Positions 1 through 64,000 of a stretch of DNA of 64,000 nucleotides are shown in pieces. Location of the stretch: contig JAFZMH010000007.1 of assembly GCA_017553325.1 (NCBI GenBank), positions 32,751-96,750 on the forward strand, in the 5' to 3' direction. The position numbers and the translations under genes are program-made. The notes under the pieces are model-generated. The model searched no databases and was not told the DNA's origin. It worked only from the letters and a program-made list of their open reading frames with translations. The first letter of the stretch is position 1, and each line of letters starts with the position of its first letter. Source of the stretch: Clostridia bacterium (lineage in GTDB: Bacteria > Bacillota > Clostridia > Christensenellales > CAG-917).

Positions 1-680
1 GGTGCGGACGTAGTTGCAAAGAGCGTAAACGGGTTGTCTCCCAAATAGTCCGCGCAAGCGGTGTCCTCAACGTCGATTACACCTTTTAACAAACGGTTGA
101 AAGTGGCTCCCACGACCTTTTTCGGCTCACCCAATATCCAAACGAGAAGGTCGAGCGTGTGTATCGCTTGATTCATGAGCACTCCACCGCCCTCGGTCAA
201 CCATCTCCCTCGCCAATCTGCTGACTCGTAGTAGGCTCTGTCGCGGTGCCAACGTACGCTTCCGAATGCATATTCGACCTTTTTGTCCTTCAAATAATCT
301 TTTGCGAAAATGCTGGAATTGTTGTATCGGTTTTGAAAGCATACGCCTAGTTTTGCCTTCGACTTTTCTTCCGCTGCCAGGATCTCGTCCATCTCGTCGA
401 GGCTTATGCACAAAGGCTTTTCGCAAAGCACGTTGATATTGCGTTCGAGCGCATAAATTACCATCTTTGCGTGCAGATAATGAGGCGTGCACACGTGGAC
501 GACGTCGATTTCCTCGTTGTCGAGCATATTTTTGTAATCGAAATACTTTTTTATTCCCTCGTATTCTCTTACCTTTTCAAAATCGGTATCGCAAAGCGCG
601 ACGATTTCCTCGCCCTGTGCTTTCAGCACTTCGTAGTGCACTTTGCCTATAACTCCAAGCCCGATAATTGCCGATTTCAT
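1..680 (-). CDS. Gfo/Idh/MocA family NAD(P)-dependent oxidoreductase (C-terminus runs off the window start)
   Basis: Open at the window edge, so absent from the ORF track. Translating the minus strand from ATG 680..678 gives MKSAIIGLGVIGKVHYEVLKAQGEEIVALCDTDFEKV...HYLHAKMVIYALERNINVLCEKPLCISLDEMDEI...GVCFQNRYN. It has the N-terminal GxGxxG Rossmann motif and the family EKP motif. Track ORF 127..492(-) is an off-frame shadow. Confidence 0.8.
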   Translation of the reverse strand, partial: MKSAIIGLGVIGKVHYEVLKAQGEEIVALCDTDFEKVREYEGIKKYFDYKNMLDNEEIDVVHVCTPHYLHAKMVIYALERNINVLCEKPLCISLDEMDEILAAEEKSKAKLGVCFQNRYNNSSIFAKDYLKDKKVEYAFGSVRWHRDRAYYESADWRGRWLTEGGGVLMNQAIHTLDLLVWILGEPKKVVGATFNRLLKGVIDVEDTACADYLGDNPFTLFATTSA

Positions 681-783
681 ACTATAAAGATAACACTTTG
701 CCAAAATGCTGTCAATTTGAAAAACTATTTTATTGCAAGCGGTTGACAAAGTTTCGGTTGATAGTTAGAATATAGGCATAATT

Positions 784-940
784 GGATAGAGGTTGTGACA
801 TTTATGACAAACCGAACGGTACAGACAACCGTCGGCGGGAAAGGAAATGTCACCGAAGTATAGCCTGACAGTCTGTTGGACGGCTATGCTGGGTCGGCGC
901 AAAATATGCGTCGGACTGTCACGCAAGTGGAGAGCTATCG
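784..940 (+). promoter_or_regulatory. Lysine riboswitch (L-box) aptamer
   Basis: P1 arms are GGATAG (784-789) and CTATC (935-939). AGAGGTTGTGACATT...AATGTCACCGAAG mirrors the conserved GGAGGCGC...GCGCCGAAG block. There is an ATAGCC/GGCTAT helix followed by GCTGG. The 3' block ACTGTCAC-GCAA-GTGGAGAGC matches the conserved ACUGUCA...UGGAGAGC. A terminator and an amino-acid ABC importer follow. Confidence 0.65.
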
Positions 941-952
941 AATATTGTTTTA

Positions 953-989
953 CCGCAATATGGCTTTCGCTTGTTGCGGATTTTTTTTC
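953..989 (+). terminator. Riboswitch expression-platform terminator
   Basis: Stem ccgcaa (953-958) / ttgcgg (974-979) followed by a T8 run (981-988), 50 nt upstream of the ABC start codon. ATATTG (942-947) can alternatively pair with CAATAT (957-962) as an antiterminator. Confidence 0.65.
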
Positions 990-1040
990 GCAACGGGCTA
1001 TGGTACTCCCTCCGATTAAATAAATCGCAAGGAGCAAACA

Positions 1041-1916
1041 ATGAAAAAGACAATCATCAAGGTCGTCACCATCGTCCTTACCGTCGCGATTTTTGCGACA
1101 CTCGTCTCGGTTTTTACGGGATGTAATTCCACCAAAAAGGACAGCAACAAACTCTACGTCGGACTTGAATGTGCCTACGCGCCTTTCAACTATACCTTAA
1201 CCGAGCAAATTCCCGGTTCGGTGCCGATTTACAACAGCAACTACAAACAACAATCCTCAAGTTATGCCTATGGCTACGACGTGCAGATTGCAAAGAAGAT
1301 TGCGGAAAGCCTCGGCAAAGAACTAGTCATCGTCAAACTCGAATGGGACGCACTCATTCCCGCCGTCAAAGCGGGAACTATCGACCTCATCATCGCGGGT
1401 ATGAGCCCGACAAGCGAAAGAAAGAAATCAATCGACTTTTCGGACGTCTACTATGAGAGCCAACTCGTCGTTGTCGTGAGAAACGACGGCGCGTTTAAGA
1501 ACGCAACTTCTCTCGACGAACTCAGGGGCGCAAAGATAGTCGCACAAAACGGAACTTTCCACAACGACGCACTTCAAGCACAGGCAAGCGCACATGGTAT
1601 AATCGCTCAACAGCCTATGGACGATTTTCCCGATATGATAAACGCATTGAACACGCGCGCGGTTGACGGCTACGTCGCAGAGGAACCCGGAGCAATTGAA
1701 AATTGCGCATCCAACCCAAATTTCACCTATATTCACCTCGTCAACAACACGACGGGTTTTGAAGCGACGGATGACGACGTTGCAATCGCGGTAGGTCTCA
1801 AAAAAGGAAGCGACCTTCTCTCCTCCGTCAACGCCGCGCTCGCAAATATTTCACAGGAAGAACGCGCAAGTATGATGCAAAACGCAATAACTCAATCAGC
1901 AGGCGCGGAAGAATAA
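1041..1916 (+). CDS. Polar amino-acid ABC transporter substrate-binding lipoprotein (family 3)
   Basis: 291 aa. Signal peptide with lipobox VFTGC. SBP_bac_3-like motifs (DLIIAGMSPTSERKKSIDFSDVYY). RBS AAGGAG 8 nt upstream. First gene after the lysine riboswitch. Confidence 0.85.
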   Translation: MKKTIIKVVTIVLTVAIFATLVSVFTGCNSTKKDSNKLYVGLECAYAPFNYTLTEQIPGSVPIYNSNYKQQSSSYAYGYDVQIAKKIAESLGKELVIVKLEWDALIPAVKAGTIDLIIAGMSPTSERKKSIDFSDVYYESQLVVVVRNDGAFKNATSLDELRGAKIVAQNGTFHNDALQAQASAHGIIAQQPMDDFPDMINALNTRAVDGYVAEEPGAIENCASNPNFTYIHLVNNTTGFEATDDDVAIAVGLKKGSDLLSSVNAALANISQEERASMMQNAITQSAGAEE

Positions 1917-1922
1917 CGAATT

Positions 1923-2693
1923 ATGTTTGAAACTATAGGAATAATAATCAAAGATTATTACAAATGGATTTTGGAAGGCGTGGGCTACACTATGCTCGTC
2001 GCGCTTGTCGGCACGCTTGTCGGGCTTGGAATCGGTATTTTGATCGGAATATTCCGCACTATGCCGACGCCGAAAAACAAGTTTTTGAAGGTGCTGAAAA
2101 AGATTGCGGACGTGATACTGTCAGCCTACGTCGAAGTCTTCCGTTGCACGCCTATGATGGTGCAAGCGATGGTCATCTTTTGGGGGTTCGCGTTCTTAAA
2201 CGACGGACAGACGCTCAACGTTACCGTGAGCGCACTCATCATCGTTTCCATCAACACGGGCGCATACATGGCGGAAATCGTGCGCGGGGGCATCATATCA
2301 ATAGACCAAGGTCAATTTGAAGCGGCGCACGCAATCGGTATGTCGCACTCTAAGACGATGTTCTACGTCGTCATACCTCAGGCTCTGCGCAACATACTCC
2401 CCTCGGTGAGCAACGAATTTGTCATCAACATAAAAGATACGTCCGTGCTCAACGTCATCGGGTTTGCGGAACTCTTCTTCCAAGCCAAAACAATCGTCAA
2501 AATCAACTACGAGACGTTTGCGACGTATTTGCTAGTAGCGGCAATATACTTTGTCCTCACCTATTCGATAACCCTCCTCCTCCGCCTCGTAGAGCGTAAA
2601 ATGGACGGAAAAAAGAATTATAAAGTGCTTGGCTCGCAGAATATGGACGCCGAAAGCTATGCAATCGAGATGGGAGGAAACAAAAATGACTGA
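1923..2693 (+). CDS. Amino-acid ABC transporter permease (His/Glu/Gln/Arg/opine family)
   Basis: 256 aa multi-TM protein. EAA-type loop [32 protein letters not shown]. Confidence 0.85.
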
Positions 2694-3423
2694 AAATTCA
2701 AATTGCGAAATCATTCGCGTCGAACATCTCAGCAAGTCGTTTGGCGAACATCAAGTGCTGAAAGACGTGGACTTTGTCGTGAACAAAGGCGACGTCATCT
2801 GCATTATCGGCAGTTCGGGCAGCGGCAAAAGCACTCTGCTTCGTTGCATAAACCTGTTTGAAACGCCGTCGGGCGGAAAAATACTCTACCACGGTCAGGA
2901 CGTCGCGCACACGAAAAACCCCGACCTCTATCGCAGAAACGTCGGAATGGTGTTTCAATCTTTCAACCTTTTCAACAACTACAACGTGCTTTCAAACTGC
3001 ACGCTTGGTCTCAAAAAAGTCTTGAAAATGAAAAAGGCGGAAGCGAACGAGCGCGCCCTTCACTACCTCAAAATCGTCGGCATGGACGCATATCAAAAGG
3101 CAAAACCGAAACAACTCTCCGGCGGTCAAAAACAGCGCGTGGCAATCGCGCGCGCACTATCCATGCAACCCGAGGTCATACTCTTTGACGAACCGACTTC
3201 CGCTCTCGACCCCGAAATGGTGGGCGAAGTCCTCTCCGTCATGCAGGACCTCGCAAAATCGGGACTCACGATGATTGTCGTCACTCACGAGATGAGTTTT
3301 GCAAAGAACGTCGCAAACCGCGTCGTATTTATGGACGACGGCGTCATCCTTGAAGAAGGCACTCCAAAGCAAATCTTTGAAAGCCCAAAAGAATCCCGAA
3401 CCCGCGAGTTTTTGGGACTTTGA
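2686..3423 (+). CDS. Amino-acid ABC transporter ATP-binding protein
   Basis: Walker [10 protein letters not shown], signature [15 protein letters not shown], Walker [13 protein letters not shown] trimmed the start to ATG 2686 (RBS GGGAGG at 2672-2677), which overlaps the permease stop (ATGACTGA). Confidence 0.9.
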
Positions 3424-3429
3424 TAGTTT

Positions 3430-3461
3430 AAAACCGCGAGGAAATATCCTCGCGGTTTTTA
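3430..3461. terminator. Bidirectional rho-independent terminator
   Basis: ccgcgagga-aata-tcctcgcgg (9-bp stem), A-run before and T5 after. Lies between convergent genes ending at 3423(+) and 3486(-). Confidence 0.8.
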
Positions 3462-3485
3462 TGTTTTGCTTGATATAGTTATTTA

Positions 3486-5417
3486 CTAATACACCAACAA
3501 ACTATCTGCTTCGTCAGCAAAAACCATCAAACAATCGTTCAAGTCGTAAACGCTGCCGAATGTACCACTGCCAAACACAAACACACCGGCATCGCTATCT
3601 GCCAAGCCTTCTACTTGATAAATCAGTTCCATATAATTTAATGATTGAATTATTTCGACTTGCATTCCGACCGCCGTTCCGCATACCGAACCAGCAGGTG
3701 TAACCAAAGAGGAGCTCGGAGCTTGAATAATACGAATCACGAGAGGCATCAAATAGTAATCCTCATCCTGAACATAAATCATTTCGCAGACTTCGGAAGC
3801 ATTTATGTACCCCAAATCCTTTGAAGTCGGGTTTTTGACTTTCTTATATCGAACGCCACCCGCAGTTTTGTCATACAACGTGCCGTCTGCATTGTAGATC
3901 CAGCCGTCTGCATCAAGAAGCTCATTTGCTTTTGCTATATCCAAATTCATTGAAGTGCTTGTGGCTTCTCCCGCCCAATAGCCGTTCAATCTGAAAGAAT
4001 AATTTGCGGGATTCGGCACATTGTAATAGTCTTGGATATCTTGCCAATTCAACGCCTTGCTCAGTGCTTGACGGACGGCTCTTGAGGCAAGAGGACCTAT
4101 CGCTTTGATTTGCAACATACAATTATTCGGTCTGCAGTCCACCGCTATCGGTGACTCCTGCGAAGAAAATTCTCCTACGTCATAACCGAAATGCACAAAA
4201 GCTTGCGACTGTTGAGGATAAACCTCTGATTCGATATGAATGTTTTTCACCGCTTCATCATTAGAATTTGCAGTAAGGTCGATGCCACCTTTTCCGTTAT
4301 CGTTGCGCCCTTTGGTTATTCTATATGCGCCCGAAGTGGCAAAAGAAATATCTTTGTTGTTTTCGTCAATAATACTTCGCAAAACAAACCGTTCGTTTTC
4401 ATCTTTGACATAAGCGGAATTCGGCAAAGCCAACCCTTGCTCCGTCGCAACAAGTTCGTTATCCCCCAAGAAAATCACATTGGGATACGGATATAAATCA
4501 AGAAGCTCCTCCGCCCAATAATAATTTGCGTATTTCTCGTCGTACGTGAAAACCATGGTATATTCGTCCGTCATCTTCACTCCCTTGAACGCAGTTTGCG
4601 TCGTCGCGGTTGAAAACGTTCCGTAACCGTCGAGTTTTTCCGCAAGAGCCTCATACTCGGCGTTTGAATAAATCGGGGACGCGAGCACCAACAATTTTCC
4701 GAGATAGTTTTGTGCTTTTATGGGAGTTCCGTCCGAAAATGTCAAATCGTTGCGGATAGTCACCGTCACTTGACGTTTGCCTTCCGCATTGATTATGCTC
4801 TCGTGCGAAGCGACAACGTCGTTATTGAAAGAGATCTTGCCTTGACTGTCGTTCACGAGAAGTCCTTGTCCTTTGATAAGCGCACGCCAATCCAAATACG
4901 TCGAACTGCTTGTCCAATACGGATCGCGAGCAGTCATCATCAAATTGAGCGCATCACCGCTTGTAGGAACCCAAAAACGCGCTTGTTCAAAACCCATATA
5001 TCTTGTTATCGGATGGTCCTCTACACCTTCAACATTGCTATATGCGAGATAGTAATAATGCGGCGCCATAACAACACCTTGCATATAATCCATGCGCCTG
5101 TTGTACCACTCATACCACTTTTTGAAGACTTCATCCTCGGTCAGTCCGCCTGAGGCTTGCGAATTGAACACCATAGCGTTGGCAAGGAAGTTCAAACCAA
5201 GATCGTATCTCTCGTTGTTCACAATAAGATACGCAAGGCCGTTGTCATCCTCGTTTACATCCGTCCAGGAGACGCTTGCTCCGCCGTTGTATTCGTCTAT
5301 AACTTTCGGTTCAACTCTTTGTTGCTGCTCGTCAGGCTTTTTGTTGCATGCGAAGAGCGCGAGCGCAAACACGCACGTTAATGCGATTATCGGCAACAAT
5401 TTAAGCAATTTTTTCAT
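3486..5417 (-). CDS. Orphan extracellular solute-binding lipoprotein, family 5 (peptide/nickel-type SBP fold)
   Basis: Start trimmed to ATG 5417 (RBS GGAGG 9 nt upstream). MKKLLKLLPIIALTCVFALALFAC lipobox. Family-5-like blocks LTFSDGTPIKAQNY, AVRQALSKALNWQ, ANELLDADGWIYNADGTLY. No cognate permease or ATPase genes adjacent. Confidence 0.7.
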   Translation of the reverse strand: MKKLLKLLPIIALTCVFALALFACNKKPDEQQQRVEPKVIDEYNGGASVSWTDVNEDDNGLAYLIVNNERYDLGLNFLANAMVFNSQASGGLTEDEVFKKWYEWYNRRMDYMQGVVMAPHYYYLAYSNVEGVEDHPITRYMGFEQARFWVPTSGDALNLMMTARDPYWTSSSTYLDWRALIKGQGLLVNDSQGKISFNNDVVASHESIINAEGKRQVTVTIRNDLTFSDGTPIKAQNYLGKLLVLASPIYSNAEYEALAEKLDGYGTFSTATTQTAFKGVKMTDEYTMVFTYDEKYANYYWAEELLDLYPYPNVIFLGDNELVATEQGLALPNSAYVKDENERFVLRSIIDENNKDISFATSGAYRITKGRNDNGKGGIDLTANSNDEAVKNIHIESEVYPQQSQAFVHFGYDVGEFSSQESPIAVDCRPNNCMLQIKAIGPLASRAVRQALSKALNWQDIQDYYNVPNPANYSFRLNGYWAGEATSTSMNLDIAKANELLDADGWIYNADGTLYDKTAGGVRYKKVKNPTSKDLGYINASEVCEMIYVQDEDYYLMPLVIRIIQAPSSSLVTPAGSVCGTAVGMQVEIIQSLNYMELIYQVEGLADSDAGVFVFGSGTFGSVYDLNDCLMVFADEADSLLVY

Positions 5418-6393
5418 TTTCTGTTTCCTCCTGTTTATTAGGGTATAGCGGATGTTTTGTTTCATATCCGCACTTTGAACAATGATACTTCATCTCGTAA
5501 TAAACAAAATCGTGTGGTTCTTCAAAATATGATCCACATACATTGCACGTTCCAATGTGTGTAATTGGATTGATTGTGTATGTATTAGCATAATGCTGAC
5601 CATATATCGTTTGACTGCATACGCTACACGTATGCCAATGATACGTATTGCTGGATGAGTATGCTCCAAAAGTATGATTGTTTGTTATAAGACTTCTTCC
5701 GCAATAATAACAACCATATGTATGCGTATAGTCATTATATGAAATCAAGCACGTTGAAGTATGATTTGAATTGTGCCTATAAACACAAACGAAATCTCCT
5801 GGATAACTCAGCAGTTTATCTCCAATAGCAGGGGTATAAAAAGGATGATGTACTAAGTCTGATTCAACTATTTGTCCTTTTCCCCATTTGGATTTTATTC
5901 GAACAGACGTTGTTGTGCTACCTGTCTGAACAACCATTGCCGAATGCTTGATTTCATTGTCAAATATATATGTTGTGTCACTATATTTATATAAAATAAT
6001 ATCTCCAACTTGCAAATTACTTGCGATAGTATCAGTTAGGTATTCATCACTGTAAATGATGCTATAACAAGTATTTGACGGATTCCCCACATATGGGGTA
6101 GGATCGTTGATATTGAACTGAGTCTCAGCTATATACGCATATAAATCGCCTTGATAGTACCACGCAAAAGTATGGCAATTGAACGTATCGGTAGCAATAT
6201 CAACCAAAAGTGTTGCACCCGTATAGTTGCTTATATTATAGCTATATCCATCGGTCCCAGTGCCGTATTCGATTTCTATTTGAATTCCAGCAGGAGTATA
6301 AATATAATAACTGGAAGATGATGTTACAGCCATCTGTGACCCATATAGAATTGTTGCAGGTATTATAAGACTAAGTAACAGTTTTTGAATCAT
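5401..6393 (-). CDS. Secreted protein: putative papain-fold Cys/His amidase-like N-domain plus four H-C-x2-C-H zinc-knuckle-like repeats
   Basis: 330 aa with an N-terminal hydrophobic signal. Candidate Cys (FNCHTFAW) and His (IKHSAMVV) dyad. C-terminus has HTYGCYYCGRSLITNNH, HTCSVCSQTIYGQH, HIGTCNVCGSYFEEPH, HCSKCGYETKH. Very AT-rich coding sequence and no strong SD. The stop overlaps the downstream SBP start by 17 nt. Confidence 0.6.
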   Translation of the reverse strand: MIQKLLLSLIIPATILYGSQMAVTSSSSYYIYTPAGIQIEIEYGTGTDGYSYNISNYTGATLLVDIATDTFNCHTFAWYYQGDLYAYIAETQFNINDPTPYVGNPSNTCYSIIYSDEYLTDTIASNLQVGDIILYKYSDTTYIFDNEIKHSAMVVQTGSTTTSVRIKSKWGKGQIVESDLVHHPFYTPAIGDKLLSYPGDFVCVYRHNSNHTSTCLISYNDYTHTYGCYYCGRSLITNNHTFGAYSSSNTYHWHTCSVCSQTIYGQHYANTYTINPITHIGTCNVCGSYFEEPHDFVYYEMKYHCSKCGYETKHPLYPNKQEETENEKIA

Positions 6394-6591
6394 AGTTTCA
6401 CATCACAAATGCTATTTTGATTTTTCAGTAAATTATCTTTACTCCCTAATCCATATAATAGTTGCATTTTATATGGAAAAAAGTGACAACTATTTGGAAT
6501 TTTTTGCTTTACAACAATAATTATGCGGTAAAAACCACAAATAGTCAATCACTTTATTCGGGTAAAGTAGTCGTTAAATTGATTTTATAGA

Positions 6592-8097
6592 TTATTTTCC
6601 TCTAAACATAAACCCTTCCTTTTGATAGACCTTGAGTTGAAGGTTGAGTTGCTCGATGAACTCTTTGTTTGAGGAGGTGCGAACAAGCATATTGAGAATA
6701 TTCTCGGTGGCGTCTGCGTTGTCCGTGTTGGAAAGGAGTTTGCGGATGCCCCACATACCCTCGAGTTCGCTTGCGGAGAGCAAGAGTTCTTCCTTTCTCG
6801 TGCCGCTCTTGGCAAGATCGATTGCCGGGAATATGCGTTTTTCGCTCAGACGTCTGTCTAGGTGAATTTCCATATTCCCCGTGCCCTTGAATTCCTCGAA
6901 TATAACGTCGTCCATACGACTGCCGGTATCTATGAGCGCGGTTGCTATTATCGTGAGCGAACCACCGCCCTCGATATTTCTCGCAGAACCGAAGAAGCGT
7001 TTAGGGCTGTGAAGCGCGCCGGGGTCTATACCGCCCGACAACGTTCTGCCCGTCGGCGGAATCGTCAGGTTGTAGGCGCGCGCAAGTCTTGTCAAGCTGT
7101 CGAGCAAGATGACGACGTCTTTGCCGTTTTCGACGAGACGCTTGGCTCTTTCAAGCAACATTTCAGCCGTCTTGGTGTGATGCTCGGGGAGTTCGTCAAA
7201 GGTGGAATATATCACTTCGCCCTTTATCGAGCGTTGCATATCCGTCACTTCCTCGGGACGCTCGTCGATAAGCAGAACTTTGAGTTCGATTTCCGGATAG
7301 TTTTTGGATATTGCGTTTGCAATCATTTTGAGAAGCGTCGTCTTGCCTGCCTTCGGCGGAGAGACGATGATGCCTCTTTGTCCCTTGCCTATCGGAGATA
7401 CGAGGTCGATACAGCGCGTGGCGTACTCTCTCGGGTTGCTTGCGAGTTCGAGGCGTATACGTTCGTCGGGGTAAATCGGCACGAGGTCGTCAAAGTTGGG
7501 ACGCTTGCCGACTTTCGCCACGTCAACGCCGTTTATCGTGAGCACGCTGACGACTGCGGACGGTCTTCCCTCTTGCAATATTTTGCAGGACGCTTTGACG
7601 TAGTCTCCGCGACGCAAATCGTATTGCTTGATTTTTGCGGAAGCGACGTAGGCGTCCATCTCGTTGAATTCGCCGTTTTTTACTCTCAAAAAGCCGTAGC
7701 CGTCCGGATGCATTTCAAGATATCCTTCTCTAACCTGTTCGACGTCCGAGCCCGCAGGCGATTCCGAAACCTTCTTCAATGCGGGAAAATTCTCCTTGTC
7801 CTCGAAATCGGTCTTTACGTTGTCGACGCGATGAAACTTGATTTGAGGACGGTTGTCCTCGTTTTTAGACCTGTTGCCGACTTTACTTGCGGGTTCCGTT
7901 GCCACAAGTTCCTTTTTCGGTCTTCCGCGACGCGGAGCGACGGGCGGGTCCATCTTGCCGTTGCTGATCTTGTAAATCAATTCGATAAGTTCCGCTTTGT
8001 TCATTTTGGTTGGAGCGGGAACGCCGACTTCCTTGCCTATTGCGCGAATTTCAAAGATACTCTTTGAATTCAGTTCGTCCATAGAATAACTTGCCAT
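6592..8097 (-). CDS. rho: Transcription termination factor Rho (with N-terminal insertion domain)
   Basis: 501 aa. Rho N-terminal helix bundle ([21 protein letters not shown]), CSD-like [11 protein letters not shown], Walker [11 protein letters not shown], RecA-type core. About 85 extra residues lie between the helix bundle and the CSD. RBS AGGAG. Confidence 0.95.
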
Positions 8098-8248
8098 AAA
8101 TATCTCCTATAAACAGTATTTTTCATTAAGTTTGATTATCCGCTGAAAACGCGGAATAAATTGTGAATTATCTTTTGCAAATCGAACGCGAGGTTCTCAG
8201 CAGAACGTATAAACCGTCCGCGCGGCTTGCGCCACGCAGACGCATAAA

Positions 8249-8902
8249 TCATTTCGAAAGTTTTTCAAGTACCAAGACTTTCGTCTCCTCACCGTTGAAA
8301 TCGGCGCGGTCAAATTCGACTGTCGGGGACTCTGCGTAGACGACGTTTTCGTCGTCGAACAGGCTCAAAAACTCACCGACTTTGTCAATGTCAAATTCGC
8401 AGTCTCTCGTCTTGTAGTGCATCGGGATAACGACGTCAGGCATAATGCGGTCAACGTATTCCTTTGCTTGCTTTGCGTCAATGGTAAAGTTGCCGCCGAC
8501 GGGAATGAGTAGGATGTTCACGGGCATAATGCTCTCGACGATCATACCGTTGCACTCCTCGCCGATGTCGCCCATGTGGCAGACGTCGACGCCGTCCATA
8601 CGATATTTGAACACGAGCACTTCCCCTCTCGACGCGCCTTTTTTGTCATCGTGATAGGCGCGCGACGCAAGCATATGCACGCCGCCGATTTCATACGCGC
8701 CAACGCGGTTCAAAACCGTCGGATCACCCGAAACCTTTTGAATGTAGGAGTGGTCCTTGTGCGCGTGCGACACGGTGACTACGTCCGCTTCCACGTCCGG
8801 CATTTCATAGCCGACGTAGGAGTGATACGGGTCTGTGACTATTCTCGTCCCCGTGCTCTCTTCAAGCAGAAACGAGGAATGTCCAAGCCAAGTAATTTTC
8901 AC
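8249..8902 (-). CDS. MBL-fold metal-dependent hydrolase (UPF0173-like)
   Basis: 217 aa. MKITWLGHSSFLLE start, HAHKDH metal motif. GTG start with RBS AGGAGG 7 nt upstream. Confidence 0.8.
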   Translation of the reverse strand: MKITWLGHSSFLLEESTGTRIVTDPYHSYVGYEMPDVEADVVTVSHAHKDHSYIQKVSGDPTVLNRVGAYEIGGVHMLASRAYHDDKKGASRGEVLVFKYRMDGVDVCHMGDIGEECNGMIVESIMPVNILLIPVGGNFTIDAKQAKEYVDRIMPDVVIPMHYKTRDCEFDIDKVGEFLSLFDDENVVYAESPTVEFDRADFNGEETKVLVLEKLSK

Positions 8903-8947
8903 TTTGTTTCCTCCTTGTCAAAATGACAATTTCAAAAATCTAACCGA

Positions 8948-10096
8948 TTATTTTTTCAGATTTTCAACGAGTTCCCTTATCTTTTGCGACGGGTCGAGAA
9001 GATTTGAAAGCGACTCGTTGAAGTTTGCCGCCGCGATGATGTAAGAGATGTATTTTGAAAGATCCGCTTCAACAAACCAATCGCACTCTTTAAGCTCGGG
9101 AATACGATAGGTCAAATTCGTTGAAAGTACGGCGTCAAACACGCCCTCTTTGTAGGCTTGATTGAATTTGTCAACGCCTTCGGTAAACAGTGCGAACGTC
9201 GCCGCAAGGAAAACTCTTTGAGCACCCTTCTCCTTGATTTCTCTTGCGAGTTTCAAGATTGAGTCGCCAGTTGCAATCATATCGTCCGCGACGAAAACGT
9301 CCATGCCCATAACGGGACTGCCGATATATTCGTGCGCGACAATCGGGTTTCTGCCGTTCACAATCGTGGAGTAATCGCGACGCTTATAGAACATACCGAG
9401 GTCGAGCCCCAAAACCGACGCGTAGAAAACGTTTCTCGCCATTGCGCCTTCGTCAGGTGAAATAACCATAAGGTTATTTTTGTCAAGGCTGATGTCCGGG
9501 AATTTTCTCACGAGCGATTTGAGAATCTGATAGTGCGCGAAATAGTTGTCGAAGCCCATGAGCGGGACTGCGTTTTGCACTCTTGGGTCGTGCGCGTCGA
9601 AGGTGACGATGTCGCTGACGCCCATCGCTTGAAGCTCTTGAAGCATCATTGCGCAATCGAGAGATTCTCTCGCGTTTCTTCTGTGCTGACGTCCGCCGTA
9701 AAGCATCGGCATAATGACCGTGATGCGATAAGGCTTGCCCGTGCAGGAGCAGATAATTCTCTTGAGGTTTGCAAAATGCTCGTCGGGTGTGAGCGGAATT
9801 TGCTCGCCCATAAGAGTATACTTCACTCCGTGGTTGCCAGGATCGCACACGATGTAGAGGTCCTTGCCCCTCACCGTCTCGTAGATAATGCCCTTCGCGT
9901 CGCCGTTTGTAAATCTCGGGCAGGCGGCGTTCAAAATAAACGTGTCTTTTTGAAGTCTCTTGCCAAGATGCGATTCTTTGTAGAGCGTGATGAGACGTTT
10001 GTCAATAAGTTGTGTAAGTTCTTCCGCTCCCGGGGTAGCGATGAGCGCTATCGGAGCACTTTGAATTTCGCCGAAAACCGAAAAATCAGGTGTCAT
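8948..10096 (-). CDS. prs: Ribose-phosphate pyrophosphokinase family protein (long form)
   Basis: 382 aa. VTFDAHDPRVQN, ISPDEGAMARN, PRPP-binding loop VFVADDMIATGDS. Confidence 0.8.
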   Translation of the reverse strand: MTPDFSVFGEIQSAPIALIATPGAEELTQLIDKRLITLYKESHLGKRLQKDTFILNAACPRFTNGDAKGIIYETVRGKDLYIVCDPGNHGVKYTLMGEQIPLTPDEHFANLKRIICSCTGKPYRITVIMPMLYGGRQHRRNARESLDCAMMLQELQAMGVSDIVTFDAHDPRVQNAVPLMGFDNYFAHYQILKSLVRKFPDISLDKNNLMVISPDEGAMARNVFYASVLGLDLGMFYKRRDYSTIVNGRNPIVAHEYIGSPVMGMDVFVADDMIATGDSILKLAREIKEKGAQRVFLAATFALFTEGVDKFNQAYKEGVFDAVLSTNLTYRIPELKECDWFVEADLSKYISYIIAAANFNESLSNLLDPSQKIRELVENLKK

Positions 10097-10225
10097 TTGT
10101 AGCCTCCCAAATGGTATGTTTTTATTTTAGCAAACATTTTTCAAAAAAACAATCATATTGTTGACAATAAATAAAATATTTATAACGCGCCGCGCGAAAA
10201 ATGGTGAAAACTCTCCTTCAACGAC

Positions 10226-11365
10226 TTATTTGAGTTGCATCACGTCGACCAAAACCGAGTTCATGATCGCAAAGCCTTCGTCCGTCAAACGCACTTTGTC
10301 ACCCTCAATCAAAAAATATCTTTGATATTTTTCAAGCGCGGAGATCGGCAGGAGTTTTTTCTCTATACCGTATGCCGTTCTGAGCCCGAGCATAATTCTT
10401 TCATCCACAATCGCATCATCGTCGAGTTTTTCAACGTTTTCACGCGGAATATCGAAATAATCTTCCGCACCGTTTACGTTTTCAACGTATTTTTCAATCG
10501 AATTTGCGGAAGAATAGCGCACTTCGGCATCGTACGGAGTTTGACCTGACATCTTCAAAAACGTAGACGCGCCCGCGCCGAAACCGAGATACTCCTCTCT
10601 CGTCCAATAGCCGAGATTGTGGCGAGAAATCTTGCCGTCTCTTGCGAAATTGGACACTTCGTACCGAGAAAACCCGTTTTCTCGCAAGGTTTTGACCGCT
10701 GCGTCCATGAGGTCCGCGACTTCGTCGTCGGCAGGAAGAGTGATCTTGCCCTCTTCGACAAGTAAGTCGAGCGGAGTCCCCTCCTCCAAAATAAGCTGAT
10801 AGACGGAGAGATGGTCGACGGCTTCGGCAATTTTTTCGACTTCCTCGCAAACGCGCGCTTTCGTATCATACGGCAAGCCTATCATAAGGTCGCAGGAAAT
10901 ATTGTCGAAATATTTTTTTGCGAGCGCGACAGCATTTTGTGCGGTTTTTGCGTCGTGAATTCTGCCTATCGCTTTCAAATTGTCGTCGAAAAGACTTTGA
11001 ACGCCAATGCTCAACCTGTTTATGCCTGCGCGCTTATAAATCGCAAGTTTCTCTTCCGTCAAACTCTCGGGGTTCGCCTCAATGGTTATCTCCGCGTCGT
11101 CATCAACCGTAAAACTGTTTTTTACGTTTTCAATCAAGGCTTCAATGCAGTTTGCGGGGAGCAAACTCGGAGTCCCGCCCCCGATAAAAACCGACGTGAT
11201 TTTTTTGTTTTTTTCAAGCTTTAAAAACGAGTCGGAAGCAAGTGCAATTTCACGATTTAGTGCGGTTAGATAGCCGAAAATCAACCCGTCGGCGTTTACA
11301 TACGAGTTGAAATCGCAGTATAGACATTTCCTTTTGCAAAATGGAATATGAACGTAAATTTCCAT
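10226..11365 (-). CDS. hemW: Radical SAM heme chaperone HemW (HemN-like)
   Basis: 379 aa. IPFCKRKCLYCDF radical-SAM CxxxCxxC motif. Sits immediately downstream of lepA, as is usual in Firmicutes. Confidence 0.85.
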   Translation of the reverse strand: MEIYVHIPFCKRKCLYCDFNSYVNADGLIFGYLTALNREIALASDSFLKLEKNKKITSVFIGGGTPSLLPANCIEALIENVKNSFTVDDDAEITIEANPESLTEEKLAIYKRAGINRLSIGVQSLFDDNLKAIGRIHDAKTAQNAVALAKKYFDNISCDLMIGLPYDTKARVCEEVEKIAEAVDHLSVYQLILEEGTPLDLLVEEGKITLPADDEVADLMDAAVKTLRENGFSRYEVSNFARDGKISRHNLGYWTREEYLGFGAGASTFLKMSGQTPYDAEVRYSSANSIEKYVENVNGAEDYFDIPRENVEKLDDDAIVDERIMLGLRTAYGIEKKLLPISALEKYQRYFLIEGDKVRLTDEGFAIMNSVLVDVMQLK

Positions 11366-11369
11366 AAAA

Positions 11370-13196
11370 TCAGTTGTTCGTCGGGTCGACTTTGAGAATG
11401 GAGATAAACGCCTCGCTCGGCACCTCTACGTTGCCGACTTTGCGCATACGTTTCTTGCCCTCTTTCTGCTTTTCGAGGAGTTTCTTTTTTCGAGTAATGT
11501 CGCCGCCGTAGCACTTTGCGAGCACGTCCTTTCTAAGCGCTTTTACCGTCTCTCTTGCGATAATCTTGCCGCCCACGGTTGCCTGAATCGGTATTTCGAA
11601 GAGTTGACGCGGAATTGCGTCTTTGAGTTTTTCCGCAATACCTCTGCCCCTCGCGTAGGCGTTGTCCTTGTGCACGATGATCGAGAGCGCGTCGCACATA
11701 TCGCCGTTTATCATCATATCGAGGCGCACGAGGTCGCTCTTTTCAAAACCGTCCATCTCGTAGTCGAGAGAGGCATAGCCTCTCGTTCTCGATTTAAGAC
11801 TGTCGAAAAAGTCGTAAATTATCTCGTTCAAGGGCATTCTGTAGGTGATTTGAACGCGAGTCGGGTCGATATAGGACATATCGACGAATATTCCGCGTTT
11901 GCCTTGACAGAGCTCCATAATCGCGCCGACGTATTCCGGCGGAGTGAAAATGAGCGCTTTGACGATAGGCTCTTCTATACTCGAAATCTCGCTCGGGTTC
12001 GGGAGCGCAGTCGGGTTGTCGATTTCTATCTTCTCCCCGTTCGTCTTTGTCACGATATACGAGACGCTGGGCGCGGTGGTGATAAGGTCGAGGTCGAACT
12101 CTCTCTCAAGTCGCTCCTCGATAATCTCCATGTGCAGGAGCCCCAAAAAGCCGCAACGGAAACCAAAGCCGAGCGCGGTTGAAACCTCCGGCTCAAAACT
12201 CAGCGAGGCGTCGTTGAGTTGGAGTTTTAAAAGCGCTTCTTTGAGGTCTTCGTATCTTGCTCCGTCCGCGGGGAAAACGCCGGTATACACCATAGGAGTT
12301 GCCTTTTTGTAGCCGGGGAGCGCCTCTTTTGCGGGGTTTAAAGCAAGAGTTATCGTGTCGCCGACCGCCGTATCGCTCACGTTCTTTATGCTGGCGGCGA
12401 TATATCCGACTTCGCCTGCCGTAAGCTCCTTCCCCGCGCGCATATTCGGCGAGAAATAACCGACTTCGACGACCTCAAAAGTCTTGCCCGTGGACATCAT
12501 TTTGATTTGGTCGCCCGCTTTTACTCTACCGTCGACAAGGCGTACCATTGAGATTGCGCCTCTGTAATTGTCGTAAAAACTGTCGAAAATGAGGGCTTTC
12601 AGCGGCGCGTCCTCGTCTCCCGACGGCGCTGGAAGTTTGTCTATGATTTGACCGAGCAAATCGTCGATTCCTATGCCTTCCTTTGCGGAAACGAGAGGAC
12701 AACCTTCGGTGTCAAGTCCTATTATGTCCTCAATCTCGAGTTTGACAGCGTCAACGTCCGCAGAAGCAAGGTCTATCTTGTTTATGACGGGAAGTATTTC
12801 CAAGTTGTTTTCAAGCGCGAGATAGACGTTTGAGAGGGTTTGAGCCTCCACGCCCTGCGTCGCGTCTACTACGAGCAGCGCGCCCTCGCAAGCGGCAAGA
12901 GAACGCGAGACTTCGTACGTAAAATCGACGTGCCCCGGCGTATCTATAAGATTGAGCACGTATTCTTCTCCCTTATACTTGTAGTATAATCTGCAAGTTT
13001 GGAGTTTTATCGTGATGCCGCGCTCCTTTTCTATATCCATATTGTCGAGCAACTGTTCGCTCATATCGCGCTCGGAAACGGTCCCCGTCTTTTCGATGAG
13101 TCTGTCCGCAAGCGTCGATTTGCCGTGGTCAATGTGCGCGATTATGGAAAAATTTCTTATATGCTTCTTGCTCACTGTCTTCCTTTCCGTCCCCAT
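11370..13196 (-). CDS. lepA: Translation elongation factor 4 (LepA)
   Basis: [22 protein letters not shown]1 motif, [13 protein letters not shown], LepA C-terminal domain. The track ORF begins at a TTG (13217); I prefer ATG 13196 (MGTERK...), but the start is uncertain. Confidence 0.9.
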
Positions 13197-13304
13197 TATT
13201 AAAATAATAATGGACAAACGTAAAATATTTTTTGAAAACTATTGACAACATTATACAAAGAATTTAAAATTTTATCAACAATATTAATGATAAAGGGTGA
13301 AAAA

Positions 13305-14168
13305 ATGGATTATCAATGGTTGTTTGACCGTCCCATCGCGCATCGCGGACTTCACAATGAAGAACTTCCCGAAAACAGTATTCCGGCGTTTCAAAACGCT
13401 ATCGACCACGATTTCAATATTGAAATCGACGTCCACCTCACAAAAGACGGACGTCTCGTCGTATTTCACGACGACAATTTGAAACGTATCTGCGGAGTTG
13501 ACAAACTCGTCAAAAACTGCACCTTGGAGGAACTTAAAACCTATCGTTTGAAGGATACGGAAAACCAAATCCCGACCTTTGACGAGTTCCTCGACCTCGT
13601 CAACGACCAAGTGGGTATTCTCTGCGAAATCAAGGGTATCAACCCCTTTAAACACGATATTGCAAGGGCGACAATCGAGCGTCTTAAAACCTACGACGGA
13701 AGAATCGCGCTTCAAGCCTTCAATTTCGGCGACGTCGCCTATGCTAGAAAGCGCACGGAACTCCCCGTCGGCGAACTTTGCACTTGGGTCGCTCTCGACC
13801 TTCACACCTATCGTTGGCTCCCCTGCAACTTTATGGGCAAACTTTGGGTGAACAAATACACGAAGCCCGATTTCATCTCCTACGACGTAAGAGGCACGCT
13901 GACCGATTATACGACTTCGAAAGGCAAGCACAGAACGCACAGAGCCAACGACTATATCGTCAAATGGTCAAAGCGTTTGCCCGTCATCTTTTGGACTGTG
14001 GACAGCGACGAAAACGTCGAACAGGCAAAGCGCTACGCCAGCAACATCATCTTTGAAAAAATCGGCGCGGAAAAGGCGAACGAGGCTTTCAAAGACTTGC
14101 AGCCTTTCACTTGCGAAGAGTCCGCTCTGCCCAAAAACTTCGAGCGAAAAGAACTTAAACCGTTGTGA
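13305..14168 (+). CDS. Glycerophosphodiester phosphodiesterase family protein
   Basis: Start trimmed to ATG 13305 (RBS AAAGGGTGA). IAHRGLHNEELPENSIPAF and IEIDVHLTKDGRLVVFHD GDPD motifs. Confidence 0.8.
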   Translation: MDYQWLFDRPIAHRGLHNEELPENSIPAFQNAIDHDFNIEIDVHLTKDGRLVVFHDDNLKRICGVDKLVKNCTLEELKTYRLKDTENQIPTFDEFLDLVNDQVGILCEIKGINPFKHDIARATIERLKTYDGRIALQAFNFGDVAYARKRTELPVGELCTWVALDLHTYRWLPCNFMGKLWVNKYTKPDFISYDVRGTLTDYTTSKGKHRTHRANDYIVKWSKRLPVIFWTVDSDENVEQAKRYASNIIFEKIGAEKANEAFKDLQPFTCEESALPKNFERKELKPL

Positions 14169-14186
14169 TTTATCCTACATATTTCA

Positions 14187-14216
14187 AAATCCGTCTTATG
14201 ACGGATTTTTCTTTTT
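14187..14216 (+). terminator. Rho-independent terminator of the GDPD gene
   Basis: aaatccgtc-ttat-gacggattt followed by a T-rich tail. Confidence 0.8.
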
Positions 14217-14228
14217 GCCTTTTTTCGT

Positions 14229-14257
14229 TTGCAAAAACAAGGTTTAAATGCTACAAT
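14229..14257 (+). promoter_or_regulatory. Sigma-A-type promoter (TTGCAA-17-TACAAT, TGn-extended -10)
   Basis: TTGCAA 14229-14234, TGCTACAAT 14249-14257. The predicted start site is about 14264, only ~2 nt before ATG 14266. Confidence 0.6.
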
Positions 14258-14265
14258 ATGGCGGT

Positions 14266-14964
14266 ATGAAATCAAGCGCAAACAAAACTCGCAAATTCAG
14301 CCACGAACGCACGAGAAATCTCGTGATTTTTGCCGTTCTCACCGCAATCATAATTCTTATGGCGTTCACTCCCGTCGGCTATCTGCGCGTCGGAGTCATC
14401 GAAATAACCTTTTTGATGATACCAGTGATAATCGGCGCGGCGGTACTCGGTCCTCTCGGCGGGTTGGGACTCGGATTCGTGTTTGGGCTCACGAGTTTCT
14501 TGCAATGCTTCGGCATTTCGGCAGGCGGAACGATGATGTTCAATATGGCTCCCCTGCTCACCACTCTCACCTGCCTGCTCCCGAGAATACTTTTCGGTCT
14601 CGTCTCCGCGTATCTATACAAGTTCTTCAAAAAACTCATCAAAGTCCCCGTCCTCCCCGAAGCGCTCACTATGATACTTTCCGCAGTCCTGCATACGATT
14701 ATGTTCGTACTACTCTTTTACGTCTGCTTCAAAAACGAGGAGTTTTTGCAGCAATACGGCGACACCTTTTTTGCAATCGTTTGGGCGATGGTGGGCATAA
14801 ACGCAATCGTCGAATGGGCGGTCTGCGGAGTGTTCGGAACGGCAATACTCAAAACGCTAGACTATTTCATATCGCAATACGACAAAAAAAGAGCGACCTC
14901 TCAGGTCGATGAAGAAACTCCCGACGGGGAACAAGTCCCTCCGCCCGAGGCCCCAAGTGATTAA
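14266..14964 (+). CDS. Small polytopic membrane protein, ECF-transporter S-component-like (tentative)
   Basis: About 232 aa with 5-6 TM segments. Gly-rich TM2 IPVIIGAAVLGPLGGLGLGFVFGLTSF. Acidic/proline C-tail. ATG 14248 would lie inside the predicted promoter, so ATG 14266 is preferred. Confidence 0.6.
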   Translation: MKSSANKTRKFSHERTRNLVIFAVLTAIIILMAFTPVGYLRVGVIEITFLMIPVIIGAAVLGPLGGLGLGFVFGLTSFLQCFGISAGGTMMFNMAPLLTTLTCLLPRILFGLVSAYLYKFFKKLIKVPVLPEALTMILSAVLHTIMFVLLFYVCFKNEEFLQQYGDTFFAIVWAMVGINAIVEWAVCGVFGTAILKTLDYFISQYDKKRATSQVDEETPDGEQVPPPEAPSD

Positions 14965-14973
14965 GCGTAAAAT

Positions 14974-15002
14974 AAAACCGCACTCGTCGAGTGCGGTTTT
15001 TC
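14974..15002. terminator. Bidirectional rho-independent terminator
   Basis: aaaaccgcactc-gtc-gagtgcggtttt between convergent genes (14964 + / 15017 -). Confidence 0.85.
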
Positions 15003-15016
15003 ATATCGTTTCGATA

Positions 15017-16660
15017 CTATTTTGTTTTTTTCGGTTTTCTCTTGAGCATATTTTTCAAGTTGTCTTTGAAACTTCCCTCTATCGCCTTTATATCAACAAT
15101 TTTTCCGTTTGTGGTAATCGAATAAACGACGTAGACGAAGTAGCCCGTAAGCAACACCGCAATTACGCTGAAAGTGATGAGAAATGCGTCTTTCTCCGCA
15201 AAATTCACGATATTCATGTTCGCATCGTTCGCAAACGCGTCTCCGATGTAAAGGAGTTGCGCGATATTGAGGAAGCCGATAAGCGAATACGCTCCCACCA
15301 CGAAGAACACTCTCTTCTCGCCGCTGACCATTGCGTAGACGAGCGCGAATACGATTGCTAAGAACAGATAAGTCCAATCCGTCTTGAGCGTAAACACGGC
15401 GACAACCGCCAACACGCAGGACACCAAAAGCAATATTTCTTGCCTGTTGCGGTTTTTGAAATACATCGTTGCGCCAAAGATTTCAAGCACGAGTATAAAT
15501 GCCAAATTCAGGTATTTTACGCTCTCGTTCGAGAGAGATTTCAAATTCATTCCGACCATTGCGTACAGGTTGAAGGAATCCGTCACGAAAATTTCGTTCG
15601 TCATAATCTTGCCCGCCATATACTTGAACCCGAAGAACGGGTCGCCCGCTGCCACTTGATTGATTGCAACTGGAAGCGAAAGCAGATAAATGACTACCGC
15701 AAAACCCAAAAGGCCAAAGACGATTTTCGCTCTGTTTGCCGTGAATTTCTTCATGCTCTCGTTGTCGCGGTAATACATATAACCCATATACGTGAGCGCA
15801 ATCGGCATCAAGAGCATCGCCCTGACGTCCAATACCGTGGCGAGCGCAAGCAACAAATAGGTTGTCAAATATTTCTTTTCGACGAGCATTACGACTGCGC
15901 CGAGCATGAGCGCGACGAGTACGCTCTCGAACAAATAGTGAATTCCGCCGAAATACATCGCAATCGGAAGCACGGCGTAGAGCCCTGCAAACAAGGTGGA
16001 AATTCTGTTGCCGACATACTTTTTGCCGTAGAAATAGACGAGAGATACGGTTGCCATATCCGCAAACACGTTGACGAATCTCAAAAGTATAGAGGCAGAT
16101 TTCTCATCAAGTCCCGTCGCGCCGATAATGTTCAAAATGTAGAGTGTGCCGGGAGCAATGTATACCGTGTTCGAATAGTACGCGACGAAATCGGTTATGC
16201 CCTGCTCTTTGAGGACGGACGCTACGTGAAGTATCGAACTCGTGCTGCCCCCTACTCCGTAAGTGGTGAGTATGAGAACGAGTCTTACGAGCACCGTGAC
16301 GAGCAAAAGCCCCGCAAGCACTACGAAGGTATTGCCGAAAAACGAGCCGGAGGAAACGTTCTTCTTGCCGCTCTTTGCGCTTGACGCCTTCTTTTTTGAT
16401 ACGAGCGGTTCCGCTTTATCGTTGGAGGGCGTATTGTCAAAGTTGACGAACACGTTGTTTCTCGCATACATCGTCGCCAGTTTGTAGTAGACAAAACAGA
16501 ATGCAAACACCGTGAATATCGCAAGAATAATCTCAAACGTAAGTCCGCTTGCCGCCGCGGTCAAATCCTGCTCGTTTGTCTTGTCACACGCAACGAAAGC
16601 AAAAAATGCTAGTACGACGACTAGCATTGTTGCGCAGATTAAAAGTAATCTTTTTTTCAT
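15017..16660 (-). CDS. Large polytopic membrane protein, possibly a GT-C-type glycosyltransferase (function tentative)
   Basis: 547 aa with more than 10 predicted TM helices, a lipobox-like FVAC near the N-terminus and a lysine-rich C-tail. The functional guess rests on overall topology only. Confidence 0.55.
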   Translation of the reverse strand: MKKRLLLICATMLVVVLAFFAFVACDKTNEQDLTAAASGLTFEIILAIFTVFAFCFVYYKLATMYARNNVFVNFDNTPSNDKAEPLVSKKKASSAKSGKKNVSSGSFFGNTFVVLAGLLLVTVLVRLVLILTTYGVGGSTSSILHVASVLKEQGITDFVAYYSNTVYIAPGTLYILNIIGATGLDEKSASILLRFVNVFADMATVSLVYFYGKKYVGNRISTLFAGLYAVLPIAMYFGGIHYLFESVLVALMLGAVVMLVEKKYLTTYLLLALATVLDVRAMLLMPIALTYMGYMYYRDNESMKKFTANRAKIVFGLLGFAVVIYLLSLPVAINQVAAGDPFFGFKYMAGKIMTNEIFVTDSFNLYAMVGMNLKSLSNESVKYLNLAFILVLEIFGATMYFKNRNRQEILLLVSCVLAVVAVFTLKTDWTYLFLAIVFALVYAMVSGEKRVFFVVGAYSLIGFLNIAQLLYIGDAFANDANMNIVNFAEKDAFLITFSVIAVLLTGYFVYVVYSITTNGKIVDIKAIEGSFKDNLKNMLKRKPKKTK

Positions 16661-16665
16661 AGTTT

Positions 16666-17007
16666 TCAGTTGGTTTCTTTGAGCTTTGCAGCTTTACCGG
16701 TTCTGTTCTTGAGATAGTAAAGTTTTGCTCTGCGCACTTTGCCGTGACGAACGACTTGGATGCTGTCGATCTTCGGCGAGTGAATCGGGAAAGTTCTTTC
16801 GACGCCTACGCCGAACGTCACTCTGCGGACGACGATTGTTTCTCTGATACCGCCGTTCTTCTTTGCGATGATGACGCCTTCGTAAGTTTGAATACGCTCT
16901 CTCGTGCCTTCGATAACCTTGACGTTAACTTTGACTTGGTCACCGATTTTGAGTTCCGGAAGGTCTTGCTTCATACCTTCTTGTTCCAATGTGTCGATAA
17001 TGTTCAT
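16666..17007 (-). CDS. rplS: 50S ribosomal protein L19
   Basis: 113 aa. [32 protein letters not shown]...[29 protein letters not shown]. Confidence 0.97.
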
Positions 17008-17086
17008 ACTGACTTCCTCCTATATTAACGAAATGTTCGTACACAAGTTTCTCTTGCCAGCGGAACACCCGAGTCATGCGTGAGTT

Positions 17087-17115
17087 ATAATATCATATAT
17101 TTTTTTTATTTTCAA
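17087..17115 (-). promoter_or_regulatory. rplS promoter (TTGAAA-17-TATTAT) with ~70-nt leader
   Basis: On the minus strand, TTGAAA is at 17115-17110 and TATTAT at 17092-17087. The leader 17080-17008 could hold an L19-type autoregulatory structure, but I could not verify it. Confidence 0.55.
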
Positions 17116-17199
17116 CCAAAATAACATAATTTTTGGCCGAATTTTCGATTTTTCAAGGTTTATTTTGCAAAATTGACGAAAACCTGAAGATTTTGCTCG

Positions 17200-17667
17200 T
17201 CAACGCTGTCTTGGATATTTTGCGTCGTTTGACGAAAAGGCGTTTTCAATATGATTGATTTTGCCGTCCTCAACGGTTATTACGTCAAACCTTATGGGAG
17301 TATTCTGCTCTCCGTATTTGACGATATAACTCTTTGCAGCGATCAAATATCTTCCCTTTTTGTAGTCGTCGACAGCCTCTTCCGGCGCGCCGTGCTCCTC
17401 GTTTTCGCGGGTTTTGACCTCGACGAAGACAAGCGTTCTTTCACCTTGTTTTTTGACTTCATTCTTGCAAAAAAACGCTTTGATTTTGTCAAAAAAACTG
17501 CGTTTTTGAGGTATTAGATTGCCGAATTTGTCAAAATACGCCTCGGCGACTATATCAACCTCGCAACTTGTGAGTTTCAAGTTGCGCGCAAGAACGGTAT
17601 AGCCTTTTTCTTGCAGATATTCGCAAGCAAGTTGCTCGCCTATGTCTCCCCTTGCCTTGGTGTTCAT
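17200..17667 (-). CDS. yraN: YraN family (UPF0102) endonuclease-like protein
   Basis: True start is ATG 17667, overlapping the rnhB stop (ATGA). GDIGEQLACEYLQEKGYTVLARNLK...EVDIVA...LVFVEVKTR. The 105 upstream codons of the track ORF are an out-of-frame overlap with rnhB. Confidence 0.8.
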   Translation of the reverse strand: MNTKARGDIGEQLACEYLQEKGYTVLARNLKLTSCEVDIVAEAYFDKFGNLIPQKRSFFDKIKAFFCKNEVKKQGERTLVFVEVKTRENEEHGAPEEAVDDYKKGRYLIAAKSYIVKYGEQNTPIRFDVITVEDGKINHIENAFSSNDAKYPRQR

Positions 17668-18278
17668 CTTGTGCCCAGTATGCCGCCGATAAAAGATTTT
17701 CTGTGAATCGGCGTCGGTCCGATTTCTTTCAGAGCCGCGATATGCTTTGCAGTGCCGTATCCCATATTGTGCTCGAAATCGTATTCGGGATAGACTTTTG
17801 CCATCTCCGTCATATATCTGTCTCTCGTCACTTTTGCGACTATGGACGCCGCGCCTATCGAATAGCTGATTGCGTCTCCGTGAATAATGCCCATCGTGGG
17901 ATAAGGAATGTCGAGTTTGAGAGCGTCGACAAGTACGACGTCCGGTTTGACCGTGAGTGACATAATCGCGTCTCTCATACACGCTTTAGTCGCGTTCAAG
18001 ATGTTCATCTCGTCAATCTGCACGGGCGTATACGAAACGGTTGATACGGCGATTGCCTTTGCGAGAATTTCGTCGTAGAGTTTTTCCCTCTTGCCTTTCG
18101 ACACTTTTTTGGAGTCGTTGACGCCGACGATTAGATCGTCGAGGCTCATAATTACCGCCGTACAAGTGACGGGACCCGCAAGCGGGCCTCTGCCCACCTC
18201 GTCTATTCCGCAGATGAGTTTGTAGCCCTTTGCAAGGAGTTCGTTTTCGTATTTCATCAGTTCTTCGGGACGAACCAT
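17664..18278 (-). CDS. rnhB: Ribonuclease HII
   Basis: 204 aa. GIDEVGRGPLAGPV catalytic motif, DSKK. Confidence 0.92.
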   Translation of the reverse strand: MVRPEELMKYENELLAKGYKLICGIDEVGRGPLAGPVTCTAVIMSLDDLIVGVNDSKKVSKGKREKLYDEILAKAIAVSTVSYTPVQIDEMNILNATKACMRDAIMSLTVKPDVVLVDALKLDIPYPTMGIIHGDAISYSIGAASIVAKVTRDRYMTEMAKVYPEYDFEHNMGYGTAKHIAALKEIGPTPIHRKSFIGGILGTR

Positions 18279-18321
18279 ATTTTCACCTTTGTACAGTTTT
18301 TATAACTCAGTTATAAACAAG

Positions 18322-19161
18322 TCATTCGGCGGGTTTTTCAAGCATTATTTTGCCGAGTTTGCCCTTCCTGAATTCGTCGATAATCATCTTCGCCGTGCGC
18401 GTATAATCAATTTGATTTCCCTTCATCTTAAACCCACGCGAAAGTGCTATTGCGTCGAAGATTTCCAAGGTATTTTCCGACAATTCTTCAAGCCCATAGC
18501 GGTCTTTGAGATTGTTCGGATACTTCACTTTTATTTCGTCGAGAAAATCGTAGCAAAGGTCGCCCTCGTCCAAAATGTCGTCCCTTATCGAGCCGATATA
18601 TGCGAGGTGATGAGCGACTGTTTGGTCTTCAAACTTGCCCCAAAGCGTGCCCGGCGTGTCCAAAAAGTCCACGTTGTCGACGGAGAGCCACTGCTTTCCG
18701 CGAGTGACGCCCGGTCTGTCCCCCGTCACGGCTTTCGCCTTCTTTATCATAGAGTTTATGATTGTGGACTTTCCGCTGTTCGGGACGCCGACGACCATAG
18801 CGCGGACGGAGACGTTCGCCCCCTTCTTCGCGTATTTTTGGATCTTGTCGGCGACGACCTCTTTGAGCCCCGCGACGATTTGAGAGCAATCCCCCGACGT
18901 GCCTATCGCCTTTACGAAAGGTTTTCCCTCATCTTTAAAGCGTTTGCACCATTTGTCGAGGTCGTTTTTATCGACTAAGTCGCATTTGTTGAACACGTAC
19001 AGAACTTTTTTGCCTGCAAGCAGTTTGTCAAATAGCGGGTTATTGCATGAAAAAACCGCTCTCGCGTCTATGACGTATATGAGAGCGTCCACCAAGCGGA
19101 GATTGTCTTCCATCATCCGTATGGCTTTCGTCATATGTCCGGGAAACCATTGTATGTTCAT
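18322..19161 (-). CDS. rbgA: Ribosome biogenesis GTPase A (YlqF/RbgA)
   Basis: 279 aa. MNIQWFPGHMTKA, circularly permuted GTPase (NKCDL before GVPNSGKST, DTPG). Confidence 0.92.
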   Translation of the reverse strand: MNIQWFPGHMTKAIRMMEDNLRLVDALIYVIDARAVFSCNNPLFDKLLAGKKVLYVFNKCDLVDKNDLDKWCKRFKDEGKPFVKAIGTSGDCSQIVAGLKEVVADKIQKYAKKGANVSVRAMVVGVPNSGKSTIINSMIKKAKAVTGDRPGVTRGKQWLSVDNVDFLDTPGTLWGKFEDQTVAHHLAYIGSIRDDILDEGDLCYDFLDEIKVKYPNNLKDRYGLEELSENTLEIFDAIALSRGFKMKGNQIDYTRTAKMIIDEFRKGKLGKIMLEKPAE

Positions 19162-19183
19162 AAACCCGCCTTAAAAAATAAAA

Positions 19184-19903
19184 TTATTTTTTACGTTTCT
19201 TTTTCTTTTTGGGCAAAAATTCGCATACGTCCGCTTCGGCAAGCAAATCGGGGCGATTTTTCATCGTGATTTCAAGAGATTTTTCAAGTCTCCACGCCTC
19301 GATATCCTTATGATTGCCGTCCAGCAAAACTCTCGGTACGCTCACGCCTTTGAAAACCTCGGGGCGCGTGTATTGCGGATATTCGAGAAGTCCGTTTGCA
19401 AAACTCTCTTCCTCTGTCGAAGCGTTTGAGCCGAGCACTCCGTCAATGTATCGCGCAACGGCGTTTATCGTGACAAGCGCAGGCAGTTCTCCGCCCGTCA
19501 ACACGTAGTCGCCAATCGACAATTCCTCGTCGAAATATAGGTCCAAAACTCTTTGGTCGACGCCTTCGTAGTCTCCGCAAAGAATTAAAATTCTTTGTTC
19601 ATTTGCAAGACTCTCGACTCTTTGTTGATTGAGCCTTGCGCCTCTCGGAGACATATACACTCGCCACGCCTCGTGATTTTTATCAACCGCCTCAATGGCG
19701 CGCGCTATCGGCTCGGGCGTCATGAGCATTCCCGCTCCGCCTCCGTAGGGAGCGTCGTCCGTCTTTTTGTGCTTGTCGAGCGTGAAATCTCTTATATTCG
19801 TCACGCGCACGTCAAAAACACCGCCTTCGATCGCTTTGCCGACGAGGCTTTGCTTGAGCACGTCAAAATATTCGGGAAATACGGTTAGAATATCGAATTT
19901 CAT
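19184..19903 (-). CDS. trmD: tRNA (guanine37-N1)-methyltransferase
   Basis: 239 aa. DDAPYGGGAGMLM and LCGDYEGVDQRV motifs. Confidence 0.95.
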   Translation of the reverse strand: MKFDILTVFPEYFDVLKQSLVGKAIEGGVFDVRVTNIRDFTLDKHKKTDDAPYGGGAGMLMTPEPIARAIEAVDKNHEAWRVYMSPRGARLNQQRVESLANEQRILILCGDYEGVDQRVLDLYFDEELSIGDYVLTGGELPALVTINAVARYIDGVLGSNASTEEESFANGLLEYPQYTRPEVFKGVSVPRVLLDGNHKDIEAWRLEKSLEITMKNRPDLLAEADVCEFLPKKKKKRKK

Positions 19904-19916
19904 GAGAGTTTCAGCC

Positions 19917-20420
19917 TTAATTGTACACTGCGACGCGGTTGAACACCATATCGTCGAGCACCATTTCGCCCTTTTCGAGGTCTACGGATTTGATGAGTTT
20001 TTTAAGCGCGGGGAAAGAACAACTTCCCTCCGCCGTCTTGACGACGTAAACGTCCGCCGAGCCGTACTGCAATACGTCAACGAGTTCGCCTATACGTTCG
20101 CCCGCTACGAGCACGTCAAGCCCCAAAAGGTCTGCGATATAGTAGTTGCCGTCCGCAAGTTTTGGCAAATCGTGACGGGATACCGAAATCATCTTTCCGC
20201 GCAAAAGTTCGGCGGAGTCCATATCGTCCACACCTTTTAAAGCGAGTATGCCAAAGGCTCCGTCGAGCGTGAGTTTGGAAATTTCATACTCGACTCCGTC
20301 GAGTCTTAGTTTTTTGAGAGTCGAAAATCGCGCGGGATTGCTGGAGAACGTCTCGATTTTGACGTCCCCCTTGATTCCGTGCGGTTTCAACACTTTGCCA
20401 ATCGTAAGTTCAGTTTTCAT
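19917..20420 (-). CDS. rimM: 16S rRNA processing protein RimM
   Basis: Start trimmed to ATG 20420 (MKTELTIGKVLKPHGIKGDVKI). 11-nt overlap with the KH gene stop. Confidence 0.88.
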   Translation of the reverse strand: MKTELTIGKVLKPHGIKGDVKIETFSSNPARFSTLKKLRLDGVEYEISKLTLDGAFGILALKGVDDMDSAELLRGKMISVSRHDLPKLADGNYYIADLLGLDVLVAGERIGELVDVLQYGSADVYVVKTAEGSCSFPALKKLIKSVDLEKGEMVLDDMVFNRVAVYN

Positions 20421-20649
20421 CCTTCTCTTCGATAACGACGTTGTATCGTACGCTGCTCTTCGCGCTTGCGGACTTGACGAGAGTGCGGATAGCCTTTGCA
20501 ATTCTGCCCTGCTTTCCAATCACTTTGCCGATATCCTTCTTCGCGATAGTGACGACGATGTCTTCCGTCATATCACCGTCTCTCATCTCAACGGTATAAT
20601 CTCCGTCGGGGACAAGTGCGGAAACGAGATATTCAACAAGTTCAATCAT
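20410..20649 (-). CDS. ylqC: KH-domain RNA-binding protein (YlqC/UPF0109)
   Basis: 79 aa. KKDIGKVIGKQGRIAKAIRTLV KH GXXG motif. Conserved position between rpsP and rimM. Confidence 0.88.
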   Translation of the reverse strand: MIELVEYLVSALVPDGDYTVEMRDGDMTEDIVVTIAKKDIGKVIGKQGRIAKAIRTLVKSASAKSSVRYNVVIEEKDEN

Positions 20650-20661
20650 AATCTTCTCCGA

Positions 20662-20910
20662 TTACTTTCTTTCGATGATACCTTGTTGTTTCAAAAGACC
20701 ACTGACCGTTGCGGTTGGTTGAGCGCCCTTTGCAAGCCATTCTTTTGCCTTGTCGGCGTCGATAACGATTTGCTTCGGGTCGGAAACGGGGTTATAAAAA
20801 CCGATTTGGTCGATATATTCGCCGTCTCTTGCTTTTCTCGAATCGATTGCGACGATGCGGTAGAAGGGTTGTTTCTTTGCGCCCATTCTGGTGAGTCTGA
20901 GTTTTACCAT
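20662..20910 (-). CDS. rpsP: 30S ribosomal protein S16
   Basis: Start trimmed to ATG 20910 (RBS GGAGG). [30 protein letters not shown]. Confidence 0.96.
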
Positions 20911-21089
20911 TGTGTGTTCCTCCAATGTTTGTATATTTTTGTTTTTCGTTTATCTTTGGTGCAATTTGATTTGCACGCTTTATTATCGTTTTGTCAAAAC
21001 TATTACAATTTTTGCCGTTTTTTGAAATACTTTCGTGCGATATTGACGCTTACGGTAGGTTCAAACGGTAAGAATTTAGGGTTTTGCGA

Positions 21090-22427
21090 TTAGAACGGGA
21101 AACCGCCATTCATATTGCGAAGAGCCTTCATTCCGCCCTTTTGCATCCTCGCCATCATATCTTTTGTGAGTTCGAATTGCTTCAAAAGTTGGTTTACTTC
21201 CTGAATCGTCGTTCCGCTTCCCTTTGCGATTCTCTTCTTTTGAGAGGACTTGATGACGTCGGGGTTTCTGCGCTCTTTCATCGTCATTGACTGAATGATT
21301 GCCTTCGTGTGCTTGATTTGATTCTCGTCGACTTTTGCGTCTTTCAGTTGACTCCTGTTGAGCCCCGGAATCATCGACATCATATCTTGCAGATTGCCCA
21401 TCTTCTTCATGCTCTCAAGCTGTTTGAGATAATCGTCCAATGTGAAAGAATTCTCTTTAAGCTTTTTTTGGAGCGCAAGCGCCTCCTCTTGAGAGATTGC
21501 GTCCTGCGCCTTTTCGATGAGAGTGAGCACGTCGCCCATACCGAGTATTCTCGACGCCATACGTTCGGGATGGAAAGGCTCTAGGTCTTCCATCTTCTCC
21601 CCCGTTCCGTTGAACTTGATGGGTTTGCCCGTCACCGCCTTAATTGAAAGCGCCGCGCCGCCGCGAGTGTCGCCGTCGAGTTTGGTCATAATAACGCCCG
21701 TGATGTCGAGAGTCTTGTTGAACGTATCTGCAACCGTCACCGCGTCTTGTCCCGTCATAGAATCGACTACAAGCAGAATTTCAGTCGGGTTGACGGCTTT
21801 TTTGACGTTTACGAGTTCGTTCATCAACGCTTCGTCGATATGCAAACGCCCGGCAGTGTCGATTATCACGGTGTCGTAGCCGTTTTTGAGTGCGAATTCG
21901 ATTGAACTCTTTGCAATCTTGACGGGGTCGATTTGTCCCATTTCAAAGACTTCCGTTCCCGCCTTCTTGCCGACCACTTTGAGTTGTTGAATTGCCGCCG
22001 GTCTATATACGTCGCAAGCGGCGAGCAAAACTTTCTTGCCCTGCTTTTTGAGATATGCGACGAGTTTTCCGCACATCGTCGTCTTGCCTGCGCCCTGCAA
22101 ACCGCACATCATATAGACCGTGGGTTGTCTGTCGCTGACGGCGAGTTTTTGATGAGTTGAGCCCATCAATGCGCAGAGTTCGTCGTTTACGATTTTTACA
22201 ATCTGTTGTGCGGGCGTCAAGGACTTCAAAATATCCTCTCCGAGCGCCTTTTCGCTGACTTTTGCGGTGAAATCTTTGACGACTTGATAGTTGACGTCCG
22301 CCTCTAAAAGAGCGACGCGAATTTCACGCATAGCCTGCTTTATTTCAAGTTCCGTAAGTTTGCCTCTGTTGCGGAGTTTTGAAAATATATGATTCATTCT
22401 GTCTGACAAACTTTCAAATAATGCCAT
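21090..22427 (-). CDS. ffh: Signal recognition particle protein Ffh
   Basis: 445 aa. N, G (GLQGAGKTT, DTAGR, TKLDG) and Met-rich M domains. Confidence 0.97.
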   Translation of the reverse strand: MALFESLSDRMNHIFSKLRNRGKLTELEIKQAMREIRVALLEADVNYQVVKDFTAKVSEKALGEDILKSLTPAQQIVKIVNDELCALMGSTHQKLAVSDRQPTVYMMCGLQGAGKTTMCGKLVAYLKKQGKKVLLAACDVYRPAAIQQLKVVGKKAGTEVFEMGQIDPVKIAKSSIEFALKNGYDTVIIDTAGRLHIDEALMNELVNVKKAVNPTEILLVVDSMTGQDAVTVADTFNKTLDITGVIMTKLDGDTRGGAALSIKAVTGKPIKFNGTGEKMEDLEPFHPERMASRILGMGDVLTLIEKAQDAISQEEALALQKKLKENSFTLDDYLKQLESMKKMGNLQDMMSMIPGLNRSQLKDAKVDENQIKHTKAIIQSMTMKERRNPDVIKSSQKKRIAKGSGTTIQEVNQLLKQFELTKDMMARMQKGGMKALRNMNGGFPF

Positions 22428-22428
22428 A

Positions 22429-22776
22429 TCAGTCCTCCAAAACGCGCTTTATTTGCGCTATTGCCTCCAAAACCTCTTGGCTCTGCCCTTCCGTTTCCAA
22501 AGACTTCAGCGCCTGCAAAATGCTTGCGTCCTTTGCGATGAGCCCGAGTTTTGCATCGTACTCGCGAAGTGATTTCTCCCCCTTTGCCAAACTGTCCGCA
22601 ACCGCCTGACGGGACACGTCGTAAATCTCGGCTATCTCGGCAAGAGACAGGTCCTCGTCATAGTGCATTTTGAGCATATCGTTCTGCTTCTTCGTGAGAA
22701 GCGCGCCGTAATAGCTCCTGAGAGTGGCAATTTCAAAGAATTTCACTTTATACCTCAAAAAATAAGTGGCAAGCAT
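22429..22776 (-). CDS. ylxM: YlxM family (UPF0122) putative DNA-binding protein
   Basis: 115 aa. YYGALLTKKQNDMLKMHYDEDLSLAEIAEIYDVSRQAV sigma-r4-like HTH. Conserved position upstream of ffh. RBS AAGGTGG. Confidence 0.88.
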   Translation of the reverse strand: MLATYFLRYKVKFFEIATLRSYYGALLTKKQNDMLKMHYDEDLSLAEIAEIYDVSRQAVADSLAKGEKSLREYDAKLGLIAKDASILQALKSLETEGQSQEVLEAIAQIKRVLED

Positions 22777-22785
22777 TTTTGCTTA
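22770..22785. repeat. 16-nt direct repeat caagcatttttgctta, copy 1 (overlaps the ylxM start codon)
   Basis: Identical to 22818-22833. Contains the inverted arms AAGCA/TGCTT. Confidence 0.9.
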
Positions 22786-22792
22786 CCACCTT

Positions 22793-22820
22793 ATTATACA
22801 TATTAAAACTTTGCTGTCAA
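22793..22820 (-). promoter_or_regulatory. Promoter-like element (TTGACA-16-TATAAT) upstream of ylxM-ffh
   Basis: On the minus strand, TTGACA is at 22820-22815 (inside repeat copy 2) and TATAAT at 22798-22793. The predicted start is about 22786, which would remove the ylxM SD. Confidence 0.55.
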
Positions 22821-22833
22821 GCATTTTTGCTTA
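22818..22833. repeat. 16-nt direct repeat caagcatttttgctta, copy 2 (overlaps the -35)
   Basis: Identical to 22770-22785, offset 48 bp. Confidence 0.9.
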
Positions 22834-22912
22834 ACATTCACAATATTTATTAAATATTTAAGATATTTTAAAATTCAACTCTACCGGATTAAACTTAATT
22901 AATTATTTGGGT

Positions 22913-22973
22913 GCGATTGTTTGTATGAGTTTCGAGGCAGAATGCTCTAACAAAGAAAACCGCCAAACAGCGC
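22913..22973 (+). repeat. AYGAG-core structured intergenic element, copy A (short form)
   Basis: Closing helix tgtttg (22918-23) / caaaca (22964-69), extended by gcg/cgc. Core ATGAG-TTTC-GAGGCAG-[gca gaa tgc hairpin]-CTCTAACAAA-GAAA-ACCGC. Ends 3 nt before the ftsY stop codon (22976-78). Confidence 0.75.
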
Positions 22974-22975
22974 GC

Positions 22976-23869
22976 TCAAAGCAATGCGTTAATGAAATCC
23001 GTCGCGTCAAACGGAATTAAATCATCAATTTTCTCGCCAACACCTACGTATACGACGGGAAGCCCAATCTCGTCGCTGATTGCAAGCACGACGCCGCCCT
23101 TTGCGGTTCCGTCGAGTTTTGTGAGGATAATGCCGTCCGTTTCAATGTCTTCCGAGAAGATTTGCGCCTGCGACACCGCGTTTTGTCCCGTCGTGGCGTC
23201 GAGCACGAGATACTTCCTGAAATCTGCCTCGGGCAATTCTCTGTCCACGACGCGACAAATCTTTTGAAGTTCCGCCATAAGGTTCTTCTTGTTGTGAAGT
23301 CTGCCTGCGGTGTCCACCAAAATCACGTCGTTTCCTCTCGCCTTTGCGCTGGATATTGCGTCGAATACGACAGCCGCGGGGTCCGCGCCCTCGTTGTGGC
23401 GTATAACTCTGACGCCCGCTCGCTCGCCCCAAACTTCAAGCTGTTCGCTTGCAGCCGCTCTAAACGTGTCCGCGGCAGCCACGACGACGCTCTTGCCCTG
23501 CTCTTTGAACATGTGTGCAAGTTTGCCGACAGCCGTAGTCTTGCCCACGCCGTTGACGCCGGACAGGAGTATAACGAGCGGATATTCGTATTCCGGCACG
23601 TCGTAGTCGATGTCCTCAATCATGATTTTGCGGAGCAATTCTTTTGCGTCTTCCGGCTTTTTTATCTTCTCCTTGAAGGCTCTGTCTTTGAGTTCCTCGA
23701 TGAGGTTTTCAGTCGCCGTAAGCCCGACGTCCGCCGTCAAAAGTGCTTCCTCTAAACTCTCGTAAAACTCGTCGTCAAGTTCGCGAGCGGAAAATGCAAA
23801 GAACAACTTTTTTGAAAAAGCGTCCTTCGTCTTTTTTATACCTTCTGCAATTTTTTTGAAAAAACCCAT
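22976..23869 (-). CDS. ftsY: Signal recognition particle receptor FtsY
   Basis: 297 aa. GVNGVGKTT, DTAGR, TKLDG SRP-GTPase motifs. Confidence 0.96.
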   Translation of the reverse strand: MGFFKKIAEGIKKTKDAFSKKLFFAFSARELDDEFYESLEEALLTADVGLTATENLIEELKDRAFKEKIKKPEDAKELLRKIMIEDIDYDVPEYEYPLVILLSGVNGVGKTTAVGKLAHMFKEQGKSVVVAAADTFRAAASEQLEVWGERAGVRVIRHNEGADPAAVVFDAISSAKARGNDVILVDTAGRLHNKKNLMAELQKICRVVDRELPEADFRKYLVLDATTGQNAVSQAQIFSEDIETDGIILTKLDGTAKGGVVLAISDEIGLPVVYVGVGEKIDDLIPFDATDFINALL

Positions 23870-23875
23870 CTTGTC

Positions 23876-26800
23876 CTACTTTTGATTTGAATACTTTTCA
23901 GCCTCTTCGAATTCGATTGAGACTATCTTGGTGACGCCTTTTTCCTCCATCGTGACACCGAAAATCGTGTCCGCGTGACGCATTGTCGGCTTTCTGTGCG
24001 TGATGACGATAAACTGCGTGAAATCGCTGAATTTCTTCAAGAACTCCGCGAACAAATTGACGTTCGCATCGTCGAGCGCTGCTTCGATTTCGTCGAGCAC
24101 GCAGAAAGGCATCGGCTTGAGTTTCAATATTGCGAACAATATTGAAATTGCCGTAAGGGCCTGCTCGCCACCGCTCAAAAGGCTGATGTTTTGAAGTTTC
24201 TTTCCGGGCGGTTGAGCAAATATTTCTATGCCCGCTTCAAGCACGTCGTCCGTCTCCTTCATATCGAGACGAAGCTCGCCCTTGCCACCGCCGAATAGTT
24301 GCTCGAACACCGCCTTGAAGTTTTCGTTGATTTGCTCGAACGCAACGCTGAACTTCTCCTGCATCTCGCCCGTGAGTTCCTTGATGACGGTGACTATGTC
24401 GTCGTACGCTTTTTGGATGTCGTCTCTATAACTTGTCTGTTCTTCGAGACGCGCCTCGGTTTCTTTCAAGGTTTCAAGCGCGAGCGGGTTGACGTCTCCC
24501 AAGCGGTTTATGGACTTTTTGAGTTCGGTAATCACGGTTTGCGCGCCGTGCGCCTTGAACTCTTCATCCTTGAACTCGAGCGCGCTCGCATACGTCAAGT
24601 CGTATTCCTCGAGGATATAATTCTGCTGGTTGCGAATTTCAATATCAACGTTTTCGAGCATCGCTTCGTCGCGAATTTTCTTCTCGTTGATTGCGTTGCG
24701 CTCGTTGAACACTTCCGTCTTTTGCCTGTCGAGAGCGACGATTTCGTCGGAGATGTTGCGTTTTCTCTCGTTGAGAGCCGCAATCTCGTCTTCGAGTCGC
24801 TTTATCTTTGCTATATCTTCGGGTGAGAAACTCGTCTTTTCAGGCGCGGATGAAATCATTTCAAGGCTGTTTTCCGCCTTCTTGACCTCCGCGATAAGGT
24901 CGAGTTTGTCCTCTTCAAGGCTCTCCTTTTCTTTGGAAATACGGAAGGTCTCCGCATCGCAGTTGTCAAGCGCAGATTTTTGCTCGGCAAGTTTCAGTTT
25001 TATCTCCATAACCTTGGCGGACATAACTTCTCTCTCGCTCTTTTGCTCGGAGTTTTTGTCCTTTAAGGAGAGTAAATCGTTGTAAATCTCTCGCTTGGAC
25101 GCGACCTCGGCTTCGAGTTTTTCAATCGAGCCTATCTTGCTTGCAAGCTCCTCGATTTGCGCTTTGACCTTTTCAAATTCGATGGTATCGTTTTTGATTT
25201 CGAGTTGAAGTGCCTCGCTGACGTCGAGCGCCTGCTTTGATTTGTCCTCGTTCAAACCGCTCTCTATGCGCAATTCGCCGAGTTGCCCCGAGATCTCTTC
25301 GATACGCGTCGCATATTCCTCTATCTCACGCTCGCGTTCGCTTCTCTGCTCGCCTAGTTTTTCGATATTGTGTCTAATCTTGTCAAGATTGAGTTGAGCG
25401 TTTTCGATATTCTTTTCTTGCGCGAGAAGACCTCTCGTTTGATTGCGTCTCGAACCGCCCGTGATTTCGCCGTTTCTCGCAAAAATATCGCCGTCCAACG
25501 TGACGATCTTGAAGGCTTGATTATATTTTTTGAATAGTCTCGTCGCGTTGTCGATGTTGTTTACGACGACTGTCGTGCCGAGCAACGTCTCGATAAATCT
25601 AGAAAAACGCTTGTCCGAGGACACGAGGTCGCTTGCAAGCCCGAAGCAACCCGGTTCTTTCAAGACTTCTCTCTCCTCGCCGACGAGGGTGTGCGGACGG
25701 CAAGCCGTCAAAGGTCTGAACGTCACGCGCCCGTAGTTCTTTTGTTTCAAGTAATTGATGAGGTCGCCCGCCTCTCTCTCGCTCTCGACGAGGACGTTTT
25801 GCATCGCTCCGCCAAGCGCGTATTCGATTGCCGCCTCGTATTCGCTCGGGACGCTCAAAACCTCCGCGAGCACTCCCATAATCTTACTCTTGACAACAGG
25901 ATCGTGTTTTGCGTCCTGCATGAGCCTTTGGACGGCTTCCTGATAGCCTTGATAGTCCTCTTTGGACTGCTTGTAAAGTTTGAGTTGCCCCTCTGCGATT
26001 GCAAGCTTTTGAGTGAGCGATTGAATATCTTCGCCGAGTGCCTTGACAGCCTCTTGAGCCTCGAGTTTTTCGGACAAGGACTCGTTGTACTCCTCGGTCA
26101 GACCGCGCATGGTTTCCTTTATGCTCTTGACCTTTCCGCCGTATATAGATAGATCCGTGAGCGCTTCCGAAAGTCTCGATTTCTTTTGCTCCAACAAACT
26201 TGAAAGGGTCTTGGCGCGCTCGTCGTAGATTGCCTTCTCTGTCGAATAGCCCGTGAGATTGGTTTTTAGAGCGGACAAATCTTCGACGGCTTTGATATAG
26301 CTGGCGTTGCTCTTTTCAAGCGAGGTCTCTTGCCCCTCGATGGACTGCAAAAGATAAGCGTATTTGCTTTGCAACTCTTCGTGTTCTTTGGATATTTTTA
26401 TGTACTCCGCAAGATAGCTTTCCTTCTTCGCCTGCGTCTCGTCTATGAGTTTGGACTTTACGACGAGTTGCTCGTCCACGGAAGCAAGTTCCGCGTTCAA
26501 CCTCGCAATCTCGGACTGCAAGTTGTTGATTTTCTCCTTGACGAGATTTGCGGTGCCCGCGACGCGCTCTGCGTCGACCTTCAAGGACAAGAGTTCCGCA
26601 TTGTCCTCGTCGTATACACGGTCAATAGAACTGCTCTCTACGATACAATGGTCATAGCGCTCGCAAATCTCTCTGTATTGCATATCCTTGACCTTCAAGT
26701 CCTTGTCGGCAATCGCAATACGATTGTTGATGTTTTGCTTGGTCGTTTGAACGTTGTCGTATTTGTAGATATAGTAGTTGACTTCGTTGTACTTCAAGTC

Positions 26801-27469
26801 CTCTTTGAGCTCGAAATACTTCTTTGCTGTCTCTGCCTGCTTGCGGAGCGGGTTTATTTGACGCTCGATTTCCGCGATAACGTCGTTTGCCGTCTGCAAG
26901 TTCATTGCCGTCTTTTCAAGCTTATTTTCCGCCTCGTTGCGCTGCGCGCGGAACTTGGATATGCCTGCCGCTTCCTCAAAGATATGACGTCTGTCGTCGG
27001 GTTTTGCGGACATAATCTCAGCGACTCTGCCCTGACCGATGATAGAATAGCCCTCTTTGCCGATGCCGGTGTCTCTGAAGAGCGCGACGATATCCTTCAT
27101 TCTGCAGCGAGTTTTGTTGATATAGTACTCGCTGAGTCCCGAACGGTCAAGCCTTCTCGTGATTACGACTTCGTCGTACGGAAGCGAGGGGAAAATGTGC
27201 TGTCCTTCGTTGTTGAAAGTGAGCGACACTTCGCAGTAAGACACGCTCTTACGTTTTTCGGTACCAGCAAAGATAACGTCTTGCATATTCTTTCCGCGGA
27301 GTTGCTTTGCACTCTGCTCGCCAAGCGTCCATCTTATCGCGTCCGCAACGTTTGATTTTCCGCAACCGTTCGGTCCTATAATCGCGGTGACGCCTTCTTG
27401 GAAAGGAATTTCGACCCTATCCGCAAAAGATTTGAAACCGCGAAGTTCGATTTTGACGAAATTTAACAA
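23876..27469 (-). CDS. smc: Chromosome segregation protein SMC
   Basis: 1197 aa. N-terminal GPNGCGKSN Walker A, long coiled coils, hinge, C-terminal LSGGEQALTAISILFA signature and CVLDEIEAALD. TTG start with RBS AAGGAAGG 8 nt upstream. Confidence 0.96.
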   Translation of the reverse strand: MLNFVKIELRGFKSFADRVEIPFQEGVTAIIGPNGCGKSNVADAIRWTLGEQSAKQLRGKNMQDVIFAGTEKRKSVSYCEVSLTFNNEGQHIFPSLPYDEVVITRRLDRSGLSEYYINKTRCRMKDIVALFRDTGIGKEGYSIIGQGRVAEIMSAKPDDRRHIFEEAAGISKFRAQRNEAENKLEKTAMNLQTANDVIAEIERQINPLRKQAETAKKYFELKEDLKYNEVNYYIYKYDNVQTTKQNINNRIAIADKDLKVKDMQYREICERYDHCIVESSSIDRVYDEDNAELLSLKVDAERVAGTANLVKEKINNLQSEIARLNAELASVDEQLVVKSKLIDETQAKKESYLAEYIKISKEHEELQSKYAYLLQSIEGQETSLEKSNASYIKAVEDLSALKTNLTGYSTEKAIYDERAKTLSSLLEQKKSRLSEALTDLSIYGGKVKSIKETMRGLTEEYNESLSEKLEAQEAVKALGEDIQSLTQKLAIAEGQLKLYKQSKEDYQGYQEAVQRLMQDAKHDPVVKSKIMGVLAEVLSVPSEYEAAIEYALGGAMQNVLVESEREAGDLINYLKQKNYGRVTFRPLTACRPHTLVGEEREVLKEPGCFGLASDLVSSDKRFSRFIETLLGTTVVVNNIDNATRLFKKYNQAFKIVTLDGDIFARNGEITGGSRRNQTRGLLAQEKNIENAQLNLDKIRHNIEKLGEQRSEREREIEEYATRIEEISGQLGELRIESGLNEDKSKQALDVSEALQLEIKNDTIEFEKVKAQIEELASKIGSIEKLEAEVASKREIYNDLLSLKDKNSEQKSEREVMSAKVMEIKLKLAEQKSALDNCDAETFRISKEKESLEEDKLDLIAEVKKAENSLEMISSAPEKTSFSPEDIAKIKRLEDEIAALNERKRNISDEIVALDRQKTEVFNERNAINEKKIRDEAMLENVDIEIRNQQNYILEEYDLTYASALEFKDEEFKAHGAQTVITELKKSINRLGDVNPLALETLKETEARLEEQTSYRDDIQKAYDDIVTVIKELTGEMQEKFSVAFEQINENFKAVFEQLFGGGKGELRLDMKETDDVLEAGIEIFAQPPGKKLQNISLLSGGEQALTAISILFAILKLKPMPFCVLDEIEAALDDANVNLFAEFLKKFSDFTQFIVITHRKPTMRHADTIFGVTMEEKGVTKIVSIEFEEAEKYSNQK

Positions 27470-27539
27470 AATCTTTACCTTCCTTATTTAATAAGGAAAT
27501 ATTAACACACAAACCGTACTATTTCAAGTGTTTTACATT

Positions 27540-27574
27540 TGTTTCACAAATGTTTCACAGATTTTTGTGAAACA
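27540..27574. promoter_or_regulatory. Triple 9-mer TGTTTCACA motif (two direct, one inverted) upstream of smc
   Basis: tgtttcaca at 27540-48 and 27551-59 (11-bp phase), inverted tgtgaaaca at 27566-74. Lies just upstream of a TTGAAA-16-TTAATA promoter candidate (minus strand, 27527-27500). Confidence 0.4.
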
Positions 27575-27601
27575 TGACAAAAGTTTGTCAACGCTACGAG
27601 T

Positions 27602-27645
27602 TAAAAAAACGAAATAAAAGTCGTGGCGGTTTGCCCCGCCACGAC
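27602..27645 (-). terminator. Rho-independent terminator after the DUF3021-like gene
   Basis: 10-bp GC-rich stem gtcgtggcgg/ccgccacgac. On the minus strand it is followed by ttttatttcgttttttt. Confidence 0.85.
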
Positions 27646-27713
27646 GATTTAACACGGTTAGAATGCCGATTTTTTATTTGTGAACTAATTGGCCTAAATT
27701 TTGACGATTGCTT

Positions 27714-28151
27714 TCAGCCTTGCAAGTTTTTGTTGAGTTTCTTTGCCGCTGCTGTCACCGAGAGATAAATTATTCCCCAAATAAGCGCGTACCCTGCGAC
27801 GAAAGCGCCTGTGAAAATCAAGATTAATTGCCAACGAAGCGGTATCCAGTTGTTTATGAGATAGGCGCAAACGTATGTCGCGTAAAGACAGAGTAATTGC
27901 AGTCCCGCAGATTTTATCGGCGACCAACTTTCAATCTGATGAAATACCGACGTTCCCGCCTGTGCAAACGCTATGAGATAGCCTGAAAATACTGCCAGCA
28001 GTATTTGCCACCCCGCAAGATTCAAATCGGTCTTGATTCCGACAAAAGCCAACACGATGCCGACCACTATGCACCCCAAACCGCCGAAAACGAGTCCGCG
28101 ATGTAAAAATTCTTTGAGATATGGGTTGATACGTCTTTTTTCTGTTTTCAT
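27714..28151 (-). CDS. Small 4-TM membrane protein (DUF3021-like), putative partner/inhibitor of the LytTR regulator
   Basis: 145 aa with four hydrophobic segments. The start ATG overlaps the LytTR gene stop (ATGA at 28148-28151). Confidence 0.7.
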   Translation of the reverse strand: MKTEKRRINPYLKEFLHRGLVFGGLGCIVVGIVLAFVGIKTDLNLAGWQILLAVFSGYLIAFAQAGTSVFHQIESWSPIKSAGLQLLCLYATYVCAYLINNWIPLRWQLILIFTGAFVAGYALIWGIIYLSVTAAAKKLNKNLQG

Positions 28152-28582
28152 TTTAGTTTCATCCTTTCCATAACGATCTTTGTCTGACGACGGGAAACGT
28201 AGTCCCTATCGCCGTTTTTGAGTTCAACGATGAGTGAGCCGTCCCATGATGCAACAAACTTTTTGATATACGCCACAGCAACGAGCGATGACTGATTTAT
28301 TTTGCAAAAGGCGTCGCCGACAAGCTCTTCAAGCTGATAAATACGATATTTTATCGTATATTTGGCGTTTTCAAGAGATGCGAACACTTTTCCGCCCTCC
28401 ACGAAAAACCTCTGAACCTCGCTGACGTCAATCGGAATCGTCTCGTCATCCTTTATACCTACGAGCGACAACTCCGAATTGTTTACAAGCGTTTCGATTT
28501 GCTCAACAAGCGGAGTACGTGCGTGAGCATACACGTCAACCCGCTCAATTTCGTTTGTATTGATATTTACGTTGCACTTCAT
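28148..28582 (-). CDS. Stand-alone LytTR-family DNA-binding protein (no receiver domain)
   Basis: 144 aa. LytTR-type C-terminal half (FFVEGGKVFASLENAKYTIKYRIYQLEELVGDAFCKINQSSLVAVAYI...YVSRRQ). RBS AGGAGG. Confidence 0.75.
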   Translation of the reverse strand: MKCNVNINTNEIERVDVYAHARTPLVEQIETLVNNSELSLVGIKDDETIPIDVSEVQRFFVEGGKVFASLENAKYTIKYRIYQLEELVGDAFCKINQSSLVAVAYIKKFVASWDGSLIVELKNGDRDYVSRRQTKIVMERMKLK

Positions 28583-28600
28583 CTTTTGCCTCCTGTGAGC

Positions 28601-28628
28601 AATATAGCACTTTCAACAAAAATTGCAA
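28601..28628 (-). promoter_or_regulatory. Promoter of the LytTR operon (TTGCAA-16-TATATT, TGn-extended)
   Basis: On the minus strand, TTGCAA is at 28628-28623 and TGCTATATT ends at 28601. Confidence 0.55.
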
Positions 28629-28637
28629 TAAGTTTTT

Positions 28638-28668
28638 CGTATTCGGTTGATTTTTAACGCTATTCGGT
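28638..28668 (-). promoter_or_regulatory. Putative LytTR operator: direct repeats TATTCGGT spaced 21 bp
   Basis: cgTATTCGGT at 28638-47 and cgcTATTCGGT at 28658-68 (ACCGAATA on the gene strand). The proximal repeat ends ~10 nt upstream of the -35. The geometry equals the classic 9-bp repeat / 12-13-bp spacer of LytTR sites. Confidence 0.5.
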
Positions 28669-28731
28669 ATTTTGTTTATTGATAATAATTATCTTGACAA
28701 ATTTTGACGATGTGATAAACTCTATTTGTTC

Positions 28732-28805
28732 GCGAGCGTAGTTTAGTGGCAAAATAAAAGCTTCCCAAGCTTTGGTTGTGGGTTCGATTCCCATCGCTCG
28801 CTCCA
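28732..28805 (+). tRNA. tRNA-Gly (anticodon CCC)
   Basis: Cloverleaf by hand: acceptor GCGAGCG/CGCTCGC, D arm GTTT-AGTGGCA-AAAT, anticodon stem AAAGC/GCTTT with loop TTCCCAA, T arm GTGGG-TTCGATT-CCCAT, encoded CCA. Confidence 0.9.
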
Positions 28806-28809
28806 AAAT

Positions 28810-28833
28810 GCGCACATCTTTGTGCGCTTTTTT
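28810..28833 (+). terminator. tRNA-Gly terminator
   Basis: gcgcaca-tctt-tgtgcgc followed by T6. Confidence 0.85.
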
Positions 28834-29038
28834 AGTTGGCACAAATAGTATTGTTAAATAGTTGAATTTCAGTTAAAACTTACCAAATATCACACGTATC
28901 GTGCTATATGACGCGATTTTTGTGCAAAAAAGAGAATATAATATACTTATCGTGTTTTAATAAATTGATACACGATTTGTGTTTTCAAAACATAACGCAC
29001 TGAAAAGCGGTCAAAAAACAATTTGCAAAAATAACTGT

Positions 29039-29066
29039 TTGCAAAAACCGTATATTGTGCTATAAT
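29039..29066 (+). promoter_or_regulatory. Promoter of the ABC-2 exporter operon (TTGCAA-16-TATAAT, TGn-extended)
   Basis: TTGCAA at 29039-44, TGCTATAAT at 29058-66. The direct repeat TTTGCAAAAA (29022-31 and 29038-47) overlaps the -35. The leader holds the perfect palindrome ttgcaacc/ggttgcaa (29082-29099). Confidence 0.6.
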
Positions 29067-29114
29067 ATGCGAGAAAGATTTTTGCAACCAAGGTTGCAAC
29101 TCACAGGAGAAACA

Positions 29115-30041
29115 ATGAATATAATCGAAACTTCGCACCTTTCCAAGAGATACGGAAGCAAAGTGGTGCTCGACGACGTAAACTTTTGCCTGAAAGAAGG
29201 CGAAATATACGGACTTGTCGGAAGAAACGGCGCAGGCAAAACTACGCTAATTCGCGAGATTTTGGGACTTGCGGCTCCAACCTCCGGCACAATTTCCATC
29301 AACGGAGCGATGAGTCAGGACGCTCTTGCCTATGAGAGAAAGAAAATCGGCTCTCTCATAGATTTTCCCGCTCTAATCAGCCACATGAGCGCATACGAAA
29401 ATATGAAAGCCGCGGCATTGCAGTTTGGATGCTACGACGATCAGGAGATTCGCGAGATTTTGCACAAGGTAGGACTCAACGCAGACGACCCGCTCAAAGT
29501 CAAAAACTTTTCGCTCGGTATGAAACAGCGTCTTGCAATCGGCATAACGCTTCTCGGCAACCCGAGCGTTCTTATATTGGACGAACCCGTCAACGGACTT
29601 GACCCGACAGGCATTTTTGAGGTGCGAGAACTCGTGCAACGCTTGAACCGCGAGGACAGAGTGACGATTCTTATCTCCTCTCACCTGCTCGGCGAACTTT
29701 CGCGCGTGGCAACCTGCTACGGAGTTATGGAAGGCGGAAAACTCGTCAAAGAAATGAGAGGTTCCGACCTTGAAGAACTCTGTCGTCCGTACATCAAGGT
29801 CGTCATCGAGGACATGAAAGTCGGGCTCCGCGTGGTCGTTGACAACTATCACGCTCACGACTTTGAGATTATGCCCTACAACACGCTCGCAATCTACGAC
29901 TTGTCACGCCCGATTCCCGACGTCGTCAAGATGTTTGCGGACGCAAACGTCAAAATCAACAGCATAACCGAGTGCCAAGGCGACTTGGAGTCTACGTTTA
30001 TATCACTTATGGGAGGTTTGCACGGAAATGAAAACAAATGA
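29115..30041 (+). CDS. ABC transporter ATP-binding protein (ABC-2 / exporter type)
   Basis: Start trimmed to ATG 29115 (RBS AGGAGA). Walker A GRNGAGKTT, signature FSLGMKQRLAIGITL, Walker B LILDEPVNGLD. Confidence 0.88.
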   Translation: MNIIETSHLSKRYGSKVVLDDVNFCLKEGEIYGLVGRNGAGKTTLIREILGLAAPTSGTISINGAMSQDALAYERKKIGSLIDFPALISHMSAYENMKAAALQFGCYDDQEIREILHKVGLNADDPLKVKNFSLGMKQRLAIGITLLGNPSVLILDEPVNGLDPTGIFEVRELVQRLNREDRVTILISSHLLGELSRVATCYGVMEGGKLVKEMRGSDLEELCRPYIKVVIEDMKVGLRVVVDNYHAHDFEIMPYNTLAIYDLSRPIPDVVKMFADANVKINSITECQGDLESTFISLMGGLHGNENK

Positions 30042-30840
30042 TTTAAATTCTTCAAACTCTTTCGCAAACACCCTAAAAGCCGACTTCTACAAACTCGGTA
30101 AAATGAAGAGCGTCTATATTGCCGCGGCGATTATGTTTGGACTTATACTCATAACGTTCGTCTCGGTCGTGGCTTTGGCGCATCTATCGGATGCGGACTC
30201 TCAATCCGACATTCTTTCGCTTTTTGGAAGCAGCATACTGTTCGGATTTGTCAAGAGCGCGAATATCGAACTTCTTGTGACGATTATCATCGGCATTTTC
30301 GTAGGCAAAGAGTTCTCAAACGGTACGGTCAGACTTTCAGTCGCAAGAGGCGCAGACCGGTTGCAGATTTATTTTTCCAAACTCATCTCGATCATCGTCT
30401 TGATTTTCGGTTATATGGTCGGCTCGTTGCTCGTCTGCGGAATTTTGACCGCAATAATCGGCTATAGTGAACCGTTTACGTCACTTATATTTGCAAGACT
30501 TATGCGCACGTTCGGTCTATCGTTTGTTGCTCTTATCGCGTCCGCAAGTATCTATATGATGATTGCATTCCTCACGCGCTCATCCGGTGCGGCGCTCGGA
30601 GCGTCAATCGGAATTTATATTCTCATCGAAATCGTCGTGAGCATCATAGTTCTCATCTTGGAGAGCAAAGGTTTAAACGACACTGTGATATATTTCCCGC
30701 TTCAACAACTCTCGCTCTGCGTTTCCGACCAAGAAATGGAGGTCGCAACAGCGATGAAACTGTTGTTTATGCCAATCGGCTATATGGCAGTTTCAACCCT
30801 TGTCGGCTTACTCACGTTCTTGAAACGCGATATAAAATGA
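30028..30840 (+). CDS. ABC-2 family transporter permease
   Basis: 270 aa with 6 TM segments. 14-nt overlap with the ATPase gene. Confidence 0.75.
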   Translation: MKTNDLNSSNSFANTLKADFYKLGKMKSVYIAAAIMFGLILITFVSVVALAHLSDADSQSDILSLFGSSILFGFVKSANIELLVTIIIGIFVGKEFSNGTVRLSVARGADRLQIYFSKLISIIVLIFGYMVGSLLVCGILTAIIGYSEPFTSLIFARLMRTFGLSFVALIASASIYMMIAFLTRSSGAALGASIGIYILIEIVVSIIVLILESKGLNDTVIYFPLQQLSLCVSDQEMEVATAMKLLFMPIGYMAVSTLVGLLTFLKRDIK

Positions 30841-30871
30841 TTTTGCTAAAGCAAAATCAAGTTAATTTTCA

Positions 30872-30897
30872 AAAGGTTCGGGACACCGAACCTTTTT
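30872..30897 (+). terminator. Rho-independent terminator of the ABC operon
   Basis: aggttcgg-gaca-ccgaacct followed by T5. Confidence 0.8.
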
Positions 30898-30941
30898 CAG
30901 CTAATTCTCGAAGACCGAATCTCCTCAGTTGAGGAGAAAAT

Positions 30942-30970
30942 AAAAGCACCGCTTTGCGGTGCTGTTTTTT
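30942..30970. terminator. Bidirectional terminator
   Basis: agcaccgc-ttt-gcggtgct, T6 on the + strand and T-rich on the - strand. Downstream of the minus-strand kinase gene. Confidence 0.8.
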
Positions 30971-30979
30971 GAAATCAAA

Positions 30980-31807
30980 TCAATATTCTTTGACGTTTGG
31001 AATGACTTTCTCTATGAGCAAACCGTAGCGCAAATCGGCTTTTTCTTTTAAAGAAACTTCAATGCAATCCTCCGTAAAAGCAACAGCGGATTTCATTGCG
31101 TTTTCCGCTGACGCGCGTTGCATAAGTTTGCCGATGAACGCGGAAGAAAAGACGTCGCCTGCGCCGTGGATGTTTTGGTCGAAATGTCTGTCGTAGGCAA
31201 ACGAAATACGGCCTGCCTTGCTGAGAAGCCCCGCGCCCTGCTGACTGCGATTGATAACTCCCGAAAGAAGCACGGATTTGTAGCCTTTCGATTTCAAAAT
31301 ATTGAGTATCATACGCGCGTTTTGCTCGTTTGGCTCGAGGTCAAGGTTGAGTTCGGCAAGCATTTTACCTTCGGTAAAGTTGGGCATAACAATATCCGCA
31401 TACTTTTTGCAGAGGTCGATGATGCGCTCTTTGTAGGCTTCGTCGAAAATCGCGTAGAGTTTGCCACTCTCCGCCATTGCGGGGTCGAACGCGATGAGCG
31501 TGCCTTCCTTCTTTTCCTGCTTTAGAATTTGCTCGGTGGCGTCTATGATTGCCTGTGACCCCAAGAAACCGACGTAGACGCAATCAAACTTAATACCGAG
31601 TTTTTTCCAATGTTTGTATGCGGGCAACATATTGTCGCAAAGGTCGATAAAAGTATAGCCTTTTATGCCGGCGGTTTGCGTTGACAAAAGCGCAGTTGGA
31701 AGTCCAACCGGATATGAGCCAAACGCTGACAAAATCGGGATGCCCGCCGTGAGCGAGCAATTGCCGATTGATGAATAATCTTCAATAACCAAAACACGTT
31801 TTTCCAT
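30980..31807 (-). CDS. Pyridoxal/pyridoxamine kinase family protein (ribokinase-like fold)
   Basis: Start trimmed to ATG 31807 (MEKRVLVIEDYSSIGNCSL). C-terminal GAGDVFSSAF anion-hole motif. Confidence 0.75.
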   Translation of the reverse strand: MEKRVLVIEDYSSIGNCSLTAGIPILSAFGSYPVGLPTALLSTQTAGIKGYTFIDLCDNMLPAYKHWKKLGIKFDCVYVGFLGSQAIIDATEQILKQEKKEGTLIAFDPAMAESGKLYAIFDEAYKERIIDLCKKYADIVMPNFTEGKMLAELNLDLEPNEQNARMILNILKSKGYKSVLLSGVINRSQQGAGLLSKAGRISFAYDRHFDQNIHGAGDVFSSAFIGKLMQRASAENAMKSAVAFTEDCIEVSLKEKADLRYGLLIEKVIPNVKEY

Positions 31808-31907
31808 ACCCAAATTATAACGCCAAATACCCAATATAGCAACAAACAAATTGACAATTTTGTATCAAGTTTTCTTTGAATAATGCGATACAAGTCAAAA
31901 ATATTCC

Positions 31908-31936
31908 TTGCCAAAACAAAATTTTAATGCTATACT
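31908..31936 (+). promoter_or_regulatory. SRP RNA promoter (TTGCCA-17-TATACT, TGn-extended)
   Basis: TTGCCA at 31908-13, TGCTATACT at 31928-36. Confidence 0.7.
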
Positions 31937-31942
31937 AACTCC

Positions 31943-32208
31943 GCTGTGCTAGACGGGGAGCTTGCGGTGCCCTGTAAACTACAATCCGCAATAGTAGTGT
32001 CGAACGCCAATCGAGGCTTTTGTTATGGTTGGTTGCGCATAGCAAGGAGTGATGATAGCAAGGTCCCGTGCAATGTCATACTGCGAACCGTGTCAGAGCT
32101 TGACCGCAGCAGCACTAAACAGGCGTTGGCGTGTGCCACGGGGAAACTTTGAAGGAGCCGCCTACTATGTTTCCACTTCGGTTTCAAACGTCGGAGTTGG
32201 TGCACAGT
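31943..32208 (+). ncRNA. ffs: Signal recognition particle RNA, large Bacillus-type (scRNA with Alu domain)
   Basis: The 5' GTGCTAGACGGGGAGCTTGCGGTGCCCTGTAAACTACAATCCGC matches the B. subtilis scRNA Alu-domain start (GUGCUAGACGGGGAGGUAGCGGUGCCCUGUACCUGCAAUCCGC). The S-domain block is GAACCGTGTCAGAGCTTGACCGCAGCAGCAC, then GTGCCACGGGG. The 3' GGTGCACAG pairs with the 5' CTGTGC. Confidence 0.85.
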
Positions 32209-32212
32209 ATTG

Positions 32213-32250
32213 CAAAGCGTATCGGCAAAATGCTGATACGCTTTGTAATT
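32213..32250 (+). terminator. SRP RNA terminator hairpin
   Basis: aaagcgtatc (32214-23) / gatacgcttt (32235-44), then gtaatt. The U-tail is weak. Confidence 0.55.
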
Positions 32251-32267
32251 ATTCTACGTCAAATATG

Positions 32268-32288
32268 GCTGAAAGCGAAGTGGGAACA
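32268..32288 (-). repeat. Inverted fragment of the SRP RNA 3' region
   Basis: The reverse complement tgttcccacttcgctttcagc resembles tgtttccacttcggtttcaaac (32168-32189), about 17 of 21 positions. Confidence 0.5.
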
Positions 32289-32382
32289 AAACCACGCTGC
32301 TGCGGACGCGAACCATTGTTCGCCCCGTTTTTTATATTAAACGAGCGATATCCTATGCGGAATATTTTGAAATAGTGGCGTA

Positions 32383-32424
32383 GTTTCCCACTTCGGTTTC
32401 AAATGTCAGAGTTGGTGCACAGTA
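32383..32424 (+). repeat. Direct partial copy (42 nt) of the SRP RNA 3' end
   Basis: gtttcccacttcggtttcaaatgtcagagttggtgcacagta versus the gene copy gtttccacttcggtttcaaacgtcggagttggtgcacagta. There are 3 differences including 1 indel. Confidence 0.85.
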
Positions 32425-32427
32425 AAA

Positions 32428-32465
32428 CAAATCACACTGGGTTTACTCGGTGTGATTTGCTTTTT
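32428..32465 (+). terminator. Hairpin plus T-run after SRP 3' copy 2
   Basis: caaatcacac / gtgtgatttg (10 bp), loop tgggtttactcg, then cttttt. Confidence 0.65.
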
Positions 32466-32544
32466 ATCGAGCAAAAAGCCTGTTGTGCTGCAAGGGTGCG
32501 GATTTTATCCGCTCCGCCAAATATTAAACAAAGTTTCGCAGTGA

Positions 32545-32628
32545 CCACGGGGAAACTTTGAAGGAGCCACCTACTATGTTCCCGCTTCGGTTTCAAACGT
32601 CAGAGTTGGTGCACAGTATTGCAAAGCG
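32545..32628 (+). repeat. Direct partial copy (84 nt) of the SRP RNA 3' end
   Basis: 4 mismatches to 32136-32219. Includes the last 73 nt of the RNA plus the first nucleotides of the terminator (attgcaaagcg). Confidence 0.9.
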
Positions 32629-32660
32629 CATTGGGTTTTTCTCGATGCGTTTTGTAATTT
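32623..32660 (+). terminator. Hairpin after SRP 3' copy 3
   Basis: aaagcgcat / atgcgtttt (one G-T pair). The loop tgggtttttctcg is nearly identical to the loop of the 32428-32465 hairpin. Confidence 0.55.
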
Positions 32661-32688
32661 AAAAGCACCGCATAAGCGGTGCTTTTTT
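32661..32688. terminator. Bidirectional terminator
   Basis: aaaagcaccgc-ataa-gcggtgctttttt. Downstream of the minus-strand EF-G paralogue and closes the ffs region. Confidence 0.85.
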
Positions 32689-32708
32689 GTTGTATTTGTT
32701 GGTAGTTA

Positions 32709-34772
32709 TTATTTCTTCGCAGCTTCTTCTTCGCGCTTCTTGGCGTCTTCGATTATCTTCGCGTTTGCGGAGCCCGGGACTTCCTCGTAGCGGATGAGGT
32801 GCATTTCAAATTTGCCTCTGCCTTGCGTCATTGAGCGGAGATCCGTTGCATAGCGGAACATTTCTGCTTGCGGGACTTCTGCTGTGATGACTTGCTTGCC
32901 ACCGAGAGAGTCTGTGCCGAGGATTCTGCCTCTGCGCTTGTTCATATCGCCGAGGATGTCGCCGAGATAGTCATCAGGGACTGTGATCTTGGCTTCCATG
33001 ATCGGTTCAAGGAAGCAAGGACCTGCTGCTGCAACACCGTCTGCATATGAGAGTTTTGCTGCTGTGACGAATGCGATTTCTTTTGAGTCAACCGGGTGAT
33101 ATTTGCCATCATAAAGCGTAGCTTTAAGGTTGACCATCGGATAGCCTGCGAGCACGCCGTGTTTGATTGCTTCTCTCAAGCCCTTTTCAACTGCCGGAAT
33201 AAATTGACGTGGAACTGCACCGCCGACGACTTCGTCGACAAATTCAAACACGCCGTCTTCCGCGCCCGGCTCGTATTTGATGAACACGTCGCCGTATTGA
33301 CCTGCGCCACCTGATTGCTTTTTGTGCTTGCCTTCTGCGGATGCAGTCTTTCTGATCGTCTCGCGGTATGCAACTCTCGGTTCTTGCCAAGTGATGTCGA
33401 TGCCGAGTTTTGCCTTTACGCGCTTGCACATAATGTCGAGTTGTGCTTCGCCGAGACCGCTGATGAGAACGTCGCCTGTTTCGATGTTCTTTTCAACCTT
33501 GAAGGTCGCGTCTTCTTCCTGCATCTTGATAAGACCTTGGATGGCTTTTTCTTCGTCTTTCAAAGCCTTGACCGCATAGGAGATGACCGGCGCCGGGAAC
33601 TCAATCGTGTCGTAGACAACTTTGTTGTCTGCCGCCGCGAGCGTATCGTTGGTGTTCGTATAGGTAAGTTTTGCAAGAGCGCCGATGTCGCCTGCTTCCA
33701 AAGAGTCGACCGCCTCTTGTTTCTTGCCCTTCAAAACGTAGATTGTGCCAACCTTTTCAGGTTTTTCAACCGTGTTGTTGTTGACGGAATCACCGGAAGT
33801 AAGTTTGCCTGTGACAACCTTGAAGATGAGGAGTTTTCCAACGTACGGGTCAACGACTGATTTGATGACCTGTGCGCTGAACGGTTTGGTTGCGTCAACC
33901 GCGACTTCGACGTGTGCGCCGTTCAAGGTTGCGCCAATCTTGTGCGCGCGCTCGGGATGAGGCATAAGGTCGACGAGTTTGTCAAGAAGTCTCTTGACGC
34001 CCTTGGACGTTTGTGCGTTGCCTGCAACGAGCGGGATGAAGATTTCGTCTGCGATTGCGGCGTGCAAACCTTTTTGAATTTCTTCTTCGGTGAACGCTTC
34101 GCCGTCAAAGAACTTCATCATGAGGTCTTCGTCCGTTTCGGCGACCATTTCCATGATCTTGCCGTTGTATTCTTCAAGTTTGCCTTGGAGATTTGCGGGA
34201 GTTGCAACCTCTTTGCCTTGAAGATCAAAAGCCTTGTTTGCAAGAACGTCAACGACGCCCGTCATCTTTCCGCCTTCCATAATCGGAAGTTCGATAGGAA
34301 CGACGCTCTTGAATTTTGCCATAATAGCATCAACCGTGCCGAAGAAATCGGAGTTTTCTTTGTCAACTGCGTTGACGAAGATGAGCGCCGCAGTCTTCTT
34401 TTCTTTGCACATATCAAGAGCTTTCTCGGTGCCGACTGTGAGTGAACCGCTTGCGGCCGTCACGACGACTGCGCTGTCTGCCGCGTGAAGCGCGGCAACC
34501 ATTTCGCCTTCGAAATCGAAGAAACCGGGAACGTCCAAGATGTTTATCTTGCAATCACGGTACAAGGCATAGCCGAGCGACATCGAAATCGATATTTTGC
34601 GCTTGATTTCTTCGTCGTCATAGTCCATCGTGGATGTGCCGTCGTCAACTTTGCCGAAACGGTCAATGCATTTCGTTTCGAACATCATTGCTTCGGCAAG
34701 CGTCGTTTTGCCTTCGCCGGAGTGACCGATGAGAGCAACGTTGCGAATAAAGTCTGTTTTGAAATTTTTCAT
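32709..34772 (-). CDS. Elongation factor G paralogue (EF-G2-like translational GTPase)
   Basis: 687 aa. G1 GHSGEGKTTL rather than the canonical AHIDAGKTT, DVPGFFDF, NAVDK, EF-G domains II-V. Not in an rpsL-rpsG-fusA-tuf context. Confidence 0.85.
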   Translation of the reverse strand: MKNFKTDFIRNVALIGHSGEGKTTLAEAMMFETKCIDRFGKVDDGTSTMDYDDEEIKRKISISMSLGYALYRDCKINILDVPGFFDFEGEMVAALHAADSAVVVTAASGSLTVGTEKALDMCKEKKTAALIFVNAVDKENSDFFGTVDAIMAKFKSVVPIELPIMEGGKMTGVVDVLANKAFDLQGKEVATPANLQGKLEEYNGKIMEMVAETDEDLMMKFFDGEAFTEEEIQKGLHAAIADEIFIPLVAGNAQTSKGVKRLLDKLVDLMPHPERAHKIGATLNGAHVEVAVDATKPFSAQVIKSVVDPYVGKLLIFKVVTGKLTSGDSVNNNTVEKPEKVGTIYVLKGKKQEAVDSLEAGDIGALAKLTYTNTNDTLAAADNKVVYDTIEFPAPVISYAVKALKDEEKAIQGLIKMQEEDATFKVEKNIETGDVLISGLGEAQLDIMCKRVKAKLGIDITWQEPRVAYRETIRKTASAEGKHKKQSGGAGQYGDVFIKYEPGAEDGVFEFVDEVVGGAVPRQFIPAVEKGLREAIKHGVLAGYPMVNLKATLYDGKYHPVDSKEIAFVTAAKLSYADGVAAAGPCFLEPIMEAKITVPDDYLGDILGDMNKRRGRILGTDSLGGKQVITAEVPQAEMFRYATDLRSMTQGRGKFEMHLIRYEEVPGSANAKIIEDAKKREEEAAKK

Positions 34773-35015
34773 AACTACCTCTTGGGTTTATTTACTAACT
34801 TTTAATATTGTACAGTAATTTAATATAAATTTCAATCAAAATACAGCAAAAATTGGGTTTATTTTTGCACCCGACGCAAAAACCCGCTATCTAAACGCAA
34901 AAAATGTCGTTAGAATATCTAAATATTTTTATCAGCATACAACCTTCTCATTTCCGTTTTCAAGCGTTTTCGGGTGCGTTTTCAACTTGGAGTGGCAAAT
35001 TGCATATCTTGTTTT

Positions 35016-35729
35016 ATGACAAAAATAGGCGTATACGACAGCGGAGTCGGCGGACTCACCACCCTAAGAATTCTCGAACGCAAATTCCCTTTTTGCGATT
35101 TTTACTACCTTGCGGACAACAAAAATATGCCTTTCGGCTCAAAGGACGAAGCAGAACTCAAAGAAATAGTTTCAAAAGCGGTAAAAAAGCTAAAAGCGCA
35201 CAGCGAAATCCAAGTCCTCGCCTGCAATACCGCTTCAAACTTCTGCGAGCAAAAAGACGTGATAAAACTCTCTCCACCCACGACGGACGACGGAAAAACT
35301 CTCATTATGGCGACGCCTCAAACGCAAAGACGGTTGAAAGAGTCTGGAGCGTATGGAGAATCGCGATATTCTTTTGCCAATACTTGCGAACTTGCTTCGC
35401 TCGTCGAGGTGTACGTCTCTGTTGGCGCAAGAAAGAATTGTCTCAACATGAAAGAACTCACCCCCTATCTTGCAAGTAAACTCTTTGAGTTTAAAGGCGT
35501 GCAAAAGATAGTGCTCGGCTGTTCGCACTATCTCTACCTAAAAAACGAAATTTCGCGTATCCTCGGCGCGGTTGAATACCTGGACGGAAACGGCTCTGTC
35601 GTCTCCGCTCTTGAAAAATGCGTTGAAAAGAGCGAAAACTCCGGCAAGGTCGAATTTGACTTTACGGCGGACGACGAGAGCGCAAAGTATCAAAAAATCT
35701 ACGCTCTCTTGAAAACTACGCGCGAGTGA
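35016..35729 (+). CDS. murI: Glutamate racemase
   Basis: Start trimmed to ATG 35016. IGVYDSGVGGLTTL, catalytic LACNTAS and GCSHY motifs. Confidence 0.88.
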   Translation: MTKIGVYDSGVGGLTTLRILERKFPFCDFYYLADNKNMPFGSKDEAELKEIVSKAVKKLKAHSEIQVLACNTASNFCEQKDVIKLSPPTTDDGKTLIMATPQTQRRLKESGAYGESRYSFANTCELASLVEVYVSVGARKNCLNMKELTPYLASKLFEFKGVQKIVLGCSHYLYLKNEISRILGAVEYLDGNGSVVSALEKCVEKSENSGKVEFDFTADDESAKYQKIYALLKTTRE

Positions 35730-36585
35730 GAGAGAGGTTCAAGGCGTTTGAGAGTAAGACGGACGCGTTTTCCGCATAGACATCGACGTCCTTGGGCGCG
35801 ACTACGAGGTTGGACATATTTCTGTCGGCAAGCATACTCCTGAACGCATATTCGTCGAGAGGCGCGTCTACCAATTTGAAAAAGTCCTTGAAAAGTCCGT
35901 ACGTCAGCGTATTGAGCGAAAGTAACATCGGCACGCCGATTGAAAGTACGGGAACGCCGAGCACGGAGGAGTCTATTCTCTCCTTGTCCCCGCCCACTCC
36001 GCTCCCCGGCGTTATGCCCGCGGTTGAAAGTTGAAAAGACACTCCCACCCTCTTTGGGACGCTCGTCGCAAGGCTGTCTATAAGCACGGCAAAACAAGGT
36101 TCGATTTCCTTGACCACACCCTTTATAAACCTCGACGTCTGTATGCCAGTTTTGCCCAAAACGCTGGTTGATATGGCGCATACGGGAGGTTTATTTGCGG
36201 GTTTTTGCAATTTGTCGCTCGTCACTTCAAGTTTGTCGAACACCTTTTTGCCAAGGGAATCCGCGGCGATATTGCCGTTTCCGAGACACGCAACGAGCAC
36301 GGGATGCGTTCGGCTTTTCGCACCAATAAATCGCTTTATCGTCTGCGCAAGATAGGTCTCGATTGCCTTCGCGGGGCGAGAGCTCAAATATATCGACCTC
36401 TCGCAATCAAAAGTCGTATAGTCTCCAACCGCCCTACAAAGCCTGTCCGAAAGCTCCTTCGTCGTGATTTTGAGACTCCGCTTTACTATGCCGAATTCCA
36501 GTTCTTGCGACTTGCAATACTCGTTGAGCCCTAAATTTTCGGCGGTCTCCACCGCCATATCCGTGATGAAATCTTGAAATAACAC
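35716..36585 (-). CDS. gpr: Germination protease GPR (spore endopeptidase, A25 family)
   Basis: 289 aa. TDMAVE, GNGNIAADSLG, GITPGSGVGGDKE motifs. GTG start. Divergent from rpsT as in other spore formers. Confidence 0.8.
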   Translation of the reverse strand: MLFQDFITDMAVETAENLGLNEYCKSQELEFGIVKRSLKITTKELSDRLCRAVGDYTTFDCERSIYLSSRPAKAIETYLAQTIKRFIGAKSRTHPVLVACLGNGNIAADSLGKKVFDKLEVTSDKLQKPANKPPVCAISTSVLGKTGIQTSRFIKGVVKEIEPCFAVLIDSLATSVPKRVGVSFQLSTAGITPGSGVGGDKERIDSSVLGVPVLSIGVPMLLSLNTLTYGLFKDFFKLVDAPLDEYAFRSMLADRNMSNLVVAPKDVDVYAENASVLLSNALNLSLTRA

Positions 36586-36626
36586 AAGATTATTATTGCA
36601 AAACTGAAAAAATCAATGCAAAACGG

Positions 36627-36655
36627 TTGCAAGTTTTTTCTCTTTATGTTAATAT
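36627..36655 (+). promoter_or_regulatory. rpsT promoter (TTGCAA-17-TAATAT, TGn-extended)
   Basis: TTGCAA at 36627-32, TGTTAATAT at 36647-55. Confidence 0.6.
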
Positions 36656-36695
36656 GTCAAAGATATTTAGAGTACGAAGGTACAAGGAGTAAAAT

Positions 36696-36968
36696 ATGCC
36701 AAATATTAAGTCAGCAAAAAAGAGAGTTCTTACGTCTCAAAAGAAAAACGAAATCAACACAGCAAAAAAGAGCCGTGTTAAAACCGCTATAAAGAAATAC
36801 AACGCAGCGCTCGAAGCAGGCGACCTCGCTCTCGCAGAAGAACTTCTTCCGGAGACCGTCTCCATCATCGACAGAGCTATGTCCGACGGCATCTACAAAA
36901 AGAACACCGCCGCAAGAAAGAAAGCAACTCTCTGCCGCGCGCTCGATCAAGCAAAAGCAAACAAGTAA
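36696..36968 (+). CDS. rpsT: 30S ribosomal protein S20
   Basis: 90 aa. MPNIKSAKKRVLTSQKKNEINTAKKSRVKTAIKK. Confidence 0.96.
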   Translation: MPNIKSAKKRVLTSQKKNEINTAKKSRVKTAIKKYNAALEAGDLALAEELLPETVSIIDRAMSDGIYKKNTAARKKATLCRALDQAKANK

Positions 36969-36984
36969 TCAGTTTTTCAGTCAA

Positions 36985-37015
36985 AAAAGACTGTTCGTTT
37001 GAACAGTCTTTTTTT
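36985..37015. terminator. Bidirectional terminator (rpsT / S8 peptidase)
   Basis: aagactgttc-gttt-gaacagtctt with an A-run before and T-run after. Confidence 0.85.
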
Positions 37016-37046
37016 CGTTGCAAAATTTTGTTAAAACCCGTTATTC

Positions 37047-38906
37047 TCAGTCGTCGGACTTGATTTTCCCCGCCCTTCTTTGCAGGAAATAGCACCCGAA
37101 ACATATTGCGAATACCAAGATAATTCCACCCGCTATACCGATTGCGATATACGTATAAAGTTTGCCGTTGTCGGGCGCGGGTTCTTCAATTTGGACGAAA
37201 AAGACGTTGTCTATAAGCTCTCCGTTGACCTTGACGGTCACAACGTATTCGCCGTACTCTTCGGGGGTAAACTCGAAGACGTACTGCCCCGCTCCGCCCT
37301 TCTTGTACTCGCCGTTGACGTACCAAGCCACGGCGACGTTGTCCTTGCAATTCAGATAGTCCGAAATGTTGAAAACGTAGGTCTGCCCGACCTCGAATTC
37401 CGTCTCATCGCATTCTATCTCCGTCGTCTCTTTGGACGGAGTGACGAAATCTACGGTCACGGTCTTGGTCGCGCTCAAATTGTAATAGGCGGACGTGTAT
37501 CTTGCGACGATATCGTATTCGCCGACCTCGTCGCCCGGGGTAAACTCAGCGGACCGCCCTCTGCCTATTTCAATTTCCTCTTCGCCATTGTCGAGATACC
37601 ATACTATATCGTTTGAAAGCTCGTCGTTTTCACTGCTAGTCGGAAGCAGCGACGCAAAAAATTTCACCTTTTTGACGTCGCCTTTGGTCTGTTCGAGCGC
37701 GGAATTATCGCAGTCGATATATATCGAATAAAGCCCGTCGTCGGAGGCAAAGACGTTCATATCGAAAACTTTGAGCAAAACTTTGTTGTAGACGAGCGTC
37801 GAACTGTATGAAAACTTTATGATATTTGCAATTTCGCGCGGGTCCTTTGCGTTGTTTTCGCCCGTAGCCGCGGCGATTGCTCTGTATTTCAGCGTCGCGA
37901 GCGCAGCCCCAAAAGAAACGATAGGCGTCGCCATACTCGTACCGGTCAACGACTTATAGCCGTCGTTCGTCGCTCCGTCCGCGGACATAATACTCGCGCC
38001 GGGGGCCGCCAAATCGTATACCTTGCCATAGTTCGAGGTCGACCAAAGCGCGTATTTGTCGCCAACGTGCGAGAGGTTCATAACGCCTATGACGTTGGCG
38101 TTTGCGGCGGGATAATAGTAGTCGACTTTGCCACCGAAAACATTTGTCGTACTCATCTTGCCGTTGTTTCCTGCGGCGGCGACAAGCACGGCGGAATCCG
38201 CAAGTTCGCTCGTGATTATTCTGTCGTATTCAAGGTCGTTTGCGGCTCTGCTTGTCAATGACATGTTGATTACGTCCGCGCCGTTTTCTTTTGCGAATTC
38301 AAGCGCGTTTGCAAGAGTCGTAGGTGAAAAAGACGAGCCGCTATCCTTTGGATACGCCGCCTTTATAGGCAAAATTTTGATGTATTTTTCAAGGTTTAAT
38401 TCGTGTATAAGTATTGCGATTGTGCCGGCTACGTGGGTGCCGTGCATATCGGGCGCGTCGTCCAGAACGTCGTCTGATGCATATTGCTTTGCGGTGACGG
38501 TGTTTTTGCATATCAAATTGCCTTCCGAATCTCGATAAAGCACGTCGTACTCACCTGCGCCCTCGCTCTCGACAGTAGCGCCGTTTTCATCGTATTTGCC
38601 CGTGAAGATCTGATGATTGAAATTGATGCCGGAGTCAATGACCGCCACGACGACGGGGTTTCTTTCGAGCGCGGAAAAGTTGTAGACTCTTTCGTCCTCA
38701 AACCAGCTGTTTACAGTAGTTTTGAGAGTTGCAATATCCAAAAAATTCTCGCCGAAATACCAGTCTTTGTCCTCGTCTACAACGTCGAAAACGTATTCGT
38801 CCGGCGAAACTGCATAAGTCGAATTTACAAAAACTCCGCAAAAAACAAAAAGGACGCACGACGCTATCGAAAAAAGTATCGTCGCTGTCCTTATTGCCAG
38901 TTTCAT
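37047..38906 (-). CDS. Membrane-anchored S8 (subtilisin-like) serine peptidase with C-terminal Ig/PKD-like domains
   Basis: 619 aa. Signal peptide, catalytic triad VAVIDSGIN / HGTHVAGTIA / GTSMATPIVS, C-terminal TM anchor YIAIGIAGGIILVFAICFGCYF. Confidence 0.85.
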   Translation of the reverse strand: MKLAIRTATILFSIASCVLFVFCGVFVNSTYAVSPDEYVFDVVDEDKDWYFGENFLDIATLKTTVNSWFEDERVYNFSALERNPVVVAVIDSGINFNHQIFTGKYDENGATVESEGAGEYDVLYRDSEGNLICKNTVTAKQYASDDVLDDAPDMHGTHVAGTIAILIHELNLEKYIKILPIKAAYPKDSGSSFSPTTLANALEFAKENGADVINMSLTSRAANDLEYDRIITSELADSAVLVAAAGNNGKMSTTNVFGGKVDYYYPAANANVIGVMNLSHVGDKYALWSTSNYGKVYDLAAPGASIMSADGATNDGYKSLTGTSMATPIVSFGAALATLKYRAIAAATGENNAKDPREIANIIKFSYSSTLVYNKVLLKVFDMNVFASDDGLYSIYIDCDNSALEQTKGDVKKVKFFASLLPTSSENDELSNDIVWYLDNGEEEIEIGRGRSAEFTPGDEVGEYDIVARYTSAYYNLSATKTVTVDFVTPSKETTEIECDETEFEVGQTYVFNISDYLNCKDNVAVAWYVNGEYKKGGAGQYVFEFTPEEYGEYVVTVKVNGELIDNVFFVQIEEPAPDNGKLYTYIAIGIAGGIILVFAICFGCYFLQRRAGKIKSDD

Positions 38907-38916
38907 AGTTCACCCC

Positions 38917-38937
38917 AAAACCGTGCTAGCGGTTTTT
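38917..38937 (-). terminator. Hairpin terminator between the WG-repeat gene and the peptidase gene
   Basis: aaaaccg-tgctag-cggtttt. T4 follows on the minus strand. Confidence 0.5.
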
Positions 38938-38943
38938 ATTCTA

Positions 38944-39798
38944 TCAAATCCAAACGAGACTGCCGTCGGGTTTTATCGTCGCCCATTTGCCGTCCTTCTT
39001 GACCTTTGCCTCTCCGCCTTCGAATGCGGTTGCGGCGTCGAATTCGGGGGCAATCACCATCTCGTTGTTCTTGTTGATATAGCCGCACTTCTCGCCGACG
39101 CAAACCATTGCCAAGCCTTCCGAAAAACTCATAGCCGTGTCGTACATGAGCGGAATGACCAAATTGTTGTCCTTGTCGATATATCCGCACTTCTCGTCGA
39201 CCTCAACGGAAGCAAGCCCCTCTTTGAAAGCAAAGATTTCGTCGTACATAGTGGGAATAACGATGGAAAAACCGTTGGAGTATCCCCACTTGCCACCTTT
39301 CAAGACCTTGCGCCACTCCTCGATGGGAAGAGGCCCCGTAAGTTTTTCCGGCTTTTCGGGCTTTTGAGGTTTCGCAGGTTGTTTCGATGCCGTATCGTCT
39401 CTGCCGTCCCTGTCGGCAAGCCCGAATTTTGCGCGTTTGTCCTTCTTTTGTTCCTGATTATTCTCGCTCTTTTGCGGTTGCTTTTGAGCGGTTGAAACAC
39501 TTTCGTCTCCGCCTCTTAAATACATTCCCTTCTGCTTCAAGGCGTTTTTGATTTCAAGGAGAATCTTCTTGTTGAGCCCTTGAATCTTGTACATTTCCTT
39601 CTCGTCACGCTTGACGACGTCCGCCGCTATCTTGACGCGGTTTTTGAGGAGAAGTTCAACGGTAGTGGAAGACAACCCGAGGTTTTCCACGGGCGTCGTG
39701 AGTTGCTTTTCACTGAATTTTGCCACCTGCGCCTGTTCCGCTTCGACGTTTTTTTGCGCGGGTTTGCGTTTTTTATAATAAAACTTTTTGTTTGCCAT
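38944..39798 (-). CDS. RpoA-CTD-like helix-hairpin-helix domain fused to WG (KWG) beta-repeats
   Basis: 284 aa. N-terminal LGLSSTTVELLLKNRVKIAADVV...IQGLNKKILLEIKNAL, a low-complexity linker, then three repeats of the type KCGYIDKDNNLVIPLMYD..FSEGLA. Confidence 0.65.
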   Translation of the reverse strand: MANKKFYYKKRKPAQKNVEAEQAQVAKFSEKQLTTPVENLGLSSTTVELLLKNRVKIAADVVKRDEKEMYKIQGLNKKILLEIKNALKQKGMYLRGGDESVSTAQKQPQKSENNQEQKKDKRAKFGLADRDGRDDTASKQPAKPQKPEKPEKLTGPLPIEEWRKVLKGGKWGYSNGFSIVIPTMYDEIFAFKEGLASVEVDEKCGYIDKDNNLVIPLMYDTAMSFSEGLAMVCVGEKCGYINKNNEMVIAPEFDAATAFEGGEAKVKKDGKWATIKPDGSLVWI

Positions 39799-39922
39799 AT
39801 TCTTTTCCTTTTAAAAATATTAACATAAAATACGAAATATTTCAAGTGATAAACTTATAATTATCATTATAATAAACTTTATTGTTGTTGACTAAACCAC
39901 CTTCAGAGTTTATACTTAATTT

Positions 39923-42310
39923 ATGACACACAAATTCTCAAACGACAAATTTTTGATATTTTCTGTGATAGTCGTCGCGGTGTTGACGCTTTTTGCGGCG
40001 GTGTTTATTTTTGCGCCGATTTCAAGCGGAACGGCTTTTGCGGACGGCGAAGTCGACGTCGTGTTCCCGACGAGCGGCTATATGCAATCGGAAGCGCCGA
40101 CTCTGATTTCCGCAAACGAGAACTATCTTCTCATCTACGACTCGGCACAAAACAGACTGTACGTCAGGTCGAACACGAATCTCGGCAATTACGACTACGT
40201 TTTGAACCTCGCGAGCGCGGACAAACTTTTTGCGGTTGGAAACAAGGCGTTTTTCGTCGCGGACGATGCCTATTACTCCCTCGATTTAACAAGCAAAACC
40301 TCCGCTCTCCAACAGGTTGCGCTCGCCACGCCGGATGAAATCTCGTATTTCACCTCGGACGGGACTTATCTCTACGCGGTGTCGAGCTGGGGCTATATCA
40401 CGATATACGACGATAGTTTCGCTCCCGCGCTCAACCACAATAACACGAGAAACGCAAATCTGCTCGGTGAACTTGCGCTCGTCGGCGAAGCCGATACCCT
40501 CTATATCTTCGGAACGAGCTACGGGTTTGCGAGATACACGATTTTGAACCTAACCTCAGGCGATGCGGAACAACTGGCAAGTCCTTTGTCGGGCGTTCAG
40601 GCGGCGTCTTTGGGAAGCGACGTTATATACGCCTTGTCGAGCGGAGAAATCATCTGCGTCGACAAGTCCACTGGGACTATGCTCCTGTCAAGCGGTATCG
40701 AACCCACCGCGTTTTCCGCCTATGGCGACAAACTCTTTACGATTGAAGGAAACAGTGTGCGCGTGTATACGCTGTCGAACGATTTGACAAGTATAGAACT
40801 CGTTGACTCACTCTCTATGACGGGCAACGACGCAACGCATTTCAATAGCCCCGTCGACATCGAAAAACTCCCCTCAAAATTTGCCGTTGCGGACGCAAAC
40901 AACAACCGCATAGCCTATTTCGACGGCACCGGGAACGAACTTTCATCCTTCCAACTCGACTCGACGCCAAAGCGTTTGACTCGCGACGGAAGCGTGCTTT
41001 ACATTCTCACGGACAATCAAATTCTCGAACTAGACAGTTTGTACGTCAAGACGCGCTACGACGCAGAAGGCGTGATCGATATACTCTATCTCGACAAACT
41101 CTACGCTTTGAAAGCGGACGGCGTGTACGTGCTGATAGGCGGCGAATTCTCCAAGTTCTACGACGTGCAGAACGCGGTCTCACTCGCTTGCGCCGAGGAA
41201 GGTAAAAACCTGTTCGTCGGCACGGCGACTGAAATAGTCGTACTCGACAAGCAAGGAACCAAACTCCCGACTGCCCTCACCGGCGACTTTGCGGGACTCA
41301 AAGATATTGCCGTCGACTATGCGGGCAATATCGTCGTTGCATACGCGGACAAGGTCGACCTATATACGAACAACATAAGTTCCTTGGCTCTCGCGTCCTC
41401 CACGCCACTTGCGGGCGAATACAGAGCGACCTTGACGGGTTGCGTGCTCGCGGGCGACAGAGTGTGTTTTACAACGCAAGAGTCCTACGTCGGCTCCTTG
41501 CAATTAAACGTATTTACAAAGGCAACGTACGCCGCTCCTCAAATTGCGGACGACGTTTACTCCCTCGCCTACTCGTATATGCGCCCCTCGAGCGAAAACG
41601 CATACGTTCTTCCGAGCACGCTGAGAGCGGAGAGCATTTCGCTCGCTCCTCAGGACGTGGTCATCGTCTTGCAATACGAAGCCGCGCCACAGGGGCTTAA
41701 ACTCGCCTTCGACGGCACTTCCCTAACGTTTATTCACGAAAATGACTTTGAAGTGGTTGAAACCGAGGCTTTAACAGGCGAATACGTCGCAAAAGAAGAA
41801 ACAGTGCTATACAAAATGCCGAACGTTGAAAGCGCAAATAACGTGACGCTCGCAAGCGACGAGCACGTCGTTTTCAAGCGCACGACCGCAGGTTTTGACG
41901 GCGGTATTTGGGTTGTCGTCGAATATGAAAACGCAGAGTATTTTGCAAAACGAGCCGACTTTGAAGAATACGTCGCTCCCGCCCCCGAACGCAAAGCGGA
42001 ATACGGCAGAGCAAAGGGAACGCGCGTCGGCGGAATTGTCAACGTCTATGCTTCGGCAGACGCGGAAAGCGAAATAATCCTTGAAATCGCGGACGGCGCA
42101 AAAGTTGAAATTCTTGAAACCCTCGACGGCTTCTACAAAGTAAAAGTTGACGAAACCGTCGGCTATATGAGAAGCGAGGACGTGCAACTCAAGGGACTCA
42201 CTACCGTGCAAATCATCTCAATCGTGCTTGCGGTTTTGGTGTTGCTTGCAGGCTCGACGGTCTTTGCCGCAATATACCTCACAAAAAAGAAAGAAGCCAC
42301 AAAAGAATAA
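39923..42310 (+). CDS. Large surface protein: N-terminal signal/anchor, beta-propeller-like repeats, SH3b-like domain, C-terminal TM anchor
   Basis: 795 aa. Repeated YxxxxG/LY(A/V) blade-like segments. SH3b-like GGIVNVYASADAESEIILEIADGAKVEILETLDGFYKVKVDETVGYMRSEDV. C-terminal TM IISIVLAVLVLLAGSTVFAAIYL. Function unknown. Confidence 0.6.
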   Translation: MTHKFSNDKFLIFSVIVVAVLTLFAAVFIFAPISSGTAFADGEVDVVFPTSGYMQSEAPTLISANENYLLIYDSAQNRLYVRSNTNLGNYDYVLNLASADKLFAVGNKAFFVADDAYYSLDLTSKTSALQQVALATPDEISYFTSDGTYLYAVSSWGYITIYDDSFAPALNHNNTRNANLLGELALVGEADTLYIFGTSYGFARYTILNLTSGDAEQLASPLSGVQAASLGSDVIYALSSGEIICVDKSTGTMLLSSGIEPTAFSAYGDKLFTIEGNSVRVYTLSNDLTSIELVDSLSMTGNDATHFNSPVDIEKLPSKFAVADANNNRIAYFDGTGNELSSFQLDSTPKRLTRDGSVLYILTDNQILELDSLYVKTRYDAEGVIDILYLDKLYALKADGVYVLIGGEFSKFYDVQNAVSLACAEEGKNLFVGTATEIVVLDKQGTKLPTALTGDFAGLKDIAVDYAGNIVVAYADKVDLYTNNISSLALASSTPLAGEYRATLTGCVLAGDRVCFTTQESYVGSLQLNVFTKATYAAPQIADDVYSLAYSYMRPSSENAYVLPSTLRAESISLAPQDVVIVLQYEAAPQGLKLAFDGTSLTFIHENDFEVVETEALTGEYVAKEETVLYKMPNVESANNVTLASDEHVVFKRTTAGFDGGIWVVVEYENAEYFAKRADFEEYVAPAPERKAEYGRAKGTRVGGIVNVYASADAESEIILEIADGAKVEILETLDGFYKVKVDETVGYMRSEDVQLKGLTTVQIISIVLAVLVLLAGSTVFAAIYLTKKKEATKE

Positions 42311-42342
42311 ATATGATTTGGTTTTCTTATCTCATCAAATTT

Positions 42343-42369
42343 AAAGGACTTCTTCAAGAAGTCCTTTTT
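42343..42369 (+). terminator. Rho-independent terminator (usable from both strands)
   Basis: aaaggacttct-tca-agaagtccttt followed by T5. Confidence 0.85.
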
Positions 42370-42440
42370 GCTAAATGAATTATACTATTTAACAACAAAT
42401 GAGCGCGATATTTGGATGAAGAGCGCAAATAATAATGTTT

Positions 42441-42563
42441 AAAACCGCTCGGGAGTGATGAGATGCTAGGAAGGACGCTTTGTTTGAAAAGAGCGTACTT
42501 TTGCGTACGTGATTGCACTAAAAAAGCGACCTAACAACGCAGGTCGCTCTCTCGTGCGGTTTT
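42441..42563 (+). repeat. AYGAG-core structured intergenic element, copy E (long form)
   Basis: Closing helix aaaaccgc-t-cgggag (42441-55) / ctctcg-t-gcggtttt (42549-63). Core ATGAG-ATGC-TAGGAAG. Outer helix ggacgcttt/aaagcgacc. Apical hairpin gcgtac-ttttgc-gtacgt. 3' core CTAACAAC-GCAG-GTCGC. The 3' arm overlaps the stop codon (42562-64) of the reductase gene. Confidence 0.8.
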
Positions 42564-44670
42564 ATTTAATCTTGTGGATGGCAACGTCATACGCCGCTCT
42601 AGTAGCATCCGCAATACGCCCTATCTTGCTTGCGTCGCCCACGACGAAGAGTCTTTCAAACTTGCCATCAAACTCTTTTGCGAGATTGTTGACGGGACGT
42701 GCGCCAAGCGACAGCACCACTGCGTCGAAATCATAGTGCTCGGGTGCGCCTGTGGACACCGGCTTTCTGTTCTTGTCAAGTTTGACGGGTTCAAGCACTA
42801 CGCCTGTCTCATCAATCGAGTTGAGTTTGTGAGAAAGAATATATTCCGTCCCCTTCGCGTTGAGTTTGGGGAGAACGTCGTCGAGGTGCTGGAACCAAGT
42901 GCCGGGGGCGACTCTGTCCGCCATTTCGACGATTGTCACCTTGTTGCCGTATTCGACGAGCATTTCGGCGGTTTCAAGTCCCGTCATACCCGAGCCGATA
43001 AGAGCGACGTTTTTGTTTTCGAGATACTTTTCACCGCTCAAAATCTGCGTCGTCGTGTAGACGTTTTCGCGGTTGACGCCCTCGATTGAACGCGGACGCA
43101 CTGCGCACGCGCCGGTTGCAATGATGACTGCGTACGGGTTGAGCGCTTGTACGGTTTCAAGGTCCGCCTTTACGCCGAGACGAATTTCCGCGCCGACTTT
43201 TTCCGCATTGGTCTTCATATCGACGAAGCACCAGCCGAGTTTCTCCTTCTTTGGCGGTTTGTTGGCGAGTTGAATTTGTCCGCCGACTTCCTTTGCCTGT
43301 TCGAGAACGATAGGTTTGAACCCGCGTCTACCAAGCATTTCCGCCGCCGTGAGACCCGCAACGCCTGCGCCTACGACGACGACAGTTCTGCCCTCGCCGT
43401 CCTTGACGAGATTGTCAAATTCTCTTTCGCGCCCGACAGTCGGGTTGACGGAGCAATAGCCGTGGTCGCCGTGATAGGCGTTGTCCTGCATGGATTGTAT
43501 GCAGTAGAGACAGCAGATGCAACGCTTGATTTCGTCCTCTCTGCCCTCTTGCGCCTTTTCCGCCCAGTGCGGGTCAGCGATGTGCGGACGCCCGAGCGAC
43601 ACGAAGTCTTGTACGCCCTCTTCAAGTTGTTTTTCCGCTTGTTCGGGAGTTCTTATGAGGTTAGCGGCTATGACCGGAATGTTCACTTCCTTCTTGACCG
43701 CCGCCGCGAGATACTTTCTCCAGCCGCATTCAAAACTCGTTGGCTCTAGCCAATAGTTGAACGTGTCGTAGCTTGCGGACGAGACGTCAATTGCGTCCAC
43801 GCCCATATCGGCGATTGCCTTCGCATATTTGACGCCCTCTTCCATCGTGTAGCCTTTGCCGAGTTTGCCTATCTTCTCGTAGAATTCGTCAATGGTGAGA
43901 CGGACGACGATTGGATAATCTCCGCATTCCTTTCTTATGCCCTCGATGATTTCGCGCACGAACCGCAAGCGGTTTTCAAAACTTCCGCCGTATTCGTCAT
44001 TTCTGTGGTTTGTATTCGGGCTCAAAAATTGTTGGATGAGGTAGCCGTGCGTGCCGTGGAGTTCAACGCCGTCCACGCCTGCTTTTTTGCAGCGCACCGC
44101 ACCGTCTATATACTGTTGAATGAGTTGTTTGACTTCCTTGTGAGAGAGCGCTCTGACCGCGGTGTTCGCATAATATGCGGGTTCGCAAGCGGAGGCGGAG
44201 ACAGCCTTCTTGGAAATGTGATGCTTCTCAAGGAATGGCGCGAGTTTCGGAGCCATACTGAACAGCATCTTCGGGAACTTCTTGCAAATTCTCGTGCACG
44301 CGATGCAGAGAGGCACGGTGCCGATTGCAAGACCGACGTTTTGACGGCCCGGGTGATGCAGTTGCACGAAGAGTTTTGCGCCGTGTCTGTGAATACGATT
44401 TGCAAATTCCGTTAGTCCCGGTATTTGATAATCGTGGCTCACGCCGAGTTGCGCAAACGCCGCCGCGCCCGTCTTGTCGTTGATACGGGTAATCTCGGTC
44501 ATGATGAGTCCCGTTCCGCCCTTCGCGCGCTCCTCATAGTAGTCCATGAGTTGCTCGGTTGTGCATCCGTCGAATTGTCCGAAGCCCATGAGCATCGGGG
44601 ACATAACTATACGGTTTTTGATCTCGCAGTTGCCTATTTTCATAGGACTGAACAACATTTTGTATTCCAT
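42562..44670 (-). CDS. OYE-type FMN domain fused to FAD/NAD(P) oxidoreductase (2-enoate reductase / 2,4-dienoyl-CoA reductase family)
   Basis: Start trimmed to ATG 44670 (MEYKMLFSPMKIGN). LHHPGRQ, Fe-S motif CICCLYC...C, Rossmann VVVVGAGVAGLTAAE and ALIGSGMTGLE. Confidence 0.8.
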   Translation of the reverse strand: MEYKMLFSPMKIGNCEIKNRIVMSPMLMGFGQFDGCTTEQLMDYYEERAKGGTGLIMTEITRINDKTGAAAFAQLGVSHDYQIPGLTEFANRIHRHGAKLFVQLHHPGRQNVGLAIGTVPLCIACTRICKKFPKMLFSMAPKLAPFLEKHHISKKAVSASACEPAYYANTAVRALSHKEVKQLIQQYIDGAVRCKKAGVDGVELHGTHGYLIQQFLSPNTNHRNDEYGGSFENRLRFVREIIEGIRKECGDYPIVVRLTIDEFYEKIGKLGKGYTMEEGVKYAKAIADMGVDAIDVSSASYDTFNYWLEPTSFECGWRKYLAAAVKKEVNIPVIAANLIRTPEQAEKQLEEGVQDFVSLGRPHIADPHWAEKAQEGREDEIKRCICCLYCIQSMQDNAYHGDHGYCSVNPTVGREREFDNLVKDGEGRTVVVVGAGVAGLTAAEMLGRRGFKPIVLEQAKEVGGQIQLANKPPKKEKLGWCFVDMKTNAEKVGAEIRLGVKADLETVQALNPYAVIIATGACAVRPRSIEGVNRENVYTTTQILSGEKYLENKNVALIGSGMTGLETAEMLVEYGNKVTIVEMADRVAPGTWFQHLDDVLPKLNAKGTEYILSHKLNSIDETGVVLEPVKLDKNRKPVSTGAPEHYDFDAVVLSLGARPVNNLAKEFDGKFERLFVVGDASKIGRIADATRAAYDVAIHKIK

Positions 44671-44756
44671 AATTCTCCCCAAATTATTTTTTTAATACGT
44701 AAATATTTTAGCACTTTGAAATAGATATTTCAAGAGGGGTATAGCATTTTTTGTAA

Positions 44757-44780
44757 GAAAAAAAGGCACTTATGTGCCTT
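44757..44780 (-). terminator. Rho-independent terminator downstream of folD and element D
   Basis: On the minus strand: aaggcac-ataa-gtgcctt followed by T7. Confidence 0.8.
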
Positions 44781-44803
44781 CTATGGTTGCATTTTGTTAA
44801 AAT

Positions 44804-44918
44804 CGTTTGATTTGGACGAGATGAGAGAAAGCGTGCTTTTTGCGAAAGCTAAGTGTACAAAGGCGTACGCGGTGCTTGAGAACAAAGTGCGCTGACAAAG
44901 CAGTCGCTAAATCAAGCG
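44804..44918 (+). repeat. AYGAG-core structured intergenic element, copy D (long form)
   Basis: 12-bp closing helix cgtttgatttgg (44804-15) / ctaaatcaagcg (44907-18, two G-T pairs). Core ACGAG-ATGA-GAGAAAG. Outer helix agcgtgcttt/aaagtgcgct. Apical hairpin gtgtac-aaaggc-gtacgc. 3' core CTGACAAA-GCAG-TCGC. The 3' arm is the folD stop codon plus its last three codons. Confidence 0.8.
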
Positions 44919-45764
44919 ATTTTGGATTTTATAAGCCTTAACCGTGTTTTGAAGGAGCATAGTCACCGTCATAGGACCTACGCCACCCGGGACGGGGGTT
45001 ATATAACTGCACTTTGGCGCGACGTTTTCAAAATCAACGTCTCCGCAGAGTTTGCCGTTTTCGTCTCTGTCCATGCCGACGTCCACGACGACTGCGCCCT
45101 CTTTGACCATATCGGCTTTGAGGAATTTCGCCTTGCCGATTGCCACGCAAACTATGTCAGCCTGACGGGTGATTTCGCCGAGGTTTTTCGTGCGACTGTG
45201 GCAAATCGTCACCGTTGCGTTTTTGTCGAGAAGAAGTTGAGCAAGAGGTTTGCCGACGAGGTTGGAGCGTCCCACCACGACAGCGTTTTTGCCTTCAAGT
45301 TCGATATTGTAGTGCTCAAGTATGCGCATAATGCCAAACGGCGTGCAAGCGATTAGGCACTCGCGTCCCGTCCAAAGTCTGCCCTTTTGCACGTAGTGGC
45401 AACCGTCGACGTCCTTTGCGGGGTCGATGAGGTCGAGAAGCGGGTTTTCGTCGAGATGCTTAGGGAGCGGAAGTTGCAAGATTATGCCGGAAACCTCAGG
45501 GTTCTCGTTTAAAGACTTTATCGTCTCAGCGACTTGCTCTGCCGTGCTGTCTCCCGGGAGCGTGCACATAAACGACTTGACGCCGACTTCTTCGCATCCT
45601 TTCATTTTGTTGCGCACGTACACGAGCGACGCGGGGTTGTCGCCGACGAGAATAACCGCAAGCCCTACGGGCTTGTCAAGGTTCATAGCCTTGATTTCAT
45701 CGACTTCTGCTTTGATATTTTGTCTCGTCACGCTTGCAACGAGTTTTCCGTCTAGAATTGTCAT
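44907..45764 (-). CDS. folD: Bifunctional methylenetetrahydrofolate dehydrogenase/cyclohydrolase
   Basis: 285 aa. ILVGDNPAS.VYV, GIILQLPLP, VVVGRSNLVGKP, PVPGGVGPMT motifs. Confidence 0.95.
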   Translation of the reverse strand: MTILDGKLVASVTRQNIKAEVDEIKAMNLDKPVGLAVILVGDNPASLVYVRNKMKGCEEVGVKSFMCTLPGDSTAEQVAETIKSLNENPEVSGIILQLPLPKHLDENPLLDLIDPAKDVDGCHYVQKGRLWTGRECLIACTPFGIMRILEHYNIELEGKNAVVVGRSNLVGKPLAQLLLDKNATVTICHSRTKNLGEITRQADIVCVAIGKAKFLKADMVKEGAVVVDVGMDRDENGKLCGDVDFENVAPKCSYITPVPGGVGPMTVTMLLQNTVKAYKIQNRLI

Positions 45765-45777
45765 GGGGTTCTCCTGA

Positions 45778-47280
45778 TTATTTAATAGTTGTTGTGTTCT
45801 TTTGAATTACGTCGTGAGCGCCGCCTTCAACAATAGATGTTGCGGAGACGACTGTCATCTTGGCGACTTTGTGGAGTTGCGGAATCGTGATTGCGCCGCA
45901 GTTGCACATTGTTGATTTGACCTTGTAAAGGCTCTTGTTGACGTTGTCTTTCAATGGTCCTGCGTACGGGACGTAGCTGTCCACGCCCTCCTCAAAACTG
46001 AGACCGCTCTTTCCTCCGAGGTCGTATCTCTGCCAGTTGCGCGCGCGGTTGGAACCTTCGCCCCAATACTCTTTGACGTAGTTGCCGTTGATGTTGAGTT
46101 TGTTCGTCGGAGACTCGTCGAAGCGCGCGAAATATCTGCCGAGCATCATAAAGTCGCTACCCATAGCGAGCGCGAGCGTCATGTGATAGTCCTGCACGAT
46201 GCCGCCGTCCGAGCATACGGGAACGTAGATACCCGTCTTTTCGTAATACTCGTCTCTCGCCTTTGCGACCTCCATAACCGCAGTCGCCTGACCTCTGCCT
46301 ATGCCCTTTTGTTCGCGGGTAATACAGATAGAGCCACCGCCGATACCTACCTTGACGAAATCTGCGCCACATTCTGCAAGGAACAGAAAACCTTCTCTGT
46401 CAACGACGTTTCCTGCGCCAACCTTGACTTTATCACCGTATTTTGCACGGATAAAGTCCAAAGTCTTCTTTTGCCAAATCGTATAGCCCTCGCTCGAGTC
46501 TATGCAGAGCACGTCCGCGCCAGCCTCGATGAGTGCGGGAACGCGCTTTTCATAGTCAAGTGTGTTTATGCCCGCGCCGACCATATATCTCTTTTGGTCG
46601 TCGAGGAGTTCGTTCGGGTTCTCCTTGTGAGCGTCGTAGTCCTTGCGGAAGATGATATAAAGAAGGTTGCCGTTGTCGTCGATAATCGGGAGTTGGTTGA
46701 GTTTATGGTCCCAAATGATGTCGTTTGCTTCGGCAAGCGTGGTATTCTTGTTGCCGACGACGAGTTTTTCAAACGGAGTCATAAAGTCTGCGACTTTTGT
46801 GTCCGGCGACATTCGACTGACGCGGTAATCGCGGCTTGTGACGATGCCGACGAGCTTGCCGTTGGACGTGCCGTCCAAAGTGACCGCAATAGTGTTGTGT
46901 CCCTTGGTTTCGACAAGGTACAAGACGTCGGCGAGAGTGTCCGTCGGTTTGACGTTGCTGTCGGACACGACGAAACCCGCTTTGTAGTTCTTTACCCTGC
47001 GCACCATAGCCGCCTCGTTTTCAATCGTCTGCGAGCCGTAGATAAATGAAATTCCGCCTTCTTTTGCCAGCGCGATTGCAAGCGTATCGTTGGAAACGGA
47101 CTGCATAATTGCGGACACGAGCGGAATGTTAAGCTCGATTGCCGGCTTCTCTCCCTTTTTAAACTTCGTAAGCGGAGTTTTGAGCGACACGTTTGCGGGA
47201 ATGCAGTTCTCGTCCGTATAGCCCGGAATGAGCAAATATTCGCTGAAAGTTCTCGATGGTTCTTCAAAATACTTTGCCAT
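45778..47280 (-). CDS. guaB: IMP dehydrogenase family protein (with CBS pair)
   Basis: Start trimmed to ATG 47280 ([22 protein letters not shown]). Catalytic loop [17 protein letters not shown] region, 500 aa. Confidence 0.8.
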
Positions 47281-47310
47281 AATACTCTCCAAAAAAGTTA
47301 AATTTTTTAT

Positions 47311-47339
47311 ATAATACCTATTTTGTCGCAGTTTGTCAA
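47311..47339 (-). promoter_or_regulatory. guaB-folD promoter (TTGACA-17-TATTAT)
   Basis: On the minus strand, TTGACA is at 47339-34 and TATTAT at 47316-11. Confidence 0.65.
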
Positions 47340-47384
47340 AAGAAAACGTGCAAATAATCGACATTTTTGAAATAAATTTCAAAT

Positions 47385-47414
47385 AAACAAAAACTCGACC
47401 AAATCGCCGAGTTT
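47385..47414 (-). terminator. Rho-independent terminator after rnc
   Basis: On the minus strand: aaactcg-gcgatttggt-cgagttt followed by ttgtttattt. Confidence 0.6.
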
Positions 47415-47437
47415 TCGGTTATATATTTCGTTCCTGT

Positions 47438-48118
47438 TCAGTTAATGTGTTCAAGCGCCATTTGTGCGGAGTGTTGTTCCGCTTCTTTTTTGGACTTGCC
47501 TTCGCCTTTCCCGGCATCTAAACCGTTTATTTTCACTTCCACCTCAAATATGGGTTCGTGCGGTTTGCCAGTCTTGGAAAGGAGCACGTACTCCACTTGC
47601 AGGTCGTGACGCGAAGCGTATTCGTTGAGTTCGGTCTTGAAGTCGCGATTGGCTTTGTGTTTGCTGTCCCCGTTGAAAAGCGGCGCGAGTTTTGCAAGAA
47701 CGAATTTCTCGCAAGGTTCGAGGCTGTTGCCGTCAAGGTATATCGCCCCTATGATACTCTCAAAGAGGTCGCTCTTGATTTTGCTTTGAGAACTTATACT
47801 CTCAAGATTTTCACCTTTGCCGACAATCAAAAACTTTGCAAGGTCGAGATGGTCGATTTCCTCCGCAAGCGGTTCTTTGGACACTATAGCGGCGCGATTC
47901 TTCGTAAGCGCGCCTTCGTGTGCGTTGGGGTTTATCTCCATCAAGCGTTTCGCAACGATAAAATTAAGCAGACTGTCCCCCAAAAACTCGAGAGATTGAT
48001 AGTTCTTCGTGGCGCAAGCGTCCGCGGAAGCGTGGGTAAAAGCGCGCATAATGAGCGCCTTGTCATTGAACTCGTAGCCAATTTTTTTTTCTATCGTTCT
48101 CAAATCGTTTTGTTTCAT
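47438..48118 (-). CDS. rnc: Ribonuclease III
   Basis: 226 aa. Signature NYQSLEFLGDSLL and C-terminal dsRBD (KTELNEYASRH...GEGKSKKEAEQHSAQMAL). Confidence 0.94.
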   Translation of the reverse strand: MKQNDLRTIEKKIGYEFNDKALIMRAFTHASADACATKNYQSLEFLGDSLLNFIVAKRLMEINPNAHEGALTKNRAAIVSKEPLAEEIDHLDLAKFLIVGKGENLESISSQSKIKSDLFESIIGAIYLDGNSLEPCEKFVLAKLAPLFNGDSKHKANRDFKTELNEYASRHDLQVEYVLLSKTGKPHEPIFEVEVKINGLDAGKGEGKSKKEAEQHSAQMALEHIN

Positions 48119-48141
48119 TTTATCTTGTTAGAATGCCTGTT

Positions 48142-49176
48142 TTATTCCTCTTGGGATTGAGCTTCTTTCTCGGCGCGAGCCGTTATTGCTTGCTTAATAC
48201 TTGCGGGTGTTTTGTGCTCGGCAAGTGATTTCGCCTGCAAAATGCTCGCGGCTATCGACTTGCGTTTGCTTGCCCCGTGCGACTTGACCACAACTTTGTT
48301 CACGCCGAGGAAACACGCTCCGCCGTGCGCGTTGTAGTCCATTCTCTTCATAACGCCTTTGAGCGTCGGTTTCAAAAGGAGACCGCCGAGCTTTGCTCTG
48401 AGTCCACCGCCGTATATGCCCTTTTTGAGTTCGCCGATAATCGTGGTTGCCGCGCCCTCCGCGCTCTTCAACGCGATATTTCCGTTGAAACCGTCTGAGA
48501 CGACAAGATCGTAGTCGCCGGAGAGTATATCTCTTGCCTCGCAGTTTCCCACGAAGTTGATACCCTCTTCCGCCTTCAAAAGCTCGAACGCTTCGTGACA
48601 GAGTTCGTTGCCCTTGTGGTCCTCTACGCCGTTTGAAAGGAGTGCGATTTTGGGTTCTTCAACGCCGAGCATCGCCTGCGCGTACGCCCTGCCCATGAGC
48701 GCAAAGTGCACGAGATTTATCGCCTTGCAGTCGACGTTTGCTCCGCAGTCGCAGAGCACTACCCCATTCCCTTTTGCCGTAGGCAAAATCGGAGCGAGCG
48801 CGGGACGAGATACTCCCTTGATGCGCCCTACCTTCATAAACGCCCCGACGAGCACGGCGCCCGTCGAACCTGCGGATACGAATCCTTCCGCGTCGTCGTT
48901 TTGCATGAGATAGTCGAACGCCTTGACGAGAGAACTCTCCTTTTTGGTCTTTATCGCCATCGTTGGGCTGTCGTCGTTTGAAATCGTATCTTTTGCGTCA
49001 ACGAGTTCAAGACGAGACTTATCGTAGGTTTCTTTCGCCAAAATCGGGTTGATTTTTTCGACGTCGCCGACGAGCACTACGTTTAATGCCTTATCGCTCG
49101 CGAGTGCGTCGATACTGCCGAGAACAATTTCATTTGGGGCGAGATCTCCGCCCATTGCGTCTACAACAATTTTCAT
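48142..49176 (-). CDS. plsX: Phosphate acyltransferase PlsX
   Basis: Start trimmed to ATG 49176 (MKIVVDAMGGDLAP). GSTGA and GNCEARD motifs. Confidence 0.92.
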   Translation of the reverse strand: MKIVVDAMGGDLAPNEIVLGSIDALASDKALNVVLVGDVEKINPILAKETYDKSRLELVDAKDTISNDDSPTMAIKTKKESSLVKAFDYLMQNDDAEGFVSAGSTGAVLVGAFMKVGRIKGVSRPALAPILPTAKGNGVVLCDCGANVDCKAINLVHFALMGRAYAQAMLGVEEPKIALLSNGVEDHKGNELCHEAFELLKAEEGINFVGNCEARDILSGDYDLVVSDGFNGNIALKSAEGAATTIIGELKKGIYGGGLRAKLGGLLLKPTLKGVMKRMDYNAHGGACFLGVNKVVVKSHGASKRKSIAASILQAKSLAEHKTPASIKQAITARAEKEAQSQEE

Positions 49177-49199
49177 AATTCGTTTCCCAAAAATGAATA

Positions 49200-49224
49200 T
49201 AAAAAAAGAGTGATGACTCACTCT
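49200..49224 (-). terminator. Strong rho-independent terminator between rpmF and plsX
   Basis: On the minus strand: agagtga-gtca-tcactct followed by T7. Confidence 0.75.
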
Positions 49225-49234
49225 CTTTTAAAGG

Positions 49235-49417
49235 TTAGTCATTGTTTTTTTGAACGACTTGTTCACCATCATAGTATCCGCACTTTGGGCAAACTTGGTG
49301 GCTCTTCTTGAGTTCGTGGCATTGCGGGCACTCGACGAGTCCCGGAGCCTTGACCTTCCAGTTTGCAAAACGGGAATTGGTCTTTGATTTTGAAACTTTA
49401 TTTTTTGGAACTGCCAT
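49235..49417 (-). CDS. rpmF: 50S ribosomal protein L32
   Basis: 60 aa. MAVPKNKVSKSKTNSR...CPQCHELKKSHQVCPKCGYY zinc ribbon. Confidence 0.95.
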   Translation of the reverse strand: MAVPKNKVSKSKTNSRFANWKVKAPGLVECPQCHELKKSHQVCPKCGYYDGEQVVQKNND

Positions 49418-49463
49418 CTATCTATCCTCCGAATTGTTTTCACTCTTATTTACAGCATTATTG

Positions 49464-49492
49464 ATTATATAGAATAAACAATAAGTTGTCAA
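49464..49492 (-). promoter_or_regulatory. rpmF promoter (TTGACA-17-TATAAT)
   Basis: On the minus strand, TTGACA is at 49492-87 and TATAAT at 49469-64. Both hexamers are consensus. Confidence 0.75.
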
Positions 49493-49570
49493 ACGCTTTT
49501 TGAATATTGATTTTTTTATTTTCCTTTCGGGAACGGTGCGTTTTTCCGCTCCCGAAAGAGGTTTATCGTC

Positions 49571-50767
49571 TTATTTTTTGAGCACGAGTTCTTTGGTCTC
49601 TCTTGCGATAGAAAGTTCCTCGTTTGTCGGGAGAATGAGCACTTTGACCTTGCTCGACGGTTTGGAGATAACTCTCGTGCCGTCTCCTCTGCCCTTGTTG
49701 GCTTCGAAGTCAAAGTCTACGCCCAAGTACTCCATATCGCGCATAACGAGTTCACGCATATAGTCGCTGTGCTCGCCGATACCGCCCGTAAAGACGATTG
49801 CGTCCACGCCGTTCAAGGTTGCCGCAAACGCGCCGATATACTTTTTGATGCGATACGCCGTGATGTCGACTGCGAGTTTTGCCTTTTCGTTGCCTTCCTT
49901 TATTGCGCTTTCAAGGTCGCGCATATCACTTGATAGTTCGCTCACGCCGAGCATACCGCACTTTTTGTTGAGGAATTGAACGACTTCGTCGGCGGGTATG
50001 CCGAGTTTCTTCCTCATAAAGTCGATTGCCGCCGGGTCGATGTCGCCGGAACGCGTTCCCATGACGAGTCCTTCAAGAGGCGTAAAGCCCATCGAAGTAT
50101 CTTGGCATTTGCCGTCCTTGACCGCGGAGATTGAAGAGCCGTTGCCAAGATGGCAGATGATGATCTTTGCATCCTTGCGTCCCAAAATCTTGATCGTCTC
50201 TTCGCTCACGAACTTGTGAGACGTGCCGTGAAAACCGTATTTGCGAATTTTGTATTTGTCGTACGCTTCGTACGGAATGCCGTACATATAAGCCTTCGGC
50301 GGCATCGTGCTGTGGAAAGTCGTGTCGAACACCGTGACCATAGGTACGCCCGGCATGACCTCTCTGCAACTCTTGATGCAGGCGATGTTGCCCGGCATAT
50401 GGAGCGGTCCTAGTTCCGCATTCTTTTCGCAGATACGGATGACTTCGTCATCAACCACAACGGAATGCTTGAAATCTTCTCCGCTGTGGAGGACTCTGTG
50501 CCCGACTGCGGCAATCTCTTTCGTGGACTTGATTGCACCGTATTTTTCGTCGACCATCGCTTTAAGCACGAGGTTGATGGCGTCGGTGTGGTCCTTCATG
50601 TCCTGCTTGATGTTGAGAGTTCTGCCGTCGGCGGTCTTTTGGGTGAGTTCGCTCCCCGGGAAGGTGATACGCTCGCAGAGACCTTTGAGCAATACGCTTT
50701 CCGTCTCCATGTCGATAAGTTGGTATTTGAGTGATGAACTGCCTGCGTTGATAACAAGTATTTTCAT
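49571..50767 (-). CDS. ackA: Acetate kinase
   Basis: 398 aa. MKILVINAGSSSLKYQL, GHRVLHSGE, FHGTSH motifs. Confidence 0.96.
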   Translation of the reverse strand: MKILVINAGSSSLKYQLIDMETESVLLKGLCERITFPGSELTQKTADGRTLNIKQDMKDHTDAINLVLKAMVDEKYGAIKSTKEIAAVGHRVLHSGEDFKHSVVVDDEVIRICEKNAELGPLHMPGNIACIKSCREVMPGVPMVTVFDTTFHSTMPPKAYMYGIPYEAYDKYKIRKYGFHGTSHKFVSEETIKILGRKDAKIIICHLGNGSSISAVKDGKCQDTSMGFTPLEGLVMGTRSGDIDPAAIDFMRKKLGIPADEVVQFLNKKCGMLGVSELSSDMRDLESAIKEGNEKAKLAVDITAYRIKKYIGAFAATLNGVDAIVFTGGIGEHSDYMRELVMRDMEYLGVDFDFEANKGRGDGTRVISKPSSKVKVLILPTNEELSIARETKELVLKK

Positions 50768-50801
50768 TTCTGTCTCCTAATGTTGTTTTCTAAAATCCTG
50801 A

Positions 50802-50907
50802 TTATTTGTATGAGTTGCAAGGAACCGTGCTTTTGACCGCAATGAGCGTACTAAGCCGTACGTGATTTGTGGGCAAAAGTGCGTTGACACAGCAAATCGC
50901 CAAATAA
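50802..50907 (+). repeat. AYGAG-core structured intergenic element, copy C (long form)
   Basis: Closing helix ttatttg (50802-08) / caaataa (50901-07). Core ATGAG-TTGC-AAGGAAC. Outer helix cgtgcttttg (50826-35) / caaaagtgcg (50874-83) with tandem G-T pairs. Apical hairpin gcgtac-taagcc-gtacgt. 3' core TTGACACA-GCAA-ATCGC. Lies between the pta stop (50917) and the ackA RBS. Confidence 0.8.
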
Positions 50908-50916
50908 AATAGCACG

Positions 50917-51915
50917 TTATTTAACTGACTGAAGTGCTGTTATGGCCGCTACAGCCGCTATATCTTCCGCAACACAACCACGGCTTAAATCGTTGACCGG
51001 AAGTGCAAGACCTTGCATAATCGGTCCGATTGCCATGCAGTTGCCAAAGCGTTGGGCAAGTTTGTAGCCGATGTTGCCTGCGTCGAGGTTCGGGAATACG
51101 AGGACGTTTGCTTGTCCTGCGACGGGGCTGTCGCCCGCTTTTTGCTTTGCTACGCTGTCAACCAAGGACGCGTCGAGTTGAAGTTCGCCGTCCACGCAGA
51201 TTTCCGGATGTTGTTCGCGTACCTTGTTGTAGGCGGAACGAACCTTCTCGACAGATTCGTGATTTGCGCTTCCCTTCGTGGAGAACGAGAGCATTGCAAT
51301 CTTCGGCTCCATCTCGCAGATCTTCTTCGCGGAGTCCGCCGCGGCAACGACTATGTCTTTGAGTTGGTCGTCCGTCGGGTACGGAATGACCGCGCAATCG
51401 GAGAAAATGTATGCCGGATACTTCTTGTATTTGAATTCCTCGGGAGGAACCATAACGAAGCAACTGGAAACCGAACTGATGCCGGGAGCCGCCTTTACGA
51501 CTTGGAATGCCGCACGGGAGACGTCTGCGGAACTGAATACCGCGCCGCCCACGACGCCGTCTACGTCACCGCGCTTCAAAGCGACGCACGCAAAGAACAT
51601 ATTGTTTTGGGTGACGAGTTGTCTCGCCTGCTCTTCCGTCATGCCCTTCGCTTTGCGAAGTTCAAACAAAGTGTTTGCATATTCGTCGACGTGTTTGCTC
51701 GTCTTCGGATCGTCAAAAGCAACGCCCGTCAAATCGACTTCCGGGAATTTTGCCTTGATTTCCTCTTCGTTGCCGATGAGAACGACTTTGCAGACGCCTT
51801 TCTTTGTGAGGATTTCCGCTGCCTTTGCGGCTCTTACGTCAAATCCTTCCGCGAGTGCGATGGTCTTGCCGAGTAAACTTGCTCTTTTCATAAGGTTTTC
51901 AACAAATTCTGTCAT
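50917..51915 (-). CDS. pta: Phosphate acetyltransferase
   Basis: Start trimmed to ATG 51915 (MTEFVENLMKRA). 332 aa PTA_PTB domain (ALAEGFDVRAAKAA, GGAVFSSADVSR, SFSTKGSA). Confidence 0.93.
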   Translation of the reverse strand: MTEFVENLMKRASLLGKTIALAEGFDVRAAKAAEILTKKGVCKVVLIGNEEEIKAKFPEVDLTGVAFDDPKTSKHVDEYANTLFELRKAKGMTEEQARQLVTQNNMFFACVALKRGDVDGVVGGAVFSSADVSRAAFQVVKAAPGISSVSSCFVMVPPEEFKYKKYPAYIFSDCAVIPYPTDDQLKDIVVAAADSAKKICEMEPKIAMLSFSTKGSANHESVEKVRSAYNKVREQHPEICVDGELQLDASLVDSVAKQKAGDSPVAGQANVLVFPNLDAGNIGYKLAQRFGNCMAIGPIMQGLALPVNDLSRGCVAEDIAAVAAITALQSVK

Positions 51916-51928
51916 AAACGCTCCAAAA

Positions 51929-51945
51929 TGCAAATATCATTTGCA
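51929..51945. promoter_or_regulatory. Perfect palindrome TGCAAAT-atc-ATTTGCA in the pta 5' leader
   Basis: 7-bp arms, 14 nt upstream of the pta ATG, downstream of a TTGCTT-17-TATAAT promoter candidate on the minus strand. Could be an operator or an RNA hairpin. Confidence 0.35.
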
Positions 51946-52088
51946 AATGTTTTATTTTTGTATATAATTATACTTAGTCGCAAAGGAAAAAGCAAGGGAA
52001 TTGAAGAATTTGTCAAAGCATTTAAAAAAATGCTTGGCAAAAATCTCGACAGCGATTTCGATATGCAGAAAACGACAGGACGCAAGAA

Positions 52089-53192
52089 ATGAGAATCACC
52101 GCGATAATTGCCGAATACAACCCGTTTCACAACGGACACTTGAAGCAGCTGAGAACTGCAAAGCGCGAGACGAATGCCGACGCGCTCGTCGTCGTTATGA
52201 GCGGAAGCTTTACCGAGCGCGGAGACCTCTGCATAGCGGACAAATTCACACGCGCAAATTGGGCAATACAGGCGGGAGCGGACTTGGTGCTCGAACTGCC
52301 GACGGTGTATTCTCTCTCCTCCGCGCAAAAATTTGCGGAAGGCGCGCTCAAAACCCTCTCTATGCTCGGCGAATACACCCTCTCATTCGGCACGGAAGCG
52401 GACGAGCTCGAAGGGCTCAGTATGGCGGCGGAGTTTATGCAGAGCGAATTGAACGACGTTTCAAACCTTCTGAAAGGCTTTTTGAGCGAAGGCTACTCGG
52501 TGGCGAAGTCCAGAACCCTCGCCCTTGACAAAGTGCGCCCCGACGTCTCGAATATGCTCAAATCTCCCAACAACATTCTTGCTGTCGAGTATATGAAAGC
52601 CGGCGCAAAGTATGACGATAAAGTGAGTTATCACCAAGTCCCGAGAAAGCCGGACGATATGAAAAAATATGCGTCGTCCACGGCGATTCGCGAGATGCTC
52701 GCAGAGGGAGAAAACGTCGAAAGATTCCTACCCGAGTTTGTAAAACTCGACGAACGCATAGACAACGCAAAATACAACACGATTTCCACCTACGCCCTAA
52801 GCGCAATGAGCGCGGAAGAACTTAAAGAGGTAGCCAATATCTCGGAAGGTATGGAAAACCGCATTGCAAAGAGCGATTTCGAGAGTATGAACGACGTGCT
52901 TTCGCTGACTTCAAAACGCTACACGCGCTCGACGATAAAACGTATCGCCGCAAGCGCCACCGTGGGACTTAAAAAGGAACTCGTAAACCTTGCAAACGAA
53001 GAAAAACCCTATTGCACGGTGCTTGCCGTTCGTCCTTCAAAACGCAAATCGTTGTTCCCGATTTTGGCAAGTGCAAACGGCTATTTCTTCTTCAAGGCAA
53101 GCGACTGCCCCGCGGACTCTCCCGTGCGTCCGCTCGTTGACCTAGACGAAAAGGCGGCAAAGATACAAAAACTCTGCAAATTTACAATCTAA
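52089..53192 (+). CDS. tmcAL: tRNA(Met) cytidine acetate ligase (YlbM/TmcAL family nucleotidyltransferase)
   Basis: 367 aa. MRITAIIAEYNPFHNGHLKQL HIGH-like motif and MSGSFTERGD. Confidence 0.75.
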   Translation: MRITAIIAEYNPFHNGHLKQLRTAKRETNADALVVVMSGSFTERGDLCIADKFTRANWAIQAGADLVLELPTVYSLSSAQKFAEGALKTLSMLGEYTLSFGTEADELEGLSMAAEFMQSELNDVSNLLKGFLSEGYSVAKSRTLALDKVRPDVSNMLKSPNNILAVEYMKAGAKYDDKVSYHQVPRKPDDMKKYASSTAIREMLAEGENVERFLPEFVKLDERIDNAKYNTISTYALSAMSAEELKEVANISEGMENRIAKSDFESMNDVLSLTSKRYTRSTIKRIAASATVGLKKELVNLANEEKPYCTVLAVRPSKRKSLFPILASANGYFFFKASDCPADSPVRPLVDLDEKAAKIQKLCKFTI

Positions 53193-53221
53193 CCGCTTTG
53201 ATTTTTGAAAAATCTTATTTG

Positions 53222-53248
53222 CAGACAGCACGATAAGCTGTCTTTTTT
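53222..53248 (+). terminator. Rho-independent terminator of tmcAL
   Basis: agacagc-acgataa-gctgtct followed by T6. Confidence 0.8.
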
Positions 53249-53281
53249 CATATTTATACGACCTAAATCATAACATTTTTC

Positions 53282-54316
53282 GTGAGCACAGCAAGAAGCC
53301 GAACAAGCAAAAACAAAACGACAAAAAGGCATTTAAAAGTTGAGGTTAAGACCTTGTTTTCTCCGCGCGTTCTCGCAATACTCGTACTGTCTTCGTTTGC
53401 GATTGCGATGATTGTCAACCCATCCTACTATTTGGACTCGGCAAGGCGCGGACTGAGCCTATACGCAACTACTGTACTGCCAAGTCTTTTCCCCTTCTAT
53501 TTCTGCTCCCTCCTGCTCACCAAAATCGGCGCGGCAAAGACGTTGTCTTTGATATTTGAAAAACCTATGAAAAAACTTTACAGCACGCCCAAAGAGTCTG
53601 CCTACGTTATGCTCCTCTCGATGATCTCGGGCTACCCGGTCGGCGCGTCTTGCGCAAAAGAGCTATATCTTGCGGGCGTACTGACAAAGAGCGACGTAAA
53701 AGCAATCTCCGCGTTTGCGTCCACCTCGGGACCGATTTTTATGCTCGGGACGCTCGGGACTGCGGTATTTCAAAACGCGCGGGTGGGTGTGATTATACTC
53801 GTTTCCCACTATTTGGCGGCGCTTATCAACGGACTTTTTTACAAAGTAAAACCATCCTCTAAGTCTTCATCCGCCGTCGCGGTTCAAGCGATAAAAGGTG
53901 CTGACGAAGCCCTCGGCGAAAGCGTCGCGCAATCTACCGTTGCAATGCTTACGCTCGGCGGTTATATCGTCCTTGCGGGAATTGTCGTTGACACCCTTTC
54001 GTTGATCGGCGTAGACTCCGCCCTTCAAAGAATGCTCGGCGAGAAGGCTCAACCGATTATCGCTCTCATTTTCGGGTTCATTGAGATGACGAGAGGTTCA
54101 ATCGAATGCGCAAAGTGTTCTTTTGTTCCTCTCGGCGTGGCGCTCGCCTCTGCAACTGTATCGTTCGGAGGGCTTTCCATACTCTTTCAACAATACGCAT
54201 TTCTCTCCCCTTGCGGTATGAAACTAAGAGAAATCTTCCTCCGTAAACTGACTCAATCCTTACTTTGTTTCTCGATTGCGTTTGCAATAAGTTTTCTTTT
54301 TTCATACTTTTTGTAA
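53282..54316 (+). CDS. YlbJ-like sporulation integral membrane protein (nucleoside-recognition/Gate domains)
   Basis: 344 aa polytopic protein. ARRGLSLYATTVLPSLFPFYF resembles the YlbJ N-terminus. GTG start at 53282 is uncertain. Confidence 0.6.
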   Translation: MSTARSRTSKNKTTKRHLKVEVKTLFSPRVLAILVLSSFAIAMIVNPSYYLDSARRGLSLYATTVLPSLFPFYFCSLLLTKIGAAKTLSLIFEKPMKKLYSTPKESAYVMLLSMISGYPVGASCAKELYLAGVLTKSDVKAISAFASTSGPIFMLGTLGTAVFQNARVGVIILVSHYLAALINGLFYKVKPSSKSSSAVAVQAIKGADEALGESVAQSTVAMLTLGGYIVLAGIVVDTLSLIGVDSALQRMLGEKAQPIIALIFGFIEMTRGSIECAKCSFVPLGVALASATVSFGGLSILFQQYAFLSPCGMKLREIFLRKLTQSLLCFSIAFAISFLFSYFL

Positions 54317-54417
54317 AAAATGGTGAAAAAGTTGGCATAAAACATTGACTTTGCCGTGCGCGTGCAAGTATGCTGATAGCAGAATAAGTTGATTTTCAAC
54401 AATTTTCGGAGGAAAAA

Positions 54418-54906
54418 ATGAATAAAAATTGGAGCAACACGGCACTTGTTGCTTATTCTGCTTTGCCAAAAATCGTAAAAGAACTCGATTTTTCTCTTTC
54501 GCGACTCGTAAATTCGAGTTTTAAGAGCGTTCACCTAAAAAACGGAGTCAGCACTCTGCAATTAATTGGTGAAATTATGGACGTGACGGAAGAAAAAAGA
54601 AAAATCGTAAATTTGCGCTATATCGTTTCAACCGCTCTCGACAGGATGTCGGACTTCTCAAAACAAATCCTCGTGAACAAAATTATGAAGAAAATGACCT
54701 TCAAAGAAATATCCCTCGAACTCGATATGCCGATAAGGACGGTGTTTAGAAGATTTGAAGCCGCACAGGAAGAATTTGCGCACAATTTGAAAATCGCGGG
54801 TTTTGGTGAAAACTGGCTTGAAAACGAATACGGCGAGGACAAATTTATCGCGCCTATTCGCGAAAGGTTCCTCGCCGAAAAATATTTGAGTTCTAAGAGC
54901 CTATAA
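54418..54906 (+). CDS. Small sigma-70 region-4-like HTH protein (no region 2)
   Basis: 162 aa. MTFKEISLELDMPIRTVFRRFEAAQEEF HTH. RBS GGAGG. Confidence 0.6.
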   Translation: MNKNWSNTALVAYSALPKIVKELDFSLSRLVNSSFKSVHLKNGVSTLQLIGEIMDVTEEKRKIVNLRYIVSTALDRMSDFSKQILVNKIMKKMTFKEISLELDMPIRTVFRRFEAAQEEFAHNLKIAGFGENWLENEYGEDKFIAPIRERFLAEKYLSSKSL

Positions 54907-55653
54907 TCAGTAGGCGTTCTTTATCGTGACCGACAAGAACGGAGTGTAGTCAAAGAGATTCCACACGGACTCCTCGGGCGGATATACGCGGAAAACAAGC
55001 TCCTGTCCGCCGACGGGGTGCGCAAATCTGAGTTCCGTTGCCCACAGACAAAGAGGTGCGGACGGATACTTTCCGCTGCCGTAGCGCTTGTCACCGACGA
55101 TTGGGTTGCCCATATTTTGCATTTGCACGCGAATTTGATGTCCTCTGCCCGTCACGAGGTTGACGGATACGAGCGCAAAGTCTCCCTTCCCCTCAACCGT
55201 CTTCGTCGCAAGGACCTTGTAGTCGAGTTCGGCATACTTTGCTCCCTCGCTGAGCGCGGGGACGACCTTCACCATGTTCGTGTCAGGGAATTTTTTAAGA
55301 TAACAAGTGAGTTTGTCCGCCTTGTATCTCGGCACTCCTTCTAAAATTGCGAAGTATTTTTTGTCAACGTCACCGTTTTTGATGGCTTCCGAAAGCCTTG
55401 ACGCCGCTTTGGACGTTTTGGCAAACACCATAACCCCGCCCGTCGGTCTGTCGAGACGATGTACGAGCCCGAGATATGCGTCGCCGGGTTTGTTGTACTT
55501 TTCAACGAGATATTGCTTCAAGAGCGTGAGCATATCAACGTCTCCGCTCTCGTCCGCTTGACAAGGCACGTCAACCGGCTTTACGACAACCAAAATGTGA
55601 TTGTCCTCAAAAACTATCTGCAAATCTTTGTAAGTGATGTCTTTGTTTCCCAT
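54907..55653 (-). CDS. RluA-family pseudouridine synthase
   Basis: 248 aa. GLVHRLDRPTGGVMVFAKT catalytic Asp motif and GRGHQIRVQM. Confidence 0.88.
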   Translation of the reverse strand: MGNKDITYKDLQIVFEDNHILVVVKPVDVPCQADESGDVDMLTLLKQYLVEKYNKPGDAYLGLVHRLDRPTGGVMVFAKTSKAASRLSEAIKNGDVDKKYFAILEGVPRYKADKLTCYLKKFPDTNMVKVVPALSEGAKYAELDYKVLATKTVEGKGDFALVSVNLVTGRGHQIRVQMQNMGNPIVGDKRYGSGKYPSAPLCLWATELRFAHPVGGQELVFRVYPPEESVWNLFDYTPFLSVTIKNAY

Positions 55654-55701
55654 TTTTTACCATTTTTTTATCTAATCTATTTTTATATTAAACCCACAAA
55701 A

Positions 55702-55773
55702 CTGCTTGATTGAGATGAGTTTCGAGGAAGGTGCGCACGCAAACCTGACAAGGAAAACCGCTCAATCAAACTG
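55702..55773 (+). repeat. AYGAG-core structured intergenic element, copy B (short form)
   Basis: 9-bp closing helix ttgattgag (55706-14) / ctcaatcaa (55761-69). Core ATGAG-TTTC-GAGGAAG-[aggt...acct hairpin]-CTGACAAG-GAAA-ACCGC. The 3' arm contains the methyltransferase stop codon (55766-68). Confidence 0.78.
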
Positions 55774-56629
55774 TTTTGAACGTAGCAAAGGCAGTGCAAC
55801 CCTGCGGAAGAATCAGTCCTTCTTCAGTCTGTAAACCGATTTCGTCCGCGTCAATAACCGCGTTATTCGGCAAGGCGAGTTTCAATATGTTTGCCATAAC
55901 CGTAGGTTGCAGTCCCGTCGTATAACTGTTGAGGCACACGAACAGCGGATTGTCGCCAAGAAGCGATGATACAAGATTCATAAGTTCGCTTATTCCCTCT
56001 TCGATCTTCCACTTTTCACCGTTTGGACCTCTGCCGAAGGAGGGCGGGTCGAGGATTATCGCGTCGTAGTGTTTGCCACGTCTGATTTCTCTTTGGCAGA
56101 ATTTGAAGCAGTCGTCGACGATATATCTCATCTCTCTGTCTTCAAGTCCCGACAACCTGACGTTTTCGCCCGCGCGCTCGACCATCGCCTTCGCGCTGTC
56201 AACGTGGCACACGCTCGCACCCGCTTTAAGGCAGGCGACGGACGCCGCGCCCGTATAGCCGAACAGGTTGAGGACGCTGATTTTACGCCCCGCGGTTTCA
56301 ATGAGTTTCATCATTCTGTCCCAGTTGACAGCCTGCTCGGGGAAAAGTCCCGTATGTTTGAACCCCATGAGTTTGAGGGAGAACGTAAGGTCGCGCCAGC
56401 CGAGTTTAAACTCCGTATTGATGGGTTTTTGCCATTTCCACGCGCCACCGCCGGAAGAGCTGCGTTCGTACACCGCCGAGATGTTTTTGTTGCTTCTCAG
56501 CGGAGTTTTTGCGTGCCAAATTACCTGCGGGTCGGGACGCAGTAAAACGAGATCTCCCCATCTCTCGAGTTTTTCGCCGTCGCCGGTTGCGATGACGGAG
56601 TATTCTTTCCAATCGGGTGCGATTTTCAT
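55766..56629 (-). CDS. Class I SAM-dependent (rRNA large-subunit RlmI/RlmK-like) methyltransferase
   Basis: 287 aa. LNLFGYTGAASVA SAM-binding motif and ILDPPSFGRG. Confidence 0.75.
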   Translation of the reverse strand: MKIAPDWKEYSVIATGDGEKLERWGDLVLLRPDPQVIWHAKTPLRSNKNISAVYERSSSGGGAWKWQKPINTEFKLGWRDLTFSLKLMGFKHTGLFPEQAVNWDRMMKLIETAGRKISVLNLFGYTGAASVACLKAGASVCHVDSAKAMVERAGENVRLSGLEDREMRYIVDDCFKFCQREIRRGKHYDAIILDPPSFGRGPNGEKWKIEEGISELMNLVSSLLGDNPLFVCLNSYTTGLQPTVMANILKLALPNNAVIDADEIGLQTEEGLILPQGCTAFATFKTV

Positions 56630-56630
56630 A

Positions 56631-59600
56631 TTACACTTTCTTCACGGAAATAATCGTGTTGTATCCGTTTATGTCGAGTTCCTTCGTGTAGCCGTCGAGC
56701 GTCGTCGTGATACCGTCCGCAAGTACGTCGCCCAAGAAGTTTGCGTTTTCGAGCACTTGCTTTGCAAGTCCTTCCGCTTTATAGCCGACGATAATGTGAT
56801 CGGTCACTTCAAAGCCCGCCTCTTTGCGGAGGTTTTGAATTTTGCTGACGAGTTCTCGCTCCACGCCCTCTTCGATGAGGTCGTCGTTGAGCGCGGTGTC
56901 GAGCACGACGGTAGTCTCGCCGTCGCTCTCGCTTGAGAAGCCTTCTTTGTTCTTGACGTTGATGAGAAGGTCGCTCTCTTCAAGTTCGACGTCCTTGCCT
57001 TCGATGAGAGTTTTGAATGGATGACCGCTGTTTATTGCTGCGATAATATCGTTTGCCTTCTCTTGAAGCACGCTTCTTATCTTGCCCAGGAGCGCGCCGT
57101 ATTTCGGACCGAGCGTTTTGAGTTGCGGTTTGAGTTCGTAGGTGACGAATTCGTTCTCACCCGACGAGATTTCAACGTCTTTGACGTTGAGTTCGTCCTT
57201 CACGACGTCGCGGAGTTCTTTCGAGAGTTCGCGTCTGCCGTTGTACATAAGTCTGCGAAGCGGTTGACGATTCTTGATATTCGCCTTGTTTCTCGCGGCG
57301 CGCCCGAGGACTACTACGTTCAAAACGTCTCTCATTCCGTCCTCCAAAAACTCGTCTATATACTTCTTGTCAGCCTTCGGAAAATCGCAGAGATGCACGC
57401 TTTCGGGGGCGTTTTTGTCAAAGTTTCTCACGAGGTTTTGATACATCGCTTCCGCAAGGAACGGAGTGTACGGAGCAAGCAGTTTGGAGAGCGTTACGAG
57501 CACGGTATAGAGCGTCGTATACGCCGCCGCTTTCGACCTGGTCATCGCGCTGCCCCAGAACCTGTCGCGGCTTCTTCTGACGTACCAGTTGGAGAGGTTG
57601 TCGACAAACTCCTGTATCGCCCTCGACGTCTCGGTGATTTTGTACTCTTTGAGCCCGTTGTCAACCGTGTTTATAAGGCTGTTGAGCGATGACAGTATCC
57701 ATCTGTCCATAACGTTCAACTGTTGCTTGTCAAGGTCGTATTTCGTCGGGTCGTATTTGTCGATTTCGGCATACAAAACGAAGAACGCGTAGGTGTTCCA
57801 AAGCGTACCCATAAACTTGCGTTGCGCCTCGCTGACGTTGTCCGCTGAAAAACGCGACGGGAGCCACGGAGCCGACGCGGTGTAGAAATACCATCTCGTT
57901 GCGTCCGCACCCTGCTTATCAAGCACCGTCCACGGGTCGACGACGTTGCCCTTGTGCTTGGACATCTTTATTCCGTCCTTGTCGTTGACGTGTCCAAGAA
58001 CTATACAGTTCTTGAAAGGCGCTTTGCCAAACAATACGGTGCTGACCGCAAGAAGCGTATAGAACCAACCGCGCGTCTGGTCGATAGCCTCGGAAATGAA
58101 GTTCGCGGGGAAAACCTCGTCGAAAATATCCTTGTTTTCAAACGGATAATGCCACTGCGCAAAAGGCATAGAACCGCTGTCGAACCAGCAGTCCAAAACC
58201 TCGGGCGTCCTCTCCATCTCTCCACCGCACTCGCACTGCCACTTGACCTCGTCGATGTATGGTCTGTGGAGTTCTATATCGCGGTCGAGATTGCCGAGTT
58301 TTCTGAGTTCCTCCTTAGAGCCGACGACGTGGAGTTTTCCACACTTTTGGCACACCCAAATAGGGAGCGGAGTGCCCCAATATCTCTCACGGGAGATGCC
58401 CCAGTCGATGACGTTTTCAAGGAAGTTGCCCATACGCCCCGTTTTGATGGTCTCAGGCATCCAGTTTACCGAGTTGTTTGAGGCAAGCAAATTCTCTTTG
58501 ACCGCAGTCATCTTGACAAACCAAGAACTGCGCGCGTAGTAAAGCAGAGGTGTGTCGCAACGCCAGCAGAAAGGATAACTGTGCGTAAACTTCATAGCCT
58601 TGAAAAGTTTGCCTTCCGCTTTCAATTTTTCGATAATATGCTTGTCTGCGTCCTTGCAGAACATCCCCGCAAAGTCCGTGACTGCGTCACGGAATCTGCC
58701 TCTGTCGTCCACCATTTGAACGAAAGGAAGTCCGTATTTCTTGCCGACCTTGCTGTCGTCCTCGCCGAACGCTGGCGCGATATGAACGATACCCGTGCCG
58801 TCCGTCAAAGTGACGTAGCCGTCGTTGGTGATATAATACGCTTTTTCCTTCGCGCCTGTTTCGTAAGTAAAAAGCGGTTCGTACTCTACGCGTTCGTAGG
58901 CACTGCCCTTTTTGACGCTGACCTTTTCGTAGCATCCTGCTTCAAAAAGCGTTTCGACAAGCGCGTCCGCGAGTATATAATATTCGCCGTTCACTTTGAC
59001 CTTTGCGTAATTCTCTTTGCCGTTCATACAGAGCGCGACGTTGGAAGGAAGCGTCCAAGGCGTCGTCGTCCAAGCGACGAAATAGGTGTTTTCCTCGCCT
59101 TTGACCTTGAATTTGACGAATACGGAAGTCTCCTCCACGTCCTTGTAGCCCTGCGCAACTTCGTGAGACGATAAAGCCGTCCCGCAACGCGGACAATAAG
59201 GCACGATCTTGTAGCCTTTGTAAATCAAACCCTTTTTGTGCATCTCGGAAAGCGCCCACCAAACTGACTCGATATAGTTGTCGTCATAGGTGATATACGG
59301 GTGCTCCATATCCGCCCAATAGCCAATGCGATCGGACATCTTGTGCCACTCGTCCGTGTATTTCCACACAGACTCCTTGCACTTTTTGATGAAAGGCTCA
59401 ATGCCGTATTTTTCTATCTCCTGCTTGCCGTCAATGCCGAGGAGTTTTTCCACTTCGAGTTCGACGGGCAGACCGTGAGTGTCCCACCCCGCTTTTCTCA
59501 AAACGTGATAACCTTTCATCGTCTTGTAGCGAGGAATGATGTCCTTCATAACACGGGTGAGAATATGCCCGATGTGAGGTTTGCCGTTTGCAGTCGGCGG

Positions 59601-59738
59601 TCCGTCGAAAAAGCTGAATTCCGGCTTGCCTACGTTCTTTTCGACGCTCTTTTCAAAGATACGATTCTCTTTCCAAAATTCGAGGACTTCCTTTTCTCTG
59701 TCCACGAAATTGAGAGTTGTGTCAACTGGTTTGTACAT
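56631..59738 (-). CDS. ileS: Isoleucine--tRNA ligase, type 2 (long, eukaryote-like form)
   Basis: 1035 aa. HIGH motif PTANGKPHIGH, KMSKS motif KMSKHKGN, CP1 editing domain. RBS AAGGAAG. Confidence 0.95.
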   Translation of the reverse strand: MYKPVDTTLNFVDREKEVLEFWKENRIFEKSVEKNVGKPEFSFFDGPPTANGKPHIGHILTRVMKDIIPRYKTMKGYHVLRKAGWDTHGLPVELEVEKLLGIDGKQEIEKYGIEPFIKKCKESVWKYTDEWHKMSDRIGYWADMEHPYITYDDNYIESVWWALSEMHKKGLIYKGYKIVPYCPRCGTALSSHEVAQGYKDVEETSVFVKFKVKGEENTYFVAWTTTPWTLPSNVALCMNGKENYAKVKVNGEYYILADALVETLFEAGCYEKVSVKKGSAYERVEYEPLFTYETGAKEKAYYITNDGYVTLTDGTGIVHIAPAFGEDDSKVGKKYGLPFVQMVDDRGRFRDAVTDFAGMFCKDADKHIIEKLKAEGKLFKAMKFTHSYPFCWRCDTPLLYYARSSWFVKMTAVKENLLASNNSVNWMPETIKTGRMGNFLENVIDWGISRERYWGTPLPIWVCQKCGKLHVVGSKEELRKLGNLDRDIELHRPYIDEVKWQCECGGEMERTPEVLDCWFDSGSMPFAQWHYPFENKDIFDEVFPANFISEAIDQTRGWFYTLLAVSTVLFGKAPFKNCIVLGHVNDKDGIKMSKHKGNVVDPWTVLDKQGADATRWYFYTASAPWLPSRFSADNVSEAQRKFMGTLWNTYAFFVLYAEIDKYDPTKYDLDKQQLNVMDRWILSSLNSLINTVDNGLKEYKITETSRAIQEFVDNLSNWYVRRSRDRFWGSAMTRSKAAAYTTLYTVLVTLSKLLAPYTPFLAEAMYQNLVRNFDKNAPESVHLCDFPKADKKYIDEFLEDGMRDVLNVVVLGRAARNKANIKNRQPLRRLMYNGRRELSKELRDVVKDELNVKDVEISSGENEFVTYELKPQLKTLGPKYGALLGKIRSVLQEKANDIIAAINSGHPFKTLIEGKDVELEESDLLINVKNKEGFSSESDGETTVVLDTALNDDLIEEGVERELVSKIQNLRKEAGFEVTDHIIVGYKAEGLAKQVLENANFLGDVLADGITTTLDGYTKELDINGYNTIISVKKV

Positions 59739-59840
59739 AAAAACTTCCTTTATACGCTCGTGCGACGTCGCGCACGAAATAAACTAAGTTTAAATTATAA
59801 AGCAAATTCAAAAAAAAGACAAGCAAATAACACAATATGA

Positions 59841-59869
59841 AAAAATAAACCGAAATTCGGTTTATTTTT
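59841..59869. terminator. Bidirectional AT-flanked terminator after the serpin gene
   Basis: aaaaataaaccgaa-a-ttcggtttattttt perfect palindrome. Confidence 0.7.
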
Positions 59870-59895
59870 GACTTATTTTACGATTGAAATAAAAC

Positions 59896-61215
59896 TCAGG
59901 GGTTGCCAACTATTCCCATAAACAACGGGAGTCCGTCAATGCCGTTGACGACGAATATAAACGGACGATTGACGACAAAATTCACCGTCTCTTCTATCGG
60001 CATAGCGGTGTTCTCAGCATAAACGATAGTATATGCTGCGGCTTCGCATCCCTCTTCGTCGGTCTTGACGCGCACGGCTTGCAAAACATCGCTGACGTAT
60101 GCGGGCGTATTCCCCGTGAGCCTTGTGAAATCCGCCTCGTCGGCGTCGAATGCCGAAGTCATACCGAGCGCCTTCAAACCTTTTTTCAAATCGGTTTTGC
60201 CGGAGACGTCAAACTTGGGCAAAGAAATATTTACGTTAAGGTATGAAACACCGACGTCGCTCCTGTCGCCGTACATCAAGTTTTGCGCGGTTGCGTCCGA
60301 CAATAATTCGTGAGGGGTGACGCCTTCGTCCGGCAAAATAATCGACATCGAACCGGCGTTTCTAAAGGACAAATCAACGGCGGAAAACTTGTCCGCATAG
60401 TAATATGCACCCCTGAAACCATTGTGCATAAAGTCTGCTTGTTTTTCACTGCCGTTTGCAAGATAAAACGGCTCTTTTCGTGTATCTAACTCGCTGAATT
60501 GCGCTTCCCACCTTGCGTTGAAATATATTGCGGAGACGAGCGCGAAGAGCGTTGAGCCTGAAAACTTTTCGTCATTGACGTAATCTTTCAAAAAGTTTTT
60601 CGTCATGGCGTTGAGCCACCCTCTGAGGGCTTCGTTGAACTTCTCTTCTCCCATTTTCCCTCTGAAGGTCGAAGCGTAATAATCGTTTGCGAGTAAGTCG
60701 CAAACGTTCTTGTCGAACCCACACGATTCGTTCAGCCAAAGCGAATTTGCCATAAGGCTCGTCACCGTCCCGTCGTCGACGTAGTTGGCGTTCCAAGCAG
60801 AATTGACCTTCTGCCTCAATGTCTCGACGTTTTCCGCGCCGAGCACGTTCAATATCTGCGTTCTCGTCTCGCCTTTTGCGGTCTCCGCAAGCATTGCAAG
60901 AGCAAAATACAGGCTTAATGGAGCGTAGAGTTCGTTTGCATCTTCCCCCGACAAAAACATACTTGCCGACGAGGAGAAAAACCTCTCCATACCGTCCTTG
61001 TACCCTGCGGGTTGGTCTATTTGTCTGTTTCTGTCATTCCGCCACTCGCTGTAGTTATTCTCACTGAATTTCGTCATTTGCGGGAAACTCGCCTGAGAGA
61101 CGGCGTAAGCGGTATACGTGTTATTTTTGTCCTTTTTTCCGCAACCGAAAAACGCAAGCGTAAGCACGCACGCCAACAAAACGATACAAACGATTTTTAC
61201 GGAAAGTTTTTTCAT
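59896..61215 (-). CDS. Serpin-family lipoprotein (predicted inhibitory)
   Basis: Start trimmed to ATG 61215 (RBS GAGGTGG). Lipobox LAFFGC. Hinge EEGCEAAAYT resembles the inhibitory-serpin EEGTEAAAAT. C-terminal VVNRPFIFVV...PLFMGIVGNP serpin signature. Confidence 0.8.
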   Translation of the reverse strand: MKKLSVKIVCIVLLACVLTLAFFGCGKKDKNNTYTAYAVSQASFPQMTKFSENNYSEWRNDRNRQIDQPAGYKDGMERFFSSSASMFLSGEDANELYAPLSLYFALAMLAETAKGETRTQILNVLGAENVETLRQKVNSAWNANYVDDGTVTSLMANSLWLNESCGFDKNVCDLLANDYYASTFRGKMGEEKFNEALRGWLNAMTKNFLKDYVNDEKFSGSTLFALVSAIYFNARWEAQFSELDTRKEPFYLANGSEKQADFMHNGFRGAYYYADKFSAVDLSFRNAGSMSIILPDEGVTPHELLSDATAQNLMYGDRSDVGVSYLNVNISLPKFDVSGKTDLKKGLKALGMTSAFDADEADFTRLTGNTPAYVSDVLQAVRVKTDEEGCEAAAYTIVYAENTAMPIEETVNFVVNRPFIFVVNGIDGLPLFMGIVGNP

Positions 61216-61330
61216 ATCCACCTCGTTTATGCAAAGCATAAAACTCTACAGTTTTCTTATAACACTCAATCGTTATTTTGTCAACAGTTAAAACATTCTT
61301 GTAGCACAGCAAAATCATTTGAAAAAACGT

Positions 61331-61358
61331 TTGACACAAATCTATTTTTGTGTATAAT
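61331..61358 (+). promoter_or_regulatory. rpsU promoter (TTGACA-16-TATAAT, TGn-extended)
   Basis: TTGACA at 61331-36, TGTGTATAAT ending at 61358. Confidence 0.7.
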
Positions 61359-61391
61359 GATAAAGTACGAAATTTCGAGGAGGTGAATTCA

Positions 61392-61571
61392 ATGTCAACA
61401 GTCAAAGTCGGTGAAAATGAAAGCTTGGACAACGCTATCCGTCGTTTCAAGAGAAAATGCGCCCGTGACGGTATCATCGGTGACCTCCGCAAGAAAGAGG
61501 CTTACGAAAAACCGTCCGTAAAACGCAAAAAGAAAGCGGAAGCAGCACGTAAGAGAATGTACAAATCATAA
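61392..61571 (+). CDS. rpsU: 30S ribosomal protein S21
   Basis: Start trimmed to ATG 61392 (RBS GAGGAGG). [28 protein letters not shown]. Confidence 0.95.
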
Positions 61572-61613
61572 TCTGAAACAAATTGCCATCCGTTTTGGAT
61601 GGCAAAAATTTAT

Positions 61614-61690
61614 GGAGGCATGGCTCAGTTGGTTAGAGCACACGGTTCACATCCGTGAGGTCGTTGGTTCGAGTCCAACTGTCTCCACCA
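61614..61690 (+). tRNA. tRNA-Val (anticodon CAC)
   Basis: Cloverleaf by hand: acceptor GGAGGCA/TGTCTCC, D arm GCTC...GAGC, anticodon stem CACGG/CCGTG with loop TTCACAT, T arm GTTGG-TTCGAGT-CCAAC, encoded CCA. Confidence 0.88.
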
Positions 61691-61698
61691 AATCTTAC

Positions 61699-61728
61699 GC
61701 ATCACCCGTTAACGAGTGATGCTTTTTT
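61699..61728 (+). terminator. tRNA-Val terminator
   Basis: gcatcac...gtgatgc stem followed by T6. Confidence 0.8.
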
Positions 61729-61781
61729 GTTTGCCACAGTTTTTGTTTACAAAATAACCGTCAAATAGTTATTTAAATTTA

Positions 61782-61811
61782 AAAGGCCCCGTGATATACG
61801 GAGCCTTTTTT
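61782..61811. terminator. Bidirectional terminator after the YjbR-like gene
   Basis: aaaaggc(c)ccg-tgatata-cgg(a)gcctttttt. Confidence 0.7.
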
Positions 61812-61826
61812 ATGTATCAAAAACTA

Positions 61827-62969
61827 TTACTTATTCAACAAAATGACGTCGTCTAGGAGTTTGTGCACTTCGTCGTCGCTGAAGGAGTCGTCAAGAAGCA
61901 CCATATGCCATGCTTCTTTTGCCTTTGGAAATGCGCTCTTGTTGACGTTTGCGTGATTCTCTTTGAGACCTTTTGCAAAATCTTCGTTTGCCTTAATGAG
62001 GAGCATCATAGAGCCGTCCGTCTCATAGACGTAGACAAAACATACGTTCTTGCCTTTTGCGTCCTTTACATAGTGAGTATCCGCAAGCGGAAGACCTGTC
62101 GAGGTGTAGTTTTCACGCGTGTTGATTTCGACCTCGTCACCGTATTTGCCGGAAAGATAATCGCAAATCGTTTTCTTGCTTTGAGCGTGAGCGCTCTTCA
62201 CCGTCTTTGCGAGCGCGAGACTCTCCTTCAATGAGAGACCGTCCGCCTTATCCTTTCCGCCCGCGTGCTTGAAGCAACGGTCAAGGATGTCTTGGACTTC
62301 TTCTTCGGTGTAGGTATCGTCAAGAGCGACGCTGTACCATTGATCCTTGGACTTCGGGAACGCGCTCTTGTGGACGTTGCCGTGTTTATGATTGAGTTCG
62401 TCGGCTAGTTTCTCATCGGAGTTGATGAGGAGCATAGACGTCTCTTCGAGTTCGTAGACGTAGACGAAGCATTTTTTCTTCTTGTCGTTCACCGCGTAGT
62501 GCGTATCTGCAAGCGGAAGTCCCGTGGACGTGAAGTTTTCACGACGATTGGTCTCCGCGTTGTCTTCGTGCTTCTCTTCTAGATAGTCCGCGCAGAATTT
62601 CTTGCCTATCGTTGATTTGTGTCCTGCGTTGTGTCTTGCAACCGCCATGCTCTGTTTCAAAGTGACGGGCTCCTCGACCTTGACGTCTTCGACGGTTTCG
62701 AGTTCCTCAACGGGTTCTTCCTCGTTTTCGAGTTCCTCTTCCTGCGCGCGCTCGTCCGCCTCTTCAACCGTCTCCTTGACGGGGGCTTTCTTGGGCTCTT
62801 CCTTGACGGGAGCCGGCGCCGGCTTCACTTCTTTGACGGGTTGCGGTTTTACAACAGGTTCATCGTCGTCGGCGATGCAAACGTAGTTTCTTGCGTCATC
62901 CGACACTACGACTTTTGCTCTTTTTGGTTTTTGTTCGCTTTGTTGATTTTTTTTGGAAAATAAAGCCAT
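61827..62969 (-). CDS. Protein with K/E/P-rich N-terminal region and two tandem YjbR/MmcQ-like domains
   Basis: 380 aa. Internal duplication of about 130 aa (NRRENFTSTGLPLADTHY...CFVYVYE...HGNVHKSAFPKSKDQWYSVALDD versus NTRENYTSTGLPLADTHY...CFVYVYE...HANVNKSAFPKAKEAWHMVLLDD). Confidence 0.6.
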   Translation of the reverse strand: MALFSKKNQQSEQKPKRAKVVVSDDARNYVCIADDDEPVVKPQPVKEVKPAPAPVKEEPKKAPVKETVEEADERAQEEELENEEEPVEELETVEDVKVEEPVTLKQSMAVARHNAGHKSTIGKKFCADYLEEKHEDNAETNRRENFTSTGLPLADTHYAVNDKKKKCFVYVYELEETSMLLINSDEKLADELNHKHGNVHKSAFPKSKDQWYSVALDDTYTEEEVQDILDRCFKHAGGKDKADGLSLKESLALAKTVKSAHAQSKKTICDYLSGKYGDEVEINTRENYTSTGLPLADTHYVKDAKGKNVCFVYVYETDGSMMLLIKANEDFAKGLKENHANVNKSAFPKAKEAWHMVLLDDSFSDDEVHKLLDDVILLNK

Positions 62970-63065
62970 AATTCCACCTTCCTTTGCAACTATATTAAAA
63001 CAAAATATGTTTTAAGTCAATAGTCGACAGACTATCTTTTCGTTTTTTTTCGACAAAAAATTCAC

Positions 63066-63413
63066 TCAACCCATCTTGTCGTCGAGATGCTTTCCGCCAA
63101 GCACGTGTATATGCAGATGTCCAACGGATTGGCAACCGTTTTCGCCCTTGTTTGACACGAGTCTGAAACCGTCTTGCAGTCCCAAATCGTCAACGAGCGT
63201 CGAAAGCTTTTTGATGCACTTGGCAAGCGTTGCGGCTTGCGCGTCCGTCATTTCGACGATGTTTGCGTAGTGGTCTTTCGGGATGAGCAAGAGATGCACG
63301 GGGGCTTGAGGGTTCAAGTCCTTGATTATGAGCATATCGTCGTCTTCGTACACTTTGTTCGAGGGAATTTCTCCCTTTGCTATCTTGCAAAAAATACAAT
63401 CGTCTCTAAGCAT
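63066..63413 (-). CDS. HIT-family (histidine triad) nucleotide-binding protein
   Basis: 115 aa. CIFCKI and HLHIHVLGG motifs. Confidence 0.92.
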   Translation of the reverse strand: MLRDDCIFCKIAKGEIPSNKVYEDDDMLIIKDLNPQAPVHLLLIPKDHYANIVEMTDAQAATLAKCIKKLSTLVDDLGLQDGFRLVSNKGENGCQSVGHLHIHVLGGKHLDDKMG

Positions 63414-63475
63414 AATTTCACCTTATATAGTATTGAATTGATTTTCCATAAACGCGTGATACGCTATACCGTATC

Positions 63476-64000
63476 TCATATCTGCTCCGACACGGAAGCG
63501 TCGCAAAGTCCGTCCTTGTATCTGCCCGTCGGCGCGACGGTAAAAACTTTGTTCCTTGCGCCGTGCTTCGAATAGACCTTGACGTAGGTTTGAGTGTGCC
63601 CCACCCAAATTCCGTCCTCCTGCGTCTCGAAAAGCACTCTCACGGGAAGACCTATCTGCTTGTTCAGGTAGTTGCCGATGAGTTCCTGCTTGACTTCGCC
63701 CATACGCTTTGCTCTGTCCTCGAGTATTTCGGGCGCGAGTGGTTTCATCCTTCCCGCAACAGTACCTTTTCTCGATGAATACGGAAAGACGTGAACGTCC
63801 GAAAACCCGACCTTCCTTGCAAATTTCATCGAGTTTTTAAACTCCTCTTCGCTTTCCGCAGGATAGCCGACGATTATGTCCGTCGTGATTGCGGCGTTGG
63901 GATAGTACTCGCGTATGAGTCTGACCGCCCTGTAATACTCCGCAGTCGTGTATCTGCGGTTCATCGCCTTCAAAACGCTGTCGTCTCCGCTCTGCAAGGA
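63476..64000 (-). CDS. mtaB: Radical-SAM methylthiotransferase, MtaB-like (C-terminal part; N-terminus beyond the window end)
   Basis: LQSGDDSVLKAMNRRYT, ITTDIIVGYPAESEEEF, FPYSSRKGT, then a TRAM-like C-terminal domain. Reading frame is open to position 64000. Confidence 0.8.
   Translation of the reverse strand, partial: SLQSGDDSVLKAMNRRYTTAEYYRAVRLIREYYPNAAITTDIIVGYPAESEEEFKNSMKFARKVGFSDVHVFPYSSRKGTVAGRMKPLAPEILEDRAKRMGEVKQELIGNYLNKQIGLPVRVLFETQEDGIWVGHTQTYVKVYSKHGARNKVFTVAPTGRYKDGLCDASVSEQI

What the first reader, a model, noticed from the sequence alone, without database searches (positions are those of the whole stretch)
3486..6591. AT-rich, SD-poor two-gene unit wedged between a terminator and rho: compositional island with an orphan family-5 solute-binding lipoprotein
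Hand counts of single 60-nt lines give 13/60 GC (5941-6000) and 19/60 (5701-5760) in the upstream gene. The SBP gene gives 25/60 (4201-4260) and neighbouring rho gives 39/60 (7021-7080). The first gene lacks the strong GGAGG-type RBS that nearly every other gene here has. The two genes overlap by 17 nt, suggesting translational coupling. The SBP has no permease or ATPase partner, so it is unlikely to serve a dedicated ABC importer here. Together this suggests a horizontally acquired secreted-protein/binding-protein pair of unknown function.
Basis: partly seen in the sequence, partly recalled or inferred. Interest (0 to 1): 0.55.

Follow-up and report, generated by a model that had tools for sequence, protein, structure and literature searches.

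The report
Secreted cysteine hydrolase with lipoprotein partner
Next to rho, a gut Clostridia bacterium carries a two-gene operon for an unannotated secreted cysteine-histidine enzyme and a membrane-anchored peptide-binding-type lipoprotein; only the enzyme gene is compositionally foreign, and across gut bacteria this enzyme family sits beside a lipoprotein gene far more often than chance would give.

Summary
The sequence facts hold. A bidirectional terminator (3430-3459) closes the unit.

The island is smaller than claimed. Only gene 1 (GC 35.2%, GC3 0.275, z -4) and the 198-nt spacer (26.8%) are atypical. The binding-protein gene (44.9%, GC3 z -1.2) is normal.

Gene 1 is a Sec-exported protein named "hypothetical" wherever a source names it.
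- Its N-terminal domain has a papain-like layout with invariant Cys73 and His150. It is related to Pfam DUF7689 (hhalign 98.5%) and only faintly CHAP/staphopain-like.
- Its C-terminus carries three H-x3-C-x2-C-x7-8-H repeats plus a final CxxC.

Gene 2 is a divergent family-5 (Opp-type) solute-binding lipoprotein. No Opp permease lies in the 64 kb, but distant relatives sit in full Opp operons.

The pair recurs in two other lineages with matching divergence. Family-wide, 26 of 62 tight neighbours of gene-1 homologues are lipoproteins, against 21 of 525 other genes.

Best reading: a secreted hydrolase with a dedicated cell-surface lipoprotein partner (inhibitor, immunity or tether). Peptide capture is the main rival. 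The mechanism is inferred, not shown. Interest is moderate.

The parts
6520..6548 (-). Promoter-like site TTGACT-17-CATAAT upstream of gene 1
   Evidence: Consensus scan, 10 of 12 matches. The region holds no more such sites than shuffles do, so this is a candidate only.
6394..6591 (.). AT-rich spacer between the rho stop and the gene 1 start (26.8% GC)
   Evidence: No Rfam match. No clear terminator after rho.
5401..6393 (-). Gene 1: 330-aa exported protein, compositionally atypical (GC 35.2%, GC3 0.275)
   Evidence: ORF. Composition. Homologues. No Pfam, NCBIfam, PHROG or PADLOC hit.
6328..6393 (-). Signal-peptide-like N-terminus (residues 1-22: MIQKLLLSLIIPATILYGSQMA)
   Evidence: Read from the sequence. 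AF2 pLDDT is below 50 for residues 1-17. Homologues have hydrophobic N-termini at the same place. NCBI starts the gene at M21, which removes it.
5794..6327 (-). N-terminal catalytic-type domain (residues 23-200), DUF7689-related, papain-like layout. Invariant N72, C73, D131, H150 and K169; S168 and W170 nearly invariant (at least 90% of sequences).
   Evidence: Alignments A1 and A2. AF2 pLDDT 86. Cys73 starts helix 73-79 and His150 lies in strand 148-156. hhalign against a DUF7689 protein gives 98.5% probability, E 3e-15.
5440..5793 (-). C-terminal beta-hairpin module (residues 201-318): three H-x3-C-x2-C-x7-8-H units and a last CxxC, then an acidic tail
   Evidence: All these Cys and His are invariant in the five closest homologues. 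The same unit repeats up to 19 times in giant proteins of 1,100-4,700 aa. Three such proteins scanned carry surface-type domains: dockerin, LRR, lectin, Flg_new, CBM20.
5427..5431 (-). GGAGG Shine-Dalgarno of the SBP gene, inside the last codons of gene 1
   Evidence: Read from the sequence. Duplex energy -10.3 kcal/mol.
5401..5417 (-). 17-nt overlap of the gene 1 end (stop 5401-5403) with the SBP start (ATG 5417-5415)
3486..5417 (-). Gene 2: 643-aa family-5 solute-binding lipoprotein (signal peptide ending LFAC, Cys24), normal composition
   Evidence: PF00496 at 62.1 bits against a cut-off of 32.4. Closest solved structure is L. lactis OppA, E 1e-5. Composition. 643 aa in public gene calls.
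3430..3459 (.). Bidirectional intrinsic terminator shared with the convergent amino-acid ABC operon
   Evidence: 13-bp stem with 7 G-C pairs, read from the sequence as flanked by an A-run and a T-run.

Best explanation
The interval is one small operon of the flexible genome.

Gene 1 is an exported enzyme.
- It has a signal peptide and an N-terminal papain-like Cys-His hydrolase domain. That domain belongs to an uncharacterised family related to Pfam DUF7689.
- Its tail holds three to four Cys2His2 mini-domains, probably zinc-binding, of a kind otherwise strung along giant surface proteins of gut Firmicutes.

Gene 2 is translated from its own strong SD inside the end of gene 1. It is a membrane-anchored lipoprotein with the fold of an Opp-type peptide-binding protein. 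It has been detached from any importer operon.

Proposed mechanism (inferred):
- The lipoprotein is the enzyme's dedicated cell-surface partner. It binds the hydrolase at the producer's membrane and holds or neutralises it there, like a cognate inhibitor, immunity protein or tether.
- In this clade the partner slot is filled by a peptide-binding SBP fold. It may clamp the enzyme's conserved acidic C-terminal tail.

Shown: the gene structures, the domain relationships, recurrence of the pair, and the family-wide link to lipoprotein genes.
Inferred: catalysis, zinc binding, export, and any physical interaction.
For: - Invariant N-C-H, GD, H-S and S-K-W motifs occur across 32 relatives. Cys73 sits at a helix N-terminus and His150 on a beta-strand.
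- Homology to DUF7689 is strong: hhalign 98.5%.
- Weak signals from independent methods all point to papain-like or CHAP-type hydrolases. CHAP is the most frequent sub-threshold Pfam hit (5 of 32 members, best E 9.5e-5). Prostaphopain B is the top PDB Foldseek hit (E 0.02, probability 0.94). Phage CHAP proteins are the top BFVD hits (E 0.26).
- The pair is tightly coupled here (17-nt overlap) and in L001 (4-nt overlap), and adjacent in L004. Divergence of the two genes matches.
- Family-wide, 26 of 62 tight same-strand neighbours are predicted lipoproteins, against 21 of 525 other genes in the same loci (odds ratio 17, p 5e-16). 40 of 62 are exported, against 83 of 525.
- The partners are mostly unrelated to one another and lack Pfam domains.
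- Cassettes repeat in tandem in L013, L015 and L029, and L041 holds five paralogues. This is the pattern seen for effector-immunity and protease-inhibitor pairs.
- Precedents: staphopain/staphostatin, SpeB/Spi and Bacteroides Bfp/Bfi. In these, adjacent co-transcribed inhibitors, some with lipoprotein signals, are proposed to protect the producer (PMC2873492). Another is the Tse1/Tsi1 hydrolase-immunity pair (PMC3391265, abstract).
Against: - No activity, export or interaction has been measured or modelled. No complex prediction could be run.
- The window protein itself reaches no Pfam threshold. The N-domain model has no significant structural neighbour.
- A 643-aa SBP is unlike any known protease inhibitor or immunity protein, and its fold is made to bind small peptides.
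- The same SBP clade occurs as tandem paralogues without gene 1 in L002 and L003, so it can function independently.
- Only three SBP-type pairs are known.
- The lipoprotein calls rest on a home-made lipobox rule applied to crude ORF calls.
Confidence: 0.35

Rival explanations
1. Peptide harvest. The secreted hydrolase cuts peptides from peptidoglycan stems or from external proteins. The SBP lipoprotein captures the product and hands it to an Opp/Dpp-type permease encoded elsewhere, for nutrition, cell-wall recycling or sensing.
For: - Gene 2 is a bona fide SBP_bac_5 protein. Its best solved relative is OppA.
- More distant relatives P0010 and P0017 head complete SBP-OppB-OppC-OppD-OppF operons.
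- Family-5 lipoproteins encoded away from the permease they serve are well documented, for example pneumococcal AliA, AliB, AliC and AliD serving the Ami permease (PMC11192437).
- From my own knowledge, the B. subtilis dpp-ykf locus joins a family-5 SBP with an NlpC/P60 endopeptidase.
- The SBP clade also exists without gene 1.
Against: - In the rest of the enzyme family the adjacent lipoproteins are not SBPs. They are short, unrelated proteins without known domains. Product capture therefore cannot be the general logic of the module.
- No Opp permease lies in the 64 kb. Its presence elsewhere is unknown.
Confidence: 0.3
2. A recently acquired horizontal island comprising both genes, with no necessary functional link beyond co-transfer.
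For: - Gene 1 and the spacer are the most AT-rich kilobase of the window, and gene 1 has the most deviant codon usage of any sizeable ORF.
- The surroundings are core housekeeping genes: rho, PRPP synthetase, LepA, SRP54, SMC, IleRS.
- None of 80 loci around rho relatives carries the pair.
Against: - The SBP gene is compositionally normal.
- No mobility genes, tRNA or flanking repeats are present.
- All four sampled assemblies of the species are identical here.
- Homologues that have diverged to 36-43% identity keep the same low GC3 in hosts of 43-48% GC. That argues for a standing property of the family rather than lack of time to ameliorate.
- The rho relatives compared are only about 50% identical, so their lack of the pair says little.
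Confidence: 0.25
3. Two independent accessory surface genes that merely share a transcript: an autolysin-like wall hydrolase and an orphan OppA paralogue.
For: Either gene type is common alone. Gene-1 homologues occur without SBPs in 60 or more loci, and the SBP clade occurs without gene 1.
Against: - Overlapping reading frames occur in two lineages.
- Adjacency is kept despite an order swap in a third lineage.
- Divergence of the two genes matches.
- Lipoprotein neighbours are strongly enriched across the family.
Confidence: 0.1

Closest known systems
Pfam DUF7689 (PF24738), a domain of unknown function
   Same: Same motif set and order: Y-[ND]-C-H, GDI-x-[IV]-Y, H-S-[AG], SKWG-x-x-G-x-Y-x-H. 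Profile-to-sequence hhalign gives 98.5% probability, E 3e-15.
   Different: The Pfam model does not detect the window protein, and detects only 2 of 32 relatives weakly. The two DUF7689-linked proteins examined (P0149, P0151) are short, lack the Cys2His2 tail, and one is from a proteobacterium. No function is known, and no paper in the searched library mentions the family.
CHAP / NlpC-P60 peptidoglycan amidases and endopeptidases (papain-like clan)
   Same: Cys at a helix N-terminus, a GD-hydrophobic strand, His at the start of the next strand, then a conserved polar-Trp motif about 20 residues later. Proteins are exported. CHAP is the commonest weak Pfam hit and the top BFVD fold hit.
   Different: Nothing reaches significance for the window protein. 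The usual third catalytic residue (Glu, Asn or His) is replaced by an invariant Ser-Lys.
Staphopain-staphostatin, SpeB-Spi and Bacteroides Bfp-Bfi protease-inhibitor operons
   Same: A secreted papain-fold cysteine enzyme is co-transcribed with an adjacent small partner that protects the producer. Some Bfi inhibitors carry lipoprotein signals (PMC2873492). Prostaphopain B is the best PDB fold match.
   Different: Those inhibitors are small proteins (staphostatins are lipocalin-like, Spi is a propeptide analogue), not a 643-aa SBP. The enzyme here is not a C47 or C10 peptidase by sequence.
Family-5 oligopeptide-binding lipoproteins encoded away from their permease (pneumococcal AliA, AliB, AliC, AliD; Borrelia OppA paralogues)
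   Same: A PF00496 lipoprotein with no adjacent permease. Precedent exists for several binding proteins sharing one permease (PMC11192437; PMC5736914, abstract).
   Different: Very divergent: 27 bits to the nearest solved OppA. It is translationally coupled to a secreted hydrolase gene. A permease partner has not been identified.
Peptidoglycan-hydrolase effector / immunity pairs (e.g. T6SS Tse1-Tsi1)
   Same: A conserved hydrolase domain paired with diverse adjacent immunity proteins exported to the compartment where the enzyme acts (PMC3391265, abstract). Tandem cassettes occur.
   Different: No specialised secretion system or delivery domain is present. The host is Gram-positive-type and export would be by Sec. 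Toxicity is untested.

Membership tests
SBP_bac_5 (PF00496), cluster C solute-binding proteins | Pfam model matched above the gathering score | tested here: met
   62.1 bits against 32.4, E 6.8e-17, two stretches. OppA is the best PDB sequence match.
SBP_bac_5 (PF00496), cluster C solute-binding proteins | Lipoprotein signal (Gram-positive type anchoring) | tested here: met
   The N-terminus MKKLLKLLPIIALTCVFALALFAC has a lipobox-like LFAC ending at Cys24. This is a sequence reading only.
Functional ABC-importer binding protein | Cognate OppBCDF-type permease and ATPase genes | tested here: not met
   None adjacent, and none in the 64-kb window. The rest of the genome could not be searched. 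Distant relatives do have them.
Functional ABC-importer binding protein | Peptide-terminus-binding residues in the cleft | not tested
   Alignment to solved OppA covers only residues 211-275 and 441-512, too little to place them.
DUF7689 (PF24738) | Pfam model match | tested here: not met
   No hit for the window protein even at E up to 1. Two of 32 relatives match, best E 5e-4.
DUF7689 (PF24738) | Homology by profile comparison and shared motifs | tested here: met
   hhalign probability 98.5%, E 3.2e-15. A profile search recovers proteins labelled DUF7689 at E 1e-8 to 2e-7. The motifs are visible.
CHAP domain (PF05257) | Pfam model match | tested here: not met
   No hit for the window protein. 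Five of 32 relatives are below threshold, best E 9.5e-5.
CHAP domain (PF05257) | Cys on a helix N-terminus followed by His on a beta-strand, with structural similarity | tested here: inconclusive
   The layout is present in the AF2 models. Foldseek is not significant: PDB E about 1 or worse, BFVD CHAP hits at E 0.26.
Staphopain-type protease with cognate inhibitor | C47 or C10 peptidase fold | tested here: inconclusive
   Prostaphopain B at E 0.02, probability 0.94, TM 0.2. The match is lost when the N-domain is searched alone.
Staphopain-type protease with cognate inhibitor | Adjacent small beta-barrel inhibitor | tested here: not met
   The partner is a 643-aa SBP-fold lipoprotein.
Horizontally acquired genomic island | Atypical composition across the whole unit | tested here: not met
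   Only gene 1 and the spacer deviate. The SBP gene is normal.
Horizontally acquired genomic island | Mobility genes, tRNA target or flanking repeats | tested here: not met
   None.
Horizontally acquired genomic island | Absence from close relatives at the same junction | not testable with these tools
   The nearest rho relatives retrieved are about 52% identical. Same-species assemblies all carry it.
Effector-immunity module | Toxicity of the enzyme and neutralisation by the neighbour | not testable with these tools
   Only genomic pattern is available: lipoprotein enrichment, partner diversity and tandem cassettes.

The most novel reading that the evidence does not exclude
DUF7689-like secreted Cys-His hydrolases with Cys2His2 tails, each paired with a hypervariable lipoprotein, form a widespread and undescribed Sec-dependent enzyme/immunity (or enzyme/tether) system of gut and rumen Firmicutes. 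In the clade seen here, an Opp-type peptide-binding protein has been exapted from transport to serve as that partner, possibly by clamping the enzyme's conserved acidic C-terminal tail.
Probability: 0.2. Interest if true: 0.7.

Novelty: new variant of a known kind. Interest (0 to 1): 0.45.

Why it matters
- The enzyme family is common in gut and rumen bacteria (63 loci among GTDB species representatives). Every source that names a member calls it "hypothetical", and no paper in the searched library mentions its nearest Pfam relative.
- A statistically strong, previously unremarked link to adjacent lipoprotein genes gives a concrete, testable handle on its function.
- If the SBP-fold lipoprotein proves to be a protein-binding partner rather than a transport component, it would be a clear case of a solute-binding fold recruited to control a secreted enzyme.
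- If it does not, the locus is an ordinary accessory operon of a wall or peptide hydrolase plus an orphan OppA paralogue.
- For genome scanning, compositional islands can end sharply at a gene boundary even inside an overlapping, co-inherited gene pair.

Tried and rejected
- Pfam, NCBIfam, PHROGs and PADLOC on gene 1 found nothing.
- PDB sequence searches with the family profiles A1 and A2 gave only chance-level zinc-finger or zinc-ribbon hits.
- Foldseek of the N-domain model against PDB and BFVD found nothing significant.
- The 352-aa lipoprotein partner of homologue P0026 was compared with the SBP and showed no similarity.
- Rfam on the region returned one chance-level hit.
- Repeat search for insertion scars found only short chance repeats.
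The five-sequence alignment A3 worked.
- The rho-junction synteny test in relatives failed because the metagenome scan returned nothing closer than about 52% identity.
- Same-species contigs carry no polymorphism that could inform selection.
- I considered a phage or defence-system origin and rejected it: no matches, and the flanks are housekeeping genes.
- I considered that the NCBI start (M21, 310 aa) is right and rejected it: homologues align through the hydrophobic N-terminus, and the gene calls on the same-species contigs give 330 aa.
Full report
**What is there**

The interval holds two minus-strand genes.
- Gene 1 runs 6393 to 5401 (330 aa).
- Gene 2 starts at the ATG at 5417 and ends at 3486 (643 aa). 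A GGAGG at 5427-5431 precedes it. The longer ORF from 5465 has no SD, and public gene calls give 643 aa.
- The two overlap by 17 nt.
- Downstream, a 13-bp hairpin, read from the sequence as flanked by an A-run and a T-run (3430-3459), separates gene 2 from the convergent ABC ATPase gene.
- Upstream, a 198-nt spacer with a promoter-like TTGACT-17-CATAAT (6548-6520) separates gene 1 from the rho stop at 6592.
- The neighbouring ABC operon (1041-3423) is a polar-amino-acid system with its own family-3 binding protein.

**Checking the observation**

- The window is 47.7% GC, and 1-kb windows have sd 3.3 points.
- Gene 1 is 35.2% GC. The lowest 1-kb window of the 64 kb lies within it (z -3.8). The spacer is 26.8% GC. 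The SBP gene is 44.9% (z -0.85).
- At codon level, over 52 ORFs of at least 100 aa, gene 1 has GC3 0.275 against 0.572 (sd 0.075). Its Karlin codon bias is 0.724 against 0.332 (sd 0.124).
- The SBP gene has GC3 0.484 and bias 0.348, which is unremarkable.
- The compositional island is therefore 5401-6591. It ends sharply at the gene boundary although the genes overlap.
- Gene 1 lacks an SD: -3.3 kcal/mol against a mean of -7.0 (sd 3.0). About six other long ORFs in the window are equally poor, so that contrast was overstated.

**Gene 1**

No curated library recognises it. NCBI calls it a hypothetical protein of a Clostridia MAG and starts it at M21, which removes the hydrophobic N-terminus. 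A word-indexed search of 5.8 billion proteins found one homologue. An exhaustive HMMER scan of 1.84 billion cluster representatives found 86.

The hits show two modules.
- Residues about 25-200 recur in exported proteins of 226-450 aa.
- Residues about 200-315 recur up to 19 times in proteins of 1,100-4,700 aa. Three of these that were scanned carry dockerin, LRR, lectin-like, Flg_new or CBM20 domains, so they are surface proteins.

In a 32-sequence alignment the invariant residues are N72, C73, D131, H150 and K169. Nearly invariant are C109, G130, I132, S151, S168 and W170.

AlphaFold models are confident: pLDDT 82.6 for the full length and 86.1 for the N-domain. They place Cys73 at the start of a helix. 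The GDIILY strand, the His150 strand and the SKW strand form the adjoining sheet, which is the papain/NlpC-P60/CHAP layout.

Homology to Pfam DUF7689 is solid.
- hhalign gives 98.5% probability, E 3e-15.
- The motifs are visibly shared.

Links to characterised enzymes are only suggestive.
- CHAP is the commonest sub-threshold Pfam hit among relatives (5 of 32).
- Prostaphopain B tops the PDB fold search with the full model (E 0.02).
- Phage CHAP proteins top the BFVD search (E 0.26).
- The N-domain alone has no significant PDB neighbour.

The C-terminal module is a run of beta-hairpins. It has three H-x3-C-x2-C-x7-8-H units and a final CxxC, all invariant among the five closest homologues. I infer zinc binding. 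It is not shown.

**Gene 2**

It passes the Pfam SBP_bac_5 threshold (62 bits against 32). Its nearest solved relative is L. lactis OppA. The N-terminus ends in LFAC, a lipoprotein signal.

Its close relatives (34-47% identity) are all orphans. Relatives at 25-27% identity head complete SBP-OppB-OppC-OppD-OppF operons. No Opp-type permease exists in the 64-kb window. The rest of the genome could not be examined.

**Is the pairing meaningful?**

Yes, for three reasons.

1. It recurs.
   - In L001 a gene-1 homologue follows an SBP of the same clade. It overlaps by 4 nt the truncated remnant of a second SBP.
   - In L004 an ECF-type sigma factor gene, a membrane protein gene, an SBP gene and a gene-1 homologue lie in a row.
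   - Related contigs L002 and L003, syntenic with L001, have two tandem SBPs and no gene 1.
2. The two genes have diverged in parallel: 43% against 42-47% for window versus L001, and 36% against 34% for window versus L004.
3. The wider enzyme family behaves the same way.
   - A scan of one genome per GTDB species gave 63 loci. Most are from gut and rumen Clostridia, Lachnospiraceae, Oscillospiraceae, Erysipelotrichaceae and Bacilli, and a few are from Bacteroidales.
   - In those loci plus the earlier ones, 26 of 62 same-strand neighbours within 100 nt are predicted lipoproteins. Among the other genes of the same loci the figure is 21 of 525 (odds ratio 17, p 5e-16).
   - 40 of 62 neighbours are exported, against 83 of 525.
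   - These partners are mostly unrelated to one another and have no Pfam domain.
   - Enzyme-lipoprotein cassettes repeat in tandem in L013, L015 and L029, and L041 holds five paralogues.
   - None of these other partners is an SBP.

The lipoprotein calls use my own lipobox rule on crude ORFs. The effect size is large, but it should be repeated with proper tools.

**Origin**

- Gene 1's composition fits the flexible gene pool.
- Homologues are equally AT-rich in their own hosts. GC3 is 0.259 in L001, 0.246 in L004 and 0.215 in L005, against flanks of roughly 0.44-0.63. 48 of 59 family loci are AT-richer than their surroundings.
- Sequences that have diverged to 36-43% identity all keep this bias. 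It is therefore a standing property of the family rather than proof of a recent event here.
- There are no mobility genes, tRNAs or flanking repeats.
- Six assemblies carry this exact SBP. The four examined are identical here apart from one SNP.
- The flanks are core genes.
- Relatives close enough to test the junction were not found.

**Mechanism**

The general rule is a secreted Cys-His hydrolase plus an adjacent, diverse lipoprotein. This matches known logic in which a membrane- or periplasm-located partner binds a secreted hydrolase to protect or position it.
- Staphopain/staphostatin, SpeB/Spi, and Bacteroides Bfp/Bfi with lipoprotein-type inhibitors (PMC2873492).
- Peptidoglycan-hydrolase effector and immunity pairs (PMC3391265, abstract).

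I therefore favour the view that the SBP-fold lipoprotein is the enzyme's surface partner in this clade (confidence 0.35).

The main rival (0.30) is that it simply captures peptide products for an Opp permease elsewhere. Orphan family-5 lipoproteins do this in pneumococci (PMC11192437). That reading fits the SBP's ancestry but not the non-SBP partners in the rest of the family.

Neither reading has been tested. The decisive steps are a complex prediction, a whole-genome permease search and simple biochemistry.

**Verdict**

- This is a real, correctly located feature.
- The compositional claim holds for one gene only, and the HGT inference is weak.
- It is a new variant of a known kind of module, of moderate interest.

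Noticed in passing
L159:3929-5890 and L160:10884-12779: In the Opp-type operons of distant SBP relatives, the OppC-type permease (631-653 aa) carries an inserted RCC1/WD40_RLD beta-propeller-like region between OppC_N and the transmembrane domain. This is an unusual architecture for an ABC permease.
   Followed up: no
L015:4988-5950 and 7311-8312: The two lipoprotein partners in this locus carry the same H...CxxCG...H repeat motif as the C-terminal module of the enzyme family, directly after their lipobox. This hints that the repeats are shared between enzyme and partner.
   Followed up: no
L041:63-6492: Five tandem paralogues of the enzyme family lie in one Oscillospiraceae MAG contig, with no interleaved lipoprotein genes.
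   Followed up: no
L002:2354-4300, L003:1633-3579, L001:2774-2989: The SBP clade shows decay and turnover. One copy is split into a 94-aa N-terminal ORF plus a 533-aa ORF (L002, L003). Another is truncated to 71 aa just before a TetR gene (L001).
   Followed up: partly
L004:435-4753: In this contig the SBP/enzyme pair follows an ECF-type sigma-70 gene and a 241-aa single-pass membrane protein (a candidate anti-sigma factor). Gaps are short, suggesting envelope-stress-type regulation in that lineage.
   Followed up: no
window 59896-61239 (-): A 447-aa bacterial serpin (PF00079, E 2e-69) is encoded in the same window. Its N-terminal ~97 residues lie outside the serpin domain.
   Followed up: no
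window 6333 vs 6393 (-): The NCBI annotation of this MAG starts gene 1 at Met21 (310 aa), which deletes the signal-peptide-like N-terminus. The gene calls on the same-species contigs, and the homologues, support the 330-aa form.
   Followed up: yes
One of the 58 neighbour ORFs scanned (locus not identified): One gene adjacent to a family member encodes a Peptidase_C10 (streptopain-like) protease with a Spi-type inhibitor (I69) pro-domain. A second kind of secreted cysteine protease therefore sits next to this family in at least one genome.
   Followed up: no
window 27500-28600 and about 61000: These are the other lowest-GC 1-kb stretches of the window after the gene 1 region. They were not examined.
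   Followed up: no

Follow-up and report, generated by a model that had tools for sequence, protein, structure and literature searches.

MITEs normally conserve their termini and not their interior. REP sequences are abundant extragenic hairpins, which can sit 15 nt or less from stop codons, and REPINs are hairpins of about 100 nt that are mobilised as single-stranded DNA by RAYT transposases; according to Liang et al. (2015), E. coli REP hairpins located less than 15 nt from a stop codon reportedly disturb termination. The attC sites start at the stop codon of the preceding ORF or overlap it, it is the strand opposite to the ORF that folds, and the length of the tip varies, giving short and long sites; integrons are not known from Clostridia. 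For repeats of the ERIC/Correia kind, De Gregorio et al. (2005) are said to have described size variants, with long forms and internally deleted short ones, as well as orientation-dependent effects on mRNA. ERIC/IRU and Correia (NEMIS) are bacterial MITEs, imperfect palindromes of about 105-157 bp with terminal inverted repeats (PMC3184786); the REP superfamilies are treated in PMC3733652; IS200/IS605 elements insert downstream of a motif that is paired with their left end, and they have gene-less derivatives, the PATEs (PMC10055086).

The 61-nt element that follows ftsY in the window (the whole stretch of DNA analysed, 64,000 nt) is an internally deleted copy of a hairpin-forming interspersed repeat, and is designated here copy A. 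With a probability of roughly 60%, it is what decay and an internal deletion have left of a non-autonomous mobile repeat, similar in kind to MITEs, ERIC or REPINs.

The element downstream of ftsY

Copy A occupies window positions 22913-22973 (+), and a sequence check found its 61 letters identical to those quoted in the original prediction. It contains ATGAGTTTCGAGG at 22925-22937 and GAAAACCGC at 22955-22963 (+); a covariance model derived from long forms of other genomes only recognises it with a score of 38.3 bits (E=3e-9), over a match span of 22913-22975 (+). The + strand of region 22906-22980 folds with -23.6 kcal/mol (z=-2.3). Its parts are the following:

22906..22924 (+): 5' arm of the closing helix P1, distal to ftsY; pairs with 22964-22980 and is homologous to the L128 5' arm ATTATAATGCGATATTTGG
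22925..22937 (+): 5' conserved block ATGAGTTTCGAGG, located by the pattern and the covariance alignment
22938..22948 (+): stump CAGAATGCTCT of the variable arm P3, left by a 54-nt internal deletion; pairwise alignment with L128:11020-11136(-)
22949..22963 (+): 3' conserved block AACAAAGAAAACCGC, located by the pattern and the covariance model
22964..22980 (+): 3' arm of P1, overlapping the ftsY stop codon (22976-22978) and the last sense codon
22976..23869 (-): ftsY, assigned by Pfam SRP54_N/SRP54 and by the smc-ftsY-ylxM-ffh synteny; its stop codon lies within the closing helix

The closing arms had been described as complementary, and they do pair, but the extent of the helix had been understated: in the fold, 22906-22924 pairs with 22964-22980, and the helix spans the ftsY stop codon, to which copy A had rightly been said to be adjacent. 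The end of the element had been placed 3 nt before this codon, whereas the actual gap from 22973 is 2 nt. The 5' block ATGAGTTTCGAGG includes a bulged A, a U.G wobble, a G-C and an A-U pair, a G.A mismatch and the UUUC half of helix P2; the pattern RACRNNGMAAAYCGC of the 3' block fits every pattern-selected long form. The ftsY stop reads TCA on the + strand (22976-22978) and, on the gene strand, the 3' arm of P1 reads TGA-GCGCGCTGTTTG, the same tip being found in the L131 copies after IMPDH and OYE.

The ylxM-ffh operon of the window (22764-22836, -) has a perfect sigma-70-type promoter, TTGACA-16-TATAAT (22820-22793), around which the palindrome AAGCAAAAATGCTT occurs twice: one copy overlaps the -35 hexamer, and the second forms a terminator-like hairpin with a T run (22791-22764) directly before the ylxM start. 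This layout is kept in the relatives L127-L129, and the pair may represent an operator pair or a leader attenuator. Some relatives have unrelated palindromic repeats at these same places behind stop codons: in L125, a hairpin GGGGGATTCCTCGGCTACGC...GCGTAGTCGAGAAATCCCC follows ftsY (11100-11200), and in L133 inverted runs of GGAATTAGG heptamer-like repeats follow the oxidoreductase gene (13100-13230).

A family of imperfect hairpins

The proposal that copy A is a member of a repeated and structured family was supported; the covariance model matches five copies in the window. The search started from a pattern of the two exact core blocks separated by a variable gap, which gave three matches in the window, all on the + strand, and none in 100 shuffles. 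This pattern holds about 20 bases' worth of specified sequence and, when scanned against one genome per species, it matched at least 117 DNA stretches, most of which look like chance, as pre-estimated. Among the matches listed, about 35 have complementary flanks and a gap of 88-93 nt, with record titles naming uncultured Clostridiales RUG767, Christensenella UBA1260 and WY2.bin34 (a deltaproteobacterial MAG by record title); further titles in this group of about 35 are Saccharibacteria, Paceibacteria, Coxiellaceae, Oceanobacter, Nitrosomonas, Alistipes and others. The phylum assignments rest on these record titles, the loci outside the window being all metagenomic, and the gene calls in the pattern-scan loci are longest-ORF heuristics.

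The model alignment comprised 31 flank-complementary matches and window copy C, for which RNAalifold returned a single long imperfect hairpin with double changes at 17/26 pairs. In the covariance scan of the window the five copies, all on the + strand, have E-values from 7e-19 to 3e-9, and the next match stands at E=0.3; the fetched loci contain many more copies, as many as four in 8 kb, for a total of about 70 in the window and these loci together. Besides copy A, the window contains:

42446..42559 (+): long copy at the stop codon of the flavin oxidoreductase gene (CM 49 bits); the TAA ends 14 nt from the core
42562-44682 (-): flavin oxidoreductase gene (Pfam)
42400..42426 (+): remnant of another, truncated copy, consisting of the arm TGAGCGCGATATTTGG and ATGAAGAGC, in the upstream flank of the 42446 copy; unscored by the model
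44804..44919 (+): long copy fused to the end of folD (covariance model); the folD stop TAG spans the junction between closing arm and core
44907-45764 (-): folD, the gene upstream of the 44804 copy
50798..50912 (+): long copy C, between pta and ackA (CM 71 bits)
55703..55773 (+): short copy B (CM 49.8 bits)
55766-56629 (-): methyltransferase ORF, the gene upstream of copy B, ending inside its closing arm

The intact element is one imperfect hairpin of roughly 130-150 nt. The closing helix P1, of about 18 bp, constitutes the terminal inverted repeats, the tips of which are TAA or TGA; inward of P1 the core comprises the bulged A, the U.G, G-C and A-U pairs, a purine-purine mismatch and the 4-bp helix P2, followed by an internal loop (AAGG opposite RACRNN), the variable P3, tandem G.A and a conserved apical hairpin, GCGUAC-loop-GUACGUGA. 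The U14.G112 wobble is present in 56/60 copies. In the 60 model-aligned copies, standard pairs occupy 93% of the cells, compared to 68% in shuffles and 30-43% when the partners are slid by 1-3 columns, percentages that are somewhat inflated by the fitting of this alignment to the model; double changes at 19/26 modelled pairs show covariation throughout the family that supports the closing helix.

Helix P2 covaries between UUUC/GAAA and UUGC/GCAA, with CCGC/GCGG in a WY2.bin34 variant. In the window, the variant core pair ATGAGTTGCAAGG ... GCAAATCGC is found in copy C (50810-50900), and the change from TTTC/GAAA to TTGC/GCAA between window copies is compensatory. Since copies were discovered starting from the exact core pattern, the search itself accounts for part of the invariance that the core blocks show among pattern-selected copies; model-derived copies carry covarying core variants, such as AUGAAAUGC/GCAGUUCGC and ACGAGCCGC/GCGGAUCGC.

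No Rfam 15 family was found at the element in the gathering scan of the window, and permissive E-value scans of copy A, copy C and the extra-long form gave only chance matches (E of at least 0.8). The gathering matches in the window, unrelated to the element, are located at 779-945, 28732-28802, 31944-32207 and 61614-61687, and correspond to a lysine riboswitch, two tRNAs and the large bacterial SRP RNA. The element had no blastn match in plasmids and phages, and the pattern scan of viral contigs gave 0 matches; a literature search with the core sequence returned unrelated primers only, and keyword searches yielded MITE reviews, but no account of this family. A small ORF starting from the ATG of the 5' block was discarded, as the conserved blocks lie in different frames in A and B; hammerhead, twister and K-turn, compared by eye, do not fit, and the Rfam scans gave no match to them either.

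Short and extra-long forms

Copy A had been proposed to lack a long insertion, and its alignment to an L128 long copy agrees with this: compared to L128 copy 2, at the same ftsY site, it matches at 20/21 nt, lacks 54 internal nt and then matches at 19/20 nt. Copy B aligns to the GCGCACGC subtype (L036, L066, L097), with a gap of 37-42 nt beside a repeated GCACGC motif, and it is an independent deletion of another long subtype. The two conserved blocks are identical in A and B, as originally noted (55715-55727 and 55753-55761 in copy B), and the minimal core is close to the 40 nt proposed (39 nt in A, 47 nt in B); an even smaller core, of 31 nt, was found in L074 (191-245).

The comparison of A with B had also been presented as the cleanest evidence that the helix is selected, a point that is not supported. 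The closing arms of A and B are inherited from two long subtypes, because the arms of these subtypes are common to several loci and species, and deletion of the tip leaves the arms of a hairpin complementary without any selection. One change in copy A is of a different nature: in its inner closing pair, TATTTG/CAAATA of the other ftsY-site copies has become TGTTTG/CAAACA, with both sides changed (A-T to G-C), and this double-sided change favours maintained pairing. The short forms do not behave as a subfamily, as had been suggested, but are sporadic, with two in the window, two in L074 and no credible match in JGI metagenomes. Two short copies beyond A and B, in WY2.bin34, have each their own different truncation. 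Scanning JGI metagenomes for short forms with an exact core gave one chance-like match, which lacks complementary flanks; as long forms were uncounted there, the scan is hardly informative on abundance. Thus, the short forms are sporadic tip deletions, and the complementarity of their arms is inherited; altogether, the original prediction is partly supported, as its family, its structure and the link to the ftsY stop codon stand, and its selection argument and subfamily idea do not.

At the other extreme, an extra-long form of about 190-210 nt is found in L047 (1869-2060) and L075 (1633-1840). An 85-nt insertion, located in the internal loop between P2 and P3, adds two or three extra hairpins, and the resulting fold is multi-branched (-88 kcal/mol, z=-4.9).

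Filled and empty sites and other signs of mobility

Relatives with 92-96% identical FtsY or FolD differ in the occupancy of the same sites:

after ftsY: empty in L127 and L129; filled in L128 (two long copies) and in the window (copy A)
pta-ackA: empty in L127 (TAA-GGAG, 10-nt spacer); filled in L128 and in the window (149-159 nt)
IMPDH-folD: empty in the window and L133 (13 nt); filled in L131 and L132

The pta-ackA spacer has 149 nt in the window versus 10-15 nt in the relatives L120-L123 and L127, and in L129 only a remnant is kept, the distal flank, as expected from a deletion between AAATAA repeats. More distant relatives (88-93% identical FtsY) have no copy in the about 100 kb examined. 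Tandem, head-to-head, nested and truncated copies are all present in the family. After ftsY, L128 has a tandem pair of long copies differing in core subtype (10894-11136); the second is without a matching 3' arm and shares with the first a duplicated 40-nt junction, and copy A combines the gene-proximal arm of one L128 copy with the core of the other.

Some copies alter coding sequences. In L058, from a Saccharibacteria MAG, a copy (6178-6289) lies in frame within the ORF of an RluA-type pseudouridine synthase (5799-6851), where it represents an insertion of roughly 55 residues compared to the RluA homologue of the window. At window 44907-44925, the element seems to recode the last FolD residues; the C-terminal tails of FolD vary among close relatives (P0121-P0140), with RLI, HLI, SLI, NL or GLK after a shared AYKxQN.

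In one WY2.bin34 subfamily (L005, L015, L065, L079, L083, L099) the 17-nt arm, CAGCCYGTYGAAAAASG, is present a third time, about 25 nt upstream of the rod, where it serves as a left inverted repeat. Of the six copies, three are flanked by exact 4-nt direct repeats (TTAC, TTAG and TTAA) and two more by near-exact ones; the duplications correspond to TTAN on the element strand, that is NTAA on the gene strand. No target-site duplication is recognisable in the copies of the window's clade and of Clostridia, and no second upstream left inverted repeat of the WY2.bin34 style was found in the Clostridia copies. The fetched loci (about 2-21 kb) contain neither the WY2.bin34 inverted-repeat motif outside element copies nor a split copy able to flank a transposase gene, and the precomputed Pfam lists for the loci of 13 relatives (most about 20 kb) contain no transposase. 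In a Coxiellaceae MAG (L051, 4959-5203), two near-identical copies lie in direct tandem, and 108 nt separate them from the end of a transposase gene of the IS6 family (DDE_Tnp_IS240), a proximity that may be coincidental. Three different proteobacterial MAGs (L026, L069, L110) share the same copy in the nrdA-nrdB spacer, with apparently paired changes on both P3 arms as judged by eye only, which suggests that it has long stayed at this site and hints at a retained function.

Folded strand and transcription

The + strand is more stable than its complement in 49/56 long copies (mean -46.0 vs -37.6 kcal/mol), and it carries the wobble G52.U75 in 25/60 copies; at the base of the apical stem, the 60 copies have 25 G.U, 12 G-C and 11 A-U. 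Outside two conserved positions, no excess of G.U over A.C is present on the + strand (25 G.U vs 28 A.C), and the closing helix alone is stronger on this strand in only 17/28 copies. From these calculated folds, the + strand would probably be the relevant folded strand.

No credible + strand promoter was found upstream of the window copies (near A there are 9/12 matches only, and none for the other four), and therefore the transcript at the resident sites is most likely the complement. The distance from copy C to ackA is only about 30 nt. An outward promoter composed of core TTGCAA and the distal arm was considered and rejected, as it fits only some copies, such as those of L128. Beyond the folD copy, the gene strand has a canonical terminator (44782-44761, 22 nt downstream) and then a promoter (44733-44705); since it sits between the stop codon and this terminator, the copy would be transcribed together with folD.

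These features bear on whether the element might be a non-mobile host hairpin, serving as a transcription terminator or as a stabiliser of the 3'-UTR. Copies are located where genes end, the outer arms of many closing helices (AAAAC...GUUUU) are reminiscent of bidirectional terminators, and the relative L120 has an ordinary terminator after ftsY, where copy A is found in the window. However, copies occur inside the read-through operons pta-ackA and IMPDH-folD, the terminator that follows the folD copy is separate from it, copy A has no U tract on either strand, nor did the scan reveal an intrinsic terminator (GC-rich hairpin plus U tract) there, and termination does not need a conserved core of about 40 nt; a host terminator or stabiliser is thus very improbable.

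Position and orientation relative to genes

The genes flanking the element are unrelated, ordinary housekeeping genes: smc-ftsY-ylxM-ffh, pta-ackA, IMPDH-folD-flavin oxidoreductase and RluA-methyltransferase-IleRS in the window, and nrdA-nrdB, rpsG-gap, gap-pgk, der and mutB in other loci. In the window's clade, 18 copies were compared (5 from the window, 3 from L128, 5 from L131, 3 from L132 and 2 from L133); relative to the upstream gene, all 18 are on the other strand, and its stop codon is the starting point of 17, the remaining one being the second unit of a tandem pair. The end of the stop codon is 11-16 nt from the core in 12/17, and in the other five it lies deeper, in the closing arm or the core. 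The tip of the closing arm is TAA/TGA on the gene strand, and its partner at the far tip is TTA/TCA. In the RUG767 and UBA1260 loci, 12/24 copies are antisense at a stop codon, and 4-5 are in sense, 11-14 nt before a start codon.

Random insertion does not account for such a strict position at the stop codon combined with a strict orientation. Copying of the closing arms from the host flank was excluded, as the same arm types are present at unrelated loci and in different species, and so was an antisense bias due to stops in three frames, as one frame usually remains free of stops across the element. The anchoring and the orientation could be caused by an asymmetric target that includes TAA/TGA; the WY2.bin34 duplications read NTAA on the gene strand.

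Fixed position and orientation without duplication would follow from insertion of single-stranded DNA by base pairing. The repeat might be mobilised in this way, like IS200/IS605-derived PATEs, REPINs or attC sites, with an HUH or tyrosine enzyme that recognises the hairpin and inserts the folded strand beside a TAA/TGA read by base pairing. The uniform orientation and stop-codon position in the window's clade, where duplications are not visible, are in line with this mechanism, as are the pairing of the stop triplet with TCA/TTA at the far tip, the better folding of the + strand with its conserved wobbles, and the precedent offered by the motif-guided insertion of IS200/IS605 and by the gene-less PATEs (PMC10055086). 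The 4-nt direct repeats of WY2.bin34, however, suggest a staggered double-strand cut, L088 contains copies in opposite orientations within 300 nt, G.U and A.C are equally frequent apart from the two conserved wobbles, the examined loci revealed no Y1 transposase, and the end boxes of attC are absent; on balance, mobilisation as single-stranded DNA is considered unlikely.

A further candidate cause of the anchoring and orientation would be selection that keeps the more stable, or active, strand out of operon transcripts; the E. coli REP hairpins near stop codons are a precedent. In another reading, the element would be an independent structured non-coding RNA, with the + strand acting as an antisense or small RNA, or as a self-cleaving or protein-binding module, and with operons tolerating it only where their transcript carries the inactive complement. 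The conserved bulged A, U.G wobble and G.A mismatch, the tandem G.A by the apical stem and the basal G.U are in favour of an RNA, as are the added internal-loop hairpins of the extra-long form, which resemble modular RNAs, the conservation of the core across phyla, and the minority of copies in sense, which are directly upstream of a ribosome-binding site. Such a role is nevertheless improbable, given the polymorphic sites with unrelated neighbours, the copy translated in frame, the window copies without a credible + strand promoter and the lack of an Rfam family at E<0.8.

On a more speculative level, the conserved rod could be a functional single-stranded nucleic-acid module for a putative, widely distributed machinery, which appears unlikely. 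The rod would be defined by its bulged A, U.G wobble and purine-purine mismatch, along with the internal loop and the GUAC hairpin at the apex; it may belong to a new hairpin-guided insertion system homing to stop codons or, alternatively, to a new structured-RNA class, tolerated by operons in its inactive orientation alone.

The preferred reading, a non-autonomous mobile repeat, would involve mobilisation in trans by an enzyme encoded elsewhere. Close relatives have gained and lost copies, and these land exactly where a gene has its stop codon, antisense to that gene, with the tip of the inverted repeat coinciding with the stop. At the ftsY site, the element would be transcribed along with smc-ftsY, giving the reverse-complement hairpin after the ftsY stop and before the ylxM-ffh promoter, and its effect would be neutral or, at most, that of a modest modifier of the 3'-end or of the termination context; the short form would have arisen by deletion of the hairpin tip during replication. 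Several observations count against a mobile repeat: core blocks of 13 and 9 nt, a near-invariant U.G wobble and a mismatch, all of which a MITE would not usually have; the lack of a transposase or other partner in the loci covered; the lack of a recognisable target-site duplication in the window's clade; the shared nrdA-nrdB copy; and the strict position and orientation.

Significance and comparison with known systems

As a decaying insertion in the ftsY-ylxM spacer, copy A has very little import there, and an annotation as regulator of the SRP operon is unwarranted. The interest lies in the family, the core of which is common to distant phyla and of which the literature search found no description. 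The element alters the final codons or the stop codon of housekeeping genes such as folD, IMPDH and a methyltransferase gene, and remodels the spacers of operons, pta-ackA among them; it also readily yields false positives when structured RNAs are screened for, and could mark recent genome change in uncultured gut or rumen Clostridia.

Two traits of MITEs are present. Terminal inverted repeats, with arms of 17-20 nt, reach the tips of the element (e.g., TGAGCGCGCTATTTGG...CCAAATATCACGCTCA), and copies are small (61 to about 230 bp), non-coding and dispersed, with 5 copies in 64 kb here and up to 5 in 21 kb in L131. In common with ERIC and Correia, the element is an imperfect palindrome of about 100-160 bp with terminal inverted repeats, it has long forms and internally deleted short forms, and it occupies transcribed spacers at the 3' ends of genes, with co-transcription of the hairpin (PMC3184786). 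Unlike them, it conserves an interior core and not the termini, and it is strictly anchored to the stop codon; its core is common to several phyla, in contrast to ERIC and Correia, each of which occurs in one narrow group only. ERIC/Correia have no sequence similarity to the element, and their TA duplication has no demonstrable counterpart in the window's clade.

REP and REPIN sequences are likewise abundant extragenic hairpins near stop codons; however, REP units are of 20-40 nt, lineage-specific and marked by a GTAG or CGTC tag, whereas the element is a single rod of about 130-150 nt without tag, with tips reading TAA/TGA and one hairpin as its unit. With attC sites it shares the start at the upstream stop codon, the folding of the opposite strand and the occurrence of short and long tips. 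The attC boxes RYYYAAC/GTTRRRY are absent, the tips CTAAAAC / GTTTTAG or TGAGCGC / GCGCTCA failing at the Y and R positions, and attC sites form cassette arrays beside an integrase, whereas the element is dispersed after ftsY, pta, folD, IMPDH, nrdA and rpsG.

PATEs resemble the element in having no genes, a hairpin, no duplication (in the window's clade) and a short adjoining motif (PMC10055086), which in the element is the fixed TAA/TGA position. They differ in having separate hairpins at the left and right ends and no terminal inverted repeat, in place of a single hairpin with inverted-repeat ends; the Rfam IS605-orfB models do not match the element, and one WY2.bin34 subfamily has 4-nt duplications, unlike PATEs. 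Rickettsia palindromic elements offer a parallel to the copy in the L058 RluA-like gene, as they too are palindromes able to sit in frame within an ORF and be translated, but in-frame copies are exceptional in this family (1 of about 70), which extends beyond one genus, unlike the Rickettsia elements.

ERIC/Correia, REPINs, attC sites and PATEs each share traits with the element, which carries no defining sequence feature of any of them; it would represent a new family of interspersed palindromic repeats with an unusual, widely conserved interior.

What the first reader, a model, noticed from the sequence alone, without database searches (positions are those of the whole stretch)
42441..42563. 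Unrecognised family of structured intergenic elements (A[T/C]GAG ... CTRACAA ... YCGC core inside a covarying closing helix), five copies in 64 kb; long-form copy E
Five intergenic loci, read on the + strand, share one architecture: A 22913-22973, B 55702-55773, C 50802-50907, D 44804-44918, E 42441-42563. (1) Each has a closing helix whose arms have unrelated sequences in every copy yet remain complementary: A tgtttg/caaaca; B ttgattgag/ctcaatcaa; C ttatttg/caaataa; D cgtttgatttgg/ctaaatcaagcg; E aaaaccgc-t-cgggag/ctctcg-t-gcggtttt. (2) Each has a conserved core: A[T/C]GAG, a 4-nt segment, a RAGGAAG-like purine run, a variable hairpin module, then CT[A/G]ACA[A/C]N, G[A/C]A[A/G], and [C/T]CGC just before the 3' arm. 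(3) The 4-nt segment pairs with the G[A/C]AA segment and covaries: TTTC/GAAA in A and B, TTGC/GCAA in C. (4) C, D and E carry an extra ~60-nt module made of an outer helix and an apical hairpin. The outer helices are C cgtgcttttg/caaaagtgcg, D agcgtgcttt/aaagtgcgct, E ggacgcttt/aaagcgacc. The apical hairpins are gcgtac-N6-gtacgt in C and E and gtgtac-N6-gtacgc in D, a double compensatory change. Pairing conserved while sequence diverges is the signature of a selected fold, not of recent duplication. Every non-Watson-Crick pair I see is G-T on the + strand: tandem GT/TG in the C and D outer helices, the hairpin bases, two in the D closing helix and one in E. These would be A-C mismatches on the minus strand, so the folding strand is probably +, antisense to the neighbouring genes. 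All five copies place their + strand 3' end within about 0-12 nt of, or overlapping, the stop codon of a minus-strand gene (ftsY, methyltransferase, pta, folD, OYE reductase). I cannot match the core to any riboswitch, ribozyme, leader or named repeat (REP, BOX, RUP, Correia) that I know. In copy E the closing helix looks like one of this genome's aaaaccgc...gcggtttt terminator stems split by ~95 nt of element, and it is followed on the + strand by TTTTATTTAATCTT.
Basis: seen in the sequence. Interest (0 to 1): 0.82.

Follow-up and report, generated by a model that had tools for sequence, protein, structure and literature searches.

The report
Structured antisense hairpin repeats at stop codons
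The five loci are real copies of an uncatalogued family of small folded DNA/RNA repeats found in several bacterial phyla; they sit exactly at the ends of genes, always with their folding strand opposite to the gene, and nobody yet knows what reads them.

Summary
A covariance model finds exactly five copies in the window, all on the + strand, and Rfam 15 has no match even at E<=10.

The family is much larger than this genome. A pattern scan plus the model recovered more than 80 further copies. They come from rumen and gut Clostridia MAGs (RUG767, "Christensenella" UBA1260), Saccharibacteria, an Oxalobacter MAG, and groundwater and other metagenomes.

- **Fold:** a 44-sequence alignment gives a 37-pair hairpin, 93% paired against 75% in shuffles, with 29 pairs showing compensatory changes. 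The internal loops are conserved and purine-rich.
- **Strand:** the fold is strand-specific. The element strand is more stable in 73 of 81 copies, by about 10 kcal/mol.
- **Position:** in about 70% of copies the 3' arm ends in, or within a few nt of, the stop codon of a gene on the opposite strand. The reverse arrangement was not seen.
- **Gain and loss:** copies are present or absent at orthologous sites in relatives, so the family disperses. Orthologous copies nevertheless keep stem P1 and the loops while synonymous sites are saturated.

Best reading: a new, cross-phylum kind of non-coding interspersed structured repeat that supplies gene-end, often terminator-like, hairpins. Its conserved core is read on one strand by an unknown partner.

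The parts
42440..42564 (+). Copy E, long form, whole element. P1 is TAAAACCGCTCGGGAGT / CTCTCGTGCGGTTTTA. The complement of the OYE-reductase stop codon (TTA, 42562-42564) lies in the last bases of the 3' arm.
   Evidence: R1 115.6 bits; R2 113.1 bits; fold -48.6 vs -38.1 kcal/mol; sequence; stop position
42457..42473 (+). E, 5' core: GATGAG (bulged A, U.G wobble, G-C), the P2 5' strand ATGC, and the loop strand TAGGAAG, which holds the G-A of a tandem G.A pair.
   Evidence: Invariant or near-invariant columns 18-22 and 30-33 of alignment A2
42474..42530 (+). E, variable P3 module: an outer helix and the apical hairpin GCGTAC-N6-GTACGT (42493-42510).
   Evidence: Pairs in columns 34-40/90-96 and 57-62/69-74 covary. 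The module is absent in short forms A and B and expanded in the ~215-nt forms.
42531..42547 (+). E, 3' core: the loop strand CTAACAAC, the P2 3' strand GCAG, and the junction GTCGC.
   Evidence: Columns 96-112 of A2: T97, C100, C110, G111 and C112 are invariant or nearly so
44799..44923 (+). Copy D, long form. The 3' arm CTAAATCAAGCG contains folD's stop codon (CTA, i.e. TAG) and its last three codons. A separate hairpin-plus-T-run terminator follows on the - strand at 44782-44761.
   Evidence: R1 106.3 and R2 95.1 bits; fold -44.9 vs -23.3; stop d=-11; terminator
50793..50917 (+). Copy C, long form, lying between pta (stop at 50917-50919) and ackA (start at 50767). It is absent from this spacer in four relatives.
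   Evidence: R1 102.7 and R2 81.5 bits; spacers of 11-58 nt without an element in L048, L052, L054, L059 and L061
55697..55778 (+). Copy B, short form with an 18-bp P1. The methyltransferase stop codon (TCA, 55766-55768) lies inside the 3' arm. The orthologous site in an 85%-PlsX relative carries a long form with the same arms and one compensated change.
   Evidence: R1 61.6 and R2 58.9 bits; sequence; comparison with L048
22907..22979 (+). Copy A, short form, 2 nt from the ftsY stop codon (TCA, 22976-22978). Relatives have a long form or nothing at this site.
   Evidence: R1 43.9 and R2 37.1 bits; L050 and L061 filled, L048, L056 and L058 empty

Best explanation
These are members of a widespread, uncatalogued family of non-coding interspersed structured repeats of about 60-215 nt.

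**Anatomy.** Each copy is one long irregular hairpin.
- P1 is a 7-23-bp closing stem. In high-copy genomes it usually reads AAAACCGC-N8...N8-GCGGTTTT, which resembles a bidirectional intrinsic terminator.
- Next comes a conserved junction, G-A(bulge)-U.G-G-C-A-U.
- P2 is a 3-4-bp covarying helix.
- A conserved purine-rich internal loop follows, NAGGAAG opposite CUGACAAN, with a predicted G-C pair flanked by tandem G.A pairs.
- P3 is a replaceable module: a tiny hairpin, a ~60-nt arm, or a ~150-nt branched insert.

**Shown.**
- The fold is selected.
- It is selected on one strand.
- That strand is antisense to the gene whose stop codon lies in or at the 3' arm.
- Orientation follows the gene, not the replichore.
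- Copies come and go at orthologous sites.
- Where copies persist, P1 and the loops are held constant while neutral sites saturate.

**Inferred.** The family spreads as a non-autonomous element through a single-stranded intermediate (RNA or ssDNA) of the element strand. The conserved core would be the handle for the copying or binding factor. Copies survive mainly in the one position and orientation that a gene tolerates or benefits from. In that position the stop codon is embedded in the base of a strong hairpin, which can serve as a terminator, 3'-end protector or insulator, while the 'active' strand stays out of the mRNA.
For: **Family and fold.** The genome scan gave 30 true and 10 chance matches against about 17 expected by chance. 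The models found 49 and 34 further hits. Alignment A2 of 44 copies gives 37 pairs, 29 of them with two-sided changes. 93.0% of cells are paired against 75.1 +/- 0.6 in shuffles, and the covariation score is 0.49 against 0.17, with 0 of 500 shuffles reaching it. Slid controls give 27-43% paired.

**Strand.** The element strand is more stable in 42/47 copies (mean -9.4 kcal/mol) and in 31/34 (mean -10.1). G.U pairs number 149 against 14 A.C 1x1 mismatches. Columns 57-74 read GU 20, GC 11, AU 10, AC 0. U20.G111 is conserved in 42 of 44 copies.

**Position.** The stop codon of an opposite-strand ORF lies within -20 to +12 nt of the 3' end in most copies of the genome set and in 22/34 of the independent metagenome set, including non-rumen copies L081, L076 and L070. 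Tandem copies account for many of the remainder. Both orientations occur within single 8-kb loci, each obeying its own neighbouring gene.

**Dispersal.**
- Rows 1 and 2: sites B and C. Row 3: site A. Row 4: the rpmF site.

| Site | Filled | Empty |
|---|---|---|
| B, after methyltransferase | window, L048 | L052, L054 |
| C, after pta | window | L048, L052, L054, L059, L061 |
| A, after ftsY | window, L050, L061 | L048, L056, L058 |
| after rpmF | L052 only | - |

- One clean filled/empty pair reads TTATAA[element]TTATAA against TTATAA.
- There are tandem arrays with 0-15 nt spacing.
- Copies that keep only the 3' half exist, but none that keep only the 5' half.

**Constraint in place.**
- L021a against L007: P1 and core are about 95% identical, while 4-fold sites of the adjacent rlmI are 47% identical. 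P3 has diverged with compensation.
- Window B against L048: 4-fold identity is 56%, the arms are about 87-95% identical, and one A-U to U-A swap is compensated.

**Gene-end hairpin.** Simple AAACCGC...GCGGTTT terminators share the outer-arm sequence. E has no other obvious terminator for its gene.
Against: - No transposase, reverse transcriptase or other partner gene was found next to any copy.
- No ORF-containing 'parent' element was found in the roughly 1 Mb held.
- There is no consistent target-site duplication: longest flank repeat 4.59 against 4.32 +/- 0.13 in controls.
- The termini (arms) vary while the interior is conserved, which is the opposite of ordinary TIR-type MITEs.
- The filled/empty pairs could equally be deletions between short repeats.
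- Conservation in place argues that many copies are more than inert insertions.
- Window copies A-D lack a free T-run, and D is followed by a separate terminator. Termination therefore cannot be the general function.
- The single-stranded intermediate and the reason for the antisense bias are inferred, not shown.
Confidence: 0.5

Rival explanations
1. It is a functional non-coding RNA made from the element strand. That would be a cis-antisense or independently transcribed small RNA, or a protein-binding or catalytic motif. Its conserved purine-rich loops (tandem G.A, U.G wobble, bulged A) would bind a universal partner or act as a ribozyme. Multiple copies would exist because each serves its neighbouring gene's 3' end.
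For: - RNA-type neutral paths and G.U asymmetry on the element strand.
- The loops are conserved across phyla while the stems covary.
- The peripheral module is exchangeable, giving short, long and extra-long forms, as in many ribozymes and riboswitches.
- Orthologous copies are under constraint in place.
- A minority of copies lie in the sense orientation just upstream of genes or a tRNA, where they would be transcribed: L021/L007 before rlmI, L030b, L034d, L017 and L072.
Against: - No sigma-70-like promoter lies upstream on the element strand in the window, and the 5' flanks are not conserved.
- Some copies fill operon spacers and leave only 9-50 nt, as in L029 and window B.
- Insertion polymorphism at housekeeping genes, with no link to gene function.
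- No match to any ribozyme or riboswitch model in Rfam 15.
Confidence: 0.22
2. It is a single-stranded-DNA recombination or transposition site. On this reading the folded bottom strand is recognised by a tyrosine recombinase, a Y1/HUH transposase or similar, as with integron attC sites, REP/RAYT or IS200/IS605-derived PATEs.
For: Several features match attC. Only the strand antisense to the upstream ORF folds well. The site sits at or over the stop codon. The conserved unpaired bases lie in an otherwise covarying hairpin, and the central module varies in length. Tandem and inverted pairs resemble BIMEs.
Against: - The top-strand ends read TAAAACCGC... and ...GCGGTTTT, so there are no RYYYAAC/GTTRRRY core sites.
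- There is no GTAG-type REP head.
- The neighbours are housekeeping genes in conserved synteny, not cassettes.
- Orientation follows the gene, not the replication direction, which is unlike IS200/IS605. The folding strand is also the leading-strand template for co-directional genes.
- No integrase or transposase is seen nearby.
Confidence: 0.13
3. They are ordinary host terminator hairpins or palindromes that resemble each other by chance or by composition, and the core is an artefact of pattern picking.
For: Many copies have A-tract/stem/T-tract architecture directly after a stop codon. Plain AAACCGC...GCGGTTT terminators exist in the window.
Against: - The motif counts are far above shuffles.
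- The 10 chance matches in the genome scan lack P1, P2 and P3, whereas the 30 true ones have all three.
- The asymmetric loops are conserved across phyla.
- Window copies A-D have no free T-run.
- Covariation statistics.
Confidence: 0.02

Closest known systems
Pneumococcal BOX and SPRITE repeats (Croucher et al. 2011, PMC3049150)
   Same: - Both are small non-coding interspersed repeats that fold into stable hairpins.
- BOX is modular, with a variable number of internal units.
- They are enriched just downstream of genes.
- BOX supplies the stop codon of 36 genes.
- SPRITE resembles a Rho-independent terminator and lies close to the 3' ends of coding sequences.
- Their orientation mirrors the coding bias.
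   Different: - BOX, RUP and SPRITE are confined to a few streptococci and are defined by conserved termini.
- Here the termini vary, and an asymmetric internal core is conserved across Clostridia, Saccharibacteria and Proteobacteria.
- The folding strand here is antisense to the adjacent gene.
ERIC/IRU and Correia elements (as summarised in PMC3049150; details from my own knowledge)
   Same: They are imperfect palindromes of about 100-150 bp in intergenic DNA. Their effects on mRNA depend on orientation.
   Different: - They have conserved TIRs and TA-type target duplication.
- They are lineage-restricted.
- They show no rule of abutting the stop codon in the antisense orientation.
REP/BIME (REPIN) with RAYT transposases (my own knowledge)
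   Same: - High-copy extragenic hairpins at gene ends.
- Tandem and inverted arrays.
- Strand-specific recognition as single-stranded DNA.
- Roles in termination and mRNA stability.
   Different: - REPs are 20-40 nt with a GTAG-type head.
- REPINs are near-symmetric doublets.
- Each species has its own REP matched to its own RAYT.
- No RAYT was seen here, and the core is asymmetric and shared across phyla.
Integron attC sites (my own knowledge)
   Same: - The structure is conserved rather than the sequence.
- Only the strand antisense to the upstream ORF folds productively.
- The site lies at the stop codon.
- There is a variable terminal structure and conserved unpaired bases.
   Different: - There are no R''/R' core sites.
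- The neighbours are syntenic housekeeping genes, not cassettes.
- No integrase was found.
Bidirectional intrinsic terminators
   Same: A-tract, GC-rich stem base and T-tract directly after the stop codon, in E and in most RUG767 and UBA1260 copies.
   Different: The hairpin is 60-215 nt long, with conserved internal loops that termination does not need. Copies A-D lack a free T-run.

Membership tests
Any Rfam 15 family (including hammerhead, twister-sister, hairpin, hatchet, pistol, RAGATH and riboswitches) | Covariance-model score at or near the family's gathering threshold | tested here: not met
   There was no hit on any copy at gathering threshold (for L018/L001/L025). At E<=10 or E<=1 only chance hits appeared, such as RAGATH-25 at 10.7 bits against 49 and a miRNA at 19.5 against 90.
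TIR-type MITE | Terminal inverted repeats conserved among copies and matching a parent IS | tested here: not met
   The arms are inverted repeats but differ between copies and subfamilies, while the interior is the conserved part. No ORF-bearing parent was found in the held loci.
TIR-type MITE | Target-site duplication of fixed length | tested here: inconclusive
   The longest direct repeat between flanks averages 4.59 nt against 4.32 +/- 0.13 for mismatched flanks. One filled/empty pair has TTATAA on both sides, which is ambiguous because the sequence is palindromic.
TIR-type MITE / interspersed repeat in general | Presence/absence polymorphism at orthologous sites and many copies per genome | tested here: met
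   Sites A, B, C and the rpmF site are filled or empty among relatives. At least 30 copies occur in about 200 kb of RUG767 loci.
Integron attC | R'' RYYYAAC and R' GTTRRRY core sites at the two ends | tested here: not met
   On the gene-sense strand the ends read TAAAACCGC... and ...GCGGTTTT, or other subfamily arms. No GTTRRRY is present.
Integron attC | Lies in an array of promoterless cassettes next to intI | tested here: not met
   The neighbours are ftsY, pta-ackA, folD, rpmF-plsX and rlmI, in synteny conserved across relatives.
REP/BIME-RAYT | A 20-40-nt palindrome with a conserved 5' GTAG-type tetranucleotide, and a RAYT gene flanked by REPs | tested here: not met
   The unit is 60-215 nt with an asymmetric core and no GTAG head. 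No RAYT-like ORF was noticed, but complete genomes were not available.
IS200/IS605-derived PATE | The folding (top) strand lies on the lagging-strand template, so orientation tracks replication | tested here: not met
   In the window the folding strand is the C-rich strand, with GC skew of -0.01 to -0.06. Opposite orientations occur within single 8-kb loci, each following its own neighbouring gene.
Intrinsic (Rho-independent) terminator | A GC-rich stem immediately followed by a T-run | tested here: inconclusive
   The feature is met by E and by most RUG767, UBA1260 and metagenome copies, which read ...GCGGTTTT(A) with a symmetric A-tract. It is not met by A, C and D, and D is followed by a separate terminator. 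Function was not tested.
Kink-turn | C-stem, 3-nt bulge, then tandem sheared G.A pairs with no unpaired bases on the other strand | tested here: not met
   Tandem G31.A99 / A32.G98 is present, but it is flanked by the invariant G30-C100, and the opposite strand carries 3-4 extra bases (A101, A102, N103).

The most novel reading that the evidence does not exclude
The conserved core may be the working part of a new class of structured nucleic acid acting on the strand opposite to mRNAs at gene ends. Two forms of this reading are open.

- It could be a self-propagating 'terminator-hopping' element that copies itself through an RNA or ssDNA intermediate into stop-codon/A-tract sites, in effect a bacterial SINE-like or ribozyme-bearing element with no known enzyme.
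- It could be a widespread cis-antisense RNA motif that recruits a universal factor to the 3' ends of genes.

The evidence does not exclude this reading. The points in its favour are a strand-specific selected fold, a cross-phylum core, a strict antisense stop-codon rule, constraint in place, variable T-run length at the 3' junction, and the existence of copies that keep only the 3' half.
Probability: 0.2. Interest if true: 0.85.

Novelty: new variant of a known kind. Interest (0 to 1): 0.68.

Why it matters
The element would be one of the few small structured elements shared by Clostridia, CPR bacteria and Proteobacteria that is missing from Rfam. Its position rule is unusually strict: the stop codon sits inside the base of the hairpin and the folding strand is antisense to the gene.

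- **Annotation.** It shapes gene ends in rumen and gut genomes. It provides stop codons, short C-terminal tails and probably terminators. That affects gene calling, operon prediction and terminator prediction in these largely uncultured lineages.
- **Mechanism.** Because only one strand carries the selected fold, the family offers a direct handle on an unknown strand-specific process at gene 3' ends. That process could be copying of a mobile element, control of antisense transcription, or protein recruitment.
- **Evolution.** The family is also a natural experiment on how dispersed repeats become host terminators.

Tried and rejected
- **Rfam.** I ran gathering and permissive scans on the window, on the long and extra-long copies, and on the L052 and L015 regions. 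Nothing was found.
- **Hammerhead, box C/D or K-turn readings of GAUGAG...CUGA.** These were rejected. The two motifs are not opposite each other, the fold is an unbranched rod, and the K-turn geometry fails.
- **A sixth window copy at 31671-31687 (-).** It lies inside a coding region and has no helices, so it is a chance match.
- **Viral contigs, phage records and plasmid records.** Only chance or 32-nt palindrome matches turned up.
- **An own promoter.** No sigma-70-like site lies upstream on the + strand. The AT-rich boxes next to P1 look like remnants of the A-tract.
- **A parent element with an ORF, or half-sites far apart.** The permissive regex gave mostly noise. It found three real truncated or internally deleted copies and no ORF-bearing form.
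- **An associated protein.** The gene after the sense-oriented copies L021 and L007 is rlmI, not a transposase.
- **Replication-based orientation.** Rejected.
- **Target-site duplication.** Not significant.
- **An automatic measurement of P1 length and T-tails.** The anchoring was unreliable, so I did not use the result.
- **Literature.** Two full-text searches found no description of this element, only the general repeat literature.
Full report

The two halves of the core are far above chance in the window. AYGAG-N5-AGRMA matches 6 times against 1.15 expected, and YTRACAMNGMARNYCGC matches 5 times against 0.47. The combined pattern has zero expectation in shuffles.

A covariance model built from the five copies (R1) finds them at 44-116 bits when every position of the window is scored. 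Nothing else scores above 15 bits. A second model built from 44 copies elsewhere (R2) again finds exactly these five. A sixth partial match at 31671-31687 lies inside a coding region and has no helices.

Rfam 15 reports only a lysine riboswitch, the large SRP RNA and two tRNAs in the window. Nothing overlaps the elements even at E<=10.

The + strand folds far better than the - strand for C, D and E: -37.7/-26.9, -44.9/-23.3 and -48.6/-38.1 kcal/mol.

ftsY is identified through its SRP54-family orthologue beside smc. The stop codons lie 2 nt from A, inside the 3' arm of B, 6 nt from C, and inside the 3' arm of D and E.

**2. The family is much larger than this genome.**

One scan of 185,579 species-representative genomes used a strict two-part pattern and returned 40 loci.
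- Ten of them lack any closing helix, P2 or P3. They are the chance matches expected from my estimate of about 17.
- Thirty are true copies. They come from an uncultured rumen Clostridiales MAG (RUG767, about 20 loci), "Christensenella sp." UBA1260 (7 loci), Clostridia RGIG4097, two Saccharibacteria MAGs, and an Oxalobacter MAG with two copies of an identical 128-bp repeat.

The window's own genome is not among the representatives. Its proteins occur only on metagenome contigs.

Running R1 over those loci gave 49 hits, many in tandem. An independent scan of JGI metagenomes gave 21 loci and 34 further copies. These include contigs from groundwater and other non-rumen samples. Viral contigs, phage records and plasmid records gave only chance matches.

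**3. Anatomy.**

A MAFFT alignment of 44 copies (A2) gives an RNAalifold consensus of 37 pairs, 29 of which show two-sided changes. On that structure 93.0% of cells pair, against 75.1 +/- 0.6 in column shuffles and 27-43% when partners are slid. The covariation score is 0.49 against 0.17, and 0 of 500 shuffles reach any of the measures.

The element is one irregular rod.
- **P1** usually reads AAAACCGC + 8-9 nt + core + 8-9 nt + GCGGTTTT. A few arm subfamilies recur, such as TCAGTTTAG, GTGAGTGAG, GATATTTGG, TCAATTTTG and TCAGGTTGG.
- **Junction:** G18-C112, bulged A19, U20.G111 (42 of 44 copies), G21-C110, A22-U109, then a 2x2 purine mismatch.
- **P2** is 3-4 bp and covaries: UGC/GCA, UUUC/GAAA, UAAC/GUUA, UGAC/GUCA.
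- **Internal loop:** invariant G30-C100 and A33-U97 bracket G31-A32 opposite G98-A99, which I predict to be tandem G.A pairs. N28-A29 and A101-A102-N103 are unpaired.
- **P3** is replaceable. It is a 6-14-nt hairpin in window copies A and B and in one metagenome copy (L074). In most copies it is a ~60-nt arm ending in GYGUAC-N6-GUACRY. In three RUG767 copies a ~95-nt conserved insert enters the 5' strand of the loop and yields a ~215-nt branched form.

**4. Which strand?**

The element strand is more stable than its complement in 42 of 47 copies (mean difference 9.4 kcal/mol) and in 31 of 34 independent metagenome copies (mean 10.1). In the minimum-energy folds G.U pairs outnumber A.C 1x1 mismatches 149 to 14.

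Individual columns show the classical path G-C, G.U, A-U with no A.C. Columns 57-74 read GU 20, GC 11, AU 10. Columns 37-93 read CG 19, UG 13, UA 2.

Copies are related by descent, so these counts are not independent events. Even so, the conserved U.G wobble and the purine-rich loops make sense only on this strand.

**5. Position and orientation.**

In most copies the 3' end of the element strand ends in, or within a few nt of, the stop codon of an ORF on the other strand. The typical reading is gcggtt[TTA], which on the gene strand is TAA-AACCGC. The independent metagenome set gives 22 of 34, including the non-rumen copies L081, L076 and L070. Most of the rest are outer members of tandem arrays.

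Three classes of stop position recur: at the outer edge of P1, at C|TA right after GTCGC, and 15-18 nt inside. The pattern looks like the three reading frames running into the element. The element therefore often supplies the stop codon and sometimes a 3-5-residue tail (window B and D, L034b, L018).

I saw no robust case of the mirror arrangement, with the 5' arm abutting the stop codon of a same-strand gene. A minority, about 5 of 47, lie in the sense orientation 7-25 nt upstream of a start codon. One lies 6 nt from a tRNA.

Orientation follows the neighbouring gene, not the replichore. L025, L030, L034 and L008 each hold copies in both orientations, and each copy obeys its own neighbour. In the window the folding strand is the C-rich strand. 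No sigma-70-like promoter precedes any window copy on the + strand, and the 5' flanks are not conserved.

**6. Dispersed, yet constrained in place.**

I fetched the plsX region from relatives with 85-87% and 71-73% PlsX identity.

| Site | Filled | Empty |
|---|---|---|
| C, pta-ackA | window only | five relatives, spacers of 11-58 nt |
| B, after methyltransferase | window (short form), L048 (long form) | L052, L054 |
| A, after ftsY | window (short), L050 and L061 (long) | L048, L056, L058 |
| after rpmF | L052 only | - |

At site A the empty sequence is ...TTG TTA TAA^TTTGA. L050 reads ...TTATAA[TGCGCTATTTTG-core-CAAATATCGCA]TTATAATTTGA. The arms therefore came with the element, and the protein end (NALL*) is unchanged. 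The palindromic TTATAA makes it impossible to separate three possibilities: a target duplication, an insertion at TTA^TAA, or a deletion between repeats.

Across 61 copies, flank repeats are only marginally longer than controls, 4.59 against 4.32 +/- 0.13.

Copies that persist are nevertheless conserved.
- The copy upstream of rlmI in RUG767 and UBA1260 keeps P1 and the core at about 95% identity, while 4-fold sites of rlmI are 47% identical. P3 has diverged with compensation, including GUAC to GAAC/GUUC.
- Window B and its orthologue in L048 share arms at about 87-95% identity, with one A-U to U-A compensated swap, against 56% identity at 4-fold sites. This holds even though one is a short form, the other is long, and their P2 helices differ.

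Either selection or frequent conversion from other copies maintains P1 and the loops.

**7. What it most likely is.**

The kind is known. BOX, SPRITE, ERIC, Correia and REP/BIME elements are non-coding interspersed repeats that fold, cluster at gene ends, supply stop codons and behave differently in the two orientations (PMC3049150).

This family differs in three respects.
- The conserved part is an asymmetric internal core, and the termini vary.
- The same core is found in at least three phyla.
- The strand that carries the selected fold is antisense to the gene.

I commit to the following reading, at confidence 0.5. The family is a non-autonomous dispersed element that is copied through a single-stranded intermediate of the element strand. 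Its core is the recognition handle. Copies are retained where they put a strong hairpin, often terminator-like, directly on a stop codon while keeping the active strand out of the mRNA.

The fold, the strand, the position rule, the gain and loss, and the constraint in place are shown. The intermediate, the partner and the cause of the orientation bias are inferred.

**8. Rivals.**

- **A true element-strand ncRNA or ribozyme (0.22).** This is favoured by the RNA-like covariation, the cross-phylum loops and the exchangeable periphery. It is weakened by the lack of promoters and by copies that fill operon spacers.
- **A single-stranded DNA recombination site of the attC, REP or PATE type (0.13).** It shares the 'bottom-strand' logic but fails the defining sequence features, the gene context and the replication-orientation test.
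- **Chance or plain terminators (0.02).** This is excluded.

**9. Verdict.**

It was too narrow on distribution and wrong on two details: the split terminator and the double compensatory change. I rate it a new variant of a known kind of element, absent from Rfam 15 and from the literature I could search. One feature remains unexplained: selection acts on the strand antisense to the adjacent gene.

Noticed in passing
L018 1630-1840; L001 ~1640-1850; L025 ~1200-1400; L052 ~9560-9990 (+); L015 ~100-260 (+): A ~95-nt conserved module (GGCGCGACGCGTTAAGC-hairpin-GTAGCCMAAGCGRACRAGGTGG-hairpin-ACGCCGAAG) occurs in two settings. In three 'extra-long' copies it is inserted in the element's internal loop. 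It also stands alone inside larger unannotated non-coding stretches that end ...GGAARRGGGGGTRTTGYATTTAG; one of these is a 530-nt rpmF-plsX spacer. Rfam 15 has no hit. It may be a separate unknown large ncRNA.
   Followed up: partly
window 3431-3458 and 14975-14999: Plain hairpin terminators, AAACCGCGAGGAAATATCCTCGCGGTTT and AAACCGCACTCGTCGAGTGCGGTTT, lie 8-10 nt after stop codons. They share the outer-arm sequence of the element family, so they could be solo arms left after loss of the core.
   Followed up: no
window 779-945; 31944-32207; 28732-28802; 61614-61687: A lysine riboswitch (76.6 bits), a large bacterial SRP RNA (150.8 bits) and two tRNAs. All are ordinary Rfam hits.
   Followed up: no
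window 42562-47382 versus L048, L052 and L054: In all relatives fetched, rnc is followed by smc-ftsY. In the window, IMPDH-folD-OYE reductase follow rnc, and smc-ftsY lie about 20 kb away. Element copies D and E flank the OYE-reductase gene inside this rearranged block.
   Followed up: no
L072 2012-2212: A copy from a non-rumen metagenome lies 6 nt from a tRNA-Lys gene on the same strand, so here the element strand would be co-transcribed with the tRNA.
   Followed up: partly
L013 3715-4935; L017 2393-3055: In the Oxalobacter MAG the repeat is 128 bp, because it includes about 42 nt upstream of the hairpin. One copy sits beside a hicAB toxin-antitoxin pair. The other lies in the sense orientation upstream of yceD-(rpmF)-plsX, the same neighbourhood as the L052 copy.
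   Followed up: partly
L082 7782-8155; L015 4728-4975; L038 1406-1650; L034 5795-6036: There are tandem arrays of two or three copies with 0-15 nt spacing. Only the copy nearest the gene touches the stop codon. L015b has a 5' arm of one subfamily and a truncated 3' arm of another, which suggests recombination between copies.
   Followed up: partly
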